DNA from: a virus
DNA length: 64,000 nt
Direction: 5' to 3' (one strand)
UHGV virus genome: UHGV-0200554
The notes beneath the pieces are model-generated. The model was not told the origin of the DNA and did no database searches. It worked only from the letters and a program-made list of their open reading frames with translations. Every line of letters begins with the position of its first letter. Within the stretch, counting starts at the first letter, position 1. The position numbers and the translations under genes were made by a program. This document shows, piece after piece, positions 1 to 64,000 of the stretch.

Positions 1-59
1 GGTTGACCCGCCAATCTCCCCTCCACAACTCTCCCAGTAATTTCCTTAAGTACTCGATC

Positions 60-230
60 TGTTTTTCAAAATCGAAATCGGATTCTGAAAATCTCGACAG
101 CTTTTCTCCTCGGTTCTCGATAGGTTTTTTATTTTCGATTTTGGATTCTGGATCTCGGTCTGGTTCTGGCTAGGCCTGCGCCTGAGGAACGAAAGCACTT
201 TTTTATTTTTGAAAGTGGATTTTGAATTTC
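60..230. repeat. Short-unit direct repeat tract (reiterated TCGAT / GATTCTGG units)
   Basis: Visible reiteration of aatcg, attctg(g), ctcg units over ~170 bp; ORF on minus strand here has no RBS. Confidence 0.3.
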
Positions 231-299
231 TATATAGAAAAAATTTACCCCCTACCATTTTTGGTAGATAGTCACGGTACGTAATTAGCCTGCTAACTA

Positions 300-500
300 A
301 ATTTTAGATAGTTTCATGAGTGATTATCACCGTTACTATAAATTGCCGTAACTATAAATCACCGTGCGTTACTATTTTAATTTCACCATGCAACTATAAA
401 TCACGGGCCGTTATTATTTATATAGAAAACTATTACTAACCGTGCGTTATTACCTCAATTTGCTTAGGTTACTATTAATCACCGTAAGTAACTATTTTTT
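300..500. repeat. Iteron cluster A: about 5 copies of AATCACCGTG..(A/T)ACTAT motif
   Basis: Copies near 325, 357, 399, 439, 477; related copies at 13831-13868. Confidence 0.5.
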
Positions 501-539
501 AAATGATAATCATTCTCAAAATATATTGCGTGCATCCCC

Positions 540-860
540 GGTGATTGTCTCCCGGCCCCTGGTGCCCCGGCTTGATTATATAATAACAGATCCGGCCCCC
601 ATGTCAACAGCTTTTTTAGAAAAATATTAGTTACAACATCCTGGCGCCACCTGGCAGGGCCATCATGACCATGATCCGGTCCGGCGCTTGCGCCCTGGTC
701 CATCCTCCGCACATTAGTTACAGCATTCCAACGACCGATCCCCGATAGTCTGCAACCTGGCGGGGCCGCCTGGTCCACTGGACCGCCTCCCCTGGTCCGG
801 TGGGGAGTCCGGCTTGCAATTCAAAATGTGATCTGTGTCAACCTTTCACCATGTAGCTAT
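540..860. other. GC-rich island with clustered CCTGG motifs
   Basis: Seven CCTGG within ~250 bp in an otherwise AT-rich genome; overlapping ORFs lack RBS. Confidence 0.35.
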
Positions 861-887
861 TGATCAGGTTACGGCCTAGTGTATTCT
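860..887 (+). promoter_or_regulatory. Putative sigma70 promoter (TTGATC / TATTCT)
   Basis: -35 ttgatc, -10 tattct; -10 and leader closely resemble promoter at 6496-6523. Confidence 0.4.
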
Positions 888-955
888 ATAGGTGAAGGGA
901 AACAAAGGGGAAACGGAAAGCAAAACACCAGGCCGCAAGGCAGGAGGAAAATAAA

Positions 956-1132
956 ATGAAAGGCATGGTTAACAACAACAACGTAAAAGAGAGGGAAATT
1001 ATTGTTAATGGTCGTGAGATTGACAATAAACGCCGGAAAGCTATGCGTGATGCCCTGGTCAACTGGTTGGATTATGAAAAAATGATGGTAATGGCAGCGG
1101 GTGCCGCAGCTGGTGAATTTAACCACAGATAA
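956..1132 (+). CDS. hypothetical protein (58 aa)
   Basis: ATG preceded by caggaggaaaataaa RBS; below the 60-aa ORF-track cutoff. Confidence 0.45.
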   Translation: MKGMVNNNNVKEREIIVNGREIDNKRRKAMRDALVNWLDYEKMMVMAAGAAAGEFNHR

Positions 1133-1148
1133 CCACAGGGGGGCAAAG

Positions 1149-1343
1149 GTGTTAGCTTATAATCTTCCAGGCCGTCGCCGTACGGTTGCCGACCAGGTAA
1201 CGGCAAAGGCAGACGTAACAATCAACAACGGGCAGGGCCTTTACAAGTTTAAACGGGGGAACAGCTATACGATCCAGTTTCTTAACCGTTGTGCTTTAAC
1301 ACCTGGTCAGATCAACCATTGGTTTAAAGCTAAAAAATTTTAA
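1149..1343 (+). CDS. hypothetical protein (about 64 aa, GTG start)
   Basis: ORF 1101..1343 trimmed to GTG after G-rich RBS; weak support. Confidence 0.3.
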   Translation: MLAYNLPGRRRTVADQVTAKADVTINNGQGLYKFKRGNSYTIQFLNRCALTPGQINHWFKAKKF

Positions 1344-1351
1344 AAAATTAG

Positions 1352-1380
1352 TTGACACCAGAAAGAAATAAAGTATTATA
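1352..1380 (+). promoter_or_regulatory. sigma70 promoter with upstream A-tract
   Basis: TTGACA, 16-17 bp spacer, TATTAT; A-rich UP-like tract upstream. Confidence 0.65.
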
Positions 1381-1428
1381 GATAGTGAAAGCAGTACACA
1401 AGGTTAACAAAATATAAGGAGTAACATC

Positions 1429-1830
1429 ATGAGCGCTTTTAACACTGATTTCGATTTCTCTGGTCTGGAAGAAGTTCGCGATCTTCGTAACTGCCGCCGC
1501 GAAAACGGTTTTTATAAATCTCTGGACCTGGTGGCACTGGACCACAAAATGGACCTGGAAGAAGTAGCAACGATTCGTTTCTACCAGTCACCGCGCGGTA
1601 ACACTGTTTACTGTGTAGTATGGGTACATGAAGCAGGGCACGAATTTTATGCCACTGCTGGCGGGAAAGCTGGTGGCTATGGTTACGATAAAGAGGAGGC
1701 CGCATTACGGGAAGCTATCGAGGCGATGGGTGTAAAAGCTGGCGATTATGCTCACCCTGAAAAATTTTTAATCCAGCTTGCTCGCTACTTCGGATATGAA
1801 AAAGCTAAAGTGATTGAAGCACACGCATAA
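1429..1830 (+). CDS. hypothetical protein (133 aa)
   Basis: RBS aaggag 8 nt upstream of ATG; promoter at 1352. Confidence 0.7.
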   Translation: MSAFNTDFDFSGLEEVRDLRNCRRENGFYKSLDLVALDHKMDLEEVATIRFYQSPRGNTVYCVVWVHEAGHEFYATAGGKAGGYGYDKEEAALREAIEAMGVKAGDYAHPEKFLIQLARYFGYEKAKVIEAHA

Positions 1831-1836
1831 GCTGCC

Positions 1837-1871
1837 TTTTAGATGGCCCCCTGGTGGGGCCATTGATAAAG
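1837..1871 (+). promoter_or_regulatory. Conserved palindromic intergenic element (TTTTAGATGGCC..GGCCAT..ATAAAG family)
   Basis: 8-bp perfect stem ATGGCCCC/GGGGCCAT; same module recurs at 3855, 4488, 4929, 7538. Confidence 0.45.
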
Positions 1872-1907
1872 GTAACTTGGGGCAACAATAACCGAGAGAA
1901 AGAAAAT

Positions 1908-2342
1908 ATGAAACGTTTACCACGCTGGATCCGCTTTATTAATAAACTTGCCGCAGATGAAAAAATCCAGGCTATGCATAAAGATAACCGCGAACGCCGT
2001 GCTGCCTTACGAGATTATCGCCGCATGTTGGCAAAGTTAGCCAATAAAAATGGCGTTCTTAAACCGTTCCGCAAAGTGATCCACCTGGTCGCTATGGGAG
2101 CGCCTAAGGTGGCAAACGTTCCAAACGTCCATAAGATTGATGACCGCGACGTTGTAAGAGATATTGATAAAGATTTTTCTCCGAAGGCCATCAATCAGCG
2201 GATCAACAGCTGCAAAAATAAGAAAGATCTTGATAATTTGTTAGATAGCCTCGACGCTTTAGGGTGTGATTATGATTTCTTAGATGACAAGATTAATAAA
2301 AAATACCGCGAATTGGCTGGTTATCGCGTCAACCGGATTTAA
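1908..2342 (+). CDS. hypothetical protein (144 aa)
   Basis: Track ORF 1854..2342 trimmed to ATG after gagagaaag RBS. Confidence 0.6.
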   Translation: MKRLPRWIRFINKLAADEKIQAMHKDNRERRAALRDYRRMLAKLANKNGVLKPFRKVIHLVAMGAPKVANVPNVHKIDDRDVVRDIDKDFSPKAINQRINSCKNKKDLDNLLDSLDALGCDYDFLDDKINKKYRELAGYRVNRI

Positions 2343-2629
2343 CATATCAGAATAGTTGGCCCTGGTGGATCCGATCCGTGCACGGTCCAGGGTATGCCCG
2401 AAAACCTCCCCCATTACGCCGCTACGCCTGTTTTGAAGGTGTGGCGGTGTAGTTGCACCTCTTTGCAAAACACCTCGCCATAATACTTATTTGATGCCTT
2501 ATTTTCGATACGCTCAAATAATGACCAATCAATCGCCCCCACCATGATTTTTTTCTTGCAATCCCCCAATGTATGAATACAATAACAATTGAAGGCAGTA
2601 TTAACAAAAACACAAGAAGGGGAAACAAA

Positions 2630-2800
2630 ATGGATAAAATCTATTACGTTGTTTATCGCGGCCTTAATGTTGCCTGGTACGACAATTTGGCTGAGGCAAT
2701 GGAAGAGGCGCACGACCGTTACGACCTGGGGCGTAACCGCCTTGAAGTGGTGGATAGCGACGGCGTGATCTATTGGTGTAGTGAGGATCTGGAATACTGA
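2630..2800 (+). CDS. hypothetical protein (56 aa)
   Basis: Track ORF 2573..2800 trimmed to internal ATG after aggggaaac RBS. Confidence 0.45.
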   Translation: MDKIYYVVYRGLNVAWYDNLAEAMEEAHDRYDLGRNRLEVVDSDGVIYWCSEDLEY

Positions 2801-2811
2801 AAAAAAAATAG

Positions 2812-2842
2812 TTGACACGACCGTTTGAAAGTGTAGTATATA
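2812..2842 (+). promoter_or_regulatory. sigma70 promoter with upstream A-tract
   Basis: TTGACA and gtagtatat extended -10-like region; A9 tract upstream. Confidence 0.6.
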
Positions 2843-2895
2843 AACCGAAGGGGAAAGAAATTTCCCAGAGGTAAAAAACAAAGAGGATAAAAATC

Positions 2896-3171
2896 ATGGC
2901 TATCATCGAAAAAGTAAACGTTCCAGCCACTTATAATAAAGGTTATAACGGTTGGAAAAATTACAATCAGTGGAACGTTGCACTGTGGATCAATAACGAC
3001 GAAAGTTTATACTTCTTTGCCCTGGGCTTGATTAATGAGTGTGGCAATAAAGACGCGGCAGCTGATTTGATGGTTTACCGCTTGAAAGAAGAGGGGATCA
3101 CTCATACGCCTGATGGGGTGCCTTACAATAAAACTAACATCCGCGCCGCTATGGTCGGAATGCCGCACTGA
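2896..3171 (+). CDS. hypothetical protein (91 aa)
   Basis: RBS aagaggat upstream of ATG. Confidence 0.7.
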   Translation: MAIIEKVNVPATYNKGYNGWKNYNQWNVALWINNDESLYFFALGLINECGNKDAAADLMVYRLKEEGITHTPDGVPYNKTNIRAAMVGMPH

Positions 3172-3247
3172 TAGCCGCCTTACCCTGGGGCCGTGGCAGC
3201 GCCCCATGAATAAGGTTACTACCCCCACAATAACAGGAGGTAACATT

Positions 3248-3358
3248 ATGAACATTATCGCGGCAATCATTGTAGGCTATGCCCTCTTTTTGCTGGGCTT
3301 GCACCTGGCGGCAGTTATCAAAGGCCTGATCGATTTCTTTAAAAAAGATGAAAAATAG
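3248..3358 (+). CDS. small hydrophobic membrane peptide (36 aa)
   Basis: RBS aggagg then ATG; single predicted TM (IIAAIIVGYALFLLGLHLAAVI). Confidence 0.4.
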   Translation: MNIIAAIIVGYALFLLGLHLAAVIKGLIDFFKKDEK

Positions 3359-3360
3359 TG

Positions 3361-3388
3361 TTGACAGGTGAGAGAAAATAAATATACT
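3361..3388 (+). promoter_or_regulatory. sigma70 promoter
   Basis: TTGACA, 16 bp spacer, TATACT. Confidence 0.65.
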
Positions 3389-3438
3389 TAACCATGAAAG
3401 CAGTAAACGAGATTAATAAAACACAGGAGAAAAAGATC

Positions 3439-3849
3439 ATGAAAACTACTTTCCGTAATGCAAATGGTTTAACTGCATTCGCTTTAGCTTGTGGATATGT
3501 TCAAATGGTAGAGGGGCGGGATCGTGAAATGGTGGATCTGTTTAAAGCCCACGGTTGCTACCATGTTCGCGCTTTTAATGCTGATGGCGAGCGGCAAGCA
3601 TGGTTTAGTGTGCCATCTTTAACTGATGCCCGTCGCCATTGGAAAGAACTGGTAAAACTGATTTTCGGTGCACGCATTGCACAAGTGAAACGCTGCAAAC
3701 GTTACGAAGTGCGCCACGTCCTGGACCTGAGAGGGGAGGCAGTTTACCAGGTTATCTATCGCTACGATGGGGAGTCTCGCCACGTCGGCTACTGTGAAAA
3801 CGTGGACGCGGCATGGATGATTGCACACCGCGACTATGTAAGCCTATAG
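3439..3849 (+). CDS. hypothetical protein (136 aa)
   Basis: Track ORF 3394..3849 trimmed to ATG after caggag RBS. Confidence 0.6.
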   Translation: MKTTFRNANGLTAFALACGYVQMVEGRDREMVDLFKAHGCYHVRAFNADGERQAWFSVPSLTDARRHWKELVKLIFGARIAQVKRCKRYEVRHVLDLRGEAVYQVIYRYDGESRHVGYCENVDAAWMIAHRDYVSL

Positions 3850-3854
3850 GTTAT

Positions 3855-3895
3855 TTTTCGGTGGCCTGGGTATTGACACCGGGCCATCTATAAAG
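3855..3895 (+). promoter_or_regulatory. Palindromic intergenic element with embedded TTGACA
   Basis: GGCC..TTGACA..GGCCATCTATAAAG; same family as 1837, 4488, 4929, 7538. Confidence 0.45.
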
Positions 3896-3933
3896 TAACC
3901 TAAAGATCCACACAACGAAGGGGGGGAACAATC

Positions 3934-4026
3934 ATGAAAAACTATTCTCACTATTTGATCCGTCGTGATGTTATGATTATGGCCCTGGGCTACCTGGTTA
4001 TGTTTGCTTTTCGTGTAATGCTGTAA
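3934..4026 (+). CDS. small hydrophobic peptide (30 aa)
   Basis: G-rich RBS then ATG; hydrophobic core; not in ORF track (short). Confidence 0.35.
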   Translation: MKNYSHYLIRRDVMIMALGYLVMFAFRVML

Positions 4027-4044
4027 AATAAATTAAAAAATTAG

Positions 4045-4072
4045 TTGACACAGTAGCAAAAATAAGTAAACT
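4045..4072 (+). promoter_or_regulatory. sigma70 promoter with upstream A-tract
   Basis: TTGACA, 16 bp spacer, TAAACT. Confidence 0.6.
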
Positions 4073-4117
4073 TAAAACTGAAAGAAGTAATTAGTAAACC
4101 ACAAAGAGGAAAACATC

Positions 4118-4477
4118 ATGAAACGCATCAATAAGGCTATGGCTAACGCAATCCGTGCTTATGTAGTTGACAGCTTAAACTTTGACGACATGGAACACGA
4201 CAACGACGTTGAGGAACTGAAAGCACGCTTTGAAGCTGAGCATTTTGACGGCTATTATATCCGTCGCTTTAACGGCAACCGTGTAAAAGCAATGGCCGAC
4301 TGGTTAGCAGGACTGCCGAGCGGTGTAGACATTGACTTCTGTAATGATGACATTTTAAACCGCTTGCGTGAGTTCGGAATCATTGACGAAAAAACTAAAG
4401 AAGACACTAAAGATCGCTACATTGACGAATGGTTTGAACTGATGGCGCGGTTTTATGTGGAACTAGCATACAAATAA
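4118..4477 (+). CDS. hypothetical protein (119 aa)
   Basis: RBS aagagga upstream of ATG. Confidence 0.7.
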   Translation: MKRINKAMANAIRAYVVDSLNFDDMEHDNDVEELKARFEAEHFDGYYIRRFNGNRVKAMADWLAGLPSGVDIDFCNDDILNRLREFGIIDEKTKEDTKDRYIDEWFELMARFYVELAYK

Positions 4478-4487
4478 AATAGCTTGC

Positions 4488-4545
4488 TTTTAGATGGCCT
4501 CGAAAAAAAAAAATAGTTGACACGGGGCCATCGATAAAGTAAACT
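4488..4545 (+). promoter_or_regulatory. Palindromic element split by promoter (TTGACA at 4517, TAAACT at 4540)
   Basis: ATGGCCTCG and CGGGGCCAT arms flank A11 tract and TTGACA; 17-bp spacer to TAAACT. Confidence 0.55.
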
Positions 4546-4583
4546 AACACACAGTAAGAAGTAACAACAAAGGAGAAAACATT

Positions 4584-4922
4584 ATGAACGCTAACATTGA
4601 ACTGATTGCACGTCGTGCCGCCCTGGTTGCAGCTATCGAACAATTGAACAATAAAATTGAAAACTTTGAAATTGATCCAGATGACTACGAAAACGACTAC
4701 GATGATTTACTAGACGAAGGCGGTGCGGTAGTGGTAGGCGGTTGCGAATTTCTCCCGTCTAGAATCCTCCGCGAACTGGATCCGATTGCTTATCGTTGCG
4801 GCCTGAATGATTATATAGACAACATTGATGTAAGCGATGACGCAAACTATTGTGATTTGTGTGACGATCTGGCTGACCTTGAGGCAGAACTAGGGGAAGT
4901 CGAGGAAGCGCTACGTAACTAA
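4584..4922 (+). CDS. highly acidic small protein (112 aa), DNA-mimic candidate
   Basis: RBS aaaggag; very high Asp/Glu content over most of the protein, few basic residues. Confidence 0.7.
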   Translation: MNANIELIARRAALVAAIEQLNNKIENFEIDPDDYENDYDDLLDEGGAVVVGGCEFLPSRILRELDPIAYRCGLNDYIDNIDVSDDANYCDLCDDLADLEAELGEVEEALRN

Positions 4923-4928
4923 GTTGCC

Positions 4929-4964
4929 TTTTAGATGGCCTCCCTGGCGGGGCCATCCATAAAG
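4929..4964 (+). promoter_or_regulatory. Conserved palindromic intergenic element
   Basis: TTTTAGATGGCCTCC..GGGGCCATCCATAAAG followed by GATAAT. Confidence 0.45.
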
Positions 4965-5001
4965 ATAATTTAGTGTAACCACAATAAAAAGGAGTTACGC
5001 A

Positions 5002-5250
5002 ATGGCAAAATTAATTAACTTTGCAGCGGTGGACCTGGTAAAAGCTGATTGGTATTATAGCAATGGTCGCGCCGTTTGGTGGCGTGAAGGGGGTGCCGAG
5101 GGCAAAGTAAAAGCGCGTATGATTAAAGGTTACCATTTAGATCGCCCTGTAATTCGTATCAATGGGAAGCTGGTCGCTTTCATGCATATCAAAGCGGTTG
5201 ACGATATTGAAAAAATTTTGAACGTCAACTATTTTAAAATGTTAGGGTGA
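5002..5250 (+). CDS. hypothetical protein (82 aa)
   Basis: RBS aaaggag upstream of ATG. Confidence 0.65.
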   Translation: MAKLINFAAVDLVKADWYYSNGRAVWWREGGAEGKVKARMIKGYHLDRPVIRINGKLVAFMHIKAVDDIEKILNVNYFKMLG

Positions 5251-5339
5251 CATGCCAGGCGGGGGCCGTTAGTCCGGCCCCCTCTATCCAACCAGGAGGA
5301 GGTGACACTATGCCCAGTTAACAACAGAGAGGAAAATAT

Positions 5340-5678
5340 ATGGACCTCATGACGTGCATACTCGCATTTATTGCAATAGGTGTAGTCTGGAACAAAGTAA
5401 AAAACCAGAGTTATTACGCCAGATGCCAGGCTTTTCGGGTGAATCCGTGGGATATTGATCCGGGTGCTGATTATGTTATCAAGTACCAGGACCGACACGG
5501 CAAACAATATGTAACGCCGTCGCCGATACCGGCCTATTGCTTGCTGGAATACACAGACAAGATAAAACAGGCAGGTTTTTTAATTGTTGACCTGTGGGGC
5601 CGCCACGGTGACGCGAAAAAATTTATTAAAGCAGTGGCTGCAAATATTGCAGCACAAGAAAACGACGATGAAGAGTAA
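5340..5678 (+). CDS. hypothetical membrane-anchored protein (112 aa)
   Basis: RBS agagagg; N-terminal hydrophobic segment. Confidence 0.65.
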   Translation: MDLMTCILAFIAIGVVWNKVKNQSYYARCQAFRVNPWDIDPGADYVIKYQDRHGKQYVTPSPIPAYCLLEYTDKIKQAGFLIVDLWGRHGDAKKFIKAVAANIAAQENDDEE

Positions 5679-5692
5679 CAGGAGCGCCGATT

Positions 5693-5914
5693 ATGAACAT
5701 GGTAAACTTTGAAAAAATTACTAAGCGCAATCATTTATCTGACGAACTACCGGAACGCCGCCAGCGTAACAACAAGCTGAATAAACCGCGTCGATTTGGT
5801 AAACTGTGGCGCAACTATTACGACCGTAATTTACGCCGCCTGTTACTTGAACGTGAACGCCAACAAATGAGATACGCAGCACGGCGGGAACGGATGAAAG
5901 CAGACGAAATTTAA
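5693..5914 (+). CDS. arginine-rich small protein (73 aa)
   Basis: RBS ggag; highly basic, Arg-rich, possibly nucleic-acid binding. Confidence 0.6.
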   Translation: MNMVNFEKITKRNHLSDELPERRQRNNKLNKPRRFGKLWRNYYDRNLRRLLLERERQQMRYAARRERMKADEI

Positions 5915-5919
5915 CCGAT

Positions 5920-5950
5920 AGGCCCCCAGGTGGGGGCCTTTCTTCATTTG
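5920..5950 (+). terminator. Intrinsic terminator
   Basis: AGGCCCCC-aggt-GGGGGCCT hairpin followed by T-rich tract. Confidence 0.6.
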
Positions 5951-6154
5951 TAACATAGCGCAATCAATTTTAAGGCCCTTAAAACGCCCTACAACGCAAA
6001 GAAGCCTAAAGGTGAACAATTGCATTACCCGCCCCCAATTAGTAATTTGTGATCAAGATCTCACAAAAATTAATAGGTAAAAACCTTATTTACTTCTTAT
6101 AGGATCTGCATACCATTTTAATTGAAAGAAGAAACACAGCAGGAGGAAAATAAA

Positions 6155-6364
6155 ATGGTCTACTGTGATTATGCCAATGATGCACTGGGCCGCTATGAGA
6201 AAGGCCGTTATTATGACCTGAGCGAAATAATTGATAACGAGGATTATTACATCGATAAGAATGATGATCATCTAGTCGTTATCCATCGCGTAGTCGATCC
6301 GATGTGCTTCGTGGACGTTAGCCCGATTGTGGCACGCTTTGAAATTATGGTATTGGAGGCTTGA
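6155..6364 (+). CDS. hypothetical protein (69 aa)
   Basis: Track ORF 6122..6364 trimmed to ATG after caggaggaaaataaa RBS. Confidence 0.6.
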   Translation: MVYCDYANDALGRYEKGRYYDLSEIIDNEDYYIDKNDDHLVVIHRVVDPMCFVDVSPIVARFEIMVLEA

Positions 6365-6366
6365 TT

Positions 6367-6474
6367 ATGTTACTTGAAATGCTGATGAATCCGATTATTT
6401 CTATGGGCCTGATCTTTGTAGTTGTCTGCCTGGTTGTTGGTTTTATCTTGAGCAATATGCGGAAGTAAAAATTT
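6367..6474 (+). CDS. small hydrophobic peptide (35 aa)
   Basis: ATG 2 nt after upstream stop; hydrophobic core. Confidence 0.35.
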
Positions 6475-6495
6475 TTAAAAAGCTATGAAAAAGTG

Positions 6496-6523
6496 TTGAC
6501 ACGGCCCCCCGGTTTGGTATTCT
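6496..6523 (+). promoter_or_regulatory. Putative sigma70 promoter
   Basis: TTGACA, 16 bp spacer, TATTCT; followed by purine-rich leader. Confidence 0.5.
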
Positions 6524-6670
6524 ATAGCTGAAAGGAAAAGAAAGGGAACAAGAAGGAAAGTTCCGGGAGCGGGAAAAGAAGGGTAAGGGAAAAGCCTTGA
6601 AGCATAGCTAACCGAAGGACCGAGGGAGCCGGGAGCGGCCCTAAAAGATACTCAAAGAAGTAAAAAGAAG

Positions 6671-6698
6671 TTGACAAGGTAACACAAAGCAGTAAAAT
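6671..6698 (+). promoter_or_regulatory. sigma70 promoter
   Basis: TTGACA, 16 bp spacer, TAAAAT. Confidence 0.6.
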
Positions 6699-6777
6699 AA
6701 AGTTGAAAGGGAAGGATGCAGGGAGCAACAAGGACCGGATAAACCGGGGGGAGCTGAAAGAAAACGAGGAAAATAAA

Positions 6778-6864
6778 ATGAAAGACTACTACAAAGCAAA
6801 CGAATATGAAAGGGTAGCAGATTTCATTAAAGAAATGTTAAAAGGTCTGAATAATAAAAAATGA
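6778..6864 (+). CDS. small protein (28 aa)
   Basis: ATG after acgaggaaaataaa RBS; below ORF-track cutoff. Confidence 0.3.
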   Translation: MKDYYKANEYERVADFIKEMLKGLNNKK

Positions 6865-6872
6865 GGTGGGGT

Positions 6873-6986
6873 ATGAAAAACAAGCAAGAAAGGCCCGAAG
6901 ATGACAAATTTACATGGCGTGAGCTTTTAAACATCTGGTACATCATTTACGGGCAACATTATAAACACAGAGGAGGGAGGTTATAA
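6873..6986 (+). CDS. small protein (37 aa)
   Basis: ATG after gaggtgggg RBS; followed by GGAGGGAGG..CCTCCC hairpin. Confidence 0.3.
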   Translation: MKNKQERPEDDKFTWRELLNIWYIIYGQHYKHRGGRL

Positions 6987-7033
6987 ACCTCCCACCACAA
7001 AGAAAGAAACAACAACCAAGCGAGGAAAATAAA

Positions 7034-7261
7034 ATGAGCAACGTTATCAAGTTCCCCATGAATCGTGTAAAACCATCTAAAGGTGTGGTTAATTTCGATA
7101 ATAAGGTTTACCGCATGGCCTGGATCGTTAGAAACAGCGACAATAAGGGCGATATCTGGGTAGAGGCATTCAGGCGGGAGGTTGATGCTATTTTTTCAAG
7201 AAGTGTAAGGGGAGGCCGGATCATTAGAGGATTTTTCAAAGCGGCACCGGAAGAGGTTTAA
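7034..7261 (+). CDS. hypothetical protein (75 aa)
   Basis: RBS gcgaggaaaataaa upstream of ATG. Confidence 0.6.
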   Translation: MSNVIKFPMNRVKPSKGVVNFDNKVYRMAWIVRNSDNKGDIWVEAFRREVDAIFSRSVRGGRIIRGFFKAAPEEV

Positions 7262-7266
7262 AAAGG

Positions 7267-7294
7267 TTGACAAATCATAAAAAACAAGTAGACT
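7267..7294 (+). promoter_or_regulatory. Putative sigma70 promoter
   Basis: TTGACA then TAGACT at 16 bp. Confidence 0.45.
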
Positions 7295-7336
7295 GATAAT
7301 CGAAAGCAGTAAACAATTTAAAAGGAGAACATAATC

Positions 7337-7531
7337 ATGAAACACATCAACATCGTAAACCTGAAAAAAGTTTGCAAAATTGCAATTTTTGTGGAAGGTG
7401 TCGAGGCTTATCGTTGCGACTACGAAGATTATAAAGATGCGTTAGCTTTCCTCCTGGACGTGGCACACCACAACAATCTAGACTATGAAGCCATCGAGGC
7501 AGCCGAAAAAGTTATGGCAATTGCCGCATGA
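7337..7531 (+). CDS. hypothetical protein (64 aa)
   Basis: RBS aaaggag upstream of ATG. Confidence 0.65.
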   Translation: MKHINIVNLKKVCKIAIFVEGVEAYRCDYEDYKDALAFLLDVAHHNNLDYEAIEAAEKVMAIAA

Positions 7532-7537
7532 GTTAGC

Positions 7538-7578
7538 TTTTAGATGGTCCACGATGCGAAAGTGGATCATCAATAAAG
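7538..7578 (+). promoter_or_regulatory. Conserved palindromic intergenic element
   Basis: TTTTAGATGGTCCAC..GTGGATCATCAATAAAG, degenerate copy of the family. Confidence 0.4.
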
Positions 7579-7612
7579 AAAACTCAACCACGAAGCAAGA
7601 AGGAGAAACATC

Positions 7613-7843
7613 ATGGACCTTATGACAGCTGTTGCAACATACGACTATAAAAACTTTTTTGATGTAGTCATGATTAAAAAACCAGCTAACGCCCGGATGC
7701 CTGCAAATGGTTACGGTAAAAAATTACCGACTAACTGGATGATCAATTTCGAGGGCCGTATGCGCCGCGTCTATGTTGATATCTGTGGCAATTCTGGACA
7801 CAGGTACATCATGGTTAAAGGCCGTAAATTTACTATCATGTAA
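7613..7843 (+). CDS. hypothetical protein (76 aa)
   Basis: RBS gaaggag upstream of ATG. Confidence 0.65.
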   Translation: MDLMTAVATYDYKNFFDVVMIKKPANARMPANGYGKKLPTNWMINFEGRMRRVYVDICGNSGHRYIMVKGRKFTIM

Positions 7844-7904
7844 CACGATTTCAACCAGGGCCGGAAGTCCGGCCCTATCATCAACCAACAAAGGGGATCA
7901 AAAA

Positions 7905-8024
7905 ATGAAAGACAAGCCTCGACCTTGCAGCGATACAATTTACCATCTGATAGCATGGTGTGAGATCCTGGCAATTGAAGCCCTTATGGGTGTTGGCATT
8001 TACTTTATAGCGATCTATAATTAA
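7905..8024 (+). CDS. small hydrophobic peptide (39 aa)
   Basis: Track ORF 7773..8024 trimmed to ATG after aaagggga RBS; C-terminal TM. Confidence 0.4.
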   Translation: MKDKPRPCSDTIYHLIAWCEILAIEALMGVGIYFIAIYN

Positions 8025-8057
8025 CGCGAAAGGAAATAGCCATGAGGAATAAAAGCA

Positions 8058-8414
8058 ATGAGAATCATCGACCTGTTAAACCGTATGCCGGACGTCAACG
8101 AGATGGCCCCCGATATGAACGAAATTGATCGAGAAGCTGCCGAAAAAGCGGCCCGTAAAATTAAATGCCGTGGGGCCGCTATCGGTGCGGTGCTTTTTGG
8201 CCTTGCTTATGCTCATATTGATTTGGTCCATAACATTTTCCACAATGCACCGATCAAAATCGTGTTAGCCTGGATTGTCTGCTACGTGTGCGGTGAGTAC
8301 ATTTACCCGGTTGCCAAAAAATTGGCCCCGTGGGCCGTCCTGGGTGCGGTGATCTATTATGTTGCGCCTGTGATTATTGCAATCGTAAAACATTACACAG
8401 CGCAACAAATGTAA
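8058..8414 (+). CDS. hypothetical membrane protein (118 aa)
   Basis: RBS aggaat; two or more hydrophobic segments. Confidence 0.65.
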   Translation: MRIIDLLNRMPDVNEMAPDMNEIDREAAEKAARKIKCRGAAIGAVLFGLAYAHIDLVHNIFHNAPIKIVLAWIVCYVCGEYIYPVAKKLAPWAVLGAVIYYVAPVIIAIVKHYTAQQM

Positions 8415-8424
8415 GAGATTCTAA

Positions 8425-8450
8425 GGGCCGCAAATAAGCGGCCTTTTTTA
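8425..8450 (+). terminator. Intrinsic terminator
   Basis: GGGCCGC-aaataa-GCGGCC hairpin followed by TTTTTTA. Confidence 0.75.
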
Positions 8451-8753
8451 TGGCCCCGCCTCCTGTGTTTAAAATCCTTCCTGTAAGCCCCGCCATTGAG
8501 ATTTACCCGCAAGATAAGCAAGTGTAAAGCCCCACCATTCCAGGCCGTTGCAGGCCCTGCCAGGTGCCTAAAAATCGATTTATACGCTTCCACTATTGCC
8601 AACCTTCAAAGCGATCCAGACTTAAAAGTGTTGCCCCTGCAAAATGAGAATAGTTATCATCTTATAAATTTTTCTTGCAATGTGGTCTGTTGTGTGTATA
8701 CTTATTCTTGAAAGGGGAATACCTCCCCCACCAACAACAAAGGAGTTAAAATT

Positions 8754-9035
8754 ATGTTCCCTAACCTATTCCCTGGTGCGGTTATCAATTTTGAAGCCCG
8801 TTATTTGCAAGCTGGTATGATTATCATTCGAAATGATCGCCCATTGAAATTAACTAGGGTAGAATACAATGAAGGCCAGGCCCCTGGCGAGGAAACTGTA
8901 GACTACTTCTTCATGTATGCAGATGAGGATCCAAATGATAACACTGGCGAATGGTTTAACTTCTTCCTGCCGGACGAAATGATTAAAGTGCTTTATTATC
9001 CTGGTAACCGTTATCCGCTTCATGCGCTTTTCTAA
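8754..9035 (+). CDS. hypothetical protein (93 aa)
   Basis: RBS aaaggag upstream of ATG. Confidence 0.65.
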   Translation: MFPNLFPGAVINFEARYLQAGMIIIRNDRPLKLTRVEYNEGQAPGEETVDYFFMYADEDPNDNTGEWFNFFLPDEMIKVLYYPGNRYPLHALF

Positions 9036-9050
9036 AAAAAATCTTCATAA

Positions 9051-9076
9051 AGGCTTGCAATGTGCAGGCCTTTTTC
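9051..9076 (+). terminator. Putative intrinsic terminator
   Basis: AGGCTTGCA..GCAGGCCT imperfect hairpin followed by TTTTT. Confidence 0.5.
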
Positions 9077-9130
9077 CTACTATAAAGGTGAAGAAAGAAG
9101 TAAGGCCAACAGTTAGAGGAGTAACAAATT

Positions 9131-9340
9131 ATGGGCATGGGAAGAGATAAACGTAAAGCGGCGAAAGCAAGAAAAGCGGCAGCAAAGGCCGCACCTGTTA
9201 AAGCTGTACCGTACCACGTCAATATAAACAACCTGGAAGTAATGAACAATCCGGCCCCTATGGAAGAATTTAACGATGCGGATTGGAGGGCGGTAGCAAG
9301 AATGGTTATCCGGCTTGAACGCCTTGCCAGGGAAGAGTAA
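9131..9340 (+). CDS. hypothetical basic protein (69 aa)
   Basis: RBS agaggag; Lys/Ala-rich N-terminus. Confidence 0.6.
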   Translation: MGMGRDKRKAAKARKAAAKAAPVKAVPYHVNINNLEVMNNPAPMEEFNDADWRAVARMVIRLERLAREE

Positions 9341-9361
9341 AAAAGTTAGAAAAAAAAACGG

Positions 9362-9390
9362 TTGACACAGAATAGAGAAGGCCTATAATT
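9362..9390 (+). promoter_or_regulatory. sigma70 promoter (consensus)
   Basis: TTGACA, 17 bp spacer, TATAAT. Confidence 0.75.
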
Positions 9391-9439
9391 AAAGTGAAAG
9401 AAGTAATTAGAAACAACAAAATAAGAAGAGGTAAGTATC

Positions 9440-9706
9440 ATGAAAATGGTAGACGTTAAAGGCATCAAGAACGTTAAAATGCAAAAAAATACTCCCGCAA
9501 ACGTTCTTAAAAAAGCCCTGAGCATCCTAGAAGCACACAACGCAAAAACGGTGCATCCTGTTAAATTAAATTGCGGTTATGGCTATAAATACAATATTAA
9601 TAAAGACTGGAGGCTGTTAAACCGTGATGGCGAATTTAAAGATTGGTTAATTGTTGAGCACTTGGAGTATAATCGTCTGGTTGGCGTAAAAGGCGCTCAT
9701 AAATAA
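9440..9706 (+). CDS. hypothetical protein (88 aa)
   Basis: RBS aagaagagg upstream of ATG. Confidence 0.65.
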   Translation: MKMVDVKGIKNVKMQKNTPANVLKKALSILEAHNAKTVHPVKLNCGYGYKYNINKDWRLLNRDGEFKDWLIVEHLEYNRLVGVKGAHK

Positions 9707-9751
9707 CGCCAGAACATGAAAACACAGCATAAAACACTAAGAGGGAACGCC

Positions 9752-9931
9752 ATGATTAGAGAATCCCAAATACTTTACGAAAATGGCAACTACTGGATCC
9801 TTGAGGCTAAACCGGGGGTTTACCAGGTGATGGTAAAAGGTTTAACGCATTCGACTTGCGATAGCGCCTACGCAGATTTTGATCTAGCATTGGCCCGGTG
9901 TGAGTACCTGGCACGAAGAGAAAACGCATAA
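9752..9931 (+). CDS. hypothetical protein (59 aa)
   Basis: Track ORF 9716..9931 trimmed to ATG after agaggga RBS. Confidence 0.45.
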   Translation: MIRESQILYENGNYWILEAKPGVYQVMVKGLTHSTCDSAYADFDLALARCEYLARRENA

Positions 9932-9986
9932 AAGAAAGGCCCCACCCAGGGGCCTTAACTTTATGAAAAAAAATCTGAAAAAATAG

Positions 9987-10014
9987 TTGACACCTTGCTG
10001 GGATAGTATATTAT
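9987..10014 (+). promoter_or_regulatory. sigma70 promoter with upstream A-tract
   Basis: TTGACA, 16 bp spacer, TATTAT. Confidence 0.6.
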
Positions 10015-10057
10015 TAAATTGAAAGCAGTACTAAACCACTTGAAAGAGGAAAAGATC

Positions 10058-10540
10058 ATGAAAGCGTTCAAATATGTTTTAGCGGCCCTGGCGATGGTTA
10101 TCGGTGTAAATGTGAATGCTGGCGGTTTTAGAGTCGAGGCCCCCGAGCATATCAATCCGGTTTATGTGAAAGAAATTTTAATGAATTGCGCCGGGGAAAT
10201 GGTTGCACCTGATGCGGTGTTTAATCCTGATGCACCGATCAACGTTAAAAAAGGTTGGCTGGCTAAAGCTGACAAAGAATGTAAAACATTGGTAAATAAT
10301 GTTATCGTTCACGCCCTGATTGTTGACCTGATTATCAAGAAAGGCCCTGAAAATATGAAGGGCATGGACGAAGAGGAGTTTAAAGAGTATTTCTATAACG
10401 AAGAAATGAAAGTGGAGAATTACCATTTTGATGAAAACGGTTATGAAGATGTTAAAGCTAACTTGAAAGATGTTTACAATCTTGCGCTTGAAAATCCTAA
10501 AGCCGCCCATGCTATCAAGGTGCGAATGATGGGAAAATAA
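10058..10540 (+). CDS. secreted/periplasmic protein with signal peptide (160 aa)
   Basis: Track ORF trimmed to ATG after aagagga RBS; N-terminal signal-peptide-like segment. Confidence 0.6.
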   Translation: MKAFKYVLAALAMVIGVNVNAGGFRVEAPEHINPVYVKEILMNCAGEMVAPDAVFNPDAPINVKKGWLAKADKECKTLVNNVIVHALIVDLIIKKGPENMKGMDEEEFKEYFYNEEMKVENYHFDENGYEDVKANLKDVYNLALENPKAAHAIKVRMMGK

Positions 10541-10545
10541 AAGTA

Positions 10546-10573
10546 TTGACAAGCTGCCAGGTTGTTGTAAGAT
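10546..10573 (+). promoter_or_regulatory. Putative sigma70 promoter
   Basis: TTGACA then TAAGAT at 16 bp. Confidence 0.45.
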
Positions 10574-10617
10574 GTAAATAAAAGAAGTACCACACCAAAT
10601 AAGAGGAGTACCAAATC

Positions 10618-10797
10618 ATGAAACGGAATATTAAAAAGGTCAACAACCTGGTAAATGTTGCAATGCGTGAACGTGAAAATGCTCTAGACCTTCTCCCCGA
10701 TGACGATATCGATGAGGAGGTGGCAGAAAAAGCCGTCTACCTGGCTAAAAACCTTGAGAATTTCGACATGCACGAACTGTTAAAAATGGCCCTGTAA
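10618..10797 (+). CDS. hypothetical protein (59 aa)
   Basis: RBS aagaggag then ATG; below ORF-track cutoff. Confidence 0.5.
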   Translation: MKRNIKKVNNLVNVAMRERENALDLLPDDDIDEEVAEKAVYLAKNLENFDMHELLKMAL

Positions 10798-10849
10798 GGC
10801 GGGGCCGATACCCCGCCAGCTATCCACCAAATCGAAAGGAGTGATTATT

Positions 10850-11146
10850 ATGTTTATCCCTGCAAACGGTTTATTCTTCTTTGACGGTATGATCGACAAT
10901 GCCGCCGTAATGGTCGAGATTGCCAACAAAAACGGCGGCCAGGTGATGGCATTCCGTGATGACCATGACCATGATCGATGGTTAGAGGTCGAGATCCAAA
11001 AAGTGGACGAAAAAAGCTATCTAGTGATCTACCGCCTCTTTGAAGACGGTCGCCAGGAGGCAGGGGATCAGGCCATCTTCCCGCGCTACATGGTCCAGGG
11101 TGCGATCATCGCTTTCGTGAACGATGTTTTCCCTGTTGAAGAATAA
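10850..11146 (+). CDS. hypothetical protein (98 aa)
   Basis: RBS aaaggag; ATG at 10850 preferred over GTG at 10841. Confidence 0.6.
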   Translation: MFIPANGLFFFDGMIDNAAVMVEIANKNGGQVMAFRDDHDHDRWLEVEIQKVDEKSYLVIYRLFEDGRQEAGDQAIFPRYMVQGAIIAFVNDVFPVEE

Positions 11147-11216
11147 CCGACTATACTCGAAAGCTGAAAATCAAAAAATAGCCCATCTAATCGCCACACA
11201 GGCGGGATAAACCTGG

Positions 11217-11249
11217 GGAGGCCTTGCAAGTGCATAGCCTCCTTTTTCA
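11217..11249 (+). terminator. Intrinsic terminator
   Basis: GGAGGC..GCCTCC hairpin followed by TTTTT. Confidence 0.6.
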
Positions 11250-11353
11250 TGCCCTTAAAACGCTTCCTGTTGCGTTTCCTGCGATACGGTCCAGGCCGTG
11301 ACGGCGGTCCGGTCCGGTGTAGGGTGTTCAAATGTTGTAACTAAAAATAATCC

Positions 11354-11381
11354 TTGCACCGATTCACAAATAGGCTATAAT
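11354..11381 (+). promoter_or_regulatory. sigma70 promoter
   Basis: TTGCAC, 16 bp spacer, TATAAT. Confidence 0.6.
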
Positions 11382-11425
11382 AAAAATGAAAGAGGTAATT
11401 ACCTCACATAATAAGGGGCAAAATC

Positions 11426-11683
11426 ATGAAAGGCTGGATTAAAAAGGTGACCGAAAAACGTTTTAACGCCATTTGGGATCTTATTGAAAAGGAAGAAGGT
11501 GCCTCAAGCCGCTACCTCAATAATCTTGAATTTCATTACGTGGAAGCGATGAATGCAGAACATGACCACAAAGGCGGCGCGGATGATTTTGCAAAAAGGT
11601 ACGGTTTTAATAATGCCAACGAGATGATCGAGGCGGTTGTACTCCAGGCAGAAGAAGACTACGCAGAAAGGGCGCTTGGTTAA
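11426..11683 (+). CDS. hypothetical protein (85 aa)
   Basis: RBS aagggg upstream of ATG. Confidence 0.65.
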   Translation: MKGWIKKVTEKRFNAIWDLIEKEEGASSRYLNNLEFHYVEAMNAEHDHKGGADDFAKRYGFNNANEMIEAVVLQAEEDYAERALG

Positions 11684-11726
11684 TACACGGGCCGAAAGGC
11701 CCACCACACAAAGAGGAGTAAAAATT

Positions 11727-11921
11727 ATGGCACTTAAAAAATTAACTGAAAAAACTCGTTGGGATATGATCGACGGGGAAGTCTATATTTTCGCCCGTAA
11801 ACCTGGCGATCAAAAATGGGTAAAAGCGTTCACTTGTCACCCTGCTGTTATTGACCTCATTAAAAGTAAAGGCCTACGTGAAGCAGTGGCACGTAGTCTA
11901 TTAATCCCTTGCAAAGAATAA
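11727..11921 (+). CDS. hypothetical protein (64 aa)
   Basis: Track ORF 11637..11921 trimmed to ATG after aagaggag RBS. Confidence 0.6.
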   Translation: MALKKLTEKTRWDMIDGEVYIFARKPGDQKWVKAFTCHPAVIDLIKSKGLREAVARSLLIPCKE

Positions 11922-11943
11922 TATAACTGACGAAATAATAAGA

Positions 11944-11967
11944 GGCCGCAAATAAGCGGCCTTTTTG
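11944..11967 (+). terminator. Intrinsic terminator (end of rightward small-gene block)
   Basis: GGCCGC-aaataa-GCGGCC hairpin followed by TTTTTGTT; near-identical to 8425 terminator. Confidence 0.75.
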
Positions 11968-12469
11968 TTGTCTGTAGTATAGTGAATCCGGTATTCAAAA
12001 CAGCGGATCATTCCGCGAACGCTATGCGTGATGTGTGCATAAAATAAAATGCCTATAAATTAACCACACCACAAAAAAGCTGTATGTGCATACATAGTTT
12101 TTAAGTTTTTTCAGTTTTCAGCTGTCAAATGTGGGGCATTTTGTGAAGTATCTCACACTTTTCGGCTGATGCACATTTTATATAGCTATGTCAACAACTA
12201 TAAATCTTTATAAAACAGTAAGTTACAAAGTCCATTTTTTGAAAAATCGGGTATAACTATAGGCGCGAAATTCTATTTTTCACGTAGCGTCACGATAAGA
12301 TGTATCTGATAGGTATGTTTTAATTATGCAATATTAATGCATAACCAACATGTGATAAATATTCTCAACAACCCGGCAGATGTATTAAATATGGTGACTA
12401 TTCCACCCCACATTATTTCAGACGGCAACTATTCCGATGTGTGATTAATATACTTTCAGGCGGTGATTA

Positions 12470-12620
12470 TTCTGTATCTCAATAATCTATATAATATAAT
12501 ATTAGTAATATAATTAGATTATGAGATACAAGAAAACATCTAAAATAGTAAAATTACAATTAATGAAAATATATAAATTGCATAAAATAAAATAAGACAA
12601 ATAACAATTTGCGAATGCAA
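12470..12620. other. AT-rich tract (candidate DNA unwinding element)
   Basis: About 150 bp of almost pure A/T (aataatctatataatataatattagtaatataatt...). Confidence 0.4.
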
Positions 12621-13060
12621 TGATCACAATATGCAACGATAACATGGCGCGACCGGAGGGAGCGACATAATAACGCTGAGTGACAATAACACCCCCGTGT
12701 TATTATCCAGCATTATTATCTCGCTAATTTATGATTATCTCATAAATTAACATGTAATAATCCTCAGCGTTATTATGTCCTCCAATAACAATAAAAATTG
12801 TTATGGTAACGCTGAGTTATTACTATGTTAATAAAAGGGCATAAAGCCCGGTACTATGTACCATTAAATAATCTAAAACGATTACGTTTTCTCAGCGTTA
12901 TTGTGTCAAATGTTATGATAACAGTATATAATTATCTTGCTAACTTTCAGTATACATATTCCGCGTAGCGTCATGTGGAGCGTGTAGTAAACCTGTAGCA
13001 AGATAAGAATAACGCTGAGGTATTGTACCGTATGCAACGATAACATGGCGCAACTATAAC
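12621..13060. repeat. Dispersed direct and inverted repeats
   Basis: ATGCAACGATAACATGGCGC at 12631 and 13032; ATAACGCTGAG x3 and its complement x2; TTCCGCGTAGCGTCATG at 12957 and 13555. Confidence 0.6.
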
Positions 13061-13216
13061 AGGCCTAAAGAGTAAGATAAACAATAGTTTATGTGTATAA
13101 TCGGCGGGGCCTCCTGGCTGCGCTGTGTGAAACTATCATGTATGGAAACAGTCCAGGATGTTATGATTTCAGCATGGGATTGTGTGTTTTTGAATTGTGT
13201 ACGGGTAAACTGTGTG

Positions 13217-13270
13217 GGGTAAGTATAGGGGAAGTATAGGGGAAGTATAGGGGAAGTATAGGGGAAGTAT
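13217..13270. repeat. Tandem 11-bp iterons (AAGTATAGGGG x4 plus partial)
   Basis: Perfect 11-bp tandem units at 13221, 13232, 13243, 13254; period matches one helical turn. Confidence 0.7.
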
Positions 13271-13578
13271 GCCTAACAAATTTCGTTCTTTTTGTCAACA
13301 ATTTTTCTATGAAAGTGGTCCGACCAGTTATAAGATGCATCTACGGAGCATGTTATGTAGCTGGTATGGTAGTGTGCCAGTGCAATATGATGCCCGGTCA
13401 TAGCTTGTGTGGTGTACCTGTTACACCAGTAAATAGAATTAATAGCAGGCTAACTACTACAATGATTAATCTTTTAGTGCTGTAATAAACCGCAATTATT
13501 CTCCTTTCGATTGTTTTCGTTTCCTTTCGTTTCTTATCGTTTGAGCTGTGTTTTATTCCGCGTAGCGTCATGCTGAGC

Positions 13579-13618
13579 TGTGGATAAGTCTGTGGATAAC
13601 CCTGCCTCCTGTGGATAA
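13579..13618. promoter_or_regulatory. Three tandem DnaA boxes (TGTGGATAA, complement of TTATCCACA)
   Basis: Exact 9-mer consensus at 13579-13587, 13591-13599, 13610-13618, same orientation. Confidence 0.65.
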
Positions 13619-13830
13619 CTGGCCTGCTATGCCTGCTGTGTGGTACTATTGAACTACTGTACAAATGATCATAAGTGCGTATAATCGGTGTTACGTATGA
13701 TGAACAATACGAAGTAATAATTATTCCCACATGAGAAGGCTTATCATTTACTTAAATGTTGCTGTGGAAAACTGTAACGCATGTTATTATTCAACCCCAC
13801 ACAATGAGGGCGTGAACAGTCCCCCCCTAT

Positions 13831-13868
13831 AATCACTGTGTGCAACTATTAATCACTGTGAGTAACTA
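13831..13868. repeat. Iteron cluster B (AATCACTGTG..AACTA x2)
   Basis: Two copies related to iteron cluster A at 300-500. Confidence 0.45.
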
Positions 13869-14419
13869 CCATGCAATAACTAGGCCAATGGTCGCAAGGC
13901 CCCGGCTATCAATTGCGTAAACAGCCTCGATATTTGAGAATCATTCGCATTATGAGAAGGAGTCGCGTTTCGCCTGCCTAATACCTCAGATGTGAGTCTG
14001 GGTGTATCGGCCCCGCACTACCCCTGCTTCAGGACAGGACCTGCGGTCCGGTGACAACAACTTGTTGTGCACCATTGAGGATATTTGCCCCGGTTTGTAT
14101 GAATACCTCTTCAGGCTGTGTACCTCCCCGTAGGGGGGGTATGGTGAGAGGTAGTACGAATAAAAAAAAAATGAAGCCCTCTTCAGGCCTGTGATATTTG
14201 TGTGGCTGATATTTGTGGGGAATCCAGTATTTACGGGACTCCTGGACAGGGCGGGGAGGTATACACAAAGGAGGTATTATGTTAAAGATATGTTAAAATA
14301 TGTGGTGCTCTTTAGGCATTATTCTTCAATGAAATCAAGTGCTTAGGCTATGTGTGGGTATTTTCTGTGAATAATTGGCATGTTAATCGGATCAAAGAGG
14401 ATTAAAGAAGGGAAATGAT

Positions 14420-14448
14420 TTGACTCTTCATGCCACTTGTGGTATATT
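14420..14448 (+). promoter_or_regulatory. Putative sigma70 promoter
   Basis: TTGACT, 17 bp spacer, TATATT. Confidence 0.5.
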
Positions 14449-14481
14449 TTCGATACTGGTAAAGGGGGTTCGGAGGTCAGG

Positions 14482-14856
14482 ATGTTTGAGTTCAAAGCTG
14501 ATGCTCAGGAGTTCTACAACAAAGTTGCTAAGCCTGTTGTGGAGTCTGTTCAGGAACACCCTGCAAGCAGACCTACTTCTGTGGGGATAAAAGGTGTTAG
14601 CAAGTACTACAGAGGTAAACATGTGTATTACAGGGCTTACATCTGGGTAACACGCCACACTGTGAACAAGCAGTTGATCAAAACGTTTAAAACTCTGGAA
14701 GAAGCTGTAGCTCAAAGGCAGGAATGGGAACAGGTGAAGGATATTTTGGACGGGAAAGTAGCGATGGTATTACCTTTTGAATGGGATATGGTGTATGCTT
14801 CTAAATACTGGGAAGTTTATCATGGAATGGCTCAGGAGCAGGATGAAGATTATTAA
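14482..14856 (+). CDS. AP2-domain DNA-binding protein (124 aa)
   Basis: ATG after ggaggtcagg RBS; AP2-like segment GVSKYYRGKHVYYRAYIWV..FKTLEEAVAQRQEW. Confidence 0.6.
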   Translation: MFEFKADAQEFYNKVAKPVVESVQEHPASRPTSVGIKGVSKYYRGKHVYYRAYIWVTRHTVNKQLIKTFKTLEEAVAQRQEWEQVKDILDGKVAMVLPFEWDMVYASKYWEVYHGMAQEQDEDY

Positions 14857-15324
14857 TGGACCGTGAAGGTCCGGCATGTAATGCCAGTTTATGGAATGTA
14901 ATTTGTAGGCATGGAAGCTATTATTTTGCTTAGCTCTGTAATGATTAGCAGGCTGTGTGCTACAACCTTGTTGTACCTGAATCCTTAGGTTTCTAATGAT
15001 TAGTTTGCTAAGTATTTATATGTGCCTAACCCCCTACCCCCGGTTCTAGTCTCCCCAACAACGCTGGTACTTAAACTCTACCGTTATTGTGCCTTACTGC
15101 CCATATTACATCGCAGTTGGCTGGTCACTATAACCGCTCCCGCTCTCCAACCTCGACAAGCTCGTGCGATACTCCATTCATTCGGATGTTCACGCTGTTC
15201 ACTCAGTCGATATTCCCCTATCTCCTTCAATCCGAAGAGAGAGAAACCCAGAATCGTATTCTGGAAAAGAGAGAGAAGATCTAAATTATAGCAGGAGATG
15301 AGAGGAATTGCAATATGGAGGATA

Positions 15325-15342
15325 CCTACCAGAATTGGTAGG
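15325..15342. terminator. Putative bidirectional terminator hairpin between convergent units
   Basis: CCTACCA-gaat-TGGTAGG perfect 7-bp stem; flanking tracts only weakly U-rich. Confidence 0.3.
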
Positions 15343-15371
15343 CATATGTGGACAGCACTTATTGACAAAAA

Positions 15372-15599
15372 CTACTCCGTATCGATATCTACCTCTGTGC
15401 CTTCCTCAGGTACAGATAACATAGCCATCTGTAGAGCTTCCTCCCAGTTAGTGCGCTCAGCCTGAGCCACCAACTCATCCGGGTCTTTACCCAATGCTTC
15501 AGCTAACCGAGATACATAGAGTACACCAGGGAGAAGTTCAGGATCAAATTCAAGATAGAGAATCCCATCCCCATCTTCTGTGAAAAGCTCAAGTCGCAT
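15372..15599 (-). CDS. hypothetical acidic protein (75 aa); last gene of leftward block
   Basis: ORF from track, acidic composition. Confidence 0.45.
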   Translation of the reverse strand: MRLELFTEDGDGILYLEFDPELLPGVLYVSRLAEALGKDPDELVAQAERTNWEEALQMAMLSVPEEGTEVDIDTE

Positions 15600-15854
15600 A
15601 CTGGCTCCTTATGTTGACTTCATACAGGTTGTACGATGCCTAAAGAGTGAAATTACTTTGTCTCTTCAGGCAACAGAGCTTGCGATTGTTGTGGATGTGT
15701 GGGCAGAGAAGCTACATAGTAGTGAATAGCTCCACGACATACTACAACAGTATGCATATCATTGTGACCGCTCCAGCTACACACAATATAGCACTTATGA
15801 TTGCTAATGAGAACAGGCAGTAGCTGATAGCTGTGTCTGTAATATCACTTACCC

Positions 15855-16016
15855 TCATACGCTTCTCCTTGTTGCTCTTGCTACTTCAAAATAGTCTACA
15901 TATCTTGATTCTTGCAGGATACGATAGCCTTCCCTATCTGCGTCTTCGATTGTGTGGAAGCGATCTCCAAGCTCCATACGCTCACCAGATTGTAAAACAA
16001 TTATCAGCTTGTACAT
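15855..16016 (-). CDS. hypothetical protein (53 aa)
   Basis: Track ORF trimmed to ATG after gaaggaggg RBS. Confidence 0.4.
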   Translation of the reverse strand: MYKLIIVLQSGERMELGDRFHTIEDADREGYRILQESRYVDYFEVARATRRSV

Positions 16017-16312
16017 AGACCCTCCTTCATAATGCAAACTGATAATAGCACAGACAGGAGAAGGAGTCAAGCATAAACCGTGAAGAAAATAGATTATTTT
16101 CTGAGCAGTGAAGGTAAGGCTGGAAAAATTTTGGACAGCTCGCCGCTGGCGAGGAAATGTACAGACCCCCCCTAAAACGTAATAAGAGGGCCTGTAATGG
16201 GTTTTTAGGTTAGGGTAGGGTGTTTGCTCAAGTTCTTGCGAAAAATGCGTCAGAATTGCATCTAGGCCCCTTAAATTTGAAATCTGAGGTCTGTTTTTAG
16301 TCTTAGGGTCCT

Positions 16313-16528
16313 CTAAAAGTCCTCCCTTTCACGAAGTATTTTAGTGAACCCTTCAAGCCAGGTAGTGTCTGTGATCATATCAAGATCCTGTGCAAGTGCA
16401 CGTCTGACGTTCCTTTTATGCACCGCAGTTAGTGTTACCCAAAAGTCCAGAGGCATGTTGGCTAGACAAGAATTGTCGAAAGGGTAATTATGCACCTTAC
16501 CTTCAGAGCAGAGCACACTGAAATCCAT
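16313..16528 (-). CDS. hypothetical protein (71 aa)
   Basis: ORF in leftward block. Confidence 0.45.
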   Translation of the reverse strand: MDFSVLCSEGKVHNYPFDNSCLANMPLDFWVTLTAVHKRNVRRALAQDLDMITDTTWLEGFTKILREREDF

Positions 16529-16544
16529 TTGGCATCACCTCCGA

Positions 16545-16835
16545 TCACTTATGATCAGCGTCGTAGTCTTTCCAGGGGAGAAATTCGCAATCAAGGCCGG
16601 GGGCAACAACCTCACCAGTAGTAAGACCTTGCAGGAAGATAGTCTGCCCAGTTTCTGTAACGATGCATTCAAAATTCCTCTGATGGGCATAAAGCACCGT
16701 ATAGATCTCGCCGAGGTACAACCCTTTGATACCGCCTGTTTTTACGCACATGACGCTCATAAGAGGGTATAAACCTTCTTCACAAGTTAGTTTGCTCAGT
16801 TCTCTCATAGTGTATCTCATTGTGTCCTCCATCAT
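16545..16835 (-). CDS. hypothetical protein (96 aa)
   Basis: ORF; 4-nt overlap with upstream gene. Confidence 0.5.
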   Translation of the reverse strand: MMEDTMRYTMRELSKLTCEEGLYPLMSVMCVKTGGIKGLYLGEIYTVLYAHQRNFECIVTETGQTIFLQGLTTGEVVAPGLDCEFLPWKDYDADHK

Positions 16836-17140
16836 CCAAAAATTGTTTCGAGATAGGCAGCTCTGCGGTTTTTCGTGAAATCCTGCAAATCATTGAGATC
16901 GGCATCAGTCCTGGTACACAAAGACTCCCTGCATGTGTTCAGCCAATGCAGATCTATCATAACCTGACAGAAGTCCCTGGGTAGCATATTATCCATAACA
17001 TCCTTCTTGTCAAGGTTTGGGAAGATTTCATCGATAGTGCTATCATCGGGACTAATGATACTGAATGTTCTGTCAATACCTGTGCAGACAGCTACAAGTG
17101 TAGGGCTGTCACCAGGCAACAATTCGTGATCACGAGACAT
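16832..17140 (-). CDS. hypothetical protein (102 aa)
   Basis: ORF in leftward block. Confidence 0.5.
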   Translation of the reverse strand: MSRDHELLPGDSPTLVAVCTGIDRTFSIISPDDSTIDEIFPNLDKKDVMDNMLPRDFCQVMIDLHWLNTCRESLCTRTDADLNDLQDFTKNRRAAYLETIFG

Positions 17141-17184
17141 GTAAACCTCAGATAAAGAAAAAGGGAGCCAAAGCTCCCTTCAGA

Positions 17185-17490
17185 TTATTCTGCTGAACGC
17201 TTGAAGAGGATATCAGTCTCTTCCATTGCGTCAACTTCGGCTTCCAGTTTCGCGCGACGTTTCTCTGATTCATATCTCTTATCGAATTCAGTAGCCACCA
17301 GTGACTTCAGGAATTTAGGAGAAATCAAGTGATCTTCTTTTTCCACCTTGATAATATCCTTCATTGCTTCCTTCATGTCTTTAATTTTCAACTGGAGATC
17401 AACCAGTTCTTCAACTGTTTTACGCAGACGTTCGCGTTCTGCTGGGTCAGCCGGAAGAGAAGTAAACAGTTCAACTTTAGTACGTGCCAT
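17185..17490 (-). CDS. hypothetical charged helical protein (101 aa)
   Basis: ORF; Lys/Glu-rich. Confidence 0.5.
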   Translation of the reverse strand: MARTKVELFTSLPADPAERERLRKTVEELVDLQLKIKDMKEAMKDIIKVEKEDHLISPKFLKSLVATEFDKRYESEKRRAKLEAEVDAMEETDILFKRSAE

Positions 17491-17508
17491 CTTTAGAGGT
17501 CCCCTTTC

Positions 17509-17721
17509 TTAATCTAAAATGTCTACAATTTTGAAGTACTCTGGGCATTCGATTACATTCAGGCAGATGTAACGGCTATCACCATCGTCATCAATCGTAT
17601 AGAAAGCTAACTCACCGTCAACAGCTGGATGGTGGACGACGTAACCATCGTAGATTCCACCTTTAGTGAACCCCCAGTAATCACCGAGGCATTTCACTGC
17701 AAAGCAATCACCGTTTGTCAT
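17509..17721 (-). CDS. hypothetical protein (70 aa)
   Basis: ORF; start overlaps stop of upstream peptide gene. Confidence 0.5.
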   Translation of the reverse strand: MTNGDCFAVKCLGDYWGFTKGGIYDGYVVHHPAVDGELAFYTIDDDGDSRYICLNVIECPEYFKIVDILD

Positions 17722-17843
17722 TTCTTCAACTCCTCACGAATCCGGTCACAAACCACTTTCAGCAGATACGACACCCCAGCAAGTATCCCGCCAAGTACAA
17801 GGGATACACCGAAGATCATCAATAGGACATAGATATCTACCAT
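17718..17843 (-). CDS. small hydrophobic membrane peptide (41 aa)
   Basis: ATG..TGA ORF with single TM (VLLMIFGVSLVLGGILAGVSYLL); not in ORF track. Confidence 0.4.
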   Translation of the reverse strand: MVDIYVLLMIFGVSLVLGGILAGVSYLLKVVCDRIREELKK

Positions 17844-17867
17844 GGAAACGTCCACAAGCCACCCCCC

Positions 17868-18125
17868 CTATCGAATACCTTTCAGGATATCTTCAAGTTT
17901 ATAGCCTTCGTCAATTGCATGGATAACTTCATCAGCTGTGTAGTAGTATTCTTTACACAAGCGGCAGGCTACAAACAGTTCACCACGAAGTTCCAGACGG
18001 CTGATATCAAACTCACTGAAACCCTGTTTACGAAGTTCTATCTTACACCATTCTACGGCAACCTTGCAAACAATAAACAGGATTAAGATTGCCAGAAGAA
18101 TGGCGGTCAAAGTACTGACTACCAC
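17868..18125 (-). CDS. membrane protein (85 aa)
   Basis: ORF with N-terminal TM (VVSTLTAILLAILILFIV). Confidence 0.5.
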   Translation of the reverse strand: MVVSTLTAILLAILILFIVCKVAVEWCKIELRKQGFSEFDISRLELRGELFVACRLCKEYYYTADEVIHAIDEGYKLEDILKGIR

Positions 18126-18134
18126 AGAGTCCCC

Positions 18135-18218
18135 TTAGATTAGAATGATAAGTGCGATGACTGCTGCCGCTGTAATAGTTATTGTTCCTAAAAACAACTT
18201 CAGCATTTCTTTGTTCAT
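18135..18218 (-). CDS. small hydrophobic membrane peptide (27 aa)
   Basis: RBS ggag; hydrophobic core; not in ORF track. Confidence 0.35.
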   Translation of the reverse strand: MNKEMLKLFLGTITITAAAVIALIILI

Positions 18219-18523
18219 GATATAATCTCCAAAATTTCATAACGGTTAGGTTTGAATATGAAGGCTTCTTCTTTTTGGTATTTGCTTTTTATCTTCTTGC
18301 CCCCTTTTTCTTTACGGCAGAAATAACAAATGATAACGTTATCTCTTACCATGTGGAACAGGATATCTTCTTCTGTCAACCCACAGGTAGAAAGGTCCTC
18401 GTAGGAGAGTGCTTTAGCTACAGATTCTTTGGTTGGGGTTTCACCAACAACTTCGTCACCTTCGTGAACCCCGTACTCTGCCAAAGCATCTCCCACACCA
18501 ATCAATCTAACTTTAACCAGCAT
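18215..18523 (-). CDS. hypothetical protein (102 aa)
   Basis: ORF in leftward block. Confidence 0.5.
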   Translation of the reverse strand: MLVKVRLIGVGDALAEYGVHEGDEVVGETPTKESVAKALSYEDLSTCGLTEEDILFHMVRDNVIICYFCRKEKGGKKIKSKYQKEEAFIFKPNRYEILEIIS

Positions 18524-18537
18524 GGGAGAGTCTCCTG

Positions 18538-18810
18538 CTATTCAACGATTTCGTAGCAATCACTGCAAACAATCATCGGGTCTGCTTCGAAGCCAGGGAT
18601 ATTTTCAAGAACGACCGCTTGGTTAAGAGTCAGCATAACCAGGAGAATACCAACATCTTCTTCTGCAACACCTAAGCTAAGCAGTTCTTCTTTATTCGGG
18701 TAGTGTGCATCAAGCACAGCACCTTCTTTGATCATACCAGACGCTTCAACCATTCCTTTCATGTCACTAGGCATCATGCAGTCTTCAACTTTAGTCAGGC
18801 GAATTTTCAT
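18538..18810 (-). CDS. small acidic protein, paralog family member (90 aa)
   Basis: N-term MKIRL, C-term CYEIVE; paralogous to 18810, 19279, 24896 ORFs. Confidence 0.55.
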   Translation of the reverse strand: MKIRLTKVEDCMMPSDMKGMVEASGMIKEGAVLDAHYPNKEELLSLGVAEEDVGILLVMLTLNQAVVLENIPGFEADPMIVCSDCYEIVE

Positions 18811-19103
18811 TATTCGTCCTCCTCTTCTTCAACAACATCCCAGAAATCACCAGGGATAGCCAGACCTTTATCTTCATCACCGTTTGGGAAAATGAAAACA
18901 ACCCCTTCGAGGATCATCATCAGAGTGACCTGCTGTAATGCATCTTCACCAGGATCAGGATCTCCGTGAGAAGTGATCTCTTTCAACACATCTGCCGGAC
19001 TTGGGACAAATGCATCATGAATTTCACCATCTTTGATACCGAAGATTTTTGCTGTTTCTTCGTCTACACCTTTAAGCACTACTTTAAAATCTGGTTGACG
19101 CAT
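18810..19103 (-). CDS. small acidic protein, paralog family member (97 aa)
   Basis: C-term FWDVVEEEEDE; shares core with 18538 and 19279 ORFs. Confidence 0.55.
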   Translation of the reverse strand: MRQPDFKVVLKGVDEETAKIFGIKDGEIHDAFVPSPADVLKEITSHGDPDPGEDALQQVTLMMILEGVVFIFPNGDEDKGLAIPGDFWDVVEEEEDE

Positions 19104-19170
19104 TGTGAGTACCTTTTGTAAAAGGGCACATCCGCTGTGCCGATGAGTTAGGGAGGTAACTGCAAGTTTA

Positions 19171-19275
19171 TCAGAGAAACTCTTTCAAAACTTTAGCTTG
19201 GGTGATCATAAAGACACCGTAAGCAAGAACTACAGGTGCTGTTACGACAGTTAAGAGATAAGCTACTGCCAACAT
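19171..19275 (-). CDS. small hydrophobic membrane peptide (34 aa)
   Basis: RBS gaggag; hydrophobic core; not in ORF track. Confidence 0.35.
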   Translation of the reverse strand: MLAVAYLLTVVTAPVVLAYGVFMITQAKVLKEFL

Positions 19276-19278
19276 GCT

Positions 19279-19551
19279 TTACTCCTCAACTACCTCGTAG
19301 TTTTCAGGTAAAACAATCAGGTTTTCACCACTACCCGGGGCATCAAAAGTAGCCATACCTTCCGGCAGGTGCAGTTCAACCAAAGTGAGCAGAGCTTCAC
19401 GTTCAGCTTCGCCCATACCTTCGAAAGTTTCGTCACCTAGGGCATCGCGAGCTACATCTTCCGGTGTAGGAATTTTAGCTTCTACGATCATACCTTCAGT
19501 CAGGCCGTGGATTGGATCAGCGATTTCAGTGTTCAGTAATTTAATTTTCAT
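19279..19551 (-). CDS. small acidic protein, paralog family member (90 aa)
   Basis: N-term MKIKL, C-term NYEVVEE. Confidence 0.55.
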   Translation of the reverse strand: MKIKLLNTEIADPIHGLTEGMIVEAKIPTPEDVARDALGDETFEGMGEAEREALLTLVELHLPEGMATFDAPGSGENLIVLPENYEVVEE

Positions 19552-19576
19552 TAGAAGGTCCTCTTTTTGGGTAGAA

Positions 19577-19654
19577 TTAATAGCCGTAGCCTAAGAAGTT
19601 AACAACAGCTATCAGGAAAATCATAACTAACAGACAAGCTATCTCTAAACGCAT
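19577..19654 (-). CDS. small hydrophobic peptide (25 aa)
   Basis: Short ORF with hydrophobic core; weak RBS. Confidence 0.25.
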   Translation of the reverse strand: MRLEIACLLVMIFLIAVVNFLGYGY

Positions 19655-19677
19655 TACATGTTCTCTTTAGTTGGTAG

Positions 19678-19791
19678 TTATTTCTCTTGTTTGTAGTGTT
19701 CACGGAGGAGCTGGATTACAAAGTCCAGCCCTCCGATGATACCACAGACAAGGAAAGTATAGATGAGAAACATTAAAATCATGTCGTACAT
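19678..19791 (-). CDS. small hydrophobic membrane peptide (37 aa)
   Basis: ATG ORF with TM (ILMFLIYTFLVCGIIGG). Confidence 0.3.
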   Translation of the reverse strand: MYDMILMFLIYTFLVCGIIGGLDFVIQLLREHYKQEK

Positions 19792-19917
19792 ACTACACCA
19801 CCTTGCTGCTAGTGTCAAGTGCTTATTTGGAAAATAGGTGAATTATTTTTTACCTTTCCCGCCTTTGCCTTTGCCACCTTTTTTGCCACATGCCATACAC
19901 AATCTCCAGTTAGTTAA

Positions 19918-20178
19918 TTAAAAGTGGCCTTGCGCTAGTTTAATGAGCGCATCTGCCATTTGACGAACCGCTTTGGCGTGTTCCAAAGGCGAAAGTCCGT
20001 CTTCAGGATCGAAGCGTAATGCTTCCATTACTGCTTTCAGTTCACCATCTTCCGCATGGATTTCACCACGTACCGGAAGTGCCCCAGGACACGATTGGTC
20101 CATACTTTCTTCAACGTAATCAACACCAGCGATAAGACCAAATGCACCGTTGTTGTCGATAACAAGTTCTTGTTTCAT
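19918..20178 (-). CDS. hypothetical protein (86 aa)
   Basis: Track ORF trimmed to ATG after agaggg RBS. Confidence 0.5.
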   Translation of the reverse strand: MKQELVIDNNGAFGLIAGVDYVEESMDQSCPGALPVRGEIHAEDGELKAVMEALRFDPEDGLSPLEHAKAVRQMADALIKLAQGHF

Positions 20179-20209
20179 CTTGGCACCCTCTTTGTTTCGA
20201 TGTGTGGTA

Positions 20210-20238
20210 ACTATAACAGATTCAAATCGTGTTGTCAA
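20210..20238 (-). promoter_or_regulatory. sigma70 promoter (leftward), extended -10
   Basis: Minus strand TTGACA, 17 bp spacer, TGTTATAGT. Confidence 0.5.
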
Positions 20239-20643
20239 CTACTTTTTAATCTCAATTTTGCCGTATGGAGGCATATCATCAAGATTACTGTTTTTAAGCA
20301 TTGTAGCACAATTTTTATCTGGTGTCCACTGTTTTTTATCATTGTCCCAATAATAAGGAGATCTGCTATCAGGATGTTTAATTATAAACACTTCAGGTGC
20401 TGTTGTCAAGTCAATTTTTTCAAAATCTACGTGGACTTTACCATTAAACCCGCCACGTTGATATCCACGGTCGAAATTTGATCTTGCAAATAAATATCCG
20501 GCTAACCAGCCAGCAGAGACACCATCCCCCGCGATGGCGTAGCCAATTACACGTTTTCTCTTCTGGTGGTCATCCTCAACATCCCAGGCATCTTCCACCA
20601 GAGTAGTTATTTTATACAGATTCACCTCTGTGGGCCTCCTCAT
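20239..20643 (-). CDS. hypothetical protein (134 aa)
   Basis: ORF in leftward block. Confidence 0.5.
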   Translation of the reverse strand: MRRPTEVNLYKITTLVEDAWDVEDDHQKRKRVIGYAIAGDGVSAGWLAGYLFARSNFDRGYQRGGFNGKVHVDFEKIDLTTAPEVFIIKHPDSRSPYYWDNDKKQWTPDKNCATMLKNSNLDDMPPYGKIEIKK

Positions 20644-20974
20644 AGTTCAGAATCATGGCATCTACAAACAACATCCGCATAACGTTGAGGTGTTTGTTCT
20701 TGCGGCTATAATACACGTATGCATCCCCGTTGTCAAACGGAAACTGTGTGTCACCATAAACTTTTTCCAGAGCATTTTCCAGCTCTTCCTGGAGCTGATA
20801 GTACGTCCCTGTATCAAGACCTTGATAAGAGGCATACTCAGCCAGGTTCCCACATAAACCGCGATGATCCTGGAACACAGGATCAGTGTCTTTAGCACCT
20901 CCCCATGCCCAGCTCCTGTACTCCATGTAAAACTGGTACATGAAGTCAGAAGGAATTACTGTCTCAATAACCAT
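20612..20974 (-). CDS. hypothetical protein (120 aa)
   Basis: ORF in leftward block. Confidence 0.5.
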   Translation of the reverse strand: MVIETVIPSDFMYQFYMEYRSWAWGGAKDTDPVFQDHRGLCGNLAEYASYQGLDTGTYYQLQEELENALEKVYGDTQFPFDNGDAYVYYSRKNKHLNVMRMLFVDAMILNYEEAHRGESV

Positions 20975-20983
20975 AACCCACCT

Positions 20984-21283
20984 CTACTCATCTACATATA
21001 TGAGCAGGATACGAGTATCCGGCACCCCAGTTACTTCCCAGTAGCCACCACCTGGATAAACTTTACCAAGCAGTACGCCGATATGGCGACGGATTTTCTC
21101 AACCATCTCTTCCATACGTTGTGCATCTTTGCGTCGGAACATGCGGAATGTGCCGTTTGACAAACGGTATTGGTATTCCATCATCTTATCGACTAATTCA
21201 GCTACACGGTTTACTACCGGATCGTCATCGAGGCCATCAAGTAAACGAACATGACGCATAACTCTCTCCTTACCAGCCTTCAT
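20984..21283 (-). CDS. hypothetical protein (99 aa)
   Basis: ORF in leftward block. Confidence 0.5.
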   Translation of the reverse strand: MKAGKERVMRHVRLLDGLDDDPVVNRVAELVDKMMEYQYRLSNGTFRMFRRKDAQRMEEMVEKIRRHIGVLLGKVYPGGGYWEVTGVPDTRILLIYVDE

Positions 21284-21331
21284 AGCGGATAATTGGTTGT
21301 GGGGGTTCAGGTGGACGTGGTTTATCGTCCT

Positions 21332-21595
21332 TTACAGCTTTTTTGGCGGTGCTGCCTTAGGCATATGAGCTTTAGTATGGATCTGGTCAGCAGTGTAATA
21401 CTGTGCACCCTGCTCTGTTAAAGCTCGGTCTTTCACATAGCAATCAGCAGCCCAAACGGCCTGTTCTTCACTATGCCATTTACGCTGACCATTTAGCCAA
21501 ATATCATGCCACATTGGGATAAAGCCAAGGTGAACTTTCTTCACCTGTGCCCTCCACCATACACCATCAAAGAAGATTTTAAATTCCACTTCCAT
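21332..21595 (-). CDS. hypothetical protein (87 aa)
   Basis: ORF; Trp-rich. Confidence 0.5.
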   Translation of the reverse strand: MEVEFKIFFDGVWWRAQVKKVHLGFIPMWHDIWLNGQRKWHSEEQAVWAADCYVKDRALTEQGAQYYTADQIHTKAHMPKAAPPKKL

Positions 21596-21867
21596 CAGTC
21601 ATCCTCCACCAGCTGTGCACCTGCCGGATAAATACCTGTTTCAACCCAAAGCTCACACTGAGCGTACCCTGGGATACGAGACAGCGAGCAAGGTTTAGAT
21701 GTAGTGTAGAAACGGCGTTCACCGTAACCGTTCTCCTGGAGGATCCAGAAACCTACGTCACCATCTCCAGGTATTTTCATGCCGTTCTCATCGAGCCACT
21801 CTATACTCCAGCGGCGATAAGCTACTGTGTGGAATTTACGTTTCTGCCACCAGTTAAAGAGCCACAT
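21595..21867 (-). CDS. hypothetical protein (90 aa)
   Basis: ORF; start-stop coupling. Confidence 0.5.
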   Translation of the reverse strand: MWLFNWWQKRKFHTVAYRRWSIEWLDENGMKIPGDGDVGFWILQENGYGERRFYTTSKPCSLSRIPGYAQCELWVETGIYPAGAQLVEDD

Positions 21868-22048
21868 CTGTAACCTCCTCCAGCTTCACATAACGCCACG
21901 TACGGCTGTAGAGGGCACCAGCGTCATCAAGAGTATCACGGATGTACTCAGGAGTCGTGCCTTCTTTAAAAACGAGAACCCTGACCAGATGCCAGTCTTC
22001 GTCAATAGACATACGACCAGATATGATGAAAGTTGTTTCTGTAGGCAT
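21854..22048 (-). CDS. hypothetical protein (64 aa)
   Basis: ORF in leftward block. Confidence 0.45.
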   Translation of the reverse strand: MPTETTFIISGRMSIDEDWHLVRVLVFKEGTTPEYIRDTLDDAGALYSRTWRYVKLEEVTDVAL

Positions 22049-22245
22049 CAGAAGATCTCCTCTTCAAAAATACCTCTCTCAATAGCTTTTATCATAAGCT
22101 CTTTAGTGAAAGCAGAACCTTTCCCCTTACTTATATTTTCAGACCTACACACCATTACAATGTTTGGAGTGTCTGAGTGCACGATGTAATACAAACCATT
22201 CTGTTTGTTGAAGTAATAAGTGTCGTATTTAAATTTGTTAGCCAT
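22048..22245 (-). CDS. hypothetical protein (65 aa)
   Basis: ORF; start-stop coupling. Confidence 0.45.
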   Translation of the reverse strand: MANKFKYDTYYFNKQNGLYYIVHSDTPNIVMVCRSENISKGKGSAFTKELMIKAIERGIFEEEIF

Positions 22246-22553
22246 TAGCGTCTACCTCTACCTTTTCTTTTTACTGCTTTCTTAGGTTTCTCAGCTTCAT
22301 CGTCTGCATTAAACATCTGCATGAGATGTGCCTGAGAATTCTTACCAAGGCCGGGTTTCTTCAAAGGATTATCATGTTCTTCAATGTCAATCTCTACTGA
22401 CTCAACCTCTCCGACCTTGTATGGCAATTCTAACAGAAGTTTACCATCCTTGTCAAATGTTTTTATAATAATTGTTTTCCCTTTTTCTTCTACCTCATAA
22501 CGGACACCCGCCGTATAGAAAAGTGTACCGTCATTATGATGGATCCACAGCAT
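22245..22553 (-). CDS. hypothetical protein (102 aa)
   Basis: ORF; basic C-terminal tail. Confidence 0.5.
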   Translation of the reverse strand: MLWIHHNDGTLFYTAGVRYEVEEKGKTIIIKTFDKDGKLLLELPYKVGEVESVEIDIEEHDNPLKKPGLGKNSQAHLMQMFNADDEAEKPKKAVKRKGRGRR

Positions 22554-22737
22554 CGCCTTCCTCCTTCAACATCTGGTGGTAGATATCCATAATGGCATCG
22601 TATGCAACATCAAAACCTTGCTGACGCAGCATATCTTCCAGAGGAGACTCCATTGTTGGGTTGTAGTGACGAGCTACGATATCCCGATCCAGTTCGTCAA
22701 AAATGCGTTGGAATACCTCAAATTGCTCTTTTGTCAT
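22534..22737 (-). CDS. hypothetical protein (67 aa)
   Basis: ORF in leftward block. Confidence 0.45.
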   Translation of the reverse strand: MTKEQFEVFQRIFDELDRDIVARHYNPTMESPLEDMLRQQGFDVAYDAIMDIYHQMLKEEGDAVDPS

Positions 22738-23123
22738 ATACGAACCCCATCTGCTGGCCCAGAGTATCGCTCAGGTTCCGTTACCGGATCACTGGCTGCT
22801 GGAGCTTCCATTCGCATCTGAGCCTGATCTCCATCCATATAAAGCCAGAACTCTATCTCTTCACCAGAAGAAAGGATAGCATAACCGTGGAAGAAATCTT
22901 TGTTCTTAGTCAACTTTTCGTCAATTGTTGCTTCGACACAAACTTCTTCATAGCCACTTTTTTGTAGCGTGTACGTTGCAACCTGGCAAGCATAAGCCTC
23001 TTGATCTCTGTAATCTTCACCCAGTGAATGAATGATGAAACCCAAGCCTAATCCGCAAAACAGGATAATGCCTAAAGCAAGCATACACTTGGCGAAAGCA
23101 ACACTGAACAGAAAATTTTTCAT
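22734..23123 (-). CDS. exported or membrane-anchored protein (129 aa)
   Basis: N-terminal signal or anchor (AFAKCMLALGIILFCGLGLGFII). Confidence 0.5.
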   Translation of the reverse strand: MKNFLFSVAFAKCMLALGIILFCGLGLGFIIHSLGEDYRDQEAYACQVATYTLQKSGYEEVCVEATIDEKLTKNKDFFHGYAILSSGEEIEFWLYMDGDQAQMRMEAPAASDPVTEPERYSGPADGVRI

Positions 23124-23221
23124 ACAATGAACCTCATAGCTTCAACAAACAGAAGACCTAATGCTGCACCGAACGCAAACCAGCACACCCCATCAATTAA
23201 CTCCTTAATGAACTTTTTCAT
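23120..23221 (-). CDS. small hydrophobic membrane peptide (33 aa)
   Basis: RBS agagaggg; ATGA overlap with downstream gene; not in ORF track. Confidence 0.4.
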   Translation of the reverse strand: MKKFIKELIDGVCWFAFGAALGLLFVEAMRFIV

Positions 23222-23253
23222 GTTGCCCTCTCTTACACATCCTTGTGTAACAT

Positions 23254-23709
23254 TTATTCAAAAAGTAGCTCTACGTGGTGTAAAATAAGCATTAATTGCA
23301 TTAACACAATGACAAGAACTACCCAGTTGGCTTTATTATTAACAATTTTACGAATCTTTTCAGAACGTGATTCAGGTAGAGATCTCAGGATACGCTCTAC
23401 TGAACGATTCATATCACGGATAGCCATTTTAAAACTGTCCGATCCTTCATCTTGCTCCGTAACCACGTCGAAAGCACAGTCTTTAGCGTTACCTCCAGAA
23501 CCACGAGTCACAATGAGTCGATACATTGACACAGAATAATGTGTATTCGACTCAGCGTCATAGATGCTGAGAACTTCTTTGGTATGGTCAATTGCTGATG
23601 AAAGTTTAATCGCACCAGCTGTCGTCTCAATTTTACCAGCCTCAAGGAGCATTAACCAATGCTTTTTATCCAGATTCTCAAGACTAGATCTGACGTACTT
23701 CACAAACAT
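23254..23709 (-). CDS. hypothetical protein with C-terminal TM (151 aa)
   Basis: ORF; C-terminal hydrophobic segment. Confidence 0.5.
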   Translation of the reverse strand: MFVKYVRSSLENLDKKHWLMLLEAGKIETTAGAIKLSSAIDHTKEVLSIYDAESNTHYSVSMYRLIVTRGSGGNAKDCAFDVVTEQDEGSDSFKMAIRDMNRSVERILRSLPESRSEKIRKIVNNKANWVVLVIVLMQLMLILHHVELLFE

Positions 23710-23922
23710 TTAATCCTCCTTGCCGAAAGTTAAAAAGAAGTTAAAATCATCAATCCAGTCCCAATTAGAGCGGATCATAGGCCACGATTTATCACCATGC
23801 TCAACATTGTGGGCGCGATAGTCCATCTCCCACACATCAATTAGCTGGTGCATATACTCTTTAGCCTGCTCAAGAGACATGTTGTCAGGATCAATTTTTG
23901 TAATGTCAATCATCTTCATCAT
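23710..23922 (-). CDS. hypothetical protein (70 aa)
   Basis: ORF in leftward block. Confidence 0.45.
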   Translation of the reverse strand: MMKMIDITKIDPDNMSLEQAKEYMHQLIDVWEMDYRAHNVEHGDKSWPMIRSNWDWIDDFNFFLTFGKED

Positions 23923-24019
23923 CCTCTTTTAGTTTGTGATAAAGGATAATTGCACCCGCTAAGATAACAAAAAACAGGCACACCCCAGTCAACATCTCAA
24001 CCAACATTGCTTGGCCCAT
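23906..24019 (-). CDS. small hydrophobic membrane peptide (37 aa)
   Basis: RBS gaagagg; TM core; not in ORF track. Confidence 0.35.
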   Translation of the reverse strand: MGQAMLVEMLTGVCLFFVILAGAIILYHKLKEDDEDD

Positions 24020-24153
24020 GATCAACCTCTTCAATTAGCTCAACAACTTCATGTAGCAAGTTTTGCAACAAAATTTGATCAGCCAATGTTTTAGCATTGT
24101 TTCTGTGGTCTTTTATGATGTGGAGCACTTGCCACAACAATTGGGCATGAATA

Positions 24154-24372
24154 TCATCTTCCATCACCACCTCCTCTCAGCTTACGCATATTCTTAACCC
24201 AATCGATTACACCGATCAGCAAGCCCAGGAACAGGAAAGGCCACAATCCTGCCAACCCAAGGATATTATGAACATCATCACCATCAATCCGACGTTTAGT
24301 CTTCATACACAGGATTGCCAGAACAATCATCAACAATCCTGCTACACCGAAATATAGTTCAACAATGCCCAT
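24154..24372 (-). CDS. two-TM small membrane protein (72 aa), holin-like topology
   Basis: Two hydrophobic segments and charged C-terminus; function not established. Confidence 0.45.
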   Translation of the reverse strand: MGIVELYFGVAGLLMIVLAILCMKTKRRIDGDDVHNILGLAGLWPFLFLGLLIGVIDWVKNMRKLRGGGDGR

Positions 24373-24383
24373 TGTGTCAACTC

Positions 24384-24899
24384 CTATTTAAATTCTGCCA
24401 TACTGCGGATCATCCGATCACGAGCTTTTCTGTGATGAGTACGCATACATTCTTCAAACACTCCAGAGATAAATCTTGAAATGTAATCTCTTTCAGCTTT
24501 AGTTAGGAGTTCTTCCTCTTCTATTTCGACAGTTTTGTAAGCATATAGACCACATTCGTTGTAGCCTTCATAATAATTCACAGCAATTTTAACAGGAAGA
24601 TCATGACCTTCAAGGGTGAACGGTGTTAACCGACGCTCTGGGTGGCCTGTTTCCTCACCTTCAACAAAATAAAGCGTATTATCATCGAACGCTTTGTCCA
24701 TGCAAGCCACAAAAGCAGCTACTGCCTCAGAAACACCAGCGATAAAGTAAGCATATTTAGCTTTAGCCATCATGATTTGATGACGTTTTACATCTGCTTC
24801 AGTGTGCTTTCCTGAAGCATAGTAATAATATGTGTGGATCTTATCCGGCGATACGTAAAAGTCTTCCCAAGTGTACAGTAGCTTGCTCATAGTGGTCAC
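24384..24899 (-). CDS. hypothetical protein (171 aa)
   Basis: ORF in leftward block. Confidence 0.5.
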   Translation of the reverse strand: MTTMSKLLYTWEDFYVSPDKIHTYYYYASGKHTEADVKRHQIMMAKAKYAYFIAGVSEAVAAFVACMDKAFDDNTLYFVEGEETGHPERRLTPFTLEGHDLPVKIAVNYYEGYNECGLYAYKTVEIEEEELLTKAERDYISRFISGVFEECMRTHHRKARDRMIRSMAEFK

Positions 24900-25129
24900 T
24901 CCTCAACTATTTCGAACCCTAAACCGCCATGCTCTGGGAGCGGCAGAAGGGACATGTAGTAGGTATATCCGGGGGATATTCTTCCCTCTTTTGCACCTGC
25001 CTCTAATAAATCAACACCACGAATTATAACAATTGTCGGATCGGTTGTCAAGCGTTTACAGGGAACAATTTTGCCAACACAATCACAGAGGGATGGGTAA
25101 CCGTGGTCGGTAAGGAATTTGACTTTCAT
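24896..25129 (-). CDS. small protein, paralog family member (77 aa)
   Basis: N-term MKVKF, C-term GFEIVEE. Confidence 0.5.
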   Translation of the reverse strand: MKVKFLTDHGYPSLCDCVGKIVPCKRLTTDPTIVIIRGVDLLEAGAKEGRISPGYTYYMSLLPLPEHGGLGFEIVEE

Positions 25130-25170
25130 TTAAACCTCCTGAAAGGCCATCCCTGGCAGGCTAAAGAAAC

Positions 25171-25581
25171 TTACTGAACTGTTTTTGGAGCTACCATTGA
25201 CAATTCTTCAATAGCGAAGAGTTCGTTACCCACAATGATATCTTCTTTTTCGCAGTTTTCAGGGTCTTCCGCGTAAATCAGAGCTACTTCATCAAATTTA
25301 CAACCGATGCGATTGCCCTTATTGTCTTCCATCTGCATACGAGGATGTTCAGTCATGCAGATGTATCCGTCTGTACCGACAGTACCTTCCATAGGTTCCT
25401 GACCTGCTACTAGGATCAGGATTGTTGCACCTTTAGGTACAAAACCCATCACCTGAACAGTGTCACCAACAATACTTTCACCGAAATGAGTTTTCTCAAA
25501 CATTGTGTCTTTCACCACTGTGGCGAATTCACCGTTCACTTCTTTCTTGCCGCTCTCACCTGTTACGATTTCGATTTTCAT
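25171..25581 (-). CDS. hypothetical protein (136 aa), N-terminus resembles the small acidic paralog family
   Basis: N-term MKIEIV like paralog family; acidic. Confidence 0.5.
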   Translation of the reverse strand: MKIEIVTGESGKKEVNGEFATVVKDTMFEKTHFGESIVGDTVQVMGFVPKGATILILVAGQEPMEGTVGTDGYICMTEHPRMQMEDNKGNRIGCKFDEVALIYAEDPENCEKEDIIVGNELFAIEELSMVAPKTVQ

Positions 25582-25593
25582 CGTGGACTCCTG

Positions 25594-25854
25594 TTATTTC
25601 CAAGTGTTCATGTATTTTATTAAATCTAACATATCCCTGCCATGATCCAGATCATAAATTTCATCAGCCGGAATCATGCCAGTCAGTCTTTTGAAGTGCT
25701 CATCCTTACGCAGCATCTCACGGCACCACCAACCGCTACCTTCAGGTTTTTCACCTTGTGTGATGAATAGCTCTGTATAGTGTTTGTTTTTGCGGAACCA
25801 GATGTTGAATTTAACGTAAGCCATAAGCACCTCCGATGTTTTGAATAGTAACAC
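25594..25854 (-). CDS. hypothetical protein (86 aa)
   Basis: ORF in leftward block. Confidence 0.45.
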   Translation of the reverse strand: MLLFKTSEVLMAYVKFNIWFRKNKHYTELFITQGEKPEGSGWWCREMLRKDEHFKRLTGMIPADEIYDLDHGRDMLDLIKYMNTWK

Positions 25855-25861
25855 ACATCTA

Positions 25862-26140
25862 TTACCATGTCAACATCAAAAACACAAATACAGCATCTTT
25901 TTCTGGATTCATCCCGATCACATCCACAGATATACCACCAGATCTTAGGTCAGCTATCATGTGAGGAATGTAATCTGACAGATGCTCAGGTATTTTCAGC
26001 GTGAATGAGCAGCCAAAGAAGCCTGCAACTGCCTTTTCTTTGGCTGTAGCCACAACTGCATCATAAAGCTCGTTCATCTCTTTAGGAAGCGTTACAGGAG
26101 CTTTCATGGCCAGGTTGTGTAGCGTATCTCTTGCGTTCAT
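25862..26140 (-). CDS. hypothetical protein (about 92 aa)
   Basis: Track ORF trimmed to second ATG with start-stop overlap. Confidence 0.4.
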   Translation of the reverse strand: MNARDTLHNLAMKAPVTLPKEMNELYDAVVATAKEKAVAGFFGCSFTLKIPEHLSDYIPHMIADLRSGGISVDVIGMNPEKDAVFVFLMLTW

Positions 26141-26658
26141 TATTCTGGTCCTATCCACATGAATGGTGGAAGTTTCAGCAGGTCCTGTTTATCCCACACA
26201 AAGAAGGCATACGCCTGACCATCAGTTCTGCCGTTCTCCTGGAAGGATGGACGCTTGGCAATGGTGATTATCGTTGTGGGTTGGTGGGTTTGCCACCACT
26301 CATAACGTGTCTTTGACTCAAGAAAATTCAGACGAAGTAGCATGATCACCACATCAGCATCACTCAGACCTTTCTCAATAAACTCTTGAGCTTTAGAGAA
26401 GGGCGGGTTGGTCACAATGCAGTTAACATGTGGGTAATCTGTTTTCAGATAGTCCACACCTTCCTGAATTTCACCCCAGGCTGAACCTAACGGCATATTG
26501 CTGTAGAACGGCCCTGTTGCACTGTTTCTGCACGGCTCCATGAACGTGAAGTGGTCAGGGAAGTCAATCAGTTCGAATAGTGCATCCGCTAAATATTGTG
26601 GGGTGACATATTCATCATAGGGTTTACGTTCACTATCTGGCTTGCGAGCACAGGTCAT
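26140..26658 (-). CDS. Putative phage Dam-type DNA N6-adenine methyltransferase (172 aa)
   Basis: NPPF motif (IVTNPPFSKAQEF) in a small protein typical of phage Dam family. Confidence 0.55.
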   Translation of the reverse strand: MTCARKPDSERKPYDEYVTPQYLADALFELIDFPDHFTFMEPCRNSATGPFYSNMPLGSAWGEIQEGVDYLKTDYPHVNCIVTNPPFSKAQEFIEKGLSDADVVIMLLRLNFLESKTRYEWWQTHQPTTIITIAKRPSFQENGRTDGQAYAFFVWDKQDLLKLPPFMWIGPE

Positions 26659-26675
26659 AAATAAATCTCCAGATC

Positions 26676-26698
26676 AAAAAAGCCCTCCGAAGAGGGCT
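26676..26698 (-). terminator. Intrinsic terminator with UUCG tetraloop (leftward)
   Basis: Minus strand AGCCCTC-UUCG-GAGGGCT followed by TTTTTT. Confidence 0.6.
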
Positions 26699-26712
26699 TA
26701 GCGTTATGTTAA

Positions 26713-27768
26713 TCAGCCCAGCAATTTATCATGAAGATCTTTGCCAGCTTTGATGATTTTTTTAACCAGACGACCACGGTTGTTGTCTTTAACTTCAATT
26801 TCTTCACCAGTTAAAGCACCGTGTAACTGAACCAGAATCTCACGGAGTTCTGCAACAGTGAAGTCTTTCAGCTCTTCTTCACTTAACGTTGCAACGTTCA
26901 GTTTAAAGTTACGACCATCGTCCATCAGCAGATTCAGATAAACATCTTTCGGTTTATCTTCTTCCTTGTCTTTAGCTTTCGCTTCATGGATAGCTTTTAC
27001 CAGTTCTTCCATAGAATTGCATTGACGAACTTCCGGTAAACCTTCTTCACCTAACAAGCCACGGTCTTTGTTGAAAGGCAGAGCCTGCTGACCAGCCTGA
27101 ATACGTGCAATATTCTCTTCGTCAAGGATGATTGCACCAGTGCGTTCAGCCATGTCTTCTTCGTTCAACCAGACCTGACCACCACCTTTAATTTTCGCAA
27201 TCTCTTCTTCAGTCAGAACACCAGTGTACATTTTATCAATCAAGCGATCAAAATGACGTTTGAAGAAAGTTACCTGATCGTGCATGTTAGCACCGTCACC
27301 ATAAGTCCCGCCCTGGTAGTTATGGAACATGAATTCACAGTTCGGAGACAAAGTACGTTCTTTTGCACCTAACCACAGAATAGTACCAGCAGAGCAGACC
27401 ATACCTTCAGCGTGAGTAACTACATGGCCCTGAGATTCACGCATTGCTTGGAGATAAGCCATAGCAATGTTAACGCAACCCCCTGGGCTATTGATGATAA
27501 TTCTAATAGAATCATCAGGTTGCAGCATACGAATCAGTTGTAAACGAGATAGATGGTCCTGAAGGTCTTCTAAGTCATCAATATAGATGACATGATCCAT
27601 AACCGGAGCAGGATAGCTGTATGTTTCCATGATGCCACCAGGCATACCGAACATTTTGTTCTGCATCGGTTCTACTGCTTTCTCGTTGCGTTCAGGCTGA
27701 CGACGATTGTTATAAAATTTGTTCATGATAGCGATCCTTATGTGAGGGTAGACTTGTTGTAGCGTCAC
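26713..27768 (-). CDS. ClpP-like serine peptidase with ~130-aa C-terminal extension (351 aa)
   Basis: INSPGG, GMVCSAG (Ser) and MFHNYQGG (His) motifs align with E. coli ClpP blocks. Confidence 0.7.
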   Translation of the reverse strand: MTLQQVYPHIRIAIMNKFYNNRRQPERNEKAVEPMQNKMFGMPGGIMETYSYPAPVMDHVIYIDDLEDLQDHLSRLQLIRMLQPDDSIRIIINSPGGCVNIAMAYLQAMRESQGHVVTHAEGMVCSAGTILWLGAKERTLSPNCEFMFHNYQGGTYGDGANMHDQVTFFKRHFDRLIDKMYTGVLTEEEIAKIKGGGQVWLNEEDMAERTGAIILDEENIARIQAGQQALPFNKDRGLLGEEGLPEVRQCNSMEELVKAIHEAKAKDKEEDKPKDVYLNLLMDDGRNFKLNVATLSEEELKDFTVAELREILVQLHGALTGEEIEVKDNNRGRLVKKIIKAGKDLHDKLLG

Positions 27769-27780
27769 TGCATCACCACC

Positions 27781-28098
27781 TTATCTTGCTACAACGTATT
27801 TGTAAGTGTTGTCGTTCTCTGGAATTCCTGCAATGTCAACAATGTACCAGATTACACCGTCTATGTCAACCTTTTCTCCAACAAATTTTACTTCACTTGT
27901 GAAATACTCCATAGACTCTGTGAACATCTTGTAAGACGAATTTGTCAAGATTGCCACACTTTCTACAGAACCGTCAGGATTCTTAATCCATGCATTACGT
28001 GTTCCCTTATTGGCTACGATATAACCTTCACCTTTAGGGACAAGGCAATACACTTTGTTTAGTCTTTCTTGCAATGATAGGAATCTCTTTTCTGCCAT
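27781..28098 (-). CDS. hypothetical protein (105 aa)
   Basis: ORF; promoter at 28125-28153. Confidence 0.5.
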   Translation of the reverse strand: MAEKRFLSLQERLNKVYCLVPKGEGYIVANKGTRNAWIKNPDGSVESVAILTNSSYKMFTESMEYFTSEVKFVGEKVDIDGVIWYIVDIAGIPENDNTYKYVVAR

Positions 28099-28124
28099 AC
28101 TTCGTTCTCCTCTTTATGGGACTA

Positions 28125-28153
28125 ACTATAACAGAAACGATGAGGGTTGTCAA
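28125..28153 (-). promoter_or_regulatory. sigma70 promoter (leftward), extended -10
   Basis: Minus strand TTGACA, 17 bp spacer, TGTTATAGT. Confidence 0.5.
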
Positions 28154-28221
28154 CAGTTTTCTTTCAATAAATTTTAAAATACTACCCACAAAGGGGGCCG
28201 AAGCCCCCGTGTTGTGAGTGA

Positions 28222-29010
28222 TTATTCAGATACCGGAGTCCAGATTTTATTTTTACGGTCTTCAATAAGGTTAAGAGCAATCTGGCGACCAATACCAGAA
28301 CGGACTACATCATCTGGACTATCGAAGTCTACCATACCAACTTCTTCGTCCGGGTGACGAGTGAAGAAGTCAGTAACCCATGCAAGGCCAGAACGACCTG
28401 CAATATCGCGTTGCGAGTTATCACCCATGATTACCAGCGTTGCCTGGTCTGAAACACGAGTGATGATCGACAACATTTCTTCCGGTGAAGTTTGCTGTGC
28501 TTCGTCAATCAGTACAAAGCAGCGTTCGTCGAAAGAACGACCACGAATTGATTCAACTTCGCAAATCTCAATGCGGCTGTTCTGACCATCACCAAGCATA
28601 GCTGCAAATGCACCACCACCAACCTGACGGCGAATAGTGTCCATCATGCTACGCAAATAAGGCCAAAGTTTCTGCATCGCATTACCAGGTTTAAACCCTG
28701 AAGTTTTACCAGTCTGAACATATGGACGTGCAACAATGATTTTATCAATCTCATTTTTGCGTAACTGTTGACCAGCAAAAGCTGAAGCCATGAACGTTTT
28801 ACCGCTACCGAACACACCGTTTACGATAACAATCTTCTTAGTTTGTAAGAAGTGCAGATATAACCCTTGTTTTTTGTTGAGAGGACGGATAGCAGGAGCA
28901 TTATACTCACGTTCTTCAGCAAATTTTTCCGCTGCGTGTCTCATACGCTCGTTTTTACGAGCTTCTTTAGCATCTTCACGCATACGACGAGTTTCGCGAC
29001 TTCTACCCAT
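28222..29010 (-). CDS. phoH: PhoH-like ATPase (262 aa)
   Basis: Walker A GVFGSGKTF, Walker B VLIDEAQ, PhoH-family length and layout. Confidence 0.85.
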   Translation of the reverse strand: MGRSRETRRMREDAKEARKNERMRHAAEKFAEEREYNAPAIRPLNKKQGLYLHFLQTKKIVIVNGVFGSGKTFMASAFAGQQLRKNEIDKIIVARPYVQTGKTSGFKPGNAMQKLWPYLRSMMDTIRRQVGGGAFAAMLGDGQNSRIEICEVESIRGRSFDERCFVLIDEAQQTSPEEMLSIITRVSDQATLVIMGDNSQRDIAGRSGLAWVTDFFTRHPDEEVGMVDFDSPDDVVRSGIGRQIALNLIEDRKNKIWTPVSE

Positions 29011-29104
29011 TTTGGGACTCCTTAGTTGAGGATAATTGGGGAATATTGTTTCAGACCGCTACACTTCAGCACCGCACGGCCTAATCAACGGCTGTTTTCT
29101 TGAA

Positions 29105-29464
29105 TCATCCCAGGAGTTCAGTTAAAGATTGATCAAGTCCGGCTGCTACGCCTTGTACACGAATGTTGAGTTTCTCTGTGTGGATCAGTTCCTCCAGCTC
29201 TTTCACGGAGAACTCTTTCGCCATTGCATCCACCATAATCTCCCGCACTTTGGCCTGAGTTTTAGCTAACAATGCTTTTTCAAGTTGTTTAGCTTTTGCT
29301 TCCAGGTCTTTCATTAGGCGAGGATCGGTAGATTTCTGTAGTAACAGGCGAATACCTTCCAATTCAAATTGAATACTTTCAGCATGGCCTGCCATCATAC
29401 GTGGAAATACTAAATCCACAAATTCTTGAGCCAAAGCTCTGCGTTTGTCTACATTAATCGGCAT
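29105..29464 (-). CDS. hypothetical helical protein (119 aa)
   Basis: ORF in leftward block. Confidence 0.5.
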   Translation of the reverse strand: MPINVDKRRALAQEFVDLVFPRMMAGHAESIQFELEGIRLLLQKSTDPRLMKDLEAKAKQLEKALLAKTQAKVREIMVDAMAKEFSVKELEELIHTEKLNIRVQGVAAGLDQSLTELLG

Positions 29465-29465
29465 T

Positions 29466-29588
29466 ATTCTTCTTCCTCTTCTTTTGCTTTACGTTTTGCC
29501 CTTTCCATTTCTTCATGTTTACGCCGACGTTTAAGCTCCAGTGCCATTTCTTTCTTCAGAGCTTTTTTCAGCATTTTCTTAGCCATCT
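29466..29588 (-). CDS. small Lys/Glu-rich protein (40 aa)
   Basis: RBS gaggagggg; not in ORF track. Confidence 0.35.
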
Positions 29589-29617
29589 CAAGGCCCCTCC
29601 TCTGTTTTGTTGAGCTA

Positions 29618-29647
29618 AGTATAACAAAGTTTACTGAGCTTTGTCAA
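29618..29647 (-). promoter_or_regulatory. Putative sigma70 promoter (leftward)
   Basis: Minus strand TTGACA, 18 bp spacer, TATACT. Confidence 0.45.
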
Positions 29648-29684
29648 CCAATCTTTTAAGTATCATGTATTGTTTGCTTGCTTT

Positions 29685-30170
29685 TCAATCAACCTTGTGC
29701 CAGATACCATCTTTCTTAACATAAAAGCACTGATTATCAGAGCCACGGAAAGGTTTCTTTGTTGGCAGGTCTTTCTCATATCTGCCATCGATAAGCATGT
29801 CAGCAAGGCATTCTACCTGGGCACGTACCCAAATCGGTAGTTCTTCCAATACGTAGCCAGTATACACTAAAATGGTCTTCTTGTCACCAAATTTTTTGCG
29901 GATTTCTCGCATTACTGAAAGAATGCCTTCCACGTTATAAGGTGCAAGAGGTTCACCACCGAGGAAACTGATTCCGTCGATGTAGTTATTATCCAGATCT
30001 TGAAGTATTTTGTCAAGATGTTTTTCTGAAAATGGTGTACCTTTATCTGGGTCGAAATAGGAAGCGTTAAAACACCCCTTGCAGTGATGTATGCAACCAG
30101 ACACCCACACAGCAACCCTGATACCTGGCCCCTCTGTATAAGAGGCCGAATCATAACCAACTATGTTCAT
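29685..30170 (-). CDS. nrdG: Anaerobic ribonucleotide reductase activating protein (radical SAM), 162 aa
   Basis: Trimmed to MNIVGYD start after ggagggagg RBS; CxxxCxxC-type cluster CIHHCKGCFN. Confidence 0.85.
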   Translation of the reverse strand: MNIVGYDSASYTEGPGIRVAVWVSGCIHHCKGCFNASYFDPDKGTPFSEKHLDKILQDLDNNYIDGISFLGGEPLAPYNVEGILSVMREIRKKFGDKKTILVYTGYVLEELPIWVRAQVECLADMLIDGRYEKDLPTKKPFRGSDNQCFYVKKDGIWHKVD

Positions 30171-30228
30171 CTTCCTCCCTCCAAAAAGATGCACATCCTT
30201 GTGCATCATTAGTAAATTACTCATCATC

Positions 30229-32364
30229 TCACAACATGCAGTGATCACCGCCTACATGTTTAACCCTCTCTATAACTTCCTGCTGTTTACCAACGTTGAA
30301 CGGACGAGCGTTTGGTGCACTCAAGTAACCAGATACACGCCGGATTACAGAGAGTGTTGCAGGATCATGGTTACCACATTCTGGGCATTCGAAACCTTTT
30401 GCTGTTGCCTTAGCTTCGCCTTTAAAGCCACATTTCATACAAAAATCAACAGGTTGGTTTACCCCGTAGTACATAATATGCTTGTAACCAAAATCAATAA
30501 GGGCTTCTAAAGCACCGAGGTTATTTCTCAGGTTTGGTGTCTCAATGTAACCAATGTTACCTCCGTTGGAGATCGTGGCAAAACCTTCCTCGTATAACCA
30601 TTTGTCAAAAGGTGTTGTATATAACCACACAGGTTGGTGGAAGCTGTTAGTCAGGTATTCACGTTCATGTTCCAGCACCCCAGGATACGCTCTGTCTAAG
30701 CAAGTAGCTGATTTATAGCATAAACTTTCGCTCGGCGTGCCGTACAAGCTAAAACCTAATCTGCTGCGTTCTTTGAACTCAACGCATTTATCCTTCATGT
30801 GCTGGAGGATACCCAGAGCAAGGTTTTTGTCGCCTTCCCTACCGAGGATTTGGCATGTTTCATAAACACCAATGTAGCCGATACTAATCGAAGCATAGCC
30901 ATCAAAAAACAAACTGTCTATGGTTTCTTCGGGGTCAAGACGGGCAAGAACACCCTCACACCACATGATCGGGTTCTGCCCCGCTTTTGTCCCTTTCAGG
31001 CGGTTGACACGAACCATGTGGGCATCGTATGCCAGTTCAAGATATTCATCAAGAACAGCGTAGAAGTCCGTACCCTCTGTCTTAGCTTTCGCTGCAATCA
31101 TAGGCAGGTTAAGGCTAACAACACCTAGATTGAAGCGCCCCAGATATTTCTCTTCACCTGTTTGTTGGTCGATATATTTAGAGAGGTAGCTTCTACATCC
31201 CATGCTTGTAACATCACCAGCAGTAGAACCTGTAACTTTTCTGTTCAAAGGCACAGAAACAAAGTCTGGGTAAATTCGTTCTGCTGAGCATTCCAAAGCC
31301 AGGCGTTTCAGGTCATAATTTGGGTCACCTGGGTTAAGGTTCACACCTTCTTCAAGGAAGAACAAAACTTTAGGGAATACCGGGGTTATATGATCCTCCC
31401 CAATACCACCTTTGTGAACCATAAGATAGTTTTTAGTAATCATCCTCCCAAATTTAGAAGTATCTAGACCTAAACTGATAGTCAAAAACGGAGTTTGGCC
31501 GTTGGTGCTGGTTAATGTGTTGATTTGATAGAGAAAACATTGCATACTATCGTACACATCTTTCTCTGTCATTTCATCGGCGACGCTTTCCGGCAAACCG
31601 TGTTTTTTACAGAAAGATAAGTTTTTATTATGTGTTTTTTCTACATAAGGTACAAGATAGCGGTCTATGTGGCTGTACGTCTGCCCACCATATTGCCCAC
31701 CAGAAACAGCAGCTGAAATTTGTGAAAGAACTGTTGCAGCTACATTAATAGAATTGGGTGTTCCTATAGTTGCGTTACCTATTGTAAATCCATGCTCCAG
31801 CATGTCTGGGTAATTTACAAGACAACAGTTTGTTAATGAACTGATAATATAGTCAAGATCGTGCACATGTATAAAACCATCGGTATGTGCCTTCGAAATA
31901 TGTTCCGGTAGGATCTGTGTCACAGCTAAGTGCTTGCTTAGAATCCCAGCCAGTAAATCACGATGAGTGTGCACATGCTTGGTGGGTTTGTTAGCATTCT
32001 CCTTGGTGAATTCATCACAGGATTGGTCAAGGAAACCATTAACATCTGCCAGTAGTTTACCACCAGCTTCACGATTGTTGTCACGGGTTTTACGGTACTC
32101 AATGTAAGCACGGGCAGCATCCAGATAACCATAGCGCATCAAAGCGTTTTCCACCATTGTGTGGATTTCAGGTACTGTAATCTCCTCTTCATGCTGAGCA
32201 TAACTTTCCAGCTCAGAAACAATCTCGTCAGCAACAAAGTGTGCTGCATGGAACGCTCTTACCACATCAGCCCCAGATGCCTCCAGGGCTTTTTGTGCAG
32301 CTACCACTATTTTACGAGCATCAAAAGGTTCTGTTGTCAGATCTCTCTTGATTACGTTTAACAC
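30229..32364 (-). CDS. nrdD: Anaerobic ribonucleoside-triphosphate reductase (711 aa)
   Basis: Length and multiple blocks match E. coli NrdD (NANK, RDLLAGI, HDLDY, NGQTPF, GDPNYD); C-terminal glycyl-radical motif RVSGYLS. Confidence 0.95.
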   Translation of the reverse strand: MLNVIKRDLTTEPFDARKIVVAAQKALEASGADVVRAFHAAHFVADEIVSELESYAQHEEEITVPEIHTMVENALMRYGYLDAARAYIEYRKTRDNNREAGGKLLADVNGFLDQSCDEFTKENANKPTKHVHTHRDLLAGILSKHLAVTQILPEHISKAHTDGFIHVHDLDYIISSLTNCCLVNYPDMLEHGFTIGNATIGTPNSINVAATVLSQISAAVSGGQYGGQTYSHIDRYLVPYVEKTHNKNLSFCKKHGLPESVADEMTEKDVYDSMQCFLYQINTLTSTNGQTPFLTISLGLDTSKFGRMITKNYLMVHKGGIGEDHITPVFPKVLFFLEEGVNLNPGDPNYDLKRLALECSAERIYPDFVSVPLNRKVTGSTAGDVTSMGCRSYLSKYIDQQTGEEKYLGRFNLGVVSLNLPMIAAKAKTEGTDFYAVLDEYLELAYDAHMVRVNRLKGTKAGQNPIMWCEGVLARLDPEETIDSLFFDGYASISIGYIGVYETCQILGREGDKNLALGILQHMKDKCVEFKERSRLGFSLYGTPSESLCYKSATCLDRAYPGVLEHEREYLTNSFHQPVWLYTTPFDKWLYEEGFATISNGGNIGYIETPNLRNNLGALEALIDFGYKHIMYYGVNQPVDFCMKCGFKGEAKATAKGFECPECGNHDPATLSVIRRVSGYLSAPNARPFNVGKQQEVIERVKHVGGDHCML

Positions 32365-32386
32365 AGCAAAACTCCTCTAATTTTTA

Positions 32387-32632
32387 TCATTGATAATCTT
32401 TTGGATCACCAATGCCGAACTCTTTTTCAGCAATATCTACATCGGTGTCCCGTATTTGAGCTTCCATCTCTTGTCTGTCAAGTTCTTCCATTATGTTGAT
32501 GACTTTTCCTTTAAATTCATCAAAATAAACATCATCGCGTAGTCGGTTATCATCTGTGAGGCCATTGAACCACAACCATCCAACATATTCTGCACGACTA
32601 CCAAAACCTCTTTCTTCCCATTTTTTACTCAT
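32387..32632 (-). CDS. hypothetical protein (81 aa)
   Basis: Track ORF trimmed to ATG after gaggg RBS. Confidence 0.5.
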   Translation of the reverse strand: MSKKWEERGFGSRAEYVGWLWFNGLTDDNRLRDDVYFDEFKGKVINIMEELDRQEMEAQIRDTDVDIAEKEFGIGDPKDYQ

Positions 32633-32645
32633 TTTGCCCTCTGTA

Positions 32646-33110
32646 TTATGCTTCAAGTCCAAACAATTTTTCAAGACGTTTGAAATCGTCAATGTCGAAA
32701 GGTTCATCTTCGCCTATAGACATTTGTTGCTCTTTGTCCTGGCGTTTTGTGTACTTACGAACGTTCACGCGGTCTTCAACCGGAATATCATACGGCAGAT
32801 CAGAAACCAGTAATGCATCTTCCGGTACTTCTTCTACGTCAAGAATATCCACACCATGATAAATTTCTGGATACAGGAAATCTTTCCGCATTGTGCCAGC
32901 GAAGATATCTGCTTTACGATAATGTGTGGTTTTGTTTTTACAACGGACGTTCTTGCCTTTCATCACATCTATGTTCTTGAGGTCAAAACCTACAGCATAG
33001 AGTGCAGCCCGTAGCCCGTTTCTTGTCTTAAGATTAACACCTGGCAACTGTGCCAGAAAATCAAGGGTCACAGAGATAAATACTTTCTTAGGTGTCATCA
33101 TATCGCTCAT
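32646..33110 (-). CDS. hypothetical protein (154 aa)
   Basis: ORF in leftward block. Confidence 0.5.
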   Translation of the reverse strand: MSDMMTPKKVFISVTLDFLAQLPGVNLKTRNGLRAALYAVGFDLKNIDVMKGKNVRCKNKTTHYRKADIFAGTMRKDFLYPEIYHGVDILDVEEVPEDALLVSDLPYDIPVEDRVNVRKYTKRQDKEQQMSIGEDEPFDIDDFKRLEKLFGLEA

Positions 33111-33216
33111 TTCTGTCTCTCCTTGAAGCCGTCCTTTGGGCGAGACGAACTTCTATTTTACACTATATCTTGCGGTTGATCAATTACAAATTATCTATCG
33201 TTGGGCAAGGTTTTGC

Positions 33217-33423
33217 CTATCGGCACCTCCTTACCCTAAGATGATACTCTTTCTCTTTTGCTATGTCAATGTCTGCTTTAAACACCAAGTAACGATTGAG
33301 CATTTCTTGACACATATCGTGATTGATCCTGTTGGCAAAGACCAACTTTCCGTCCTTATCCTGCACTTCCAGCCAGTCACCTTCATGCACTACAGGATCA
33401 CCACCTTTAGCACACCGACTCAT
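33217..33423 (-). CDS. hypothetical protein (68 aa)
   Basis: ORF in leftward block. Confidence 0.45.
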   Translation of the reverse strand: MSRCAKGGDPVVHEGDWLEVQDKDGKLVFANRINHDMCQEMLNRYLVFKADIDIAKEKEYHLRVRRCR

Positions 33424-33425
33424 GG

Positions 33426-34028
33426 CTACTCCAGAATAGTATCCATGAAGTCTTCGATATCATACCAGTCATCTGCCAAGCAGTCAACCGGATTAGTCAG
33501 CTCATAGAACTGTTCGTACGGAGTTTTCATTTTAATCAGGATCGTTTTAGCTGGATCAAACTGATTAAAGAACTCATTACGGTCGTCTATCATCACATCA
33601 CAATTGATGTTACCTTTGAAATGTGTAGCATAGAAACCGTGGCCCTGTGAGTGATCATCAAGGTCCATGAAATCTTGAGTCCAACGCTTCAGGAAGCGAA
33701 CTTTTGAAGCCTGATGGCCTTTGTGGCACATTGAGATAAACGCAATCTGATGACCCTGTTTAACCCATTTCTTAAGAACATCCATTGCATGACCATACGG
33801 ACGAAGACGATCATACAAGTATGGATCCTCCCAGAAATCTTTAGGTTTCAGCATATGCTTACTCGGTTCAGGGAAGTATTTACCCAGGTCGTAGAACAAT
33901 CTACCATTCTTAGGATGCTCTTCTGGCAGAGTGAAATCACCATTCACTCTGTACATCGCTTCCATCCAGTTCCACCATGCACTATCTGTAGGAACAAGTG
34001 TGAGATCAACATCAACGCCGATTAACAT
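33426..34028 (-). CDS. HAD-superfamily phosphatase, 5'-deoxyribonucleotidase-like (200 aa)
   Basis: N-terminal HAD motif I DxDxT (GVDVDLTL); size fits phage 5'-nucleotidases. Confidence 0.5.
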   Translation of the reverse strand: MLIGVDVDLTLVPTDSAWWNWMEAMYRVNGDFTLPEEHPKNGRLFYDLGKYFPEPSKHMLKPKDFWEDPYLYDRLRPYGHAMDVLKKWVKQGHQIAFISMCHKGHQASKVRFLKRWTQDFMDLDDHSQGHGFYATHFKGNINCDVMIDDRNEFFNQFDPAKTILIKMKTPYEQFYELTNPVDCLADDWYDIEDFMDTILE

Positions 34029-34032
34029 ACTG

Positions 34033-35091
34033 CTACTCCTTTAAACTGTACACCCAGGGTTTAAGTATCGTTTTTTCTATCTCTTTTACAGCTTCCTTGA
34101 CACTACCGTTGTTACTTACAGTATAGTGCTCGGCACAGGTATTTGTCAAGGGTTTTCGTGAATCGTTTTCCCAGGTACAACCTTGTCTTTCGAGATGTAT
34201 AACAATAACTCTGAACCCCGCGTCTATAAGGACCTGCGCCTCTTCTTCAAAACCTGAATCAGAGCACAACACCAGGTTGCACTTATCTAAACGTATAGAG
34301 TTAAGGGTAAACCTACCGAACCAATCTTTTCCGTATTTTGGTTTAACATACTCCTCACTTAAGAACTTGAACCACTCCCTGTTGGTATATAATTTACCAC
34401 AAAACTCTATGTGTGGGATCCTCTCTTTGAAATCCCTGTTGTCATAAAAAGTTTCAAGCCTTTTATACATTTCCTTAGACAACAGTTTGCGGCTCCAGTA
34501 CCATAAACCTGATTTAAAACTGGCCTTGAAATGGTGCAGCCTGAATGCGTTACATATAAAATCCTTGCCAGAGCCTGGAGGTCCATTTAGCAATACGACG
34601 GTTTTTATCTTAAGAGCATCCTCTGCAAAATCTCTAGCAAAAGCGGCTTCCTCAAAAGTATCATAGTTCCCTAGAAATATAGACCTGTTGCTGCCGTCAC
34701 CTATTCTAGCACACCATTTGCTATTATGTTTGCTAAAAGTTACTCCAGTTTTACCGCTTGTGTTGTTCGAATACTTATTGCACCGTTTAGCAGCGCTGTT
34801 GTTAAATGTTTTACTCGTGCATTCAAGATTCCACACATAGTCCCCTACGTGGACTCCGTGCTTGTGGTTTATTACCATATCTTCTGACAAGGGATAGTAA
34901 AACATTTCCCAGATAATCCTATGCCTTTTATATCTTTTACCATTGTACCAAATTCTCCAGTAACCCTTTTTTCCCTCTGGGCCTCCTGCAAGATCACCTG
35001 CGTTATGACTAAACCTCCCTTTTTTTCCTTCAGTTGCCTCTTTCCAGTACAGCTTGCCTTTATCATATGTGAAAATATTATTCCAATCCAT
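34033..35091 (-). CDS. HNH-AP2 homing-endonuclease module fused in frame to P-loop kinase-like domain (352 aa)
   Basis: HNH-like VINHKHG, AP2-like GVTFSKHNSKWCARI..FEEAAFARD, then Walker A GPPGSGKD. Confidence 0.6.
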   Translation of the reverse strand: MDWNNIFTYDKGKLYWKEATEGKKGRFSHNAGDLAGGPEGKKGYWRIWYNGKRYKRHRIIWEMFYYPLSEDMVINHKHGVHVGDYVWNLECTSKTFNNSAAKRCNKYSNNTSGKTGVTFSKHNSKWCARIGDGSNRSIFLGNYDTFEEAAFARDFAEDALKIKTVVLLNGPPGSGKDFICNAFRLHHFKASFKSGLWYWSRKLLSKEMYKRLETFYDNRDFKERIPHIEFCGKLYTNREWFKFLSEEYVKPKYGKDWFGRFTLNSIRLDKCNLVLCSDSGFEEEAQVLIDAGFRVIVIHLERQGCTWENDSRKPLTNTCAEHYTVSNNGSVKEAVKEIEKTILKPWVYSLKE

Positions 35092-35100
35092 AATAATCTC

Positions 35101-35268
35101 CTACTGTTGAACAACACCAAACCACGATGCTGGAAACATACCGAGGTATCTGTTCATACCGTGTGGGAGATATACCAGCACATCGCAACCGACCTGCTCA
35201 ACCAGGTAGACACAACCGATCTGCAAAGTTTTATCAGCATCTTCTTTGAGGCATTTTGCTTTTAACAT
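35101..35268 (-). CDS. hypothetical protein (55 aa)
   Basis: RBS aggagtgg then ATG; preceded by GGGGC-UUCG-GCCCC hairpin. Confidence 0.4.
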   Translation of the reverse strand: MLKAKCLKEDADKTLQIGCVYLVEQVGCDVLVYLPHGMNRYLGMFPASWFGVVQQ

Positions 35269-35306
35269 TATCCACTCCTGAGGGGCCGAAGCCCCTCCAG
35301 CTTCTG

Positions 35307-36290
35307 TTAGATGATCTGAATTAATGTTTCTTTCATTTCTTCGCGTGTACGGATGTTGCGACGATCACGAGCGATTGAACCACAGTCATCACAGCGATAC
35401 ACCTCGAACTTACTTACCTGGGTGTAAGCATGAACACCATCTTGCTTGGTCAGGTGTACACCACCACAGCGTGGGCAACGCAGAACAGGTTCTTCGTCCT
35501 GATAATACAGCGACATGTTCGGATGCTGTTTTGCAAACGGACGTGCAAGCAGGTATAAACCTTCCAAAGAGAGGATATCTCCTACATTATATTCACGCAT
35601 TTTAGCAAATGCATTCAAGTCCCCATGCACACAGGATACCCACATTTGGAACGTGTGGTCCATAAGTTTTTGATTTTCAAGTTGAAAATACTTACAGGCA
35701 TACTCCAACGTATTCGCATTTAAGTGGAATGCTTTCTTAATCATCTTCAAAGTATCCACTTCTTTATACGGAGATACTGGTGGCATATTGTGAAACGCGA
35801 ACCGCATGTTGCTCCAGTTATCATCAAAAGGGGCGTTATGGGCTATTGCTATATCGCAAGTATCCAAGTAATACCACAAATCTTCAATCAAATCATGGTC
35901 GTTGTGGATATCCTGTTGCCACATAGGGTAGTCAGGTAGACCACAGTCAACAACGGTTGGGCTATCGAGCCATTTACCAGCAAACGTCAGCATGTATGGG
36001 AAAATTTCAATCCCAGCAGGTTGGATGTTGGTTTTATAATGACCAAAAAACCACCCACAGGTTGGAGAGGTTTCTGTATCATATATCCAGATTTTAGCAC
36101 CACGGTTCTCTTCCATGAAACGCTCAGCAGCTTCGCCAGCAATCTCATTGAAGTTAGCCTGGGCTTTTTTCAGCTGTAGACGAACCCAACTTTCACGGGA
36201 TTCTTTACCTAATAACTCACGAGCTATCTGCCTATTGGTCCAACCCTGAGTCTTAAGCTCTACGATTTTTTCTACTGTTAAATCAGCCAT
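35307..36290 (-). CDS. DEDD-type 3'-5' exonuclease with N-terminal HTH and C-terminal zinc ribbon (327 aa)
   Basis: HTH-like WTNRQIARELL; exo motifs YDTETS, HNAPFD; CPRCGG..CDDCG. Confidence 0.5.
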   Translation of the reverse strand: MADLTVEKIVELKTQGWTNRQIARELLGKESRESWVRLQLKKAQANFNEIAGEAAERFMEENRGAKIWIYDTETSPTCGWFFGHYKTNIQPAGIEIFPYMLTFAGKWLDSPTVVDCGLPDYPMWQQDIHNDHDLIEDLWYYLDTCDIAIAHNAPFDDNWSNMRFAFHNMPPVSPYKEVDTLKMIKKAFHLNANTLEYACKYFQLENQKLMDHTFQMWVSCVHGDLNAFAKMREYNVGDILSLEGLYLLARPFAKQHPNMSLYYQDEEPVLRCPRCGGVHLTKQDGVHAYTQVSKFEVYRCDDCGSIARDRRNIRTREEMKETLIQII

Positions 36291-36300
36291 TTCATTATCC

Positions 36301-36531
36301 TTAGTAGAATCGTACGATATCCTGAACTTTGAAGTCTCGATACTCGCCTTTCTCTATGTCAAAAGCGTGCATCAGATAACAATCTTCAGGATGCCATTCT
36401 GTATGTCCGAACCAGATCTGTGGCTCTGTGACTATCCGATCAGAGTATTTACCTTTGTAGTTACGATAAAGAAATCTTAGTACAACTGCTTCACATGGTT
36501 TAAACACGGGTTTCTCTCTGATCTCCGACAT
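36301..36531 (-). CDS. hypothetical protein (76 aa)
   Basis: ORF in leftward block. Confidence 0.45.
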   Translation of the reverse strand: MSEIREKPVFKPCEAVVLRFLYRNYKGKYSDRIVTEPQIWFGHTEWHPEDCYLMHAFDIEKGEYRDFKVQDIVRFY

Positions 36532-37081
36532 AAAAGTCTCTCTCCTCTGTGTACTTAATAAATTCCTGCATGTAAGCCTCTATGGCTTCATGTTTGGTTA
36601 AGCCTTCAGGTATGTCCAGATTAAGGTCTTTCTTCGCTCTGGCGATGATTGTGGCCTTAGAACAGCGCCTTAGGAACTTAGTCATGTCATCTCTGTAATT
36701 TTTGTGGAACGGGAGATCACTATAGTCATTTTCAAGATAGTCAGCCATCCGGCGCAACGCCTCTGATAGACTGCAATCTGTGTACTCTGCAACGTATTTC
36801 ATCCAGTATTTCGTGATATACCCCTCCCAGGTATTCACACACTGTGATAAAACACCTCTACAGTGTCCGTCTGCATGGTCATGGTCGAGTACTGGTTTGC
36901 GAAGTGGCTCGCCAAGTACAGGATCCAGACCACCCTGTTCCTCAGACATTTCTTCACGTAAAGCTGCAATTTCTTTTGAATCCTTTAACCACTTGCGCGT
37001 TACAGGTGCTTTCACAGCCTTGCGTCTCGCTTTTACCTTGCGCTTCCTGATATCCCCTCCCACCAACAATAACCTATCCAC
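36500..37081 (-). CDS. Endonuclease VII-like nuclease (193 aa)
   Basis: LDHDHADGHCRGVLSQCVN matches the T4 endonuclease VII catalytic motif. Confidence 0.6.
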   Translation of the reverse strand: MDRLLLVGGDIRKRKVKARRKAVKAPVTRKWLKDSKEIAALREEMSEEQGGLDPVLGEPLRKPVLDHDHADGHCRGVLSQCVNTWEGYITKYWMKYVAEYTDCSLSEALRRMADYLENDYSDLPFHKNYRDDMTKFLRRCSKATIIARAKKDLNLDIPEGLTKHEAIEAYMQEFIKYTEERDFYVGDQRETRV

Positions 37082-37650
37082 AAAGCATCTGCTACGTCAG
37101 CCTTACCCATAGTCAAGTTCATACCGTCAAGAAACCCAGGCCACTTCCTTTCAGCAGCAGCGATCATAAGTTTCTTGTCCATTTTCACTTGCTTCGTAAT
37201 AGTATGCTCCTTGCCGGAACGTTTGTCAACCTTTATTTCTTCATAAAAGGCAAGTTCTGGTGGTAAAAAGCTATGAGCCTGCTTTTTAGCAGCCGTTACG
37301 TTCACTGTGTGGATTTTCGATATGTCTCCGAGCGTCTTCAACATGGTAAGCTCAATAGCATAGAACAGACCTGCCAAATCCTTGCCAGCGTTACCACGGG
37401 CAAGGTTGAAAGGCAAGTCTTCCATCACAAAGTGGTCTATCTTCCACTCTTCAGCGAGTGAGGCTATTTGTTCGCATAACCACTGTATACGTTCAACGGT
37501 AAAATGGGCTTGATAAGCCCCCTTTTTCACCTCTTTGGCACAACTGTCTGCTGTCTTAAAGACGGCTTTGTGTACCGGAACACCGTCCTGCCATATGCAA
37601 CAGGCCGAATGTGTTAATGATTGGTCAACAGAAAGTAAAATCACTGTCAA
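37033..37650 (-). CDS. RuvC-like Holliday junction resolvase (205 aa)
   Basis: ILLSVDQS, FVMEDLPF and C-terminal ADALWIG segments resemble RuvC acidic blocks. Confidence 0.5.
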   Translation of the reverse strand: MTVILLSVDQSLTHSACCIWQDGVPVHKAVFKTADSCAKEVKKGAYQAHFTVERIQWLCEQIASLAEEWKIDHFVMEDLPFNLARGNAGKDLAGLFYAIELTMLKTLGDISKIHTVNVTAAKKQAHSFLPPELAFYEEIKVDKRSGKEHTITKQVKMDKKLMIAAAERKWPGFLDGMNLTMGKADVADALWIGYCWWEGISGSAR

Positions 37651-37654
37651 CTCC

Positions 37655-38092
37655 TTATACCACAGGATCGAAATCCCTCAGCAAATTGATAATTATTTTC
37701 ATCTGATCTTCGTAGAATCGAGGGTGTACGGCCCCGTCATCATACAAATTCTTTCCCAGACCAATCTCAGATTCTTCTGTGAGACAGAAGCCTTGTTGTG
37801 TAAGCACCATAGCACCTTTATTCACCAGGTGCTGAAAGGCCAGCACAATGTTGTTGGCAATCTTTGAACGACTCCAACCCATCCGGTGGAGGATCGTCTC
37901 CAGAGGAATAAGTTGTGGATCTGGTTCTTTATATAGCTCCTCCTCCCGAAGCAGGATTTGAGGAAGATTGTAAGCCTGCTGCACTCTACACAGCAGGTCT
38001 ACCCTCTGCTCTTCATCAAGTTCGAGGATATCAGAAGCCCCCTTCACAAATAGCAAAGCATCCTCAAGGCTCGCCATATCTTGTGGGTTCAT
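37655..38092 (-). CDS. hypothetical protein (145 aa)
   Basis: ORF in leftward block. Confidence 0.5.
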   Translation of the reverse strand: MNPQDMASLEDALLFVKGASDILELDEEQRVDLLCRVQQAYNLPQILLREEELYKEPDPQLIPLETILHRMGWSRSKIANNIVLAFQHLVNKGAMVLTQQGFCLTEESEIGLGKNLYDDGAVHPRFYEDQMKIIINLLRDFDPVV

Positions 38093-38143
38093 ATCCCGCT
38101 CCTGTTTATTAGCCAGAGTGATGTATACGTGACTGACCGTCTT

Positions 38144-38365
38144 CTACTGGTCAACCAGCTTAACCATGCAGTGGCCTTCTTTCCACTTAGAAATCGACTT
38201 CTCACCGTTAGAATAGTAGACTTCCAGTTTAGCACGGTTATTTTTGATCTGTATGACTTTTGCTGTCTCCAGAGCACCATAACCGTAATACACTGCAACA
38301 GTATCACCTACGTACACTGCACTGCCACGGTAGTCATGGATGTAATCAGTACCTTCTGAAACCAT
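38144..38365 (-). CDS. hypothetical protein (73 aa)
   Basis: Track ORF trimmed to ATG after aaggtgg RBS. Confidence 0.45.
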   Translation of the reverse strand: MVSEGTDYIHDYRGSAVYVGDTVAVYYGYGALETAKVIQIKNNRAKLEVYYSNGEKSISKWKEGHCMVKLVDQ

Positions 38366-38375
38366 ACTATCCACC

Positions 38376-38579
38376 TTATTCGAAGAAGTGAGTTCGAGGA
38401 CAAGATCCTGCCTCACCTTGTTTCACCAGCTCGTACACTTCGCCTTGGCTCGTTTCATAGATACAAACTTTCTGCCCGTTGCCACGATAAGTGTCCACAA
38501 GGTAAGCTGTGTCACCTGCCAATGCAAAACCTGAAGCAAACACCACAGCAGAAATAAAGACAGCCCACAGTGTTTTCAT
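38376..38579 (-). CDS. small secreted protein with signal peptide (67 aa)
   Basis: N-terminal MKTLWAVFISAVVFASGFALA. Confidence 0.5.
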   Translation of the reverse strand: MKTLWAVFISAVVFASGFALAGDTAYLVDTYRGNGQKVCIYETSQGEVYELVKQGEAGSCPRTHFFE

Positions 38580-38641
38580 AGTGCCCTCCTCCTTATCAAC
38601 AAGTGAAGTATACCAGAAACAAAGCAGGCTGTCAAATAAAC

Positions 38642-39121
38642 TTAATCTGTAACCACACCTCCAGCATTACGGAAAACCCTCAGCATTTTTTCAATATCCT
38701 CAACCCGCTGATCATAAAGTTTACCAGAACCTGGAGGTGGTGGGAAACTCGCCCAGCGGCTACGGCATTTATAGATAGCTGAACGGATCCTCCCTTCATA
38801 AATGTCATCAAGGGCTTTACATTCACGGATCAGTTGTTTTGCTATAGCATCCTGACTTGCTGGGCCGAAATCTCTTAAGCCGAGCTGTTTCATATAATGT
38901 TTGGCATATTTCTCCAAGATCTGATATCTGCCGAATGCTGATGACGTTAAGCCCGGACGTAGTTTGACATAAATACCTGGGTGTTTACTAAGATCTTCTA
39001 TATACCTCCCGCCACACAAGATGTGATACGAAGCAGCTTCGCTACCGTAACGGTCAGTTCCTTCACTGAACGAAATCAACGAAAAAAATGCTCTCAATTG
39101 CTTATCCTTATTTAATTTCAT
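38642..39121 (-). CDS. Endolysin, lambda R-like lytic transglycosylase (159 aa)
   Basis: SEGTD and GRYQ blocks as in lambda R; same length class. Confidence 0.8.
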   Translation of the reverse strand: MKLNKDKQLRAFFSLISFSEGTDRYGSEAASYHILCGGRYIEDLSKHPGIYVKLRPGLTSSAFGRYQILEKYAKHYMKQLGLRDFGPASQDAIAKQLIRECKALDDIYEGRIRSAIYKCRSRWASFPPPPGSGKLYDQRVEDIEKMLRVFRNAGGVVTD

Positions 39122-39843
39122 TTGAACCTCCGATTAAACCACTCTTCCAACAAACCGTTATGCTTTGCATACTCTGCGGATTTTCTGACACATACAGCAT
39201 CCCACCACTCTGCATATTGCCCTAGGTGATACCTTTTACTATTTTCAGAAATCTGAACTTGCCACTTTTCAGCATCATGTCTCCATTTAACACCTGTGCA
39301 CCCCGACGTGTTATTAAGTTTAAGTGTTCTGCCTTTGTAAGTACCTAAAATTAGCTGTTTTCTTGCCTCTACAGCCTCGTCTTTGGTTCTAAAGTACCCA
39401 GCAAAAAGCGCCCCGCCTGTGATAGTGTTATATTCTGCATACCATAAACCGTTCTCACGTTTCTTATGAACGCCTGCGTGACCGTGTAAATTATTTTTCT
39501 GTAGTAAATTATTTCTTATACGATCCTTGTTATTCTCACTATATGTTCCCATAGCAAGATTTTCTATATTATCCTGACCTTTTATGTCATTTAAATGCCT
39601 GACAAGAAAGTTTTTTGTTAGGGAGTTATAAAACATATCATAAACTATTCTATGACGTTTCCTCTCACGAACCTCCGAGGATTTAATACCGATGTACCCT
39701 TGCCTATCTTTACAACCCGCTTTTGTGCCAGCCTTTATAAAGAGTTGACTTTTGCCTCTACCTCTGTAATGATTCTTTGTCCAAATTAGCTCCCCATCTT
39801 TGTACCAGAATGGGAAATTATCATTAAAGAAGAAATTAATCAT
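39118..39843 (-). CDS. HNH homing endonuclease with AP2 domains (241 aa)
   Basis: HNH-like LVRHLNDIKGQDNIENL; two AP2-like segments. Confidence 0.7.
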   Translation of the reverse strand: MINFFFNDNFPFWYKDGELIWTKNHYRGRGKSQLFIKAGTKAGCKDRQGYIGIKSSEVRERKRHRIVYDMFYNSLTKNFLVRHLNDIKGQDNIENLAMGTYSENNKDRIRNNLLQKNNLHGHAGVHKKRENGLWYAEYNTITGGALFAGYFRTKDEAVEARKQLILGTYKGRTLKLNNTSGCTGVKWRHDAEKWQVQISENSKRYHLGQYAEWWDAVCVRKSAEYAKHNGLLEEWFNRRFK

Positions 39844-39852
39844 TTGTTCTCC

Positions 39853-40407
39853 TTAACAATGTTTATTCCATACCGGAAGTGCGCCTGTCATATTGTAGGC
39901 CTCCTCCAGCGTTAACAATCTGCCCCACAGATCCCAACCGCAATCCATCTGCCTGCCGTAGCACTCTGTCCCAGTACCGTGATCATGCCCATACAGCTGC
40001 CTTGCACCGTAGCGTTTCTTGTTCCACGTAGCAAACTGGTAGTGGCTCATGCAGATTAGATCTTCAAAGTCTCGACATTCGTAGTAGTCAACCACTTCAT
40101 GACCAAACTCTTTCATGATTCGCACTGTGGTTTCAGTATCGTGATTCCCTCGGACAAGAATAATATGACCGTTCATAATATCCAAAAAGTATTGCAGATC
40201 ATGTGCAATATCTTTGTCCTTAGCACAACAAATGTCTCCCAGAAGGAACACAGTATCATCTGGAGACACTTGATCATTCCACGCAGTGATAATCCCCCTG
40301 TGCATGGAGTCCAGATTACCTTTGTACAAACCTCTGTGTTTTTGAGATGAATCAAATTTCAGGATGTTTTTATGCAATAAGTGCAGGTCTGCTGTTACGA
40401 ATTTCAT
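39853..40407 (-). CDS. Ser/Thr protein phosphatase, calcineurin-like metallophosphoesterase (about 184 aa)
   Basis: DxH (ADLHL), GD (LGDICC), GNHD (VRGNHD), GHDHG motifs; start trimmed to MKFVTADLH. Confidence 0.7.
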   Translation of the reverse strand: MKFVTADLHLLHKNILKFDSSQKHRGLYKGNLDSMHRGIITAWNDQVSPDDTVFLLGDICCAKDKDIAHDLQYFLDIMNGHIILVRGNHDTETTVRIMKEFGHEVVDYYECRDFEDLICMSHYQFATWNKKRYGARQLYGHDHGTGTECYGRQMDCGWDLWGRLLTLEEAYNMTGALPVWNKHC

Positions 40408-40736
40408 TCTTCGGGAACCTCCTCCCCATCCCACGCTTTATTTTTGAAAAGTACCAGAGAGTATGCCGGACCAGTCGCATCTTCCTGCACACTGGTGAAC
40501 ACACATAGTTTTTCACCCTCAATTATCTCACAATCTCTGTTCAGAGTCAATGCGAAAACACGATCACTTGCAAAATCATCTGTGCAAAGAATGAAAGCAT
40601 AATCATTTTCATCGTACAAGCGCCACATCCCTGTGGCTACGATGAACGTCGGCTTAAGCTGTGTTACACCAACTTTATGCTCGTCTTTGAACACTGCTGC
40701 CATGATTGCTAAATCACCGCCATCGATTTTATTCAT
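40404..40736 (-). CDS. hypothetical protein (110 aa)
   Basis: ORF; start-stop coupling on both sides. Confidence 0.5.
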   Translation of the reverse strand: MNKIDGGDLAIMAAVFKDEHKVGVTQLKPTFIVATGMWRLYDENDYAFILCTDDFASDRVFALTLNRDCEIIEGEKLCVFTSVQEDATGPAYSLVLFKNKAWDGEEVPEE

Positions 40737-41872
40737 TTTATAATCCCCACCCTACGTAAAGTAGAAGATAAAGAAGTTTTGTCATTGAAAACACGCTTCA
40801 TGTAAACAGCATCGAAAATAACGCCCATCCACTGACCAACCGAAATGTCCCGATCAATGCCGTTGAAGTCGGTGTATTTCACCCGCCCATCTGGGAACCA
40901 CTCTTTGTACTGCTGGATCGTTGCTTCCCACAGCTCCAGCTCACTCTCGCATACAGACAACAACTGGAATGCAGAAGCATCACCGAAGCGGCCTTTAGCA
41001 ATCAACCCCTGATAAGGTTTGATGTTATCAGCAGTATCCCCACACAACATTTGGTAGTGGAAGAACATCTGGCCCCAGCCACCAACATCTCCATTCGGCT
41101 TCATGAAAATGTGGCCTATAGAGTCATCGATCAGCATCGGTGTTTCACGAACAAAATCGCCTTTGTCGTTACGCATCGGATCGAACAGCAGACCAGGGGT
41201 CTGGCGTTGATCTTTATCAATACTGATCACCAGTTTGTCGAATTTACCTGTCTGTTGGTAATGTAGCCAACCGGAGTATTGCTGGATTGCCAACCAATCA
41301 TCAGCTTCCATACCATCGATCACCTGTGCGTTGAAGTGTTCCCGCAGGTATCTACGTGCATCCGGTAACATCAGGGGTCGCAACATGTCAGCCCTGTTGG
41401 CCTTGTACTGTTCAGGCATAGGGAGATCCAGACGGAAGTTACCTTCCCCACCGAGCACGCCAATGCATCTTTCAACCGGGATACCCAAGTGGTTGAGCAC
41501 AGCGTTAGCCTTGCATTTCAGTGTGTGGAGGCAATTCTCAACAGGCTCCGGTGTCTGTATATCCAGCACATCAAAATCGTCACGGGTCCAGGGTGTAAAC
41601 TCTTTACCAGCTTTTTTGCAACGTGCTTCACGGTTAGCATTCTCGGCTTTCAGCCAACCACCTACAGCTTTTTTCTGTCTTCCCCAAAACTCTGTTCTAG
41701 TTTTGAACTCTTTCTTGCGGCCTGACGCTTTGTGAGTGACCTCAATGGTTCGTTTCTCACAGCTTGCAGCAGCTTGATAAGCTACCTGATCAAAGTCGTA
41801 GTAGACCTTAGCATCAGGTTCAAGAAGATCTTTTAACTCCTCAATGGAGGTAAGTAATGGGTAGTCTCTCAA
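40733..41872 (-). CDS. FEN / RNase H-like 5'-3' exonuclease (379 aa)
   Basis: GMEADDWLA and ISIDKD motifs typical of phage flap endonucleases. Confidence 0.6.
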   Translation of the reverse strand: MRDYPLLTSIEELKDLLEPDAKVYYDFDQVAYQAAASCEKRTIEVTHKASGRKKEFKTRTEFWGRQKKAVGGWLKAENANREARCKKAGKEFTPWTRDDFDVLDIQTPEPVENCLHTLKCKANAVLNHLGIPVERCIGVLGGEGNFRLDLPMPEQYKANRADMLRPLMLPDARRYLREHFNAQVIDGMEADDWLAIQQYSGWLHYQQTGKFDKLVISIDKDQRQTPGLLFDPMRNDKGDFVRETPMLIDDSIGHIFMKPNGDVGGWGQMFFHYQMLCGDTADNIKPYQGLIAKGRFGDASAFQLLSVCESELELWEATIQQYKEWFPDGRVKYTDFNGIDRDISVGQWMGVIFDAVYMKRVFNDKTSLSSTLRRVGIIK

Positions 41873-41884
41873 AGTATCCTCCTG

Positions 41885-42448
41885 TTATTTGCCGCTATAA
41901 ATTTTATTGAACAGCACATCATCCCCGTTACCGAGCATTTCACCGTAAGCATCACCAAACCTTCCAGCAATAGCTTCAAGCGGGTACAGTATTGTTTTAT
42001 CCAGTTCAACCAAAGCCATACCGTAGCGCTCTGCGTAATGTTTTAGTGCACGGTGCAATGAGTCATCATCGTATTGAGATTTCTTAACATCACAAACTTT
42101 TCTGATGGCCTGCATATCAAAGAAACCTTTCTGATACCATTGTAGCATCAGTTGTCTGCGCTCATCAACAATAGTTTCTACCTCATGCAACACCTCATCA
42201 AGAGCATAGCCCTCTTTATGTGTGGAGGATTTACCACATTTAATGTAGTTACCATCTTTGCGTGGGGAAATTGTTTCGTGTTTCTTCTCCTCCTCCTGTG
42301 CAGGGGGTTTCAACCACAGGTCGGGGTGTTTACGGTCCTTAATATCAGAGTGATTTCTCTGATAACCATGTGTCCATGTGAACGTTTTACCAGGAATTTC
42401 GTATTTTTTGGCAAGTTCTTCACGATCTTTATCGTCTGTCACTTTCAT
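41885..42448 (-). CDS. hypothetical protein (187 aa)
   Basis: Track ORF trimmed to MKVTDDKD after ggaga RBS. Confidence 0.5.
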   Translation of the reverse strand: MKVTDDKDREELAKKYEIPGKTFTWTHGYQRNHSDIKDRKHPDLWLKPPAQEEEKKHETISPRKDGNYIKCGKSSTHKEGYALDEVLHEVETIVDERRQLMLQWYQKGFFDMQAIRKVCDVKKSQYDDDSLHRALKHYAERYGMALVELDKTILYPLEAIAGRFGDAYGEMLGNGDDVLFNKIYSGK

Positions 42449-42507
42449 AGTAGTCTCCATGTGCAATTTCAACGATCAAAGCCAGGGACTAGCCCTGGCG
42501 ATTGTTG

Positions 42508-43212
42508 TTACAGTTCGTCAACATCTACAAAGCTCGAAGGCTTCATGATCTTTCCTTTTCCATCAAGGAAGATGAAGCGTTTTTCACCTCTGTAGTATAT
42601 TTCTGAGCAAGTGAAACCAGTATAACGCCCTTCGAATCGGTTTGTCAACTCTTTTAGCTCCAAACCTACCAGTGACGGAATATCTACCTGCACAGCAGGG
42701 ACACCGTGTGCTGCACGAAGGTTCTGCAATGTGGCAAATTTACTGTCGTTTGATTCCAGAACTTTTTTCATCATACCTTCAGTATCGCCACGGAGCTGGA
42801 ACAGCAGAGCAGTTGACATACGGCAAAGTTTAGCAACGTTCATCGACTGATGATCACCAACCATCGCACGACTTAGGAGATGCATAAACGTTCCAATTTC
42901 AAACTTACTTTCTGTGTCACGCTCGAATAATTCCTTCCAGACTAGTGTCTCACGGAGCAAGTATCCGGCGTAGCTTGTCACTACGAAGAGATCACAAGCC
43001 TCTTTCATCAAATGATCAATATCACCTTTGTCAATTGCTTCCAGTACCTCATTGAACTCTTCTTCTACAAAATTTAGTTGCAGATCCAGAGGTGTAAACT
43101 TACCGCCTTTGGCTTGTGTGGCAGCAAGGTTCCATTCCCGTACATGATCAGCGGCCCATGTGAAATTATCGCTAAGTGAAAGTTCTTCCAGTTTACGGTA
43201 CAGTTTAATCAT
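42508..43212 (-). CDS. MazG-like nucleotide pyrophosphohydrolase domain protein (234 aa)
   Basis: EEEFNEVLEA..KEACDLF resembles the MazG EExxE..DLL core. Confidence 0.45.
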   Translation of the reverse strand: MIKLYRKLEELSLSDNFTWAADHVREWNLAATQAKGGKFTPLDLQLNFVEEEFNEVLEAIDKGDIDHLMKEACDLFVVTSYAGYLLRETLVWKELFERDTESKFEIGTFMHLLSRAMVGDHQSMNVAKLCRMSTALLFQLRGDTEGMMKKVLESNDSKFATLQNLRAAHGVPAVQVDIPSLVGLELKELTNRFEGRYTGFTCSEIYYRGEKRFIFLDGKGKIMKPSSFVDVDEL

Positions 43213-43706
43213 TGTTGTGAAGCCCCTTTTCGTTCAAGTTTAGCAATCAATATCCCCACCAACACAACCGCAATGCATTTTACCCCAAACTGCATAGCCA
43301 TAACACCTGGCATAATCTCAAGGAATGCAACCGGACTGAATATTAATGCATCCACAGCAGCAGTGCAGATATTTACAACCACTATGTTATCTGTGAATCT
43401 ATAAAGTATGTTGGCAGCACCGCAGCTTGCTACAACAGCTACAAAGCAACCTATCGCGGCCTGTGTGGCAACAGGAGATACAGCAGCTGTAACCATACCA
43501 GCTATTGCCACCATGCTTATAGACCAGAATGCTCCATACTGGTGGATCACGTTGTCACGCAGAAACATGTTTGCAGCAACACAACAAGAAGTCGTGATCG
43601 GGATAACCATCCATCCCCAAACACCAACTGCAATGTTACACAGTGTGAAGATCAGTATGTATAGTAATGCTTTTTGCAGCATTGGCATCCGATCTATGAT
43701 CGCCAT
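43209..43706 (-). CDS. Multi-pass inner-membrane protein, transporter-like (165 aa)
   Basis: Four or more hydrophobic helices; family not assignable by eye. Confidence 0.5.
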   Translation of the reverse strand: MAIIDRMPMLQKALLYILIFTLCNIAVGVWGWMVIPITTSCCVAANMFLRDNVIHQYGAFWSISMVAIAGMVTAAVSPVATQAAIGCFVAVVASCGAANILYRFTDNIVVVNICTAAVDALIFSPVAFLEIMPGVMAMQFGVKCIAVVLVGILIAKLERKGASQQ

Positions 43707-43710
43707 TTGA

Positions 43711-44355
43711 CTACCCCCTTATAAGATCTTCAGCTATCTCTACCCGTCGTGAGACTATCCTTTGATCATAGTCGAGATAACCATCCTTCACTTTACTCAA
43801 GATTCTTTCAGCTTTTAATTTATTTTTAACAGCTATGGCTTCCTCCAATGTGTTACAGCTTTTGCTTTTACCACGACCATCACGAACTTCATATTTTTTA
43901 CAAGGAGTTATACGTATACCTGGTGGATAGTCTGAAGCCTTTTTACCTCTCCTGGTCAACAACATATTATTTACATCCAAAGGAACAAAACAGCAGGTGT
44001 CTCTACTATACTCCTTTCTACCACTCTTATTAAGAATGTCTTTATCTAAAGCATAGTTTCTACCATACTTATCCTTCATGTGATACCCCGGGGCTGTTTG
44101 GCAAAAATCACAAAAATCTTGAAAATCCTTAAAACAATTTTTTACTCCAGCATAAGTGGGCTTATTTTTCTGGTAAGCCGACCCCAACCTTGTTCTCTGT
44201 TTAATATTAAACCATATCATACCTGCTTTTGTTACAACTTTGTAAGATTTATCACCTACAACAACTTCAACACAGTGGCACCATGTACCGTCTCTAAATT
44301 TAAAGTCAAAATCTAACAAATACCACTCTACAGGTTTTCTATTTCTCTTTTTCAT
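43711..44355 (-). CDS. Putative homing endonuclease-like protein (214 aa)
   Basis: Basic, Cys-rich; flanked by 4-nt overlaps between ligase and membrane-protein genes; weak motif support. Confidence 0.3.
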   Translation of the reverse strand: MKKRNRKPVEWYLLDFDFKFRDGTWCHCVEVVVGDKSYKVVTKAGMIWFNIKQRTRLGSAYQKNKPTYAGVKNCFKDFQDFCDFCQTAPGYHMKDKYGRNYALDKDILNKSGRKEYSRDTCCFVPLDVNNMLLTRRGKKASDYPPGIRITPCKKYEVRDGRGKSKSCNTLEEAIAVKNKLKAERILSKVKDGYLDYDQRIVSRRVEIAEDLIRG

Positions 44356-45653
44356 TCTAAAACCCCCCAGGTAATTGGGTCTACATCCCGTGTTGCTATA
44401 CCTGTAGGGAAACTGGGTATACCATCTTCTGTGAGAGCCTGGTACTTAAACGTAATAAATTTTCCTTTCAGGTTAGCCATCCTCCAGTACAACCGTTCAC
44501 CATGTGTGCCTTTCATTTTACACTTAAATACTTTACCATTTTTTAGCTGGCAAATCAAGACACCTTCACCGTTTTTATCCTCTTCAGCACCGATGACTTT
44601 GGCCTCATCTGTGTTAAATTTCTTCCATTTCAAAGCGTTACATGAACGTTGACCGTATTCATATTCACCGCAGAAATTACGCAGTACTGTACCTTCATAA
44701 CCTTCAGCCATGTAACGGCCTACAGATTCTTCACATTCTTCAACTGTGTGGAACAGTTCCGGTTCAGCAGTGAAGATGTGGTCAAGATCTTCAATGAAAT
44801 CTTTGATGCCGAGAAGATCTGCACAACGTCCATGCTCTGTTTCAGGATCCCACCACACTTTGTTACTTGGAATATCAAAAATGTGGTATTGCAGATCGTA
44901 GCTTGAGTAACCACCGTAACGCATGTCATCACGCACAGGTTCGACTTCAACAGGAAACTCTTCTTTGTTGAAGTTCAGATATGTCTGTTTTCCTGCCTTA
45001 ATCGCAGCCTGACGACGTTTTATGTCGGCAGCATAGTCTTTATCGATCTCGGCTTGAATCTCTTCCTGTGTGCGCCAGCGTTTCGCCAGAGACACTATTT
45101 TCTGCAACGGCAGACCATGAATGTAAATCTCACCATCAAAACGGCTGAAGCCTGTGCGGATACGGAGCTGTTTCAGCTGTTTGATAATGTCACCTTCGAT
45201 AGGGTACGATTTGTTACCGCGTGAGATAAACACTGGAGTATCCCCTTCGAAGTTTACCAGCAGTCGCAGACCATCCAGTTTGTGCGATCCCCAGCACGGT
45301 AGAATAAGCGATTTACCACGTTTCAGGTAGTCATGTACCAGCATAGGAATCAGGTTTTCTTCCACCACAAGGCTGCTTTCGTCTTCAACGTATCCCAGGC
45401 GAACTTGCTTCTCCCACTTGCTGGTTGCTTCCAGAACGGCCTGTTGTTCTGGGGTAGTCTCGTTGGCACGACCTACGTTTTTAGCTTTGCAGATCGTCTC
45501 TTTGTACTGCATTTTACCATCTTTCTTGCCGAACTCAACTATTACTTTTTCACCCTCTGTAAACACTTTCCACTGCTGTACGCTTCCGTCGCGGTTAAGT
45601 GCATAGAGGGTTGTTTTTACTTGATTCATGTATGGTGCTCCTGTTAATACCAA
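44352..45653 (-). CDS. ATP-dependent DNA ligase (433 aa)
   Basis: Motif I KLDGLR, motif III RFDGEIYI, motif IV EGYEGTVL, motif V LKWKKF. Confidence 0.8.
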   Translation of the reverse strand: MVLTGAPYMNQVKTTLYALNRDGSVQQWKVFTEGEKVIVEFGKKDGKMQYKETICKAKNVGRANETTPEQQAVLEATSKWEKQVRLGYVEDESSLVVEENLIPMLVHDYLKRGKSLILPCWGSHKLDGLRLLVNFEGDTPVFISRGNKSYPIEGDIIKQLKQLRIRTGFSRFDGEIYIHGLPLQKIVSLAKRWRTQEEIQAEIDKDYAADIKRRQAAIKAGKQTYLNFNKEEFPVEVEPVRDDMRYGGYSSYDLQYHIFDIPSNKVWWDPETEHGRCADLLGIKDFIEDLDHIFTAEPELFHTVEECEESVGRYMAEGYEGTVLRNFCGEYEYGQRSCNALKWKKFNTDEAKVIGAEEDKNGEGVLICQLKNGKVFKCKMKGTHGERLYWRMANLKGKFITFKYQALTEDGIPSFPTGIATRDVDPITWGVLE

Positions 45654-45928
45654 AATTCTGTCACTGTGTAGTACAACGCATCTTCACTTGTTGCACACAA
45701 GAAAACTACGTTCCATTTACTTCCTTTTACAAATCTTTTCTGATCCACACCTACTACCTGGTTCACCTTCACCCCTTCCATATCACCCAGCTGGAGAACA
45801 TCGTTCGGCTGGATGTAAACCTCATGCAGACCTTTCTTGCGCTTCAAAGCTATTACCATAGTGTTTAGGCCATGAGAAATCTCTTTAATATCATCAGGTT
45901 CAAGGTGGTGAACTCTATACGTGTACAT
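45644..45928 (-). CDS. hypothetical protein (94 aa)
   Basis: Track ORF trimmed to MYTYRV after aaggagag RBS. Confidence 0.5.
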   Translation of the reverse strand: MYTYRVHHLEPDDIKEISHGLNTMVIALKRKKGLHEVYIQPNDVLQLGDMEGVKVNQVVGVDQKRFVKGSKWNVVFLCATSEDALYYTVTEFWY

Positions 45929-45957
45929 ACTACTCTCCTTATTCTGTGTGATTATCA

Positions 45958-45987
45958 ATTATACCCAAAACACCAACGTATTGTCAA
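45958..45987 (-). promoter_or_regulatory. sigma70 promoter (leftward)
   Basis: Minus strand TTGACA, 18 bp spacer, TATAAT. Confidence 0.5.
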
Positions 45988-46006
45988 GTAGAAATAGCCC
46001 AGAGGA

Positions 46007-46204
46007 TTACTCCTCCAGGCAAGCTGCACCGTTTTCTTCCTCGAACTCATATCCGGCGACCACAAGATCTATCAGCCGGATCGCCAGACCACCATTAGGT
46101 GAATCCACCATTAAGTCCCAACCTTCAAGGTAGGCGTAGTAAACACCACCTGTTGAGAACAGGTAATCACCTATTGCTGGTGTTTTCGTACATTTTACAA
46201 ACAT
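46007..46204 (-). CDS. hypothetical protein (65 aa)
   Basis: ORF in leftward block. Confidence 0.45.
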   Translation of the reverse strand: MFVKCTKTPAIGDYLFSTGGVYYAYLEGWDLMVDSPNGGLAIRLIDLVVAGYEFEEENGAACLEE

Positions 46205-46308
46205 CTCTACACCTTTTATTCGCCTTCAAAAGATTTCTTTTGCAATTCATCAATAGCGTAGCTAACGATGAGATCTATCTGTTTTTAAGTAATTTCATCT
46301 TAAGCCCT

Positions 46309-46602
46309 CTATTTTGCAGATTTCCTTGCTACTTTCTTCGTAGCTCTGCGGCGTTTGTGGTAGATATCAAGAACAGCGTTCTCCTGGGCACATGTTTTGA
46401 CTGTTTTCAGGTTGTAGGCTTGCGCTATCGGAAGATTCAGTTCCCACCAGCCAAGCCAGTATAGCTCACTCTCTGTGAGCTTCTCCTCCTTTGCTTTTCG
46501 GTACAGCTTCTGCATACCCGCGATAATATCATCGAGCGGGGTATCAAACACAAAAGCTGTTTTATCAAAAGGTGCTTTCTTCGGCTGTTTTGCCTTAGGC
46601 AT
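46309..46602 (-). CDS. hypothetical protein (97 aa)
   Basis: Track ORF trimmed to MPKAKQ after aaggaggtgg RBS. Confidence 0.5.
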   Translation of the reverse strand: MPKAKQPKKAPFDKTAFVFDTPLDDIIAGMQKLYRKAKEEKLTESELYWLGWWELNLPIAQAYNLKTVKTCAQENAVLDIYHKRRRATKKVARKSAK

Positions 46603-46864
46603 CTTCCACCTCCTTAAATATCTGGTGCATCGATTCATCACTCATCACCAGAAAATCCCCAAAGAAGTCCACCAGCCAATCACCACGATGGAGAACATAC
46701 CCACCAAAATCATCATCGATGAGGGCTTGTGGTCGGAAATCTCTCGTCCGTACAGCATGACGAACAAACACCCCAGTATCGTGCCAGTGTTGCAATTCAG
46801 ACACGCTTGTGCTTGAGCCATCAAACTGGTGTGCTTCAATCGGTTTAATCAGTTCAAATTTCAT
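46595..46864 (-). CDS. hypothetical protein (89 aa)
   Basis: ORF in leftward block. Confidence 0.5.
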   Translation of the reverse strand: MKFELIKPIEAHQFDGSSTSVSELQHWHDTGVFVRHAVRTRDFRPQALIDDDFGGYVLHRGDWLVDFFGDFLVMSDESMHQIFKEVEDA

Positions 46865-47139
46865 TCCGGTAACTCCTCAACAGGGTAAACTAACAGGTGG
46901 CAATCATCATAACGCACATTCATATGTTGCCAGCAGATAAATCGGATCGCTACAAGGTTGATCAAGTTACGATCACCGTGCAGGCCGACACAGACATTAC
47001 GCCAGTTACTACCATTCACCACACAGGTGTCAAAGTACAATTTTTCATCAAACTTGTGTTCAATATCCTGAACAATACCTTTCAGAGCGGCAAATTGTCC
47101 ACCGAACACGAAGTCTCCTTCGAGATCTTTCAGTTTCAT
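46861..47139 (-). CDS. hypothetical protein (92 aa)
   Basis: ORF; start-stop coupling. Confidence 0.5.
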   Translation of the reverse strand: MKLKDLEGDFVFGGQFAALKGIVQDIEHKFDEKLYFDTCVVNGSNWRNVCVGLHGDRNLINLVAIRFICWQHMNVRYDDCHLLVYPVEELPE

Positions 47140-47140
47140 C

Positions 47141-47614
47141 TTAGTTACCTTTTGCGTAATTCTCCAACCACGAAAAATCAGTTTCCCAGACCTTGATCTT
47201 GCTTAGTTCTCTCCACTCTTCGAAGCACGCTTCATAATACTCCTGTGCCTGCTGTTCTGTCAACCAGTTTACGTCAGCAAAATGTTTTCTTGCACGGAGA
47301 TAAACATCCCTGCCGAGGCAATTGCAGCGGCCAGGATGCACACTCATATGGCAGTCTGGGCACAATGCGATCAGACCCACACAGGTGATCTTGTGATCTT
47401 CGAACAGGTACAACTCGTGGGCTTCCACAGGATGTTTAGGTCCTTTACCACCACAGACTTCGCATCTGTACTCTGCTTCTTTGTAACAGCGTTTACGGGC
47501 TTTATCCCACAAGCCACGACCGATAGCTTCACGTCCTGCTACCCCCCACAGCGGTTTAGGGATAAGCTGAACGATCAGCATTTTCTCTTCACGCATTTTA
47601 CGACCGTCTTGCAT
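47141..47614 (-). CDS. Zinc-binding HNH-like protein; first gene of leftward block (157 aa)
   Basis: CEVCGG..HPVEAHELY..CPDCH arrangement resembles HNH nucleases; RBS agaggtg. Confidence 0.45.
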   Translation of the reverse strand: MQDGRKMREEKMLIVQLIPKPLWGVAGREAIGRGLWDKARKRCYKEAEYRCEVCGGKGPKHPVEAHELYLFEDHKITCVGLIALCPDCHMSVHPGRCNCLGRDVYLRARKHFADVNWLTEQQAQEYYEACFEEWRELSKIKVWETDFSWLENYAKGN

Positions 47615-47655
47615 GTAGCACCTCTCTTCTTATGCATACTCTTACCAGTAGGCGA

Positions 47656-47684
47656 ACCATAACATAATTTTCATTTGCTGTCAA
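47656..47684 (-). promoter_or_regulatory. sigma70 promoter for the long leftward block
   Basis: Minus strand TTGACA, 17 bp spacer, TATGGT, upstream of 47614 start. Confidence 0.5.
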
Positions 47685-47759
47685 TACTGATTTAAACGCT
47701 CTCAAACGCTCTGTAACGCTGTTGGTAGTTTAGTAATGCAACTGTAGCACTTAGTCACT

Positions 47760-47930
47760 ATTAGCTCACCACAGAAGCTACCAGAGGCCTCAAAGCCGAT
47801 TTCTGGTGTTGGGATAAGGTTGAAGCGGCGGCGCAGACTTTCGACGGCTCCTCCCGGCAGCTTCGCTTTTCGCCGTCATCCCACATTAGCACCTCCCTCA
47901 CGGTCGGTGATCTTCCCACACAACTCAGGC
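47760..47930. other. GC-rich unannotated segment (possible ncRNA or gene remnant)
   Basis: Locally GC-rich with no ORF of 60 aa or more in six frames. Confidence 0.25.
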
Positions 47931-47978
47931 AGCTCTGTTGTCACAGACCTGCTATGTACCCACATACATCTTCTGGAT
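47931..47978. repeat. 12-bp inverted repeat flanking AT-rich loop
   Basis: TTCTGGATTGTT..24 nt A/T..AACAATCCAGAA perfect arms. Confidence 0.5.
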
Positions 47979-48288
47979 TGTTGATAATATAATATAAAAT
48001 TTATTAAAACAATCCAGAAAAATAACCACCCACAGCCTGATCATCTGCTACAAAGCACTGCTTTGTCACTCCAGTGCTGTTGTCAGTGGATCATGATAAT
48101 AATTATCATTAAGAAAGAGATCATTGATCAATTTGTAACATGCATAAAAAGTATGTTGAAGAGAGATCATGGAGGTGGTGGTAAATACCACAGAACTACC
48201 ATCAAACAGACAGCGGAGGGTGTGCTTGGTATTAGCACCCACCTCCTAGTCTATTTTCTTTCTTTAGAAAGAAGAAAATAGTTAGGTG

Positions 48289-48403
48289 GGCCATTATTTG
48301 GCCCTTAGAATTCAGTTTAAGGGCCATTATTTGGCCCTTGGAAGCGTTTTAAGGGCCATTATTTGGCCCTTGGATTGACTTTTATGGGCCATTATTTGGC
48401 CCT
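48289..48403. repeat. Four copies of 17-bp palindrome GGGCCATTATTTGGCCC at ~33-bp period
   Basis: Perfect copies at 48289, 48322, 48354, 48387; arms GGGCCA/TGGCCC. Confidence 0.8.
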
Positions 48404-48594
48404 TAGAATCACTCATATTGGTGGGATTTATGGTATTTTCTGTTTATTGTCAAACAGTTATAACAGTATTTCATTCTGTTGGTATCTTTATATAGACCGA
48501 TCAGTCTATTACAACTATTTAACAAATGCCGACACTGTACAAAATTTCTGAGTTTTCATGTTTGACATTTCGTTAACAAATCACCAATACAGTA

Positions 48595-49269
48595 TTATTT
48601 TCTTCTTTGAGGGAAGGGTATGTGGTCATATCCTTTCCCTGCATTATCATTCACCCATTTCAGGAAGTCTATTCTGTCTTCGAACACGTATTTCAGGTCA
48701 CAACCCTCTGTACGGTACAGCATCAGGTAGTTCACCTGATTGGCATCTGGTAATTCATTCACCATTGCCAGGCGACGTGCTGGTACTCTCGTGCACAGAT
48801 TTTTACCATCTTGTGGTTGCCTGCTGATCACAAGGCCAATTGACTCCAGGAACTTGATACTTTCTGCTACCTTCCGGTTCCTGTTGTGGTTCTTGTCATA
48901 TGGCAATCCTGCTTCCATAGCGATTACATGTGTGGAATCCCCGCACCAGTTGTTCCTGTGCATATCTTCATAGCTTGTCTGCTTACGAATCTGGTAGCAT
49001 TTGAACTGGATTCTGTTCTGATCAGCAAGATGACTCAACACTGCCTTGTCAATATTGGTCAGAAACAGGCAGCTTTTCTCTGCCCACACACTACCAGCCT
49101 CAGGGATTCTTCGCTTATCGAAATCTTTCCTGTTGGTCACATCTGCCGGATTTTTCACCCACACAGCAAACAGGTTGTCAACCTTCCGATGACAATCGTC
49201 GTTGCCAAAGCAGATGTTTTTGTTGAACCAGTTCTCCAGTACGCTTGATTTGATCTCTTGTTCTGCCAT
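48595..49269 (-). CDS. hypothetical protein (224 aa)
   Basis: ORF from track; no motif recognised. Confidence 0.55.
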   Translation of the reverse strand: MAEQEIKSSVLENWFNKNICFGNDDCHRKVDNLFAVWVKNPADVTNRKDFDKRRIPEAGSVWAEKSCLFLTNIDKAVLSHLADQNRIQFKCYQIRKQTSYEDMHRNNWCGDSTHVIAMEAGLPYDKNHNRNRKVAESIKFLESIGLVISRQPQDGKNLCTRVPARRLAMVNELPDANQVNYLMLYRTEGCDLKYVFEDRIDFLKWVNDNAGKGYDHIPFPQRRK

Positions 49270-49329
49270 CTCTGTTACCTTCTTCTGTTTTTAACAGAGT
49301 ATAGCAGGCACAAGGCCTGCTGTCAATGT

Positions 49330-49449
49330 TCACTCGTCACGTAATGCTTTGATCATCTGTTCGAAGAATCTCCTTGCATCGTCGTAGTGCTTGTTCAGGA
49401 GTGCTTCTTTATAGTAGTAACGATAAACAACGTATTCAACGCCACGCAT
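49330..49449 (-). CDS. small protein (39 aa)
   Basis: RBS gtgaggtgg then ATG; not in ORF track. Confidence 0.4.
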   Translation of the reverse strand: MRGVEYVVYRYYYKEALLNKHYDDARRFFEQMIKALRDE

Positions 49450-49457
49450 ATGCCACC

Positions 49458-49616
49458 TCACTTGTTGTCAGCTTCAATCATCAGGAGTAATGCATCTTTG
49501 AACCCCATAAAAAGAACGCCACAGCGAATTTGCGGGTACGCCCTCAGGATTGGGAGCATGTACACCTTCTCTTCGTCACAGAACGTTTGAACGCTGTAGA
49601 ATACGATTCTTCTCAT
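49458..49616 (-). CDS. small protein (52 aa)
   Basis: RBS ataggaggaaacc then ATG; first gene of short leftward unit. Confidence 0.45.
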   Translation of the reverse strand: MRRIVFYSVQTFCDEEKVYMLPILRAYPQIRCGVLFMGFKDALLLMIEADNK

Positions 49617-49630
49617 GGTGGTTTCCTCCT

Positions 49631-49659
49631 ATGTGTGCAAAACATATCACACCTTGTTG
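49631..49659 (-). promoter_or_regulatory. Putative leftward promoter in divergent control region
   Basis: Minus strand TTGACT, 17 bp spacer, TGTGATATGTT extended -10. Confidence 0.45.
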
Positions 49660-49672
49660 TGGAAGTCAAGAA

Positions 49673-49701
49673 TAAAATCATGTTGACAACGAGATCAGGA
49701 T
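49673..49701 (+). promoter_or_regulatory. Putative rightward promoter in divergent control region
   Basis: TTGACA present; -10 weak (TGTTAT / TATCGT). Confidence 0.3.
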
Positions 49702-49746
49702 GTGTTATCGTTCGCCAACAAGCGGATAAATGGAGGACTCATAACA

Positions 49747-50045
49747 TGATTAGTCAAGAAACAGTACACGATATGGCACTGGCATTCATCCGTGAGGGGT
49801 GTGATGTGTGTTACATACCAAACCCTCGCCATCAGAATGACCCTGAAGACCCATCTATTTATCTTTCTGTATCTGGCAGAGGAATGGACCATCTTATCTA
49901 TCTCGGACTGAGTAGTAAGAGAAGGGATGAATATATTGAAAAATACCAGCAGGCAATTGATCAGGCAAAAGAAGACGCACATGGTGAACAGATGTACAAT
50001 TTTATTCCTGGTTTGGACGATTGTAAGGATGGAGGTGCTTTATGA
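49747..50045 (+). CDS. hypothetical protein (99 aa)
   Basis: Track ORF 49530..50045 trimmed to ATG after ggagg RBS. Confidence 0.55.
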
Positions 50046-50767
50046 AGAAGGTTTTAGAGTTTCAATTTGAAATTGCTGAAATAGGTGGAGAAAGACGGAG
50101 GCTTGTTAATGCAAGAGATTTGCATAAACAGTTAGGCATTCGTACACGCTTTAGTGACTGGATTAAAAGGTCATTAATTAATCAAAATTTCTTGCAAGAT
50201 GTTGATTTTATCGTGGTTCTCAAAAATGAGTATGACGCAAGTAAGTTTGGTGGCATACGTAAGCAAGAGGAATATTTATGCACTGTTGAGACAGCTAAAC
50301 ACCTTGCTATGATGGCGAAGACACCGAAAGGTAAAGAGGTTCGTAATTACTTTATCGAAATTGAAAGAAAGTACCGCGAGTACATGATTGAGCAACGGAG
50401 GTTGGCAAGGAAGATGCTTAACATGGAAAGCTCAACAGATATGGTCTGCATAACTGTTTCGGCGAAGAAAATCGCTAAAGTGCTTGGGATAACCATGTCT
50501 GTGTTTGACCTGAATGGATTCTTGAGGACGGATGGTTACAAGCATAAACATTGGTATAACGCAACTCTTGCTGGTCAGGAGGTGTGGAATGATTGGGTTA
50601 TGAAAAGCAAATATGGGGGTCATAGGTTTACAAGCCAGAACAGTATTAACATTGTGCAATGCCTGCTTTATGAAAAAGGTATTAGTAAGCTGGAGGATGA
50701 CATTTGGCAAGAACTTGTTTGGATTGTGTTCATGAAGAATTGGGTTGATTATCTTGCCAACAGATGA
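50042..50767 (+). CDS. Rha / antirepressor-like phage regulatory protein (241 aa)
   Basis: N-terminal segment ..LHKQLGIRTRFSDWIKR.. resembles Rha/Bro-N type domains; from memory only. Confidence 0.4.
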   Translation: MKKVLEFQFEIAEIGGERRRLVNARDLHKQLGIRTRFSDWIKRSLINQNFLQDVDFIVVLKNEYDASKFGGIRKQEEYLCTVETAKHLAMMAKTPKGKEVRNYFIEIERKYREYMIEQRRLARKMLNMESSTDMVCITVSAKKIAKVLGITMSVFDLNGFLRTDGYKHKHWYNATLAGQEVWNDWVMKSKYGGHRFTSQNSINIVQCLLYEKGISKLEDDIWQELVWIVFMKNWVDYLANR

Positions 50768-50821
50768 TTGACAAACACAACCAAACATGCTAAGATTCTT
50801 CTTATCGAAAGGAGGTACACC

Positions 50822-51022
50822 ATGGATAATCCTGTTGCTAAAAACTGCAACAAGTTTAACAAAGCTGCAACTCATGCTGATCGGAAGAAAGGTTGGTGTC
50901 CAGATTTAGACGAAGGACTTGAAGAGTACTTCGAAGATGAACTGGAAGACCTAGCAGACAATGCTCAAGAGATTGCAATCAGGGAATATGCAGAAAGAGC
51001 GAAAGCTGCAAGAATTTGTTGA
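50822..51022 (+). CDS. hypothetical protein (66 aa)
   Basis: Track ORF trimmed to ATG after aaaggagg RBS. Confidence 0.5.
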   Translation: MDNPVAKNCNKFNKAATHADRKKGWCPDLDEGLEEYFEDELEDLADNAQEIAIREYAERAKAARIC

Positions 51023-51101
51023 CAATACCCTGTTTGTTTGGTAATATTAAAGCATGAGGTGAGGTAAACGATTTTAGTTTGAGAGGTCTACAGGAAATGC
51101 T

Positions 51102-51344
51102 ATGTTTAAGGTTAAGCTCGTTTTCAGATCCTTAGAAGGAGACTATTTAGAACACGAATCTGAACACAGATTCTTTGATGATGCTTTTGAAGTTGCAAAC
51201 GATATTGCCTGCGAGAACACAGGTTACGGACTGGAGTTCTGGGAAGGAGGTGCACAAATAGATAAAAGCAAAATCTTCTATTTTTACCCGGATCCAGAAT
51301 GCAGACATGTGAAATATGTGTTGTTCTTCTGTGTATTGCAATAA
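51102..51344 (+). CDS. hypothetical protein (80 aa)
   Basis: ORF from track; weak RBS. Confidence 0.45.
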   Translation: MFKVKLVFRSLEGDYLEHESEHRFFDDAFEVANDIACENTGYGLEFWEGGAQIDKSKIFYFYPDPECRHVKYVLFFCVLQ

Positions 51345-51380
51345 GGAGAGACATGAAAGACGAATTTGATGGCTTTTAGC

Positions 51381-51410
51381 TTGACAATGTTGAGTTAAAA
51401 CGCTATACTT
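51381..51410 (+). promoter_or_regulatory. sigma70 promoter
   Basis: TTGACA, 18 bp spacer, TATACT; ~230-nt leader with three GAGGGCT repeats. Confidence 0.5.
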
Positions 51411-51641
51411 ACAGTGTTCCCCATAGAGGGCTTGATAGTGCACCACACTGAAAAATGGTAGGAACGTAGAGGGCTACGGACGCGTAGGGTTCCAGCAACC
51501 TGTAATAAGGTCGAGTCCAAGTACGGTAATGGCTTCCCCTTTCCCTTCGAGGGCTTGAAAATGCCAGAGACGGACTGGCAATCTATTGACAATCTCCAGA
51601 GTACGTGATAAACTCAGCTTATTAACTATTCTGGAGGTTAT

Positions 51642-51989
51642 ATGGTGGACAAAAAAGAGAAAGCGAAAAAACGTCGTCGCAGGGGCAGACCCCTGAAAGA
51701 GGAATCAAACGCTATTCAACTTGATAAAAATCTTATTGAGATGAAAGAAGCGTTCATTGCAATGGTTCCAGAGGCACACAAAGTTCTCCGCGATATGATG
51801 AATAACCCCAAAACGAAAGAAAACATTCGTCAGGGCATAGCAACATACGTTCTGGAGAAAGCTGCTGCCATGCAGGAAGAGTACGACGAAATGTTCGGGG
51901 AAGAGGAAGAAGAATCTACTGTTGTAGATGCGACCCCAACACCGTTCTCTCCGTTTACTACAGAGATTATCCCGATCAACGATCAGTAA
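51642..51989 (+). CDS. DNA-binding protein with AT-hook-like N-terminus (115 aa); terminase small subunit candidate
   Basis: RBS ggagg; KRRRRGRPLKEE basic N-terminus, acidic C-terminus. Confidence 0.5.
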   Translation: MVDKKEKAKKRRRRGRPLKEESNAIQLDKNLIEMKEAFIAMVPEAHKVLRDMMNNPKTKENIRQGIATYVLEKAAAMQEEYDEMFGEEEEESTVVDATPTPFSPFTTEIIPINDQ

Positions 51990-52058
51990 TCATTGTTGTG
52001 TAGCCTTGGAGAGAGAAGAGTGCTTGGGCGGTAAGCACTGGAAACACCGCTCAGTAGT

Positions 52059-52134
52059 GCCCCGTTAGTTCAAATGGAAGAACAGTGGCCTTCTAAGCCA
52101 TAGGTTACAGGTTCGAGTCCTGTACGGGGTGCCA
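52059..52134 (+). tRNA. tRNA-Arg (anticodon UCU)
   Basis: Hand-folded cloverleaf: 7-bp acceptor, GTTC/GAAC D-stem, anticodon loop CTTCTAA, T-loop TTCGAGT, encoded CCA. Confidence 0.85.
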
Positions 52135-52178
52135 ACACTTTTAACCAAAACACTAATCATTTAAAGGAACTTAGTAAT

Positions 52179-52445
52179 ATGTATACATTAAAAATCGTAG
52201 AACGTGTAATGCCAGAAGGTGAACCGGAAGATACCAACATTCCATCTAAACCGTATCTTCGTGAGTCATACTATGACATGAATAAAAACACAGATGTTAT
52301 CTTCTATGAACCAAATCAGGAAGGTATCATCGCTGTGGTAATGGATGGTGAACAGAAGGTCTACATTTATGATGACACTTCTGCTTACCTGATGAATGAA
52401 AACGCTGTTACAGTACGTATCATTCATCGTGTTCAGTTCAACTAA
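52179..52445 (+). CDS. hypothetical protein (88 aa)
   Basis: RBS aaagga upstream of ATG. Confidence 0.55.
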   Translation: MYTLKIVERVMPEGEPEDTNIPSKPYLRESYYDMNKNTDVIFYEPNQEGIIAVVMDGEQKVYIYDDTSAYLMNENAVTVRIIHRVQFN

Positions 52446-52566
52446 GGTGGTTTCAGTTCATAATCAGTTTCATTGATACATCTCCTTTCATTGGTTTATA
52501 AGTTTTAACCCGCCCCGTTGACTGAAATGGTCACGGGGTTTTTTATTTGTATGTTCTGGAGGTTTC

Positions 52567-52968
52567 GTGCCAGCAGTACTTGCATTCCTGATAAAATATA
52601 AGCGCGTGATAAAATGGACTATCGCGGCTGTCTTACTGGTTGTAGCCTGCGCTGGAGTGCACAGTTGGTACAACACCCAGATACAAAATGCCTACAACGA
52701 AGGGGTCGCTGTAACAGAGCAGAAATGGGATAAACTGATGATGCAGCAGAAGCTACAGGCCAACCAGACGAAGTTGGAACACGCTTACGAAGTCAGAGAG
52801 CTTGAGCAAAAGCTGGCTAACATGCAGAACGCCATGAACGCTCCTGGAGCTTTTGGTGGGGCTACACAACAGCAGTTCCAGTCATCTCCAGAAGGGCAAC
52901 AGAACCGGATCCCAGATAAAGTGATCGATATCTACAACGAAAGTATTAACTCGGAGGTGCAGCAATGA
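52567..52968 (+). CDS. i-spanin-like protein (Rz-like; 133 aa)
   Basis: GTG start after ggagg; N-terminal TM then Gln/Glu-rich helical region; overlaps next gene by 4 nt. Confidence 0.5.
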   Translation: MPAVLAFLIKYKRVIKWTIAAVLLVVACAGVHSWYNTQIQNAYNEGVAVTEQKWDKLMMQQKLQANQTKLEHAYEVRELEQKLANMQNAMNAPGAFGGATQQQFQSSPEGQQNRIPDKVIDIYNESINSEVQQ

Positions 52969-53261
52969 GGTGGTTACTTGCATTAGCGATTGCACTCACG
53001 TTTTCTATGGCCCTGGTAGGTTGTAGCTCACCTAAAAGTACGCCAGTTACAGTTGCACCGCAGAAAGTTGAACAACTTGCTGTAGAGCCTCCTGCGGCAG
53101 CTATGATCCCACCAGCAATAGCTATCCCCTTGGTGAAAGGTGCACCAGATGCGGATAACTCTGCAATTATGAGGCAGAACAATCTCTCCTGTAGCAATGA
53201 TCGTGCCAAATTAATCATCTTGCAGGATTATGTAAAATCTTTATTCAATAAGGAGAATTAA
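52965..53261 (+). CDS. o-spanin-like lipoprotein (Rz1-like; 98 aa)
   Basis: Signal peptide with lipobox LVGC; proline-rich mature part. Confidence 0.5.
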   Translation: MRWLLALAIALTFSMALVGCSSPKSTPVTVAPQKVEQLAVEPPAAAMIPPAIAIPLVKGAPDADNSAIMRQNNLSCSNDRAKLIILQDYVKSLFNKEN

Positions 53262-54374
53262 TGGCTAAAATGTATGGCCCATGCTCCCGTAAACAACAAA
53301 TGATTCTGGAAAATGATGCCGACTTCCTGATCATTGGTGGGGCAGCGGGTTGTTTGTCAATGCGACATGAGGTGATGACACCTAACGGGTGGATCAGAAT
53401 ATCGGAATGGGATGGTCAAGATATCCTCCAGTTTGATAAAGAAACTGGTAAGGCCATGTTTATCCAGCCTGAAGAGTTTGTTAAGCTGGAATGCGACAAA
53501 CTAACCAGGATTGTGCAGGATGGTATTTGTCAGGAATTATCCGACGAGCACACAGTTCTGTACGTCCCAGAAGACGGAACAGCTTACGGTACACTTAATT
53601 TCGGAGAAGTGGCTGAACAGTATGCTAACGGTGAGTTGGCAATGCGTATGCAGACCACGTTTGTGAACATGGGTGGTACTGGCCTTGGCATTTCTGACGA
53701 AGAGCTGAAAGAAAGGGCAAGATATTACAAATTCACAGATGAGTGGTATAATTGTGATCGTCGTCAGTTGTTGCAGATCTGGTATGAGATTTACCTGAAC
53801 GGTAATGATCCCCATGCCTACGTTGTTCCAACGAAAGAACAGGCTGATTTCTTGCAATACCTCGGATCATCTTTAGGTTTCAACGCACAGATCTTCTTCG
53901 AAGAAGGTTACAAAGTTGTGTTCTCTAATGAACGTGCAGGTACGATTGCTCTTAATAACGATGCAACGTTCGAAGAGTTTGAGCCGGAAGATGGTTACAA
54001 ATATTGTTTTGCTACCACAACAGGCTATTTTATCACCAGACTGGAAAACTGCATTGCAGTGACTGGTAACAGTGGTAAATCCTTTCTTCTACAGCTTCTC
54101 CCACTAAAGATGATAGATGACCCCAACACTTCTGTGGTGATGTTCCGTAGGACAACTCCACAACTGGAAGGTGAAGGTGGTCTGTGGCCTAAAGCACTGA
54201 GTGTGTATCTGGATCTTCCTGAGTACATGAGGCCGAAATTCAGAGAGAAAGACCATAAGTTTACTTTTCCATATTATGATGCAAAGACGGGCAAATGGAA
54301 TAAGAAAAGAGACGGAGCAGTAATCAAATACTGCCATATGGAATACGTCCAAGATAAGCTGAATCATCAAGGGT
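53261..54374 (+). CDS. Terminase large subunit, exon 1 (contains in-frame intein)
   Basis: Walker A GGAAG..SGKS split by intein; ORF ends at TAA at proposed 5' splice site. Confidence 0.7.
53351..54070 (+). mobile_element. Intein (240 aa) inserted in terminase P-loop
   Basis: Starts CLSMRH (Cys1), block-B-like DEHTV, ends TGN followed by Ser; removal restores GGAAGSGKS. Confidence 0.65.
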
Positions 54375-54901
54375 AAACAAACCTGCCCTTCGTGCCTAAT
54401 TCGGTGAAACTCCTTGACAAAAGGACAATACCGAGCTACGGTTAAAGGATTAGTTGAAACCGAGTGTAACGACTATCCCCGATGAGTGTAGGGGAGTAGA
54501 ATCACAAGCGATTGGTGATCCAAACGGCACGCCAAGGAGGGAAGAGCTAGTCTGTTCCACATGGTAACATGTGGCGGGTGTCTTAGCACACCGCGTCGGA
54601 GTAGCGATCCGGCGGGACAAAAGTGGAATATACTTTAATATGTTTTGATGAGGGTTAACTGGTAGCTCTCGTAAAACCTCCCTAATTGCGGGGAAATCTT
54701 TACTATTGACACCACCAACCTATTATGGTAACATAATATTGGCTTCGGAGAAATACCGAAGGTATGGTAATAGCGTGTTGATTTAGATAATCCGCAGCGA
54801 AGCATCCTGATAGGATGTGTGCTCAACGACTATCGCTTACGGGCGTTAGGGCCAAGCGGCTGGGGAAACCCACAGTCTTTTAAGACTGCCGAAACGGGAG
54901 G

Positions 54902-55195
54902 ATGGGAATGTGTAAAACTAAAAAATGTGTAGATTGCCAGAGAGTCCTACCTCTTGAGGATTTCTTTTTATCTTCTAAGAGTAATGATGGGTACTCTGGT
55001 ACATGCAAGGAATGCTATATGTACTACAGAAAGAATGGATCTCGTAGAAACAAGGATATGGTTAAGAGAGATGATGCAGCAGCGTTTATTCAAGATTTGC
55101 TAGAGAAAGGTGAGCTTTTTGAATGCAAATCTTGTCATAAAAGTATGCTCGCTGACAATTTTACACAAAACGTGATTATGGTAGGGTATATCTAG
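54902..55195 (+). CDS. Intron-encoded homing endonuclease, N-terminal zinc-finger part
   Basis: CxxC pairs (CVDCQ, CKEC, CKSC); ends 18 nt before catalytic ORF in another frame. Confidence 0.55.
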   Translation: MGMCKTKKCVDCQRVLPLEDFFLSSKSNDGYSGTCKECYMYYRKNGSRRNKDMVKRDDAAAFIQDLLEKGELFECKSCHKSMLADNFTQNVIMVGYI

Positions 55196-55212
55196 TCACG
55201 GGCAGGTGTAAA

Positions 55213-55497
55213 ATGTGTGAGAAGTTCTATCAGCTTGAGAAGAAATTTCACATAACAAAAGACGAATATTTTCGTCTACTCTCAGATCAAGATTATAAAT
55301 GTGCCATTTGCGGGATATCACTTGATGAGTATAGGTCGCAAGGGTACAGAGATTTCTTTAGTGTTGATCATGACCATAAGACTGGCGCTGTAAGAGGTTT
55401 GCTTTGTGATAAGTGTAACAGAGCTTTAGGTTTTTTCCAGGAGGATGAGGAAACTCTTCTTAAAGCGGCAGAGTATTTACACACTCATAAGATATAG
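55213..55497 (+). CDS. Intron-encoded Endonuclease VII-type homing endonuclease, catalytic part
   Basis: VDHDHKTGAVRGLLCDKCNRALG matches Endo VII motif; stop overlaps intron S element. Confidence 0.7.
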   Translation: MCEKFYQLEKKFHITKDEYFRLLSDQDYKCAICGISLDEYRSQGYRDFFSVDHDHKTGAVRGLLCDKCNRALGFFQEDEETLLKAAEYLHTHKI

Positions 55498-55581
55498 TCT
55501 GGTCTGCATGGAGACATGCAGCTGCCACATGGTGGCGGGGCAAGAGTAGCGACCTTGCCCGAACACAAACGACACAGTTCG

Positions 55582-56693
55582 ATTGGGAGCAAATCGACTA
55601 CCTGATTTCTCGTATGAGGTCGAAATCGAAATACTCTTCACGGATGGTGATCAGCTGTAACCCGGATTCTGAACACTATTTAGCCAAACTGGTTCGTTGG
55701 TGGCTTGACGACGAGGGCTACCCAGATGAAAGCAAGTGTGGCGTTAAGCGCTATTTCATCCGTAGGGATGGGGAATTTATCTTCGGCGATACGCCAGAAG
55801 AGTTGATCGAGAAGTATACCTATGTTAACGGCAAAGGTGTTGAGATAATCCCAAAACCACTCTCTATCGCTTTTATCGGTGCAACAATCCACGATAACCC
55901 CATCTGCTTGCGTGATAACCCAGAATATCTTGCATTCCTGGAAGGTCTGCCAGAGCTGGAAAAAGCACAACTCCTCTACGGTAACTGGTTCGCTAAGCCT
56001 GAAGGTGCAAACTATTTCAGTCGCACATTCTTGAAAGATGCGGATCATGTCCCCCTCGGAGCAGTTTCTGTAAGAGCATGGGATAAAGCTGGTACAGAAC
56101 GTACCTCTGGCAACAAATTCCCCGACTATACAGCCAGTATCAAGGTCAGTAAGGATAGTGATGGTTACTACTACATCTCCGGTGACTATTGCCCTGAAAA
56201 CGTAGATGATGGCAGATATTCTACGGGCTTGCACGGTAAGTTCTGCAAGAAAGCTGGGGAACGTGATGTTATTATCAAGAAACAGGCAGAGTTTGATGGT
56301 GAGGACTGCGTAATTGTCTTCTCTGTGGACCCCGGTCAGGCAGGTAAGAGTGAGTTTCTTACTTCATCTCGTAAACTTCTTGCCGGAGGGTTCAGGGTAG
56401 AAGAAGACCCAATGCCGTCTAACAAATCAAAACTCACCCGTTTCTCCCCGTTTGCCAACCTTGCCCAACAAGGGATGGTGCGGCTTGTCCGGTCAAGTTT
56501 CGACCCGGATACACTGGAAGCATTTTTGACAGAGCTGGAGAAATTTAACGGCGAACGGTCAACCTTTAGCCGTAAAGATGATTGGGCTGACTCCATTGCT
56601 TCTGCAATTAACTACCTTGAAAAAGAGGAAGTTGCTATGCCATGTGTTATTCCGAAGATTGTTTCACCCTCTATGTATAAGAGGATGATTTAA
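55582..56693 (+). CDS. Terminase large subunit, exon 2 (nuclease domain)
   Basis: In-frame continuation from proposed 3' splice site; followed by UUCG-hairpin terminator. Confidence 0.6.
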
Positions 56694-56744
56694 GTAGTTG
56701 CCAATCTTAGATGAATGTGTTACAATAATCTATAGAGCATAACT

Positions 56745-56772
56745 AAGCCCTCTTCGGAGGGCTATTTCTTTT
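56745..56772 (+). terminator. Intrinsic terminator with UUCG tetraloop
   Basis: AGCCCTC-TTCG-GAGGGCT followed by ATTTCTTTTG. Confidence 0.65.
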
Positions 56773-56793
56773 GTCTAACTTGAGGGTAATCTT

Positions 56794-58353
56794 GTGTCCA
56801 AGAAAAGCCGTAGGAAAAACAACGCAGCAGCCAAAGCGAGGGCTGTGAAAAAAGCTGGAAATCAAGATGCCCAGGTGCACAATGTTCGTCTGGGAGAGAT
56901 TGGTTCCGGTGCACTGGCTCAGATCCAATTTGAATCTCAGCAGATGATGGTTGAGGAGTTGCGTTGGCCCAACCTTATCGCTACCGTAGAGACGATGAAA
57001 TGCGACTCAACAGTAGCTACCGCTCTGGATTCTAAATATGTACTGATCACCAAAGCCTTCAACGATTTCAAAATTCTCTGTAATGAAGAGAGTGAAGAAT
57101 CTAAGAAAGCAGCAGCATTTATCGACTATGCCCTGCGTAATCTCTCTAATCAGCAAACACTTCGTGATATTGCAAGAAGTGCAGCCACCTTTAATGAATA
57201 CGGCTTCTCAATATTTGAGAAAGTTTACCGTCGTGAACAGGAAGGGGAGTACGCTGGTAAATTAGTTATTGACAAGTTTGCATTCAGACCTCAAGCGAGC
57301 CTGTCCCGCAGTAACCCGTTCCAGTTTGATAAAAATAGTCGTAAACTTGAAGGTATATGGCAGTCACCGAATGCGTTTGTTAATTTCAAACGTAATTCAT
57401 ACGCTGGCCCACTACTTTCTGCTCCGGCAAACTTCAACGGTGAGGAGATTTTCATTCCGGCTAAGAAAATCATGATCATGACTCTTTCCGGTACAGAGTC
57501 CAATCCGGCAGGTGTTTCACCTATGATTGGTTGTTACAGATCCTTCCGTGAGAAAGTGCTGATCGAAAACCTGGAAGTGGTTGGTTGCTCCAAAGATCTT
57601 GGTGGTGTGCTTGAGCTGAAAATACCGTCCAACATTCTGAATAAAGCAAGTATCGACCCCACCTCAATGGAAGGTCAGATGGTTGCTAACCTGATGGCAG
57701 ATGCTGCAAATGCCCACTCCGGTGAACAGAGTTTCTTTATTCTCCCATCGGATCGTGATAAATCAGGTAAAGAACAGTATTCCATGGACCTGAAAGGGAT
57801 CAATGGTGCTGGTAAACAATACTCCACCAAAGATCTTGTTGATGCACGTAAGAAAGCTATCCTTGATAGATTTGGTGCTGGTTTTATTAACTTAGGTAAC
57901 GACAACGTTGGTTCTTACTCGTTGTCCGAGTCCAAACAGTCTTTACATGGTCACTTCGTTAACCGTGATATTGACATTATTGTTGAGGCTTTCAACAAAG
58001 ACTTCATTCCCCAGATGCTGGCGCTGAACGGTATCTACCTCTCCAATGAGGATATGCCGAAACTCAAACCAGGGTTGACTGAAAAAGTTGACATGGAAGA
58101 GTTCTCCAAATTCGTACAGCGTATTGGTGCAGTTGGTTATCTGCCTAAAACTCCGGGTGTTATCAATAAAATCCTTGAAGTTGGTGGTTTTGACTACCGC
58201 GTTGATGAGGATATTGACACTGAAGAGTTAATGCAAATACTGGGTCAGGATGTAAGTCGGTCAGGTGACGGTATGGCGGCGGGGACCAACGGTAATGGCA
58301 CGTCCAGAATGTCATCCACACGCGATAATTCTGTATCAAATATGGAAAATTAA
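56794..58353 (+). CDS. Putative portal protein (519 aa)
   Basis: GTG start after gaggg RBS; size and position directly after terminase. Confidence 0.55.
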   Translation: MSKKSRRKNNAAAKARAVKKAGNQDAQVHNVRLGEIGSGALAQIQFESQQMMVEELRWPNLIATVETMKCDSTVATALDSKYVLITKAFNDFKILCNEESEESKKAAAFIDYALRNLSNQQTLRDIARSAATFNEYGFSIFEKVYRREQEGEYAGKLVIDKFAFRPQASLSRSNPFQFDKNSRKLEGIWQSPNAFVNFKRNSYAGPLLSAPANFNGEEIFIPAKKIMIMTLSGTESNPAGVSPMIGCYRSFREKVLIENLEVVGCSKDLGGVLELKIPSNILNKASIDPTSMEGQMVANLMADAANAHSGEQSFFILPSDRDKSGKEQYSMDLKGINGAGKQYSTKDLVDARKKAILDRFGAGFINLGNDNVGSYSLSESKQSLHGHFVNRDIDIIVEAFNKDFIPQMLALNGIYLSNEDMPKLKPGLTEKVDMEEFSKFVQRIGAVGYLPKTPGVINKILEVGGFDYRVDEDIDTEELMQILGQDVSRSGDGMAAGTNGNGTSRMSSTRDNSVSNMEN

Positions 58354-58373
58354 AAAAATTTTCATAAACAGGG

Positions 58374-58402
58374 TTGCATTTTAATTTGCAGTGTGGTAGA
58401 AT
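58374..58402 (+). promoter_or_regulatory. Promoter with extended -10
   Basis: TTGCAT, 17 bp spacer, TGGTAGAAT. Confidence 0.5.
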
Positions 58403-58420
58403 AGTTTACATGAGGTAAAA

Positions 58421-58849
58421 ATGTCTACAACTGAAGAGATGATTTCATACGAGATCATCTACGAACCAAACACTAAAGATGCTCACGGCGAGTGGATGTC
58501 CGAAGAAACTCTTCGCAAAGCGAAAGAAAGCTGGGACATGGCATACGCCGCTGGCATCGCCAGAGAAAACCTTTTCCATCTCACCTCCACTGAAGCATTC
58601 ACTATCGAAAAAACCTGGATTCAGGAAGAACTTGATGTGGTTGTTGCAGAAACCGGACAACCTATCAAGGCTGGATCATGGGTAGCTAAAGTGAAATACA
58701 ATAACGAAGCCTTGTGGGAAGCTAAGAAAGCTGGCATTGTCGGTGGACTAAGCATCCAGTGCACAGGCCATGTTAACGAAGAGACAGGTGAGATTACAGA
58801 TATCAATTTCGGGGCCACAATCGTGGAAAATGAAGAGGGCGATGAATAA
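58421..58849 (+). CDS. head-module protein, function unknown (142 aa)
   Basis: RBS gaggt; between portal and scaffold-like gene. Confidence 0.55.
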   Translation: MSTTEEMISYEIIYEPNTKDAHGEWMSEETLRKAKESWDMAYAAGIARENLFHLTSTEAFTIEKTWIQEELDVVVAETGQPIKAGSWVAKVKYNNEALWEAKKAGIVGGLSIQCTGHVNEETGEITDINFGATIVENEEGDE

Positions 58850-59904
58850 TGGCAGACACCATCAAAATTCAAGAGAAGGGCATTGCACTGTGCCATGAAG
58901 CACAAGGTTTCAGTGCCAATAACCGTCCGATCTCTTTGCTGATGAAAAGTGATCTTGAACCAGAACAGTTGACAGCTGATATTGTCAAAGCTCTGCGTCA
59001 GGTCACGGTGGATCTTAGTTTTGAAGAATACCTCATGAGATTCTTCGGTTTGTGGGCCTATGATGCTAAAAAATTAGCCGCACTTCTGGGGTTTGAAATC
59101 GAAGAGGAAGCCTTCGCTAGAGAACACCCAGACAATGATTGGGCGCAAGCCGACGCTGAAATGGTTCGTGAATGGCTGGAAGAAGTAAACTCCACAGTAA
59201 CGATCCACAAAGCTGCTCAGGAAGGTAAAGACCTTTCTTTAGTCGAACAATATGAACTTCTGAAAGCACAGCAGAAGTTCGAGGAAGTAACCGCTGATCT
59301 CTTCGATGCAGAAGGGAACCTTATTAAAGCGGTCGAAGACCCAGTAGAACCTGAGGTGAAACATGAACCTCAACCGGAGCCGAAACCGGAACCTGTACCT
59401 GAAGAAGTAGTTCCAGTTAAGCCTGTGAAAGAAGTTCCTGAAAAAACCCCAGCTAATACTGATAACAATGAACCCGCAAATATCGAGGGGAATACGGTGG
59501 AAGATGTAACCAAATCTCAAGAGTACATTGACCTGTTGAAACAGTTTGAAGCATTGCAGGCTAAACAAGCAGAAGCCGATGCAATCATCAAAGCTCAGGT
59601 TGAACTCAAAAAAGCAGAAATGCTTGAAAAAGCTAAAGCTCTTAGCTTCGTAACTGAAGAAGATCATGAAATGCTGGTTGACTTCATGTTAGAAAAAGCT
59701 AATGAAGCAGTTGTCGCACTTCTTGAAAAAGCTCAGGCACGTATTGCTGAACTTGAAGCGGAAGTTAAAAAAACCAAAGAAGAATTCGCAACCGCCGAAC
59801 ACGGTAAAGACGGCGAACCTATTGTGGATGATGTTCAAAAATCCGCAGAAGAAATCCTTGCAGAAAACGTAGCGAAAGCTCTCGCTGCAAAAGCTAACAA
59901 ATAA
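58849..59904 (+). CDS. Putative scaffolding protein (351 aa)
   Basis: Pro/Glu-rich linker (EPQPEPKPEPVPEE) and long Ala/Lys/Glu helical C-terminal half. Confidence 0.45.
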   Translation: MADTIKIQEKGIALCHEAQGFSANNRPISLLMKSDLEPEQLTADIVKALRQVTVDLSFEEYLMRFFGLWAYDAKKLAALLGFEIEEEAFAREHPDNDWAQADAEMVREWLEEVNSTVTIHKAAQEGKDLSLVEQYELLKAQQKFEEVTADLFDAEGNLIKAVEDPVEPEVKHEPQPEPKPEPVPEEVVPVKPVKEVPEKTPANTDNNEPANIEGNTVEDVTKSQEYIDLLKQFEALQAKQAEADAIIKAQVELKKAEMLEKAKALSFVTEEDHEMLVDFMLEKANEAVVALLEKAQARIAELEAEVKKTKEEFATAEHGKDGEPIVDDVQKSAEEILAENVAKALAAKANK

Positions 59905-59916
59905 TTCAAGGGGAAA

Positions 59917-60294
59917 ATGATGATCACCACTCAATATTCTGATATCGTGCTCGGCAAAGTAGACGCAAGCGATGCTGGCTTCAACTTTAAAGAGATCGAA
60001 ATCACTCTGACTGATGACCATGTAGCAGGTGCTGTAGTTACCGCTACTGGTACTCTGGCTAACGCAGATGGTTCTGATACATTCGGTGTTCTGGTAGACC
60101 GTGCCTTACTGCCTGATTCTGCTGGTCGTGTAAACCTGGCTGAACCGCTGACTATTGGTCAGACCTATAAACTGGTTGTTGCTGTTCGCGGCGTTACCTT
60201 TGCAAAAGAACATCTGGTTATCGCTGACGGTGCAGAAGCTCCTGAAGCTGTTCTGAAAGCTCTGGAAGCTCGTGGTAACAAAGTTCAAGAATAA
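59917..60294 (+). CDS. Putative head decoration protein (lambda D-like position; 125 aa)
   Basis: Small Gly/Ala/Val-rich protein directly upstream of major capsid candidate. Confidence 0.4.
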   Translation: MMITTQYSDIVLGKVDASDAGFNFKEIEITLTDDHVAGAVVTATGTLANADGSDTFGVLVDRALLPDSAGRVNLAEPLTIGQTYKLVVAVRGVTFAKEHLVIADGAEAPEAVLKALEARGNKVQE

Positions 60295-60317
60295 TTGATT
60301 GATAACTGGAGAAAATA

Positions 60318-61322
60318 ATGATCACTCGTAAAGATGATTTTGGTATTGTTGACCTGGGTGCAACTCTTGAGCTGGTTCCACGCCAATTCCGTCTGATCAC
60401 TGGCATGAACCTTTTTGAAACCCACCTGGGTACTTCTACCATCGCACAAATCGAACGTGTTGACGAAATCGTAGCAGATATCCCTGCTCGTCGTCGTGGT
60501 GGTGAACGTAACTACGTAGGTAGCGAACGTGCTCAGATCAAAAACCTGAACATCCCGTTCTTCCCATTGGATAAAGGGATTACAGCAGCTGACGTTCAAA
60601 ACTTCCGTCGCTACTTTACTCCTGATGCTCCGAAAACTGTGGAAGATGTTGTAACTCGTGTAGTTCGCCGCATCCGTATCTCCCATGAAGCTCTGCGTGA
60701 AAAAGCACTGTTTGCTGCTGTCATGGGTAAATCCTATGCTCCTGGTGATGCAACCTGCAAATATGACTATTACACCCTGTGGGGCGTAACTCAGAAATCC
60801 ATCGAAATCGATCCGGCTGATGCTGCTCAGGACCCGATGGAAGTTATCGAAGAAGGTCGTCTGCACATTGCTCTGCAAGCTGGTGACAATGCTGGTGCAT
60901 ACCGCATTATTTGCCTGTGCTCTCCTGAATTCTTCAGTGCACTGGTTCATCATCCGCTGGTAGAACTGGCTTACACCTACTACAGCTCACAACAGGAACC
61001 TCTGCGTCGTCGTCTGGGTGCTGGCGGTGAAAATTCAGTCTATCGCGTATTTGAACACAAAGGCATGACCTTCATCGAAGATATCTCCGGCAACATCCCG
61101 GCAAAAGAAGCACGTTTAGTACCGATGGGTATTGATGCTATGTTCCAGCTGCACTTTGCTCCGGCAGATGACCTGGCAGAAGCAAATACTCCGGCACAAG
61201 AACTGTACATGTGGTACAAACACTCAGCTTATCTGCGTGAAGAAAAAGTTGAGTCTGAAACCTCTATGCTGGCTGTTAACACCCGTCCTGAACTGGTTGT
61301 TAAAGTCACTCTTCATGAATAA
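60318..61322 (+). CDS. Putative major capsid protein (334 aa)
   Basis: Strong RBS; size and synteny (portal, scaffold, decoration, capsid) as in lambda-like head modules. Confidence 0.55.
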   Translation: MITRKDDFGIVDLGATLELVPRQFRLITGMNLFETHLGTSTIAQIERVDEIVADIPARRRGGERNYVGSERAQIKNLNIPFFPLDKGITAADVQNFRRYFTPDAPKTVEDVVTRVVRRIRISHEALREKALFAAVMGKSYAPGDATCKYDYYTLWGVTQKSIEIDPADAAQDPMEVIEEGRLHIALQAGDNAGAYRIICLCSPEFFSALVHHPLVELAYTYYSSQQEPLRRRLGAGGENSVYRVFEHKGMTFIEDISGNIPAKEARLVPMGIDAMFQLHFAPADDLAEANTPAQELYMWYKHSAYLREEKVESETSMLAVNTRPELVVKVTLHE

Positions 61323-61346
61323 TCGTCACCTCGGTGACTAACCTCG

Positions 61347-61380
61347 AAGGGGGGAGGGGGAACCCTCTCCCCTTTCTTGT
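61347..61380 (+). terminator. Intrinsic terminator after capsid gene
   Basis: GGGGAGGGGG..CCCTCTCCCC hairpin followed by TTTCTTGTTTT. Confidence 0.55.
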
Positions 61381-61404
61381 TTTAGGGCTGTAAAGGAGAC
61401 TCTT

Positions 61405-62829
61405 GTGTTCTATCCAGTTGAATATGATCCGAAATTACGGATTTTCAATAACCAGGTAGACTTCTACGAATTTCTGGCAGAAGCTAATCCAGAAATCAAC
61501 GTAGGTCTGTCTGCGTTATTACCACCAACCGAATTTGTTGTTGGTGAAAAACACTTCCCATGCAGAACGATTGTGGATTTCTTCGAACAGATTGCAGAAC
61601 AGACTGGATTGCCAATCGACACGGAAGCCTCCACTATCCGTATGGGTGTAATTCTTTTGTTCTTCACAGAAGACTTGGGTGAGAGCATCTTAACACTTCA
61701 AAGCGGTGATGCTCATATTACGCTTACCCCTTCCGTGTTTAAAGAGGTAGATGCTGCTTCCAAGGTTTCAGTGGCAAAAGGTCATCTGTGGTATCCTGAA
61801 GAAATGCCCAGCAAGGTTACCATAAATGATGAGCAATGTGATGTTGTTTATGCAGAGGGTACTCAAACTTTCACCATTGGGTGGCCTAAGAAACGTTCTC
61901 AGGTTGTAAATCCAGGTCTGACTTCCGAACCGATTGTAAGAGAAGAGTGGGAAGAGAGTCCTAATACGCTACCAAATGAAAGAGCACTTAAAGAAGACGG
62001 TACTTTAAAAATGGGAACGGGTGTAAAAGGCACTTATGCTACAGTTACCAGTGATGGGGTAATTGAATTAGCACTCATTCCAATGATACCTGGTCGTAAA
62101 GTATTAGGTCCTGCTGGCGATGATGGTATTTTTACTAAAACAGAAAAAGGCGACGTTTCTTGTTTCTTTGGTGTGACTAGTTTGAAATATCCGTTAAAAG
62201 ATGTAATTGGTTTATATGATTCCATTACTTTAGATGTAATTAGTGATGGTACACCTATACAAAAAATGGACTTACAATTACATAATGGCGGTTGGTATGA
62301 CAAAAACGGAGAAATGTTAGAGGGTACTTACCTTGACGAATATACTATTCAAGAAGCCACTCGTGTATCATTCTATGCAGAAAGGGGTAGAGAACATAAG
62401 TTTGTTTTAAGTGCTACCTCTGGAGAAAACACGGAGAGCATAGAAGTTACCGTTATTGATGAGTACGTAGAACCGGATCCTGAACCAGAGCTGGAACCAG
62501 AGCCGGACCCGGATACAGGAGTTGACCCAGGACCTGATCCAGAATCATTACCTGAGCCAGGACCCACTGTGGGAGACAACGGTGAAACTACAGGGCCTGC
62601 TGAATCACAGGGTGCGGAGCCAGCTATAATGACAATGAGTATGGAAGAAGCTGCTCCCGATAGCGTCGATGCCATCCTACAGCAGGCTGCTGTTTTAGAA
62701 GACGAAGCAGACAAGAGTGGCTCTAAAGTGGCTCTTGAAGCATTCGCCAAACAATACGGTGTGAGCTTAGCTCGAAATAAAACTTTCGCCAATATGATGA
62801 AAGATTTCGAAGCAGCTCTTAGAGCATAA
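61405..62829 (+). CDS. Structural protein with Ig-like segment and acidic Pro-rich repeat (474 aa)
   Basis: GTG start after aaggagac; EPDPEPELEPEPDPD repeat. Confidence 0.5.
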   Translation: MFYPVEYDPKLRIFNNQVDFYEFLAEANPEINVGLSALLPPTEFVVGEKHFPCRTIVDFFEQIAEQTGLPIDTEASTIRMGVILLFFTEDLGESILTLQSGDAHITLTPSVFKEVDAASKVSVAKGHLWYPEEMPSKVTINDEQCDVVYAEGTQTFTIGWPKKRSQVVNPGLTSEPIVREEWEESPNTLPNERALKEDGTLKMGTGVKGTYATVTSDGVIELALIPMIPGRKVLGPAGDDGIFTKTEKGDVSCFFGVTSLKYPLKDVIGLYDSITLDVISDGTPIQKMDLQLHNGGWYDKNGEMLEGTYLDEYTIQEATRVSFYAERGREHKFVLSATSGENTESIEVTVIDEYVEPDPEPELEPEPDPDTGVDPGPDPESLPEPGPTVGDNGETTGPAESQGAEPAIMTMSMEEAAPDSVDAILQQAAVLEDEADKSGSKVALEAFAKQYGVSLARNKTFANMMKDFEAALRA

Positions 62830-62851
62830 AATTAAAAATTACACCACTACT

Positions 62852-62886
62852 GGCCCCACACCATTCCCGGTCTGGGGCTTTATTTT
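62852..62886 (+). terminator. Putative intrinsic terminator
   Basis: Imperfect GC hairpin followed by TTTATTTTTAT. Confidence 0.45.
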
Positions 62887-62940
62887 TATCAGCTTACATG
62901 TTATAATAATTAAGTGTTCATAATCCTCAAAGGAGATAGA

Positions 62941-63615
62941 ATGGCGTGGTATGAAGAAGAAGAGGTAGTCCCTACTCCTGGTGGGGGAGAGCCTGAAAAT
63001 CCAGATCCTGTAGGGCCAGATGTTGGTGAAGGCGAGGAACCCACAGATCCTGTGCCTGAGGAACCGGAACTGCCGACTGTACCAGATGAAGATATTGATC
63101 CAGATTTTAGTCAAGAAGATTCATTGTCAGCATTCGTTCGTATTCTGCTTGGTAATGTATCACCTGAAGTACTTCCACCGGAAACACTGGCTCTGTTTGT
63201 AGAAATGGCAGTAATGAAATACGATCTGGAAAACCATCCAGAAAGGTTGCCGAATGTCAAATATGATGCAATGGTCCAGGCTGTACGCTGGCTGATGGTT
63301 CAGGAAGTTGCGAGCGGTGAGTCCAGCATCAGTTCTCGTCTGGAAAAAGTTGGTGATGAAACTATCGAAGTCCGTATAGGTCAGACTACATGGCAAGGCT
63401 GGAAAGACTTCCTTGACTGGCTGGTTGCCAATCCAGATTATGTTGACTCTGAACTGGATTCCTGTGGCAGACTGGTTATCATCGGTGGTGTGCGTGAAGA
63501 TGAGTTCCAGAGAGTCAAACGTAATAGAAACAGTGTTTGTGGCTTTGATGTTTCTGGTATCACACCTATGAGTGGTTTACATGGACAACCAAAAAGATAC
63601 CCATCTCGCAGGTAA
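62941..63615 (+). CDS. hypothetical structural protein with acidic Pro-rich N-terminus (224 aa)
   Basis: Track ORF trimmed to MAWYEEEE after aaaggagat RBS. Confidence 0.5.
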   Translation: MAWYEEEEVVPTPGGGEPENPDPVGPDVGEGEEPTDPVPEEPELPTVPDEDIDPDFSQEDSLSAFVRILLGNVSPEVLPPETLALFVEMAVMKYDLENHPERLPNVKYDAMVQAVRWLMVQEVASGESSISSRLEKVGDETIEVRIGQTTWQGWKDFLDWLVANPDYVDSELDSCGRLVIIGGVREDEFQRVKRNRNSVCGFDVSGITPMSGLHGQPKRYPSRR

Positions 63616-63630
63616 TTTGCTAAATTAGTA

Positions 63631-63659
63631 TTGAAAATTGTTGCAGCCTGTGGTATAAT
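63631..63659 (+). promoter_or_regulatory. Promoter with extended -10
   Basis: TTGAAA, 17 bp spacer, TGGTATAAT. Confidence 0.6.
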
Positions 63660-63677
63660 TTATCTATTGGGGGCAAA

Positions 63678-64000
63678 GTGCTTAGAGTAAAATGCACTTC
63701 TAAAACCAATTTTAAGCCGCTTGAAAGGTTCCACAGGGAACTTATTAAGTTGGAAAGTAAAACAATCTCCTATGGATTCTACGACGAAGAACATTACTCC
63801 GGCCTGAATATGGCAACACTGGCTGCAATTCATAACTTTGGCTGGAATGGTCTTCCGGTTCGTAACTTCATGGAAACTGCTTTCGTATTTTATAATGCGG
63901 AACTCTCCAAGCAGATGGAACGACTGCTCCGCGCGATGGCGCGTGGGGCAAGTCCAGATACTATCCTGAAGCAAATCGGTAAAGGCGGGGCTGAGGCCAT
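63678..64000 (+). CDS. hypothetical protein, 5' partial at window end
   Basis: GTG after gggggcaaa RBS; frame open to end of window; minus ORF 63660..63974 judged antisense artefact. Confidence 0.4.
   Translation, partial: MLRVKCTSKTNFKPLERFHRELIKLESKTISYGFYDEEHYSGLNMATLAAIHNFGWNGLPVRNFMETAFVFYNAELSKQMERLLRAMARGASPDTILKQIGKGGAEA

Follow-up and report, generated by a model that had tools for sequence, protein, structure and literature searches.

The closest described counterpart of this locus is a box marked 'non-coding' between genes 163 and 164 of phage rV5 (Kropinski et al. 2013, PMC3606486), whose authors sought the replication origin of their phage, including by skew analysis, and could not place it (PMC3606486). 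We found no relevant literature on origin mapping or transcript maps in Vequintavirus, and the replication origin is so far unmapped in the rV5 group, to which many candidates for phage therapy belong. The window analysed here, a stretch of 64,000 nucleotides from virus UHGV-0200554, is a metagenome-assembled relative of Vequintavirus (rV5/FV3), and its gene-free stretch of about 2.5 kb (11970-14481) is the counterpart of that unexplained box. We find that this region is non-coding and under purifying selection; it most likely acts as DNA rather than as a gene or a structured RNA, and from its sequence organization it is the best candidate, though an unproven one, for the replication origin of the rV5 group.

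A gene-free region shared with rV5-type phages

A megablast search of the region against the GenBank phage collection gave no close relatives, and blastn matched 98 rV5-type records; a metagenome scan with a 16-mer query returned mainly chance matches and one true relative, L064. In rV5, FV3, Murica and magaca the region has the same position between converging small-gene blocks, with blocks 72-84% identical; in Murica and FV3, as here, more than 2 kb without genes separates the converging ends of the two small-gene blocks. The order of elements is also that of the rV5 group: block A, the AT tract, box X repeats around a cassette, tandem arrays and right-hand blocks. The pieces colinear among rV5-type phages are 12166-12296, 13905-13979 (within block S1), 14171-14267 and 15181-15296, together with box X and the cassette. 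Unlike the rV5 box, this lineage carries about 300 bp extra (a T-rich tract and three DnaA boxes) and the gene at 14482-14856, and its cassette arms and array units differ in sequence from those of the rV5 group. When an equivalent gap was sought in Seunavirus, Mydovirus and phi92-like phages, the conserved neighbouring gene used as a marker did not lie beside a gap. The features discussed below are these, in window coordinates.

11940-11965, both strands: bidirectional intrinsic terminator (terminator scan of both strands; sequence conserved in L009)
12166-12300, unstranded: block A, holding TGTCAACAACTATAAATCTTTATAA, AAAAATCGGGTATAACTATAGG and CACGTAGCGTCAC (conservation)
12466-12615, unstranded: AT-rich tract, 84% AT (composition scan)
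12630-12653, plus strand: box X copy 1, TATGCAACGATAACATGGCGCGAC, an arm of a 24-bp direct repeat (repeat analysis)
12654-13030, unstranded: inverted-repeat cassette between the box X copies (repeat analysis)
13031-13054, plus strand: box X copy 2 (repeat analysis)
13122-13213, plus strand: degenerate iterons of GTRAAC(A/T)RT type, GTGAAACTAT, TGGAAACAGT and GGTAAACTGT (comparison with relatives)
13217-13276, plus strand: 11-bp tandem array, four perfect AAGTATAGGGG and a variant, AAGTATGCCTA (TRF)
13277-13345, unstranded: block B (…TTTTTGTCAAC…GTGGTCCGACCAGTTATAAGATGCAT), non-coding (conservation)
13502-13542, plus strand: T-/pyrimidine-rich tract with 10-bp periodicity, TTTCG repeats (repeat analysis)
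13579-13587, 13591-13599 and 13610-13618, plus strand: three high-affinity DnaA boxes, each exactly TGTGGATAA, in direct orientation (exact match)
13640-14010, unstranded: block S1, about 370 bp, non-coding and nearly indel-free (conservation)
14085-14425, unstranded: right-hand conserved block (repeat analysis and conservation)
14420-14448, plus strand: sigma-70-like promoter, TTGACT, 17-nt spacer, TG-extended TATATT (promoter scan, 10/12 matches plus the TG extension)
14482-14856, plus strand: small gene, 124 aa (gene calls, homologues)
14857-15371, unstranded: second gene-free stretch (gene calls, terminator scan, RNA fold)

The terminator at 11940-11965 ends the rightward small-gene block and forms the left border of the gene-free region. 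Beyond it there is no conserved ORF: none stays intact across relatives in 11970-14160, the source assemblies carry no gene calls between window positions 11921 and 14482, and the variable columns of the conserved blocks show no 3-base periodicity (p=0.19-0.85); among five flanking genes this periodicity is strong in three (p=3e-7 to 2e-10), with p=0.03 and 0.44 in the other two. Missed coding genes are therefore ruled out, by the ORFs broken in relatives and by the absent codon periodicity. An earlier, sequence-only reading of this DNA had seen no convincing ORF over 2.4 kb and several dispersed direct and inverted repeats, and both observations hold; the repeats are many more than it listed, including five copies of AACGCTGAG, the 24-bp box X, a 19-bp repeat with 2 or 3 copies and others, and 28 inverted-repeat pairs were found, 25 of them listed. 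That reading also set the gap between the rightward block and a leftward block; on the right, however, the gene at 14482-14856 and the second gene-free stretch intervene and the leftward block begins only at 15372.

Purifying selection is evident from the proportion of variable columns, which is 12-37% in the conserved blocks versus 53% at third codon positions; conservation significantly exceeds that of third codon positions in each of blocks A, B, S1 and S2 and in the DnaA boxes. Within the 64 kb, the tested motifs (block A motifs, AACGCTGAG and exact CCTCTTCAGGC) are confined to the region, three of them wholly and the fourth in its exact form only, which is the pattern that one cis-acting site, for example an origin, would give.

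Conserved blocks, AT tract and tandem arrays

Block A is the most conserved piece of the region, with 16 of 135 columns variable and no indels in six genomes, and its counterpart in Murica and other rV5-type phages shares 72% identity with it. The two block A motifs tested are absent outside the gap in the window, and CACGTAGCGTCAC recurs inside it as two copies with two mismatches. A T7-like promoter in block A (…ACTATAGG) was considered and rejected; the motif is unique in the window, and the rV5 paper, which reports that the phage lacks T4 late-transcription factors, otherwise makes no mention of a phage RNA polymerase (PMC3606486).

The tract at 12466-12615 is the AT-richest 150 bp of the window (z about 5.4, against a 150-bp window mean of 56.8% with sd 5.0 and a next best of 73%), although at 84% AT it is not the 'nearly pure' A/T run of about 150 bp (12470-12620) first described. 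Its conservation extends beyond composition to sequence (23% variable columns and lengths of 149-151 in six genomes), and Murica has an AT-rich tract at the matching relative position. It is a candidate DNA-unwinding element or protein-binding platform, and lies about 500 bp from the tandem arrays.

Box X is invariant in relatives and has a Murica counterpart, ATGCAAACGAATGGCATGGC, that is likewise present in two copies; in L008 both copies carry the identical T-to-C change. The cassette between the copies contains a 17-nt perfect inverted pair (12664-12680/12763-12779), a second pair (12791-12816/12891-12916) and the five copies of AACGCTGAG in alternating orientation (12672, 12763, 12808, 12891 and 13011). 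Murica has at the same place an 18-nt perfect inverted repeat with other arm sequences and also a covarying hairpin with a CCCC loop; a few cassette stems covary between lineages. FV3 has one box X and no cassette, and the cassette is therefore dispensable.

Immediately following box X copy 2, L008, L010, Murica, FV3, L006 and magaca carry an array that matches the GTRAAC-type units in core and orientation, and in relatives these units form arrays with a 15-16-bp period. The neighbouring 11-bp array (TRF: 13217-13270, period 11, 4.9 copies, 97% matches) is real, its four to five perfect repeats as first noted being four perfect units and one variant; its interpretation as a set of iterons is weakened, since unit sequence and copy number differ even between close relatives, and only position and phasing are conserved. 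At this spot relatives carry a different unit, (A/G)AGTATGCCTA, in 2-6 or more copies, and rV5-type phages have other arrays; in every lineage examined, tandem arrays with helical phasing occupy a conserved position. The perfect repeats are a recent expansion of a variable array; several assemblies break there. Other variable spots in the region are hairpin mini-elements at shifting positions and an (AGT)n microsatellite, along with the changes in array copy number.

To the right of the arrays, block B has 26% variable columns across 13 genomes with no codon periodicity, and part of it is recognisable in Murica and FV3. Block S1, which contains a weak box, TGTGGAAAA (13763), and a 20-bp tandem repeat, TAATCACTGTG.G.AACTA (13830-13868), has lengths of 369-371 and a mean pairwise identity of 88% in 13 genomes; it varies less than third codon positions do (p=1.7e-5) and shows no codon periodicity (p=0.28). 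The right-hand conserved block holds GC-rich hairpins (14120-14150), an A10 run, two copies each of CCTCTTCAGGC and TGATATTTGTG.GG, and 2.5 copies of an 11-nt unit, TATGTTAAAGA; within it, 14160-14425 has 29% variable columns and again no codon periodicity.

Searches for RNA gave little. Rfam returned only sub-threshold chance matches for the region, which also has no tRNA (the sole tRNA is at 52059), and column-shuffle z-scores of -2.0 to +0.7 rule out a structured RNA over 13640-14010 and 14260-14425. A consensus-structure signal, taken as an alifold z-score beyond about -2, is present only at 14085-14275 (z=-3.8 on the plus strand, -3.1 on the minus strand), mostly from hairpins. Promoter-like sites are not enriched in the region (16 vs 13.9 +/- 3.6 in shuffles), and the best internal candidate (13658-13685) lacks a conserved -10.

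At the right edge, the promoter at 14420-14448 faces rightward out of the region and is nearly invariant in the four genomes aligned there. The 124-aa protein encoded beyond it has 33 homologues, all within this phage's relatives, with conserved N- and C-terminal parts and a tandem-repeat linker of widely differing length; the homologues aligned are proteins of 124-168 aa. Pfam and PDB sequence and profile searches gave no match, and PHROGs gave only weak matches, to the DNA-binding part of HNH endonucleases (E=6e-5); the AlphaFold model (mean pLDDT 45) was too poor to justify a fold search. An AP2-like DNA-binding core is possible, and the protein, alone among the neighbours in giving any hint of DNA binding, is a weak candidate for acting on the region. 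The second gene-free stretch has no gene calls in any relative. Two terminator-like hairpins, at about 15340-15315 and 15265-15247, would serve the leftward block; pairwise identity averages 90% over 14990-15370, where codon periodicity is absent.

DnaA boxes and the replication-origin reading

A clear phylogenetic footprint marks the three DnaA boxes, which are under selection. Picked out by the sequence-only reading as exact tandem boxes at 13579-13618, they are borne out as the sole exact TGTGGATAA matches in the window, with gaps of 3 bp between boxes 1 and 2 and 10 bp between boxes 2 and 3. With one mismatch allowed the window has 33 matches versus 18.7 +/- 4.4 in shuffles, 33 being reached in none of 100, and 7 of its 12 TTWTNCACA-type boxes lie inside the gap, all in one orientation. 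Across 14 related loci boxes 2 and 3 show no change, whereas box 1 matches exactly in 8 of them and has one or two mismatches in the other 6; the 3-bp gap is kept throughout. Variable columns number 2/27 in the boxes, compared with 9/13 in the spacers (p=1.1e-4) and 46/63 when the flanks are counted with the spacers (p=4.6e-9). Phages of the rV5, FV3 and Murica type are without the boxes though they share the rest of the region.

The T-rich tract lies directly 5' of box 1 in most relatives and is found in 12 of the 14 loci (L009 and L185 have unrelated sequence instead); it is only 66% AT, and the boxes are about 1 kb away from the main AT tract. No inverted-repeat pair among the 25 listed of 28 spans 13579-13618.

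Our tentative reading is that the region is a DNA-level replication-initiation region with host DnaA as an accessory factor in this sublineage, accessory because rV5-type phages retain the region without any DnaA box. The first step would be binding of phage or host proteins to the conserved blocks present in single copy, namely block A, box X, and the GTRAAC-type and 11-bp arrays; host DnaA would then occupy two or three perfect boxes at 13579-13618. From there DnaA could spread onto the adjoining T-rich tract, in a layout that resembles oriC when compared with the published oriC sequence, and the duplex might open at that tract or at the 84%-AT tract. A T7-gp4-like primase-helicase, which rV5 has (PMC3606486), could then load, and later rounds might proceed by recombination or concatemer replication.

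An iteron- and DnaA-dependent origin had been proposed for this DNA before, and part of that architecture survives: the non-coding DNA is constrained, the boxes leave a footprint, and the AT-richest 150 bp and the phased arrays hold conserved positions. The region-confined motifs, the absence of Rfam and tRNA matches, the structure-free 370-bp block, the unenriched promoter-like sites and an origin that could not be placed in rV5 are further points for an origin. The perfect 11-bp units put forward as iterons are not conserved, and several observations count against an origin. No Rep or initiator gene adjoins the region (the flanking genes gave no Rep-type match in Pfam or PHROGs), and GATC is depleted and not clustered (1.7 per kb versus 4.6 per kb in the whole window). 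The GC-skew comparison suggested along with the earlier proposal gives a cumulative maximum at the region, which is terminus polarity and opposite to an origin; transcription converges there from both sides, so forks leaving both ways would meet it head-on. Phage skew mostly tracks transcription (PMC3606486). The distance of the boxes from the AT tract, their absence from rV5, FV3 and Murica, the replacement of the T-rich tract in 2/14 loci and the loss of the cassette from viable FV3 also weigh against an origin, as does the view that the T5 region with very similar box pairs is not one (10.1101/866236).

Alternative readings and comparison with known systems

Boxes that are selected yet missing from sister phages sharing the region behave as an add-on, and they could recruit DnaA for a purpose other than initiation: titration that halts host initiation, tethering to membrane-bound DnaA, or a roadblock or regulator, the rest of the region having other cis functions. 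We regard this as possible, if doubtful. About 50 unrelated IMG/VR contigs (GC 29-66%) also carry perfect boxes with this 3-bp spacing, frequently as arrays reaching 13 (14 in the locus), and T5-like phages have them in their terminal repeats, for which a role as origin has been doubted (10.1101/866236). The neighbours of the arrays are mixed (helicase, Erf-like protein, terminase, methyltransferase, exonuclease) and not mainly replication genes; in 38 unrelated contigs AT content is 4% above background on the 5' side of the arrays and 2% above on the 3' side, a difference that is not significant (p=0.11). On the other hand, two or three boxes per genome are a small sink for titration, the boxes sit within an otherwise origin-like region in an orientation to the T-rich tract that matches oriC, and sequence does not separate a non-initiation role from an origin role.

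A broader form of this proposal, which we hold with comparable reserve, is that perfect-box pairs and arrays with 3-bp spacing may be a portable module for capturing host DnaA, acquired independently by unrelated lytic phages (T5-like siphoviruses, this rV5-like sublineage, gokushoviruses and the roughly 50 IMG/VR contigs) and inserted here into an older cis-acting control region of the rV5 group. Its effect would be to take over or inactivate the initiator, through tethering, titration or timing, and it would not be a conventional origin. Identical box pairs in so many unrelated phages suggest a general, little-studied phage use of the host initiator.

Rather unlikely, in our assessment, is a transcription end zone between converging units with one or more regulatory RNAs or attenuator-like leaders, in which the inverted repeats would be RNA hairpins. 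Such a zone would fit the terminators at both borders (11940-11965, and 15265-15247 on the minus strand), the alternating-orientation repeats able to form mutually exclusive hairpins, the terminator that the Murica annotation places within its cassette, the covarying stems and the structure signal at 14085-14275 (z=-3.8). It is opposed by the absence of an Rfam family match, by blocks 13640-14010 and 14260-14425 without structure signal, and by promoter-like sites that are unenriched and whose best internal candidate has no conserved -10; moreover, termination neither requires 2.5 kb nor explains the conserved DnaA boxes.

The pac sites of P1 and SPP1 are single-copy, repeat-rich and bent. The present region is likewise single-copy, repeat-rich and probably bent, and a packaging start or another genome-processing or recombination site would be in keeping with the pac-type headful packaging inferred for one Vequintavirus (PMC13211470), with the seven independent assemblies that end within the region and with the box X direct repeats bracketing a segment absent from FV3. 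The contig ends, however, are scattered (window about 12509, 12616, 12950, 13133, 13255, 13266 and 14133) and lie mostly in repeats (the 11-bp array, box X, a multi-copy hairpin element) or a G7 run, which fits assembly breaks and rules them out as physical genome ends. In relatives, neither BAL-31 digestion nor PhageTerm revealed preferred ends (PMC7344957, PMC8407724), the region has no terminase gene beside it, and we consider this explanation improbable.

That the region is functionless, no more than a place where small mobile elements and repeats prone to slippage are tolerated, would account for its high local variability (shifting hairpin mini-elements, the (AGT)n microsatellite, array copy number, cassette loss in FV3). 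We judge it very improbable given blocks A, B, S1 and S2 and boxes more conserved than third codon positions, and two conserved blocks close to indel-free in 6 and 13 genomes, respectively. Scarcely credible is a T5-type injection stop, at which entering DNA pauses on membrane-bound DnaA: the long, repeat-rich untranslated region with a 3-bp-spaced box pair recalls the one that Davison describes for 25 T5-like phages (10.1101/866236), but such a stop depends on a fixed genome end lying a set distance away, and circular permutation is reported for Vequintavirus and Certrevirus genomes (PMC3606486, PMC7344957, PMC8407724), the DnaA boxes lie outside any large inverted repeat, similarity to T5 is confined to the box sequences, and rV5-type phages have no boxes.

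An anonymous 'non-coding' box is now a short list of elements: two invariant DnaA boxes, a 135-bp block that is 88% invariant, a sequence-conserved AT tract and phased arrays. If the phage did require host DnaA, its host range and the timing of infection would vary with the host's replication state, and the boxes would offer a simple target for phage engineering or attenuation.

Among known systems, the T5 stop-signal region shares with this one a kilobase-scale untranslated extent, direct, inverted and tandem repeats, box pairs 3 bp apart and conservation despite diverging flanking genes; the likeness to it that the sequence-only reading had noted is thus genuine for the box pair. It probably does not extend to T5's terminal repeat and fixed genome ends, and it does not extend to the eight boxes of T5, to their embedding in large inverted repeats (IRC/IRD) or to homology beyond the boxes. 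Iteron origins (P1 oriR, RK2 oriV, pSC101 and F oriS) have their parts within 250-400 bp. With these DnaA-assisted origins the region has in common a direct-orientation DnaA-box cluster, tandem repeats and an AT-rich segment; unlike them, it has no adjoining Rep gene, its units of 11 and 15-16 bp are not conserved in sequence, and its parts are spread over about 1.1 kb. Unlike E. coli oriC, the region has no 13-mer match, no GATC cluster and no opposed R4-type box, and its skew polarity is reversed, with a maximum instead of a minimum. The likeness to the left half of oriC, where the unwinding element is followed by box R1, lies in a T-rich upper strand directly 5' of TGTGGATAA in the same orientation.

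A gene-free gap shared with the rV5 group

The gap at ~11970-14481 contains no genes: its open reading frames are broken in relatives, the gene calls of the source assemblies include none within 11921-14482, and 3-base periodicity is absent from its variable alignment columns (p = 0.19-0.85); three of five flanking genes show such periodicity at p = 3e-7 to 2e-10. The sequence-only reading, which had seen no convincing ORF between the rightward and leftward gene blocks, was correct for the gap itself but overlooked a rightward gene immediately beyond it.

Features of the gap and its right flank, with variable columns in the lineage alignment
12166-12300: block A; 12% variable, no indels in 6 genomes
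12466-12615: AT tract; 23% variable, length 149-151
12630-12653 and 13031-13054: box X, a 24-bp direct repeat around an inverted-repeat cassette; with the first inverted repeat 14% variable, one 47-bp insert (L008 only)
13217-13276: 11-bp tandem array
13277-13345: block B; 26% variable, 2 gap columns
13579-13587, 13591-13599, 13610-13618, + strand: DnaA boxes 1, 2 and 3
13640-14010: 37% variable, length 369-371 in 13 genomes
14160-14425: 29% variable, 2 gap columns
14482-14856, + strand: overlooked gene (124-aa protein), with a conserved promoter
14857-15371: second gene-free stretch, 515 bp; the leftward block starts at 15372

Window positions 11000-16000 (5 kb compared) match at 100% a 139,560-bp metagenome scaffold (ENA ERZ28630675, PASO19-1 scaffold_9) that NCBI nr labels a Caudoviricetes MAG. 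By sequence, the phage is related to Vequintavirus (rV5, FV3, Murica) but diverged from it, with 75% identity in NrdD protein and only 72-76% DNA identity in conserved genes; the GenBank phage collection yielded no close relative. About a dozen genomes of its own lineage, with gap identity typically 80-97%, were gathered from IMG/VR (queried with a conserved neighbouring protein), from one metagenome contig, and from contigs encoding homologues of the 124-aa neighbour.

By sensitive blastn, two segments of the region match a ~2.5-kb gene-free gap in 98 rV5-type genomes, which the rV5 paper draws as a grey box marked 'non-coding' with genes 163 and 164 on either side (PMC3606486); the region is an already known feature of this group. 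Murica and the window share the order block A, AT-rich tract, box X repeats around the cassette, tandem arrays and right-hand conserved blocks. In this comparison box X is a direct repeat of 20-24 bp flanking the inverted-repeat cassette; the arms of that cassette have different sequences in the two, but both pair without a mismatch (over 17 and 18 nt), and the inner hairpin, with a CCCC loop, covaries between the two lineages. The cassette is dispensable, since FV3 lacks it and has a single box X. In contig L184 an (AGT)9-10 microsatellite at ~165-200 (window ~12780-12805 equivalent) replaces part of the cassette, a further sign of a slippage-prone region. A double-hairpin mini-element of ~50 nt (GGGGTGGAC…GTCCACC, then CTGGCRTAGCCAG, then YGAAAG), not present in the window, shifts position from the gap of one phage to that of another (L008 revcomp 220-275; L010 revcomp 1, 47, 999 and 2483; L002 4608-4662; L006 1150-1205). 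Its first stem has compensatory changes between copies (GGTGGAC/GTCCACC, GGTGACC/GGTCACC, GGTGGC/GCCACC). It has the look of a small element, mobile or structured, that targets the region.

The 124-aa protein, with its beta-beta-beta-alpha core, weakly matches HNH endonucleases in PHROG over their DNA-binding part; sequence searches of Pfam and PDB were negative and the AlphaFold model was poor, and we regard it as a weak candidate for a protein that binds the region. All 33 homologues (P0001-P0033) come from relatives of the window phage; those aligned are 124-168 aa long, with a highly variable linker of tandem peptide repeats (VGIKGVS…, ALPHGRA…) between two domains that are >90% identical. 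Within the second gene-free stretch, 14990-15370 has 90% mean pairwise identity across 13 genomes without codon periodicity, and 15181-15296 is also kept in rV5-type phages; lying beyond a pair of terminator-like hairpins that belong to the leftward block, the stretch may be a 3' UTR or a small RNA (fold z = -1.96). Other stretches with no ORF of at least 45 aa lie at 6365-7033 (669 bp) and 19552-20055 (504 bp). In the rightward block an 88-aa gene (9440-9706) carries a toxin-type ParE_like domain (PF24732) according to the source's precomputed annotation. In the leftward block of some relatives (L186-L188) an IS605 OrfB/TnpB (Cas12f-like) gene lies ~5.3 kb right of the 124-aa gene (L186 11711-12417); no such gene occupies the corresponding place in the window.

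DnaA boxes, repeat arrays and conserved blocks

The three exact TGTGGATAA boxes noted from the sequence (13579, 13591 and 13610) stand, and no other exact copy occurs within the 64 kb; seven of the 12 TTWTNCACA-type boxes in the window fall inside the gap, all in the same orientation. Across 14 loci, boxes 2 and 3 never change, box 1 is perfect in eight and carries one or two mismatches in six, and the 3-bp and 10-bp gaps between boxes are kept in 14 and 13, respectively. Of the 27 box columns in an alignment of five genomes, 2 vary, versus 9 of 13 in the spacers (p = 1.1e-4) and 46 of 63 in spacers plus flanks (p = 4.6e-9). The boxes are unaltered in two loci (L009 and L185) whose upstream sequence is non-homologous, indicating that selection acts on the boxes themselves. 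No perfect DnaA box was found in rV5-type gaps.

The 11-bp tandem array was confirmed (4.9 copies, 97% matches), but its perfect AAGTATAGGGG units are specific to this genome: relatives have 2-6 or more copies of (A/G)AGTATGCCTA at that position and rV5-type phages have other units. Just upstream, a more widely shared GTRAAC(A/T)RT array of 15-16-bp period was found in every lineage examined, in constant orientation. The AT tract, described as nearly pure, is 84% AT, though still the extreme of the window (z ~5.4).

As a yardstick for the variable columns, neighbouring genes vary at 53% of third codon positions and 16% of first and second positions. Consensus RNA folding against column shuffles gave no signal for 13640-14010 and 14260-14425 (z -2.0 to +0.7); the sole clear signal, at 14085-14275 (z = -3.8 on the + strand, -3.1 on the -), covers GC-rich hairpins and inserted hairpin elements. 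A conserved five-codon mini-ORF, MLK(I/R)C plus stop (14268-14303), follows a strong Shine-Dalgarno sequence, AAAGGAGGT, and overlaps the 11-nt TATGTTAAAGA repeat; a leader peptide and a coincidence of that repeat are both possible readings. Rfam and tRNA searches of the region returned no match, promoter-like sites are not enriched in it, and three of four motifs tested in the 64-kb window occur in the gap alone, as does CCTCTTCAGGC, the fourth, if only exact matches count. Taken together with the conservation, these results indicate that the region for the most part behaves like one single-copy element acting at the DNA level.

A candidate origin and its alternatives

From the observed conservation, non-coding character, single-copy motifs and architecture we tentatively infer a DNA-level replication-initiation or control region of rV5-group heritage, into which two or three selected DnaA boxes would have been inserted in this sublineage. 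The boxes are selected and predicted to be of high affinity, a T-rich tract lies directly 5' of them, oriented as in E. coli oriC with its unwinding element and box R1, the AT tract is extreme for the window, the phased arrays hold a fixed position, and the conserved blocks are single-copy. These points uphold part of the iteron/DnaA origin proposed by the sequence-only reading. Against it, ~1 kb separates the boxes from the main AT tract, no Rep-like gene was found adjacent, GATC is depleted (1.7 per kb in the gap vs 4.6 per kb), sister phages lack DnaA boxes, and two long transcription units converge on the region, so that outgoing forks would meet transcription head-on. Cumulative GC skew peaks at ~15 kb, at the region, and reaches its minimum at ~50 kb, where genes diverge, the reverse of origin polarity. 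Skew and convergence count as weak evidence against an origin, because phage skew mostly tracks gene direction; the rV5 authors could not define an origin by skew analysis because the skew shifts where transcription switches direction (PMC3606486).

The main rival, which we consider unlikely, is that the boxes capture DnaA for a function separate from replication initiation. Scans of IMG/VR with exact patterns of three perfect boxes at the window's spacings returned 35 and 17 contigs; three relatives aside, these ~50 (L011-L061; GC 29-66%) share no relationship with the window and mostly none with each other. Their arrays, mostly intergenic and beside mixed genes, consist of 3-13 perfect same-direction boxes (14 at most per locus), often with pairs 3 bp apart; examples are L027, with 14 boxes, L031, L035 and L044. 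GenBank matches to the box cluster also include gokushoviruses, Vibrio, Lactococcus and Streptomyces phages and many T5-like phages. Phages appear to have acquired DnaA-box clusters recurrently, and since the clusters occur in many unrelated phages with mixed neighbours, a cluster alone is no indicator of an origin.

Somewhat less probable is a transcription end zone with regulatory RNAs, with the converging units and the fold signal at 14085-14275 on one side and the negative RNA searches on the other. A packaging site is improbable. Seven independent lineage assemblies do end inside the 2.5-kb gap (window equivalents: L008 ~12509, L010 ~12950, L183 ~14133, L184 ~12616, L185 ~13266, L190 ~13255, and L194 within the 13217-13276 array region), but the ends are scattered, most in the 11-bp array, box X, a G7 run or a multi-copy hairpin element; we set them aside as physical genome ends, and they are probably assembly artefacts from repeats or strain differences. 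One report inferred pac-type headful packaging for a Vequintavirus (PMC13211470). Junk DNA is very unlikely given the conserved blocks.

Least likely of all is a T5-type injection stop, even though blastn with the box cluster matches mostly T5-like terminal repeats: the mechanism requires a fixed genome end, whereas circular permutation is reported for Vequintavirus and Certrevirus genomes (PMC3606486, PMC7344957, PMC8407724). In T5-like phages, DnaA-box pairs 3 bp apart lie within the terminal repeat, in an untranslated region that is complex, and Davison proposed that they stop injection (10.1101/866236); boxes 1 and 2 of the window have exactly this 3-bp spacing.

Follow-up and report, generated by a model that had tools for sequence, protein, structure and literature searches.

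Four ancient paralogs of a small-protein family with a predicted SH3-like barrel fold in a distant lineage of rV5-type phages

The 64,000-nucleotide stretch of the virus genome UHGV-0200554 analysed here (the window) encodes four small proteins of 90-102 aa, designated A, B, C and F, that are ancient paralogs of one another; their family is referred to below as family 1. As a whole, we read these ancient paralogs with a predicted barrel fold as dispensable accessory binder proteins for host takeover or counter-defence, a reading that we regard as about evenly balanced and whose functional part draws on the dispensability and genomic context of the genes as well as on the size, charge and predicted fold of their products.

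The family 1 genes lie close together on the minus strand, near the 3' end of a long leftward accessory block rich in host-type promoter matches: C (19279..19551; 90 aa, net charge -16), B (18810..19103; 97 aa, -18, with an acidic EEEEDE tail), A (18538..18810; 90 aa, -11) and F (18215..18523; 102 aa, -3). B, A and F are nearly contiguous, the stop codon of B overlapping the start codon of A (TAATG), and the family 1 genes have ribosome-binding sites, with start and stop codons that overlap or follow each other closely. The same four genes were called independently in the source ENA contig, the record of which also includes a hydrophobic 34-aa ORF between C and B (19170..19274, minus strand) that is not a family member. 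A sigma-70-like site on the same strand (19790..19818; TTGACA, 17 nt, TAGTAT; 10/12), upstream of small membrane ORFs and C, is a candidate promoter of the C-B-A-F unit, and downstream of the cluster a terminator-like hairpin with a trailing T run (17160..17181, minus strand) may mark the end of the unit, both having been picked out by consensus scan only; such a scan yielded 46 sigma-70-like promoter matches in the region, against 21.2 +/- 5.6 expected.

An earlier note on this DNA had grouped A, B and C with two further ORFs, D (24896..25129; 77 aa) and E (25171..25581; 136 aa), as a family of small acidic paralogs sharing their termini, E only as a probable member. All five ORFs are present, all on the minus strand, and a tandem family of small proteins that belongs to no named family is real. 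Its membership differs: A, B and C are paralogs over their full length, D and E are not part of the family, and F had been overlooked. The quoted termini are borne out for A (MKIRL...CYEIVE), C (MKIKL...NYEVVEE) and D (MKVKF...GFEIVEE), and for B at the C-terminus (FWDVVEEEEDE), its N-terminus being MRQPDFKVVLK, with a five-residue extension ahead of the shared strand; E starts with MKIEI but ends in ...APKTVQ, without the C-terminal motif. Strong acidity likewise applies to C, B and A but not to F, so that it is not a family-wide property.

Pairwise BLAST within a nine-protein database aligned A, B and C at 25-27% identity over 74-83 residues (E-values of 4.5e-6 for A-C, 2.7e-6 for B-C and 0.006 for A-B) and matched F to C with an E-value of 5e-5. 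An HMM built from the window copies recovered four members in Escherichia coli phage nom (E 1e-10 to 1e-17), and a fifth followed once these four were included in the model; nom_142, the rV5-type ortholog of F, was matched by the window-only HMM with an E-value of 8e-13. In the alignments, G20 is invariant and Y85 nearly so. Near full-length PHROG matches were obtained for C (phrog_11868, E 5e-24), B (phrog_12359, E 8.7e-8), A (phrog_12155, E 9.1e-14) and F (phrog_12794, E 2e-10). With a threshold of E <= 1, no Pfam profile, SH3 and KOW included, matched A, B, C or D, and neither the NCBIfam search nor a PDB sequence search returned anything significant. Two existing labels were rejected. The GenBank annotation of C orthologs as sigma-54 modulation protein or ribosome hibernation factor appears to have been mis-transferred: C has no S30AE/HPF match in Pfam or NCBIfam, and in rV5-like phages the HPF-like gene is a separate neighbour, nom_133. 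The Obg C-terminal domain (DUF1967 / TIGR03595), with which F is labelled in a MAG record, fell short of both curated cut-offs (27 bits required, 13.7 scored; 37.65 required, 15.1 scored), the sub-threshold match spanning only 20-22 residues.

The terminal motifs that had brought D and E into the family do co-occur above chance: with the motifs defined post hoc and 140 window genes taken as a crude set, four genes start with MK[IV][KRE][LFI], six end with [YFW][EDK][IV][VLI][ED] and three do both (Fisher p = 1.8e-4). Yet homology of D and E to family 1 was not detectable: neither matched the family 1 HMMs, hhalign comparison with family 1 gave probabilities of 1.0% (small alignment) and 1.6% (full alignments) for the D family, 0.4% for the nom_136 subgroup, which carries an insertion at the same loop, and 0.7% for E, and D and E belong to other PHROGs (5009 and 5748, respectively). 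D is the sole window member of a second paralog family, which is expanded in E. coli Vequintavirus phages and comprises nom_117, 129, 130, 136 and, weakly, 137 in phage nom. Beyond the termini, D and family 1 share no significant sequence similarity, yet both are predicted to belong to the SH3-like barrel fold class; the small barrel predicted for D accounts for the resemblance of its first and last strands to those of family 1. On the models, D would represent a separate sequence family of the same barrel fold class, the likeness in fold possibly reflecting either convergence or very distant common descent. E, a conserved small protein with ortholog nom_116 (phrog_5748, E 6e-24), is by all sequence comparisons unrelated to family 1, with only the MKIEI start in common.

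AF2 modelled C with a pLDDT of 83.9 and D with a pLDDT of 94.9, and both retrieved the same list of structural matches. Family 1 is predicted to fold as a five-stranded SH3-like beta-barrel, superposable on SH3, KOW or PsaE domains, in which the conserved N-terminal MK(I/V)K(L) would form strand 1 and the C-terminal Y-E-(I/V)-V-E strand 5. A predicted three-helix insertion of ~35 residues, beginning just past a conserved P-T-x-E, separates strands 2 and 3. The loop between strands 1 and 2 of A holds a 10-residue insert, and F carries an 11-residue lysine-rich insertion that has no counterpart in its closest relatives in the DNA alignment. The SH3/KOW-like matches include the KOW domains of Spt5/NusG and the RNA-binding protein OapB, whereas Foldseek against BFVD returned family members alone, listed as uncharacterized proteins; no enzymatic motif is present in the family 1 proteins.

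The small size of the proteins, the net charges of A, B and C (-11 to -18), the acidic tail of B and the many host-type promoter matches in the block would also fit acidic DNA mimics, that is, Ocr-, ArdA- or Arn-like decoys against restriction enzymes or other DNA-binding host proteins. The net charge of F, which is only -3, a predicted compact barrel with a helical insert in place of an elongated, charge-patterned mimic and the lack of similarity to solved structures in the sequence search all speak against such decoys, as does, indirectly, the report of the BASEL study that restriction-modification systems act exceptionally strongly against Vequintavirinae (PMC8594841); we consider this explanation quite improbable.

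All four window members have counterparts in rV5-like phages that are 1:1 syntenic orthologs: C corresponds to nom_135 / bas54_0153, to which this most conserved paralog is 56% identical, B to nom_139 / bas54_0149, A to nom_140 / bas54_0148 and F to nom_142 / bas54_0146. The order C...B-A-(extra)-F is identical in nom, Bas48 (CarlMeissner), Bas52 (RudolfGeigy), Bas53 (JohannBauhin), Bas55 (JeffSchatz) and Bas56 (AlexBoehm). Against four close relatives, found by a locus search with C alone, dN/dS in family 1 ranged overall from 0.04 to 0.48 (B, 0.04-0.22; A, 0.21-0.48; F, 0.13-0.18), with 0.05-0.09 for E. Recent duplication or gene conversion was rejected, the paralogs retaining merely 27-34 nt DNA stretches that are 71-78% identical. 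Given the 1:1 syntenic orthologs and the signature of purifying selection, the duplication is evidently old and stable rather than part of an ongoing diversification, and the label 'diversifying' used in the earlier note has to be dropped. The same data make it very hard to regard these genes as chance ORFs or decaying, functionless remnants, an idea to which their small size, their lack of annotation and a frameshift in the A ortholog of one relative, L002, lend something: dN/dS is well below 1 in all four, conservation is full-length at 25-56% identity in two or more lineages, the structure prediction is confident, and the genes have ribosome-binding sites and tightly spaced or overlapping starts and stops.

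Among 1.84 billion proteins, family 1 forms 15 clusters at 50% identity. A separate search gave 87 clusters at 90% identity, whose full-length members reside almost without exception on contigs of up to ~145 kb, and tblastn matches were confined to ~119 Vequintavirus records. The 20-kb flanks of the ClpP gene contained no member in Seunavirus, Mydovirus, Avunavirus or Certrevirus. A megablast search of phage genomes with the region produced no match, and the window represents a distant lineage, with NrdD 75% and ClpP ~60% identical to the rV5-type proteins. As judged from these searches, family 1 is restricted to Vequintavirus phages and uncultured sister lineages. This distribution bears on the possibility that the proteins are helpers of the phage itself, such as adaptors or substrates of the nearby ClpP-like protease, small KOW-like barrel regulators of phage transcription or translation, or assembly chaperones whose paralogs are redundant. 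The fold matches to Spt5/NusG KOW domains and OapB, the stable retention in a fixed order across genera under purifying selection, and paralog redundancy, which would account for the dispensability of single genes, are in keeping with such helpers. However, no KOW or other Pfam motif was found, and within the 20-kb flanks searched, the family is absent from other Vequintavirinae genera that retain the ClpP-like gene along with the machinery for replication and morphogenesis, which places it outside the core programme; a phage-internal function is therefore conceivable but rather unlikely in our judgement.

Experimental data come from transposon sequencing (Tn-seq) of Bas54, the genes of which were matched to family members through their order and identical lengths rather than their sequences. 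Genes bas54_0146 to 0149, corresponding to F, the extra paralog, A and B, were scored 'Non-essential' in K-12, and their log2FC in the clinical isolate CFE311 (-0.04 to +0.40) was not significant; the C ortholog bas54_0153 was 'Intermediate', with a non-significant drop of -2.78 in CFE311 (10.1101/2025.11.20.689424). The second-family members bas54_0151 and 0152, together with bas54_0150, were strongly depleted in CFE311, and the Bas54 accessory block holds validated or candidate counter-defence genes, namely bas54_0140 and bas54_0150 to 0152 (10.1101/2025.11.20.689424). A second Tn-seq preprint and a paper on daunorubicin contain nothing on these genes. The available experimental data thus run against the anti-defence idea for family 1, the orthologs of B, A, F and the extra paralog having been unneeded in the single non-laboratory host tested.

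These results also weigh on the original proposal of a single family of five, A to E, acting as an actively diversifying anti-defence or host-interaction arsenal. The co-occurring termini, the predicted fold class shared by D and the validated or candidate counter-defence genes in the same block of Bas54 favour it, but it conflicts with the lack of detectable homology of D and E to family 1, with the missing C-terminal motif of E, with orthologs that stay 1:1 and syntenic across genera at dN/dS < 0.5, and with the absence of a conditional requirement for the B, A, F and extra-paralog orthologs in CFE311. It is largely refuted for membership and diversification, and we rate it as improbable overall. 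Under the preferred reading, that of dispensable accessory binders, the barrel-plus-helix scaffold of each paralog would have its own binding partner in the infected cell, a macromolecule of the host or possibly of the phage, and would serve host takeover or counter-defence in a manner required in particular hosts or conditions alone. A more far-reaching and doubtful extension is that families 1 and 2, and perhaps the family of gene G (17509-17721), diverged from a single SH3-like 'binder scaffold' during a radiation within the Vequintavirus-type accessory block, each paralog neutralising a different host factor or defence system. If so, about ten small genes of the rV5 block, out of roughly forty, would derive from this scaffold, and the strong depletion of bas54_0151/0152 in CFE311 would offer a first functional view of such a repertoire.

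The E. coli phages of Vequintavirus are common, have a broad host range and are candidates for therapy, and most of their small accessory genes lack a known function. The genes described here were already catalogued as hypothetical proteins in >100 genomes, and Tn-seq had found most of them dispensable; they form a real but fairly ordinary accessory gene family and imply no new mechanism. The main value of the analysis lies in better annotation, including removal of the wrong 'sigma 54 modulation factor' label. Uniting the four PHROGs in a single paralog family defined by its predicted fold, and recognising the same barrel fold class in a second, interleaved family, provides a rational grouping of these genes for multi-gene knock-outs and partner screens.

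T7 Ocr exemplifies the small acidic early phage proteins that inhibit host factors. Like family 1, proteins of this type are of small size and acidic, are not needed in permissive laboratory hosts, and come from accessory regions with host-type promoter matches, but they share no sequence or predicted structural similarity with it. The SH3-like small barrels (SH3, KOW of NusG/Spt5, PsaE, PhnA-like and OapB) are 2-19% identical to the family in sequence, and the predicted three-helix insertion sets family 1 apart from them; no signature for binding proline peptides or nucleic acids is apparent in it. The phrog_5009 group is alike in size range, MKVK start, E(I/V)VE end, predicted fold class and genomic block, the two families being interleaved in rV5-like phages, where the orthologs of C and B flank nom_136 and nom_137; it differs in lacking the helical insert and the P-T-x-E and acidic motifs of family 1. 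Finally, PHROGs 11868, 12359, 12155 and 12794 ('unknown function') cover these genes, which rV5-like E. coli phages carry as nom_135 and nom_139 to nom_142, annotated as hypothetical proteins. Whereas PHROGs keeps these as four unrelated-looking families, they constitute here one paralogous family with a common predicted fold, of which the window copies, 25-56% identical to their rV5-type orthologs, represent a distinct lineage.

All five ORFs that the earlier note had joined as one diversifying family of acidic proteins with shared terminal motifs are present on the minus strand, exactly where it had placed them: A (18538-18810, 90 aa), B (18810-19103, 97 aa), C (19279-19551, 90 aa), D (24896-25129, 77 aa) and E (25171-25581, 136 aa), the last named there as a probable member. 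The family itself stood in part. A, B and C are homologous over nearly their whole length (pairwise identity of 25-27% across 74-83 residues), but D and E are not members, and a fourth paralog, F (18215-18523, 102 aa), directly downstream of A and matching C with an E-value of 5e-5, had been overlooked. An HMM built from the window copies alone matched four genes of the rV5-like E. coli phage nom at E-values of 1e-10 to 1e-17, gaining a fifth nom member at the next iteration; F's rV5-type ortholog, nom_142, was matched by the window-only profile at 8e-13. The profile never matched D or E, and profile-profile comparison gave a probability of 1-1.6% for D's family and of 0.7% for E, which also lacks the C-terminal motif. 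In the alignment of A, B, C, F and their relatives (family 1), one glycine (G20 of C) is invariant and the tyrosine of the C-terminal Y-E-(I/V)-V-E nearly so; the motif P-(T/N)-x-E and an acidic E-E-D are also seen. Both terminal motifs are rare in the window (N-terminal in 4 and C-terminal in 6 of 140 genes of a crude gene set) and co-occur non-randomly (Fisher p = 1.8e-4, for motifs defined post hoc). PHROGs splits A, B, C and F into 12155, 12359, 11868 and 12794, respectively, with function unassigned and some cross-hits. A further 70-aa acidic protein, G (17509-17721), ends in YFKIVDILD, which resembles the family 1 C-terminal strand; it belongs to a small family of its own, with an ortholog near nom_145.

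The window phage is of the rV5 type (Vequintavirinae), but distant. Megablast of the region returned zero matches among deposited phages; NrdD shares 75% identity with Vequintavirus proteins and the ClpP-like protease ~60% with its rV5-type counterpart, and the order ClpP, methyltransferase and a long run of small genes is shared with nom. Eighteen 'Campylobacter phage' records (MG0656xx, host C. jejuni) also carry rV5-type genes, whose identity to C and NrdD of the window equals that of the E. coli Vequintavirus records; the host attribution of these eighteen looks doubtful. Family 1 is restricted to one phage clade: it comprises 87 clusters at 90% identity, the full-length ones nearly all on contigs up to about 145 kb, and 15 representatives at 50% identity among 1.84 billion proteins. 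Matches in the isolate collection are limited to ~119 Vequintavirus records, and the stretches reaching 20 kb to each side of the ClpP gene in Seunavirus GAP31, Mydovirus KB57, Avunavirus Av-05 and Certrevirus CR3 contain no member. Certain metagenomic members share just 30-48% identity with the Vequintavirus records, which indicates at least one more uncultured lineage.

The window paralogs correspond one to one, and in the same order, to rV5-type genes: C to nom_135, B to nom_139, A to nom_140 and F to nom_142; nom_141 is an extra member without counterpart in the window, and the nom layout is repeated in the BASEL phages Bas48, 52, 53, 55 and 56. DNA similarity between paralogs is almost erased. 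Measured against four close relatives from IMG/VR, dN/dS was 0.06-0.08 for C, 0.04-0.22 for B, 0.21-0.48 for A and 0.13-0.18 for F, compared with 0-0.03 for D and 0.05-0.09 for E. Together, the ordered orthologs, erased DNA similarity and low ratios indicate that the duplications are old and each copy is conserved. These data lend no support to the proposed diversification, and a five-member, diversifying anti-defence family is improbable. The source 139.5 kb ENA metagenome contig has its own gene calls for C, B, A and F, and it is very improbable that these are non-functional ORFs. The A ortholog of one relative (L002:10734-11010, IMG/VR contig 3300045988_133607) carries a 1-nt deletion causing a frameshift, a sign of a pseudogene or of an error in assembly. 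F contains a 33-nt A-rich insertion (within about 18255-18300) that encodes the lysine-rich KEKGGKKIKSKYQKE, located in the loop ahead of the last two strands and missing in all four relatives (L002-L005), whose F is 91 aa long. A, B, C and F form an ancient, constrained four-member family of small proteins, three of them strongly acidic (net charge -16 for C, -18 for B, -11 for A and -3 for F). That such charge serves to mimic DNA is quite unlikely, since Vequintavirinae are reported to be exceptionally sensitive to restriction-modification systems (PMC8594841), which speaks against an Ocr-like role.

AlphaFold2 modelling of C with a 29-sequence family alignment (pLDDT 83.9) yielded five strands (2-5, 22-26, 67-70, 77-80 and 85-89), with a three-helix insertion (30-61) separating strands 2 and 3; the fold predicted for family 1 is an SH3-like barrel that carries this helical insert. 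D, modelled from 26 sequences (pLDDT 94.9), is mostly a beta barrel with short helices and is part of a second paralogous family (family 2), with four clear members in nom (nom_117, the D ortholog, nom_129, nom_130 and nom_136) and a weak fifth, nom_137. D is the single copy in the window, versus 4-5 in rV5-like phages; there the two families are interleaved, with nom_136 and nom_137 placed between the orthologs of C and B. The terminal motifs fall on the strands predicted to open and close the barrel, which explains their recurrence in both families. This likeness of predicted folds without detectable sequence homology may reflect either convergence or a very remote common ancestry. Among viral models, Foldseek returned family members alone, all uncharacterised, and no significant match came from Pfam, NCBIfam or sequence searches of the PDB.

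The genes are tightly packed: the stop of B overlaps the start of A, and F, which has a ribosome-binding site, follows 14 nt after A. Between C and B lies a 34-aa hydrophobic ORF (19170-19274), for which the source record has a gene call. Such tiny hydrophobic ORFs (~25-46 aa), with one predicted membrane helix apiece, are interleaved with the family genes (also at ~19580-19655 and 19678-19818). In the 11 kb around the genes, sigma-70-like promoter matches number 46 against 21 expected (consensus only), the best mostly on the gene strand. Candidates, by consensus match only, include a promoter upstream of C (19818-19790) and a terminator-like hairpin (17181-17160). Perfect 12/12 matches to the sigma-70 promoter consensus on the minus strand occur at 20381-20409 and, with an extended -10 TG, at 25023-25051, inside the D coding sequence and directed at the next gene (24384-24899).

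A transposon-sequencing preprint on the Vequintavirus Bas54 lists gene coordinates (10.1101/2025.11.20.689424). Genes of 288, 330, 351, 258, 396, 333, 264 and 270 bp there equal nom_142 through nom_135 in length and order, by which, rather than by sequence, we tentatively mapped bas54_0146 to 0153 onto them. The orthologs of F (bas54_0146), the extra paralog (0147), A (0148) and B (0149) are Non-essential in K-12, with non-significant log2FC of +0.32, -0.04, +0.06 and +0.40 in '311', the clinical E. coli isolate CFE311, so that, judged by insertions in single genes, they are dispensable in both E. coli hosts. The C ortholog (0153) is Intermediate in K-12 (log2FC in '311' -2.78, p = 0.30), and the presumed D and E orthologs (0166 and 0167) show +0.72 and +0.65, both non-significant. 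Strong depletion in '311' (q = 0 throughout) affects the genes between the C and B orthologs: bas54_0152 (nom_136, family 2; -7.16), 0151 (nom_137, weakly family 2; -6.17), both Intermediate in K-12, and 0150 (nom_138, Non-essential in K-12; -6.77), the last conditionally essential in CFE311; this run may include polar effects. Also strongly depleted is bas54_0140 (-5.48, q = 0), which the authors validated as an anti-DS-28 gene. The window encodes a homolog of nom_138/bas54_0150 (20239-20643, E 5e-13) and a weak homolog (16832-17140, E 9e-5) of nom_148, which corresponds to bas54_0140. The CFE311 depletion of bas54_0150, 0151 and 0152 is absent from the preprint's main-text discussion. In its supplementary file 9, sheet 'resampling_K-12_vs_CFE303' has the command line for sample '311' and the following sheet carries the same numbers, so the CFE303 comparison is seemingly missing (10.1101/2025.11.20.689424). 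Helper or adaptor roles internal to the phage are a minor possibility for family 1. We infer that its proteins may be accessory binders without enzymatic activity that serve host takeover or counter-defence in certain hosts, a reading with about an even chance of being correct.

Several GenBank records of C orthologs (e.g. KR698074 APECc02 and MN850646 nom_135) read 'sigma 54 modulation factor', which we reject, an HPF/S30AE profile match being absent; the true HPF-like gene is nom_133 close by, annotated as 'ribosome hibernation factor' in the BASEL phages, and no homolog of it was detectable in the window. The family 1 genes were already known, being present in PHROGs and annotated as 'hypothetical protein' in >100 genomes. 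New are the union of four PHROGs into one family, its assignment to a predicted fold, the recognition of a second family of the same fold class and the correction of two database labels, 'sigma 54 modulation factor' for the C orthologs and 'DUF1967' for F. Small accessory genes in paralogous sets are familiar from large lytic phages, and family 1 fits this pattern.

What the first reader, a model, noticed from the sequence alone, without database searches (positions are those of the whole stretch)
26713..27768. ClpP-like peptidase with a long C-terminal extension, located far from the head module
The N-terminal ~220 aa carry ClpP-family blocks (INSPGG, Ser in GMVCSAG, His in MFHNYQGG), followed by ~130 aa of charged helical sequence. 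Phage ClpP-like proteins are usually prohead proteases beside portal and capsid genes; this one is on the opposite strand, ~30 kb away, between a Dam-type methyltransferase and PhoH, and the head module has its own scaffold-like gene. It may be a displaced prohead protease or a protease with another role.
Basis: partly seen in the sequence, partly recalled or inferred. Interest (0 to 1): 0.5.

Follow-up and report, generated by a model that had tools for sequence, protein, structure and literature searches.

The report
Non-head ClpP-like phage peptidase
This gene encodes a ClpP-fold serine peptidase that rV5-like and ICP1-like phages carry among their DNA-metabolism genes, usually next to PhoH; it is an already-annotated family of untested function and is very probably not the capsid-maturation protease, because the head module has its own.

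Summary
The ORF is real: 26713-27768 on the minus strand, with the likely start at the ATG at 27726 (337 aa). It has a full ClpP fold with invariant Ser and His. It is a 60%-identical relative of rV5 gp117 (phrog_5410, "ATP-dependent protease"), in the same gene order as in rV5 and LL12.

This is an XkdF-type Peptidase_S78_2 gene (58421-58849) between portal and scaffold, homologous to ICP1 gp125 "capsid protease".

In ICP1 RNA-seq the Clp-like homologue gp211 is "Middle-late", together with PhoH. The capsid operon is "Late".

Across about 80 divergent viral loci, this branch of the family sits among PhoH, RNR, nuclease and ligase genes. Only a separate long-tailed branch sits beside portal and capsid genes.

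The "ATP-dependent" label is not supported:
- The ClpX/ClpA docking pocket is replaced by conserved polar or charged residues.
- The triad Asp is Gln.
- Curated ClpP and ClpP-related head-protease models are both failed.

The C-terminal extension is a disordered linker plus a small domain. That domain shows moderate evidence of a Rho_N/SAP-type helix-extended-helix motif.

Verdict: a new member of a known but uncharacterised family, of moderate interest.

The parts
26713..27768 (-). ClpP-like peptidase gene. This is the longest ORF, from a GTG. The likely start is the ATG at 27726, giving 337 aa.
27067..27609 (-). ClpP-fold core including the handle helix (residues about 40-220, numbered from Met15).
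   Evidence: The AF2 model has pLDDT >90 here. Foldseek top hits are all ClpP, with TM-score 0.7-0.78 relative to the target.
27391..27393 (-). Catalytic Ser codon (Ser126 in GTG numbering, Ser112 from Met15), in GMVCSAG.
   Evidence: Aligns with ClpP Ser97 and is invariant in 107/107 sequences. The codon was read from the sequence.
27322..27324 (-). Catalytic His codon (His149 / His135), in MFHNYQGG.
   Evidence: Aligns with ClpP His122 and is invariant in 107/107 sequences.
27175..27177 (-). Gln codon (Gln198 / Gln184) at the position of ClpP's catalytic Asp171. The preceding residue is Gly where ClpP has Arg170.
26947..27066 (-). Charged linker of variable length, predicted to be largely disordered.
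   Evidence: pLDDT is below 50 for residues 223-235 and low up to about residue 260. Its length varies among homologues.
26716..26946 (-). Family-specific C-terminal domain: a beta-hairpin plus helix-loop-helix. The part at about 26740-26877 resembles Rho_N/SAP-type HeH motifs.
   Evidence: The supporting evidence is moderate. Pfam hits on the domain itself are sub-threshold.
26680..26699 (-). Intrinsic terminator just after the stop codon: an 8-bp GC-rich stem followed by a T run.
28125..28153 (-). Sigma-70-type promoter-like site (TTGACA-17-TATAGT with TG; 11/12 matches) upstream of orf105 and the Clp-like gene. It corresponds to rV5's annotated promoter P121.
   Evidence: This is a consensus match only.
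27781..28098 (-). 105-aa ORF of unknown function (phrog_5456), co-oriented and immediately upstream. It is conserved only in the rV5-like clade.
28222..29010 (-). PhoH-like P-loop ATPase. This is the one neighbour that recurs upstream of divergent Clp-like genes.
26140..26658 (-). DNA methyltransferase immediately downstream. The linkage holds within the rV5-like clade.
58421..58849 (+). Comparator: the head module's own XkdF-type (Peptidase_S78_2) protease, between the portal (56794-58353) and the scaffold (58849-59904).

Best explanation
The gene encodes a non-structural ClpP-fold serine peptidase. It belongs to a phage family (phrog_5410, with the shorter relatives in phrog_1827) that is carried in the nucleotide and DNA-metabolism module of large lytic phages, often just downstream of PhoH.

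Inferred expression: it is transcribed before or apart from the late head genes. The likely unit runs from a sigma-70-type promoter, through a small ORF and the peptidase gene, to an intrinsic terminator.

Inferred action: the protein assembles into a ClpP-like ring and cleaves cytoplasmic host or phage proteins with a Ser-His catalytic pair. In the rV5-like clade the third triad position is Gln or Glu.

It does not dock ClpX or ClpA in the canonical way, because the hydrophobic IGF/IGL pocket is replaced by conserved charged and polar residues.

In the rV5-like clade, a flexible linker carries a small C-terminal domain with a Rho_N/SAP-like helix-extended-helix motif. This domain probably targets the ring to nucleic acid or to a partner protein.

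Capsid maturation is carried out by the separate XkdF-type protease in the head module.

What is shown: the fold, the residue pattern, gene order and its conservation, the presence of a head-module protease, and the expression class of the ICP1 homologue. What is inferred: oligomeric state, catalytic activity, substrates, independence from Clp ATPases, and the role of the tail.
For: Fold and catalytic residues:
- Pfam CLP_protease 1.7e-15.
- AF2 core pLDDT >90, and all top Foldseek hits are ClpP.
- Ser and His are invariant in 107 sequences.

Known family and conserved position:
- phrog_5410 2e-128.
- About 60% identity to Vequintavirus proteins annotated ClpP or ATP-dependent protease.
- The same gene order, NrdD-NrdG-...-PhoH-hyp-Clp-MTase, in LL12 and rV5.
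- PhoH-x-x-Clp in ICP1.

The head module has its own protease:
- Pfam Peptidase_S78_2 3.7e-16 at 58421-58849.
- Invariant D20, H22, H53 and S111 in 121 sequences.
- One-to-one homology of portal, protease, scaffold and MCP with ICP1 gp127, gp125, gp124 and gp122.
- ICP1 gp124 is an experimentally shown scaffold (PMC10945586).
- ICP1 gp125 is the protease the ICP1 literature assigns to procapsid maturation (PMC7567579 and PMC9040626).

Timing: the ICP1 RNA-seq classes are 'Middle-late' for gp208-211 and 'Late' for gp122-130.

Neighbour census:
- Short or PhoH-linked relatives sit among PhoH, RNR, exonuclease, RuvC-like resolvase and ligase genes, with no head genes.
- Long-tailed relatives sit beside MCP, portal and TerL.

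PhoH linkage:
- PhoH lies within 3.5 kb on the same strand in 10 of 22 clusters defined at 60% identity.
- The pairing also occurs in Curvibacter phage P26059A and Rheinheimera phage Barba18A.

Docking pocket: Y60R, F82E, I90H, M92E and F112T in 10/10 rV5-like sequences. The pocket residue list comes from 10.1101/820209.

Curated models: 38.8 bits against the ClpP equivalog cut-off of 308.6.

Transcription signals: promoter-like site and terminator.

C-terminal domain:
- Folded in AF2.
- In 1.84 billion proteins its profile finds only its own family plus two Rho_N/SAP repeat proteins.
- hhalign probability 94%.
Against: - There are no experimental data on this protein or on any close homologue. 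My 10 literature searches found none.
- Gene location is not proof of a non-structural role. The window encodes a homologue (23254-23709, 40% identity) of rV5 ORF133, an abundant virion protein by MS, only about 3 kb downstream in the same block.
- The rV5 virion MS set is small, 19 proteins. The Clp-like protein not being flagged as MS-detected is therefore weak evidence. Prohead proteases are also often lost from mature virions.
- ICP1's 'Middle-late' class overlaps the start of morphogenesis, and ICP1 gp211 is only 37% identical over the core.
- By sequence score the protein is at least as close to ClpP-related head maturation proteases (phrog_1684 1.2e-23; NF045542 55 bits) as to cellular ClpP. 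Descent from a head protease, and some residual head role, are therefore possible.
- The PhoH linkage is absent in Sugarland, Kassivere and pYD6-A and in most members of the largest cluster.
- Evidence for the HeH assignment is moderate. Pfam hits are sub-threshold and occur in only 2 of 30 members. The PDB profile search found nothing significant. The hhalign comparison is not independent of the search that found the repeat proteins.
Confidence: 0.68

Rival explanations
1. It is a displaced, or second, prohead maturation protease. It would be made elsewhere in the genome, enter procapsids, and cleave scaffold or capsid proteins, perhaps alongside the XkdF-type enzyme. The C-terminal domain would act as a capsid-targeting or scaffold-like tail.
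For: - Many phage ClpP-like proteins are head maturation proteases. This protein hits several such PHROGs (phrog_1684 1.2e-23, phrog_94 3.3e-21), and its best NCBIfam hit is NF045542 'head maturation protease, ClpP-related'.
- It has Gln or Glu at the Asp position. The head-module relatives mostly have Glu there.
- A virion protein (the rV5 ORF133 homologue) is encoded in the same block.
- ICP1 gp211 is 'Middle-late', which is not early.
Against: - The canonical slot between portal and scaffold is filled by a conserved, apparently active S78_2 protease.
- The NF045542 score is far below its cut-off: 55 against 120.
- Neighbours of this branch in divergent phages are DNA-metabolism genes, never portal or capsid genes. 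True head-type relatives do sit beside them.
- The ICP1 homologue is in a different temporal class from the capsid operon.
- It is not flagged as MS-detected in rV5 virions.
- The C-terminal domain resembles Rho_N/SAP motifs rather than scaffold coiled coils, and it is absent from the short relatives.
Confidence: 0.1
2. It is a true ClpP subunit, as its database name 'ATP-dependent Clp protease proteolytic subunit' implies. It would form tetradecamers that are fed by the host ClpX or ClpA unfoldases, adding to or redirecting host ATP-dependent proteolysis.
For: - A complete ClpP fold including the handle helix.
- Conserved Ser and His.
- Annotation in GenBank records and in the rV5 paper.
Against: - The IGF/IGL docking pocket is not conserved: Y60R, F82E, I90H, M92E and F112T in 10/10 sequences.
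- Asp171 is replaced by Gln or Glu, and the neighbouring Arg170 by Gly.
- Identity to solved ClpPs is about 20-25%.
- All curated ClpP equivalog models are failed by a wide margin.
- The N-terminal 30-40 residues do not resemble ClpP axial loops and are predicted disordered.
Confidence: 0.08
3. It is a modulator of host ClpP rather than a free-standing protease. A phage heptamer would stack on a host ClpP ring, as ClpP1/ClpP2 paralogues do. That would change or block host ClpXP/ClpAP activity, or the phage ring would gain its own activity only in the mixed complex.
For: - The handle region is intact in the model.
- The Asp and its neighbouring Arg are lost, and there is no ATPase pocket. From general knowledge (not tested here), this resembles ClpP paralogues that work only in hetero-complexes, such as Listeria ClpP1 with an Asn in its triad and Pseudomonas ClpP2.
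Against: - There is no direct evidence.
- Identity to host-type ClpP is low.
- Relatives in phages of very different hosts keep a canonical triad and lack the tail, which argues for an autonomous enzyme.
- Multimer modelling was not possible with these tools.
Confidence: 0.06

Closest known systems
rV5 gp117 (ORF122) and other Vequintavirinae 'ATP-dependent protease / ClpP' proteins (PHROG phrog_5410)
   Same: - Full-length match at 2e-128 and about 60% identity.
- The same length class.
- The same C-terminal domain.
- The same gene order, PhoH - small ORF - Clp-like - methyltransferase.
   Different: - Only sequence divergence: there is no nucleotide-level match to any deposited phage.
- The window has Gln at the Asp171 position, where Vequintavirus proper has Glu.
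- None of these proteins has been characterised.
ICP1 gp211 'ClpP ATP-dependent protease subunit'
   Same: - ClpP-like core, 37% identity, E = 4e-27.
- Encoded downstream of PhoH in the nucleotide-metabolism region, away from a capsid operon that has its own S78_2 protease.
- It also carries a C-terminal tail of about 130 aa.
   Different: - ICP1 keeps a canonical Ser-His-Asp triad with a Lys before the Asp.
- Its tail is not detected by the profile of the window's C-terminal domain.
Short phage 'ATP-dependent protease' family (phrog_1827), e.g. Curvibacter phage P26059A ORF116 and Rheinheimera phage Barba18A gp072
   Same: - A ClpP-like core (1e-40 to phrog_1827).
- Frequent position just downstream of PhoH, among RNR, nuclease and ligase genes.
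- The shared replacements F82E and M92E in the ATPase pocket.
   Different: About 200-235 aa with no C-terminal domain, and a canonical Ser-His-Asp triad.
Cellular ClpP (E. coli ClpP; TIGR00493; MEROPS S14)
   Same: The fold, the handle helix and the positions of the catalytic Ser and His.
   Different: - No Asp171.
- No hydrophobic IGF/IGL pocket.
- An unrelated N-terminus.
- An extra C-terminal domain.
- 38.8 bits against a cut-off of 308.6.
ClpP-related phage head maturation proteases (NF045542; phrog_1684, phrog_94; protease-scaffold and protease-MCP fusions)
   Same: - A ClpP-like core at a similar sequence distance.
- A C-terminal extension after the core.
- Glu or Gln rather than Asp at the third triad position.
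   Different: - Those genes lie beside portal, MCP and terminase genes. This one does not.
- Their tails are scaffold or capsid domains.
- The score is below the curated cut-off: 55 against 120.

Membership tests
Cellular ClpP (proteolytic subunit of ClpXP/ClpAP) | ClpP alpha/beta fold with handle helix | tested here: met
   AF2 core pLDDT >90. Foldseek top 50 hits are all ClpP, with TM-score 0.63-0.78 relative to the target.
Cellular ClpP (proteolytic subunit of ClpXP/ClpAP) | Ser-His-Asp catalytic triad | tested here: not met
   Ser and His are invariant. The Asp171 position is Gln in the window. Across 107 sequences it is Gln in 87, Glu in 14 and Asp in 5.
Cellular ClpP (proteolytic subunit of ClpXP/ClpAP) | Hydrophobic pocket that receives the IGF/IGL loops of ClpX/ClpA (L23, Y60, Y62, F82, I90, M92, F112, L114, L189) | tested here: not met
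   Y60R, Y62I/V, F82E, I90H, M92E, F112T and L114S/A in 10/10 rV5-like sequences. The residue list is from 10.1101/820209.
Cellular ClpP (proteolytic subunit of ClpXP/ClpAP) | Score above the curated equivalog cut-off (TIGR00493 and related NCBIfam models) | tested here: not met
   38.8 bits against 308.6. All other ClpP models are also far below their cut-offs.
Cellular ClpP (proteolytic subunit of ClpXP/ClpAP) | Tetradecamer of two stacked heptamers, with ATPase-dependent protein degradation | not testable with these tools
   Needs multimer modelling or biochemistry.
ClpP-related phage head maturation protease | Gene in the head module, next to portal, scaffold or capsid genes | tested here: not met
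   The gene is about 30 kb away on the other strand. That slot holds an S78_2 protease. Head-type relatives do sit beside MCP, portal and TerL.
ClpP-related phage head maturation protease | Score above the curated cut-off of NF045542 | tested here: not met
   55.2 bits against 120.
ClpP-related phage head maturation protease | Late expression with the head genes | tested here: inconclusive
   There are no data for this phage. The ICP1 homologue gp211 is 'Middle-late' while the capsid operon is 'Late'. The promoter-like site in the window is a consensus match only.
ClpP-related phage head maturation protease | Presence in procapsids and cleavage of scaffold or capsid proteins | not testable with these tools
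   rV5 ORF122 is not flagged as MS-detected in virions, but that dataset lists only 19 proteins.
rV5-type phage 'ATP-dependent protease' (phrog_5410) | Full-length profile match including the C-terminal domain | tested here: met
   2e-128, residues 36-350 on profile positions 4-318 of 323. The C-terminal domain profile hits all rV5-like members.
rV5-type phage 'ATP-dependent protease' (phrog_5410) | Conserved gene order PhoH - orf105 - Clp-like - methyltransferase | tested here: met
HeH-type motifs (Rho_N / SAP / HeH) for the C-terminal domain | Significant match to a family model | tested here: inconclusive
HeH-type motifs (Rho_N / SAP / HeH) for the C-terminal domain | Binding of DNA or RNA | not testable with these tools
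   Needs EMSA or a similar assay.
Peptidase_S78_2 (XkdF-type prohead protease), for the head-module ORF 58421-58849 | Pfam match above the cut-off, conserved His and Ser, and a position between portal and scaffold | tested here: met
   59.7 bits against 24. H53 and S111 are invariant in 121/121 sequences. It is homologous to ICP1 gp125 at 1.4e-19.

The most novel reading that the evidence does not exclude
PhoH and the Clp-like peptidase could form a conserved two-gene phage system, in which a ClpP-fold ring has given up ClpX/ClpA docking. In the rV5-like clade the ring would be tethered to nucleic acid by several Rho_N/SAP-like tails. It would work on proteins bound to DNA or RNA during phage replication, for example by clearing host nucleoid or RNA-associated proteins. 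The PhoH ATPase might act as its partner, or act on the same substrates. This would give a function both to the long-unexplained phage phoH marker gene and to the widespread phage 'ClpP' gene.
Probability: 0.12. Interest if true: 0.7.

Novelty: new member of a known kind. Interest (0 to 1): 0.35.

Why it matters
'ClpP' and 'ATP-dependent protease' genes are copied from record to record in large lytic phages, including therapeutic candidates of the rV5 group and the cholera phage ICP1. Papers sometimes describe them as prohead proteases or as auxiliary metabolic genes. The evidence here says that both labels are probably wrong for this branch. The head has a different protease, and the features that couple ClpP to ClpX/ClpA are missing.

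The recurrent pairing with PhoH, whose role in phages is also unknown, gives a concrete and testable lead. If the two work together, that would explain two very common phage genes of unknown role. As it stands, this is a better-described member of an existing family, not a new kind of system.

Tried and rejected
- Megablast of the 3.1-kb region against deposited phages found no match, so all comparisons had to be at the protein level.
- The SAP/HeH assignment was tested by direct Pfam scans of the tail and of 30 family members. Only sub-threshold hits appeared, in 2 of 30 and 1 of 30 members.
- A profile of the C-terminal domain searched against PDB sequences found nothing significant; the best E-value was 0.025.
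- I looked for the C-terminal domain in ICP1 gp211's tail and in every other ORF of the window and of 87 loci. It was found only in the rV5-like Clp-like proteins.
- I tested whether the methyltransferase, orf105, orf98 or orf119 travel with Clp-like genes outside the rV5-like clade. They do not.
- A PADLOC scan of the six-gene cluster gave nothing for the Clp-like protein, and only weak helicase-type cross-hits for PhoH.
- The rV5 virion MS table was too small to be decisive.
- A possible intein in the TerL P-loop gave no Pfam hit.
Full report
**1. The observation**

It is 351 aa when read from the first possible start, a GTG. 103 of 105 database homologues begin at the position of Met15, the ATG at 27726, which would give 337 aa. 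Both candidate starts have an SD-like sequence upstream, so the start is not settled. The residues before about position 40 are predicted disordered.

All the quoted motifs are there. Pfam CLP_protease matches residues 73-180 at E = 1.7e-15, 57.8 bits against a cut-off of 20.2. Alignment to solved ClpPs puts Ser126 (GMVCSAG) and His149 (MFHNYQGG) on the catalytic Ser and His. Both are invariant in 107 aligned sequences.

A DNA methyltransferase lies downstream (phrog_799 2.5e-59; Pfam Dam only sub-threshold). PhoH lies upstream (Pfam 4.8e-46), with a 105-aa ORF between it and the Clp-like gene.

**2. What phage this is, and whether the gene is known**

There is no nucleotide-level match to deposited phages. 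The protein is about 60% identical to proteins of Vequintavirus phages (the rV5 group), 46-49% identical to GAP31-like and Klebsiella relatives, and 37% identical over the core to ICP1. It matches PHROG phrog_5410, 'ATP-dependent protease', over its full length at 2e-128.

In rV5 the homologue is ORF122 / gp117, 349 aa, annotated 'ClpP (ATP-dependent) protease subunit'. The gene order NrdD - NrdG - ... - PhoH - small ORF - Clp-like - methyltransferase is the same in the window, rV5 and LL12.

So the gene and its position are a conserved, already-annotated feature of this phage group. It is not a displacement peculiar to this genome.

**3. The head module has its own protease**

The plus-strand cluster contains, in order:
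- TerL, in two pieces
- portal (56794-58353)
- a 142-aa ORF (58421-58849)
- a scaffold-like gene (58849-59904, phrog_2970)
- a decoration protein
- a lambda-gpE-type major capsid protein

The 142-aa ORF is Pfam Peptidase_S78_2, 'putative phage serine protease XkdF', at 3.7e-16 and 59.7 bits against a cut-off of 24. Its 120 listed homologues all carry the same domain. D20, H22, H53 and S111 are invariant in 121 of 121 sequences. From memory, not tested here, the H53-S111 spacing is close to that of the catalytic His and Ser in HK97-fold prohead proteases.

The window's portal, S78_2 protein, scaffold-like protein and MCP are homologous one-to-one with ICP1 gp127, gp125 ('capsid protease'), gp124 and gp122. 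The E-values are 3e-46, 1.4e-19, 3.8e-9 and 7e-59. ICP1 gp124 has been shown experimentally to act as the scaffold (PMC10945586). The ICP1 literature assigns procapsid proteolysis to gp125 (PMC7567579 and PMC9040626).

**4. Timing and transcription**

In the ICP1 RNA-seq classification, gp208 (PhoH), gp209, gp210 and gp211 (Clp-like) are all 'Middle-late'. gp122-130, the capsid operon including the S78_2 protease and the terminase, are 'Late'.

In the window, a good sigma-70-type promoter-like site lies at 28153-28125 upstream of the 105-aa ORF: TTGACA-17-TATAGT with an extended -10 TG, 11 of 12 matches. A strong intrinsic terminator at 26699-26680 follows the Clp-like stop codon. rV5 has an annotated promoter at the equivalent place. 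These are consensus matches, not proof of function.

**5. The family splits by genomic context**

I fetched 80 viral-contig loci that encode relatives down to about 25% identity. I located the Clp-like ORF in each, measured the tail after the core, and searched the flanks.

- One group has long tails of 160-500 aa. Its neighbours are major head protein, portal and terminase. These are genuine head-module proteases and protease-capsid fusions.
- The other group is about 200-235 aa with no tail. Together with ICP1 it sits among PhoH, ribonucleotide reductase subunits, exonucleases, a RuvC-like resolvase, DNA ligase and a Dda-like helicase. No portal or capsid gene appears.

By profile score the window's protein is closest to this second group: phrog_1827 at 1e-40, against 1e-23 or weaker for head-protease PHROGs.

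PhoH lies within 3.5 kb on the same strand, nearly always upstream, in 10 of 22 clusters defined at 60% identity. The same pairing is seen in the deposited annotation of Curvibacter phage P26059A, with a 9-nt gap, and in Rheinheimera phage Barba18A, which has methylase - CLP_protease - phoH in a row plus a separate peptidase between portal and capsid.

The pairing is not universal. Sugarland, Kassivere and pYD6-A lack it, as do most members of the largest cluster. The methyltransferase and the small flanking ORFs accompany the gene only within the rV5-like clade.

**6. Is it a ClpP in the working sense?**

The AF2 model has a confident ClpP core with the long handle helix. Foldseek returns only ClpPs, with TM-score 0.63-0.78 relative to the target. 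Three things differ from ClpP.

First, the catalytic Asp171 position is Gln in the window. Across the family it is Gln in 87 sequences, Glu in 14 and Asp in 5. The preceding Arg170 is Gly in all rV5-like sequences. ICP1 and the short forms keep Lys/Arg-Asp.

Second, the hydrophobic pocket that receives the IGF/IGL loops of ClpX/ClpA is replaced by conserved polar or charged residues. The residue list is from the ClpAP cryo-EM study 10.1101/820209. The replacements are Y60R, Y62I/V, F82E, I90H, M92E, F112T and L114S/A in 10 of 10 rV5-like sequences. The short PhoH-linked forms share F82E and M92E.

Third, NCBI's curated models are failed by wide margins. The ClpP equivalog scores 38.8 bits against 308.6. 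'Head maturation protease, ClpP-related' scores 55.2 bits against 120.

So the protein has the ClpP fold and probably a working Ser-His centre. Invariance of both residues across a family at about 25-97% identity argues for retained catalysis. Nothing supports the 'ATP-dependent' part of its name.

**7. The C-terminal extension**

The extension is not simple charged helix. After a variable, low-confidence linker comes a domain of about 80 aa, made of a beta-hairpin and two long helices. Its pLDDT is 83-92 in both the full-length and the isolated model, and it is conserved across the rV5-like clade.

A profile search of 1.84 billion representative proteins is more informative. It finds only the family itself plus two unrelated proteins, at E = 4e-6 and 9.5e-4. 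Pfam shows these two are made of Rho_N and SAP repeats, at 6.8e-22 and 2.7e-20. hhalign between the domain and those repeats gives 94% probability over 39 columns, with a longer inter-helix loop in the phage domain. That comparison is not independent of the search that found the repeats.

I therefore rate a Rho_N/SAP-type helix-extended-helix motif as moderately supported. Nucleic-acid binding is an inference from what such motifs usually do. ICP1's tail of similar length is not detected by this profile.

**8. Most likely mechanism, and rivals**

Best explanation (0.68): a non-structural ClpP-fold peptidase of the DNA-metabolism module. It is made apart from the late head genes and acts on cytoplasmic proteins without canonical ClpX/ClpA docking. 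In this clade it is targeted through a C-terminal HeH-like domain. The XkdF-type enzyme matures the head.

Rivals:
- A second or displaced prohead protease (0.10).
- A true ClpXP/ClpAP subunit (0.08).
- A modulator that forms mixed rings with host ClpP (0.06).

The remaining probability is for something not considered here.

Main caveats:
- There are no experiments on any member of the family.
- Location alone is weak evidence. The window also encodes, about 3 kb downstream in the same block, a homologue (23254-23709, 40% identity) of rV5 ORF133, which is an abundant virion protein by MS.
- The rV5 MS set lists only 19 proteins. The Clp-like protein not being flagged as MS-detected therefore says little.
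- By sequence the protein is about as close to head-type ClpP-like proteases as to cellular ClpP. Descent from a head protease is plausible.

**9. Novelty and verdict**

The gene is a new member of a known, annotated but uncharacterised phage family. Four things are added here: the head module has a separate protease; the ATPase-docking pocket and the triad Asp are missing; the tail is a discrete domain with HeH-like features; and PhoH is the one neighbour that recurs across very divergent relatives.

The most novel reading that the evidence does not exclude is a PhoH plus Clp-like two-gene system acting on nucleic-acid-bound proteins. It is speculative (about 0.12), but it can be tested directly with purified proteins and with mutants in rV5 or ICP1.

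Noticed in passing
window 53261-56693 (+): The large terminase gene is split into two pieces, 53261-54376 and 55614-56693, by about 1.2 kb. The gap holds a 94-aa ORF (55213-55497) that is Pfam Endonuclease_7 at 9.4e-23, and a Cys-rich 97-aa ORF (54902-55195). This fits the intron-plus-homing-endonuclease arrangement reported for rV5 TerL. ICP1 TerL is also split by a homing endonuclease gene.
   Followed up: partly
window 53348-54070 (+): Inside the first TerL piece, the Walker A motif reads GGAAG-[CLSMRHEV...IAVTGN]-SGKS. About 240 aa appear to be inserted in the P-loop, as an intein would be. No Pfam family matched this stretch at E<=1, so this is unconfirmed. The TerL PHROG hits cover only residues 236-371 plus a short N-terminal piece.
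   Followed up: partly
window 23254-23709 (-): A 151-aa protein with a C-terminal hydrophobic segment is 40% identical (E = 1e-26) to rV5 ORF133. The rV5 paper reports ORF133 as one of the predominant virion proteins by MS, although it is encoded in the 'non-structural' block.
   Followed up: partly
window 28222-29010 (-), and loci L003, L021, L022, L026, L027, L031, L033, L035, L039-L044, L046, L050, L059, L060, L065, L087: PhoH recurs just upstream of divergent Clp-like genes, in 10 of 22 clusters defined at 60% identity. In some loci the gap is only 4-220 nt. I found no mention of this pairing in the searchable literature.
   Followed up: partly
window 61405-62829 (+): A 474-aa ORF just after the capsid gene matches phrog_3259 (unknown function). 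Its last about 45 residues also match phrog_1051, 'minor head protein inhibitor of protease', at 1.7e-6. This could bear on how head proteolysis is controlled.
   Followed up: no
window 58421-58849 (+): The XkdF-type protease ORF is 142 aa here, but 190-245 aa in many homologues. rV5 gp63 is 190 aa and overlaps the portal gene. The difference lies outside the conserved domain and may only reflect start-codon choice.
   Followed up: no
window 52059-52134 (+) and 52567-52968 (+): A tRNA-Arg (anticodon TCT) and an Rz-like spanin gene (phrog_4297, 8e-30) lie just upstream of the terminase.
   Followed up: no
locus L009 (IMG/VR contig of 120,938 bp; P0085 names it Escherichia phage Av-05): This relative keeps orf105 - Clp-like - methyltransferase, but no PhoH was found within 8 kb. 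The pairing can therefore be lost inside the rV5-like clade.
   Followed up: no
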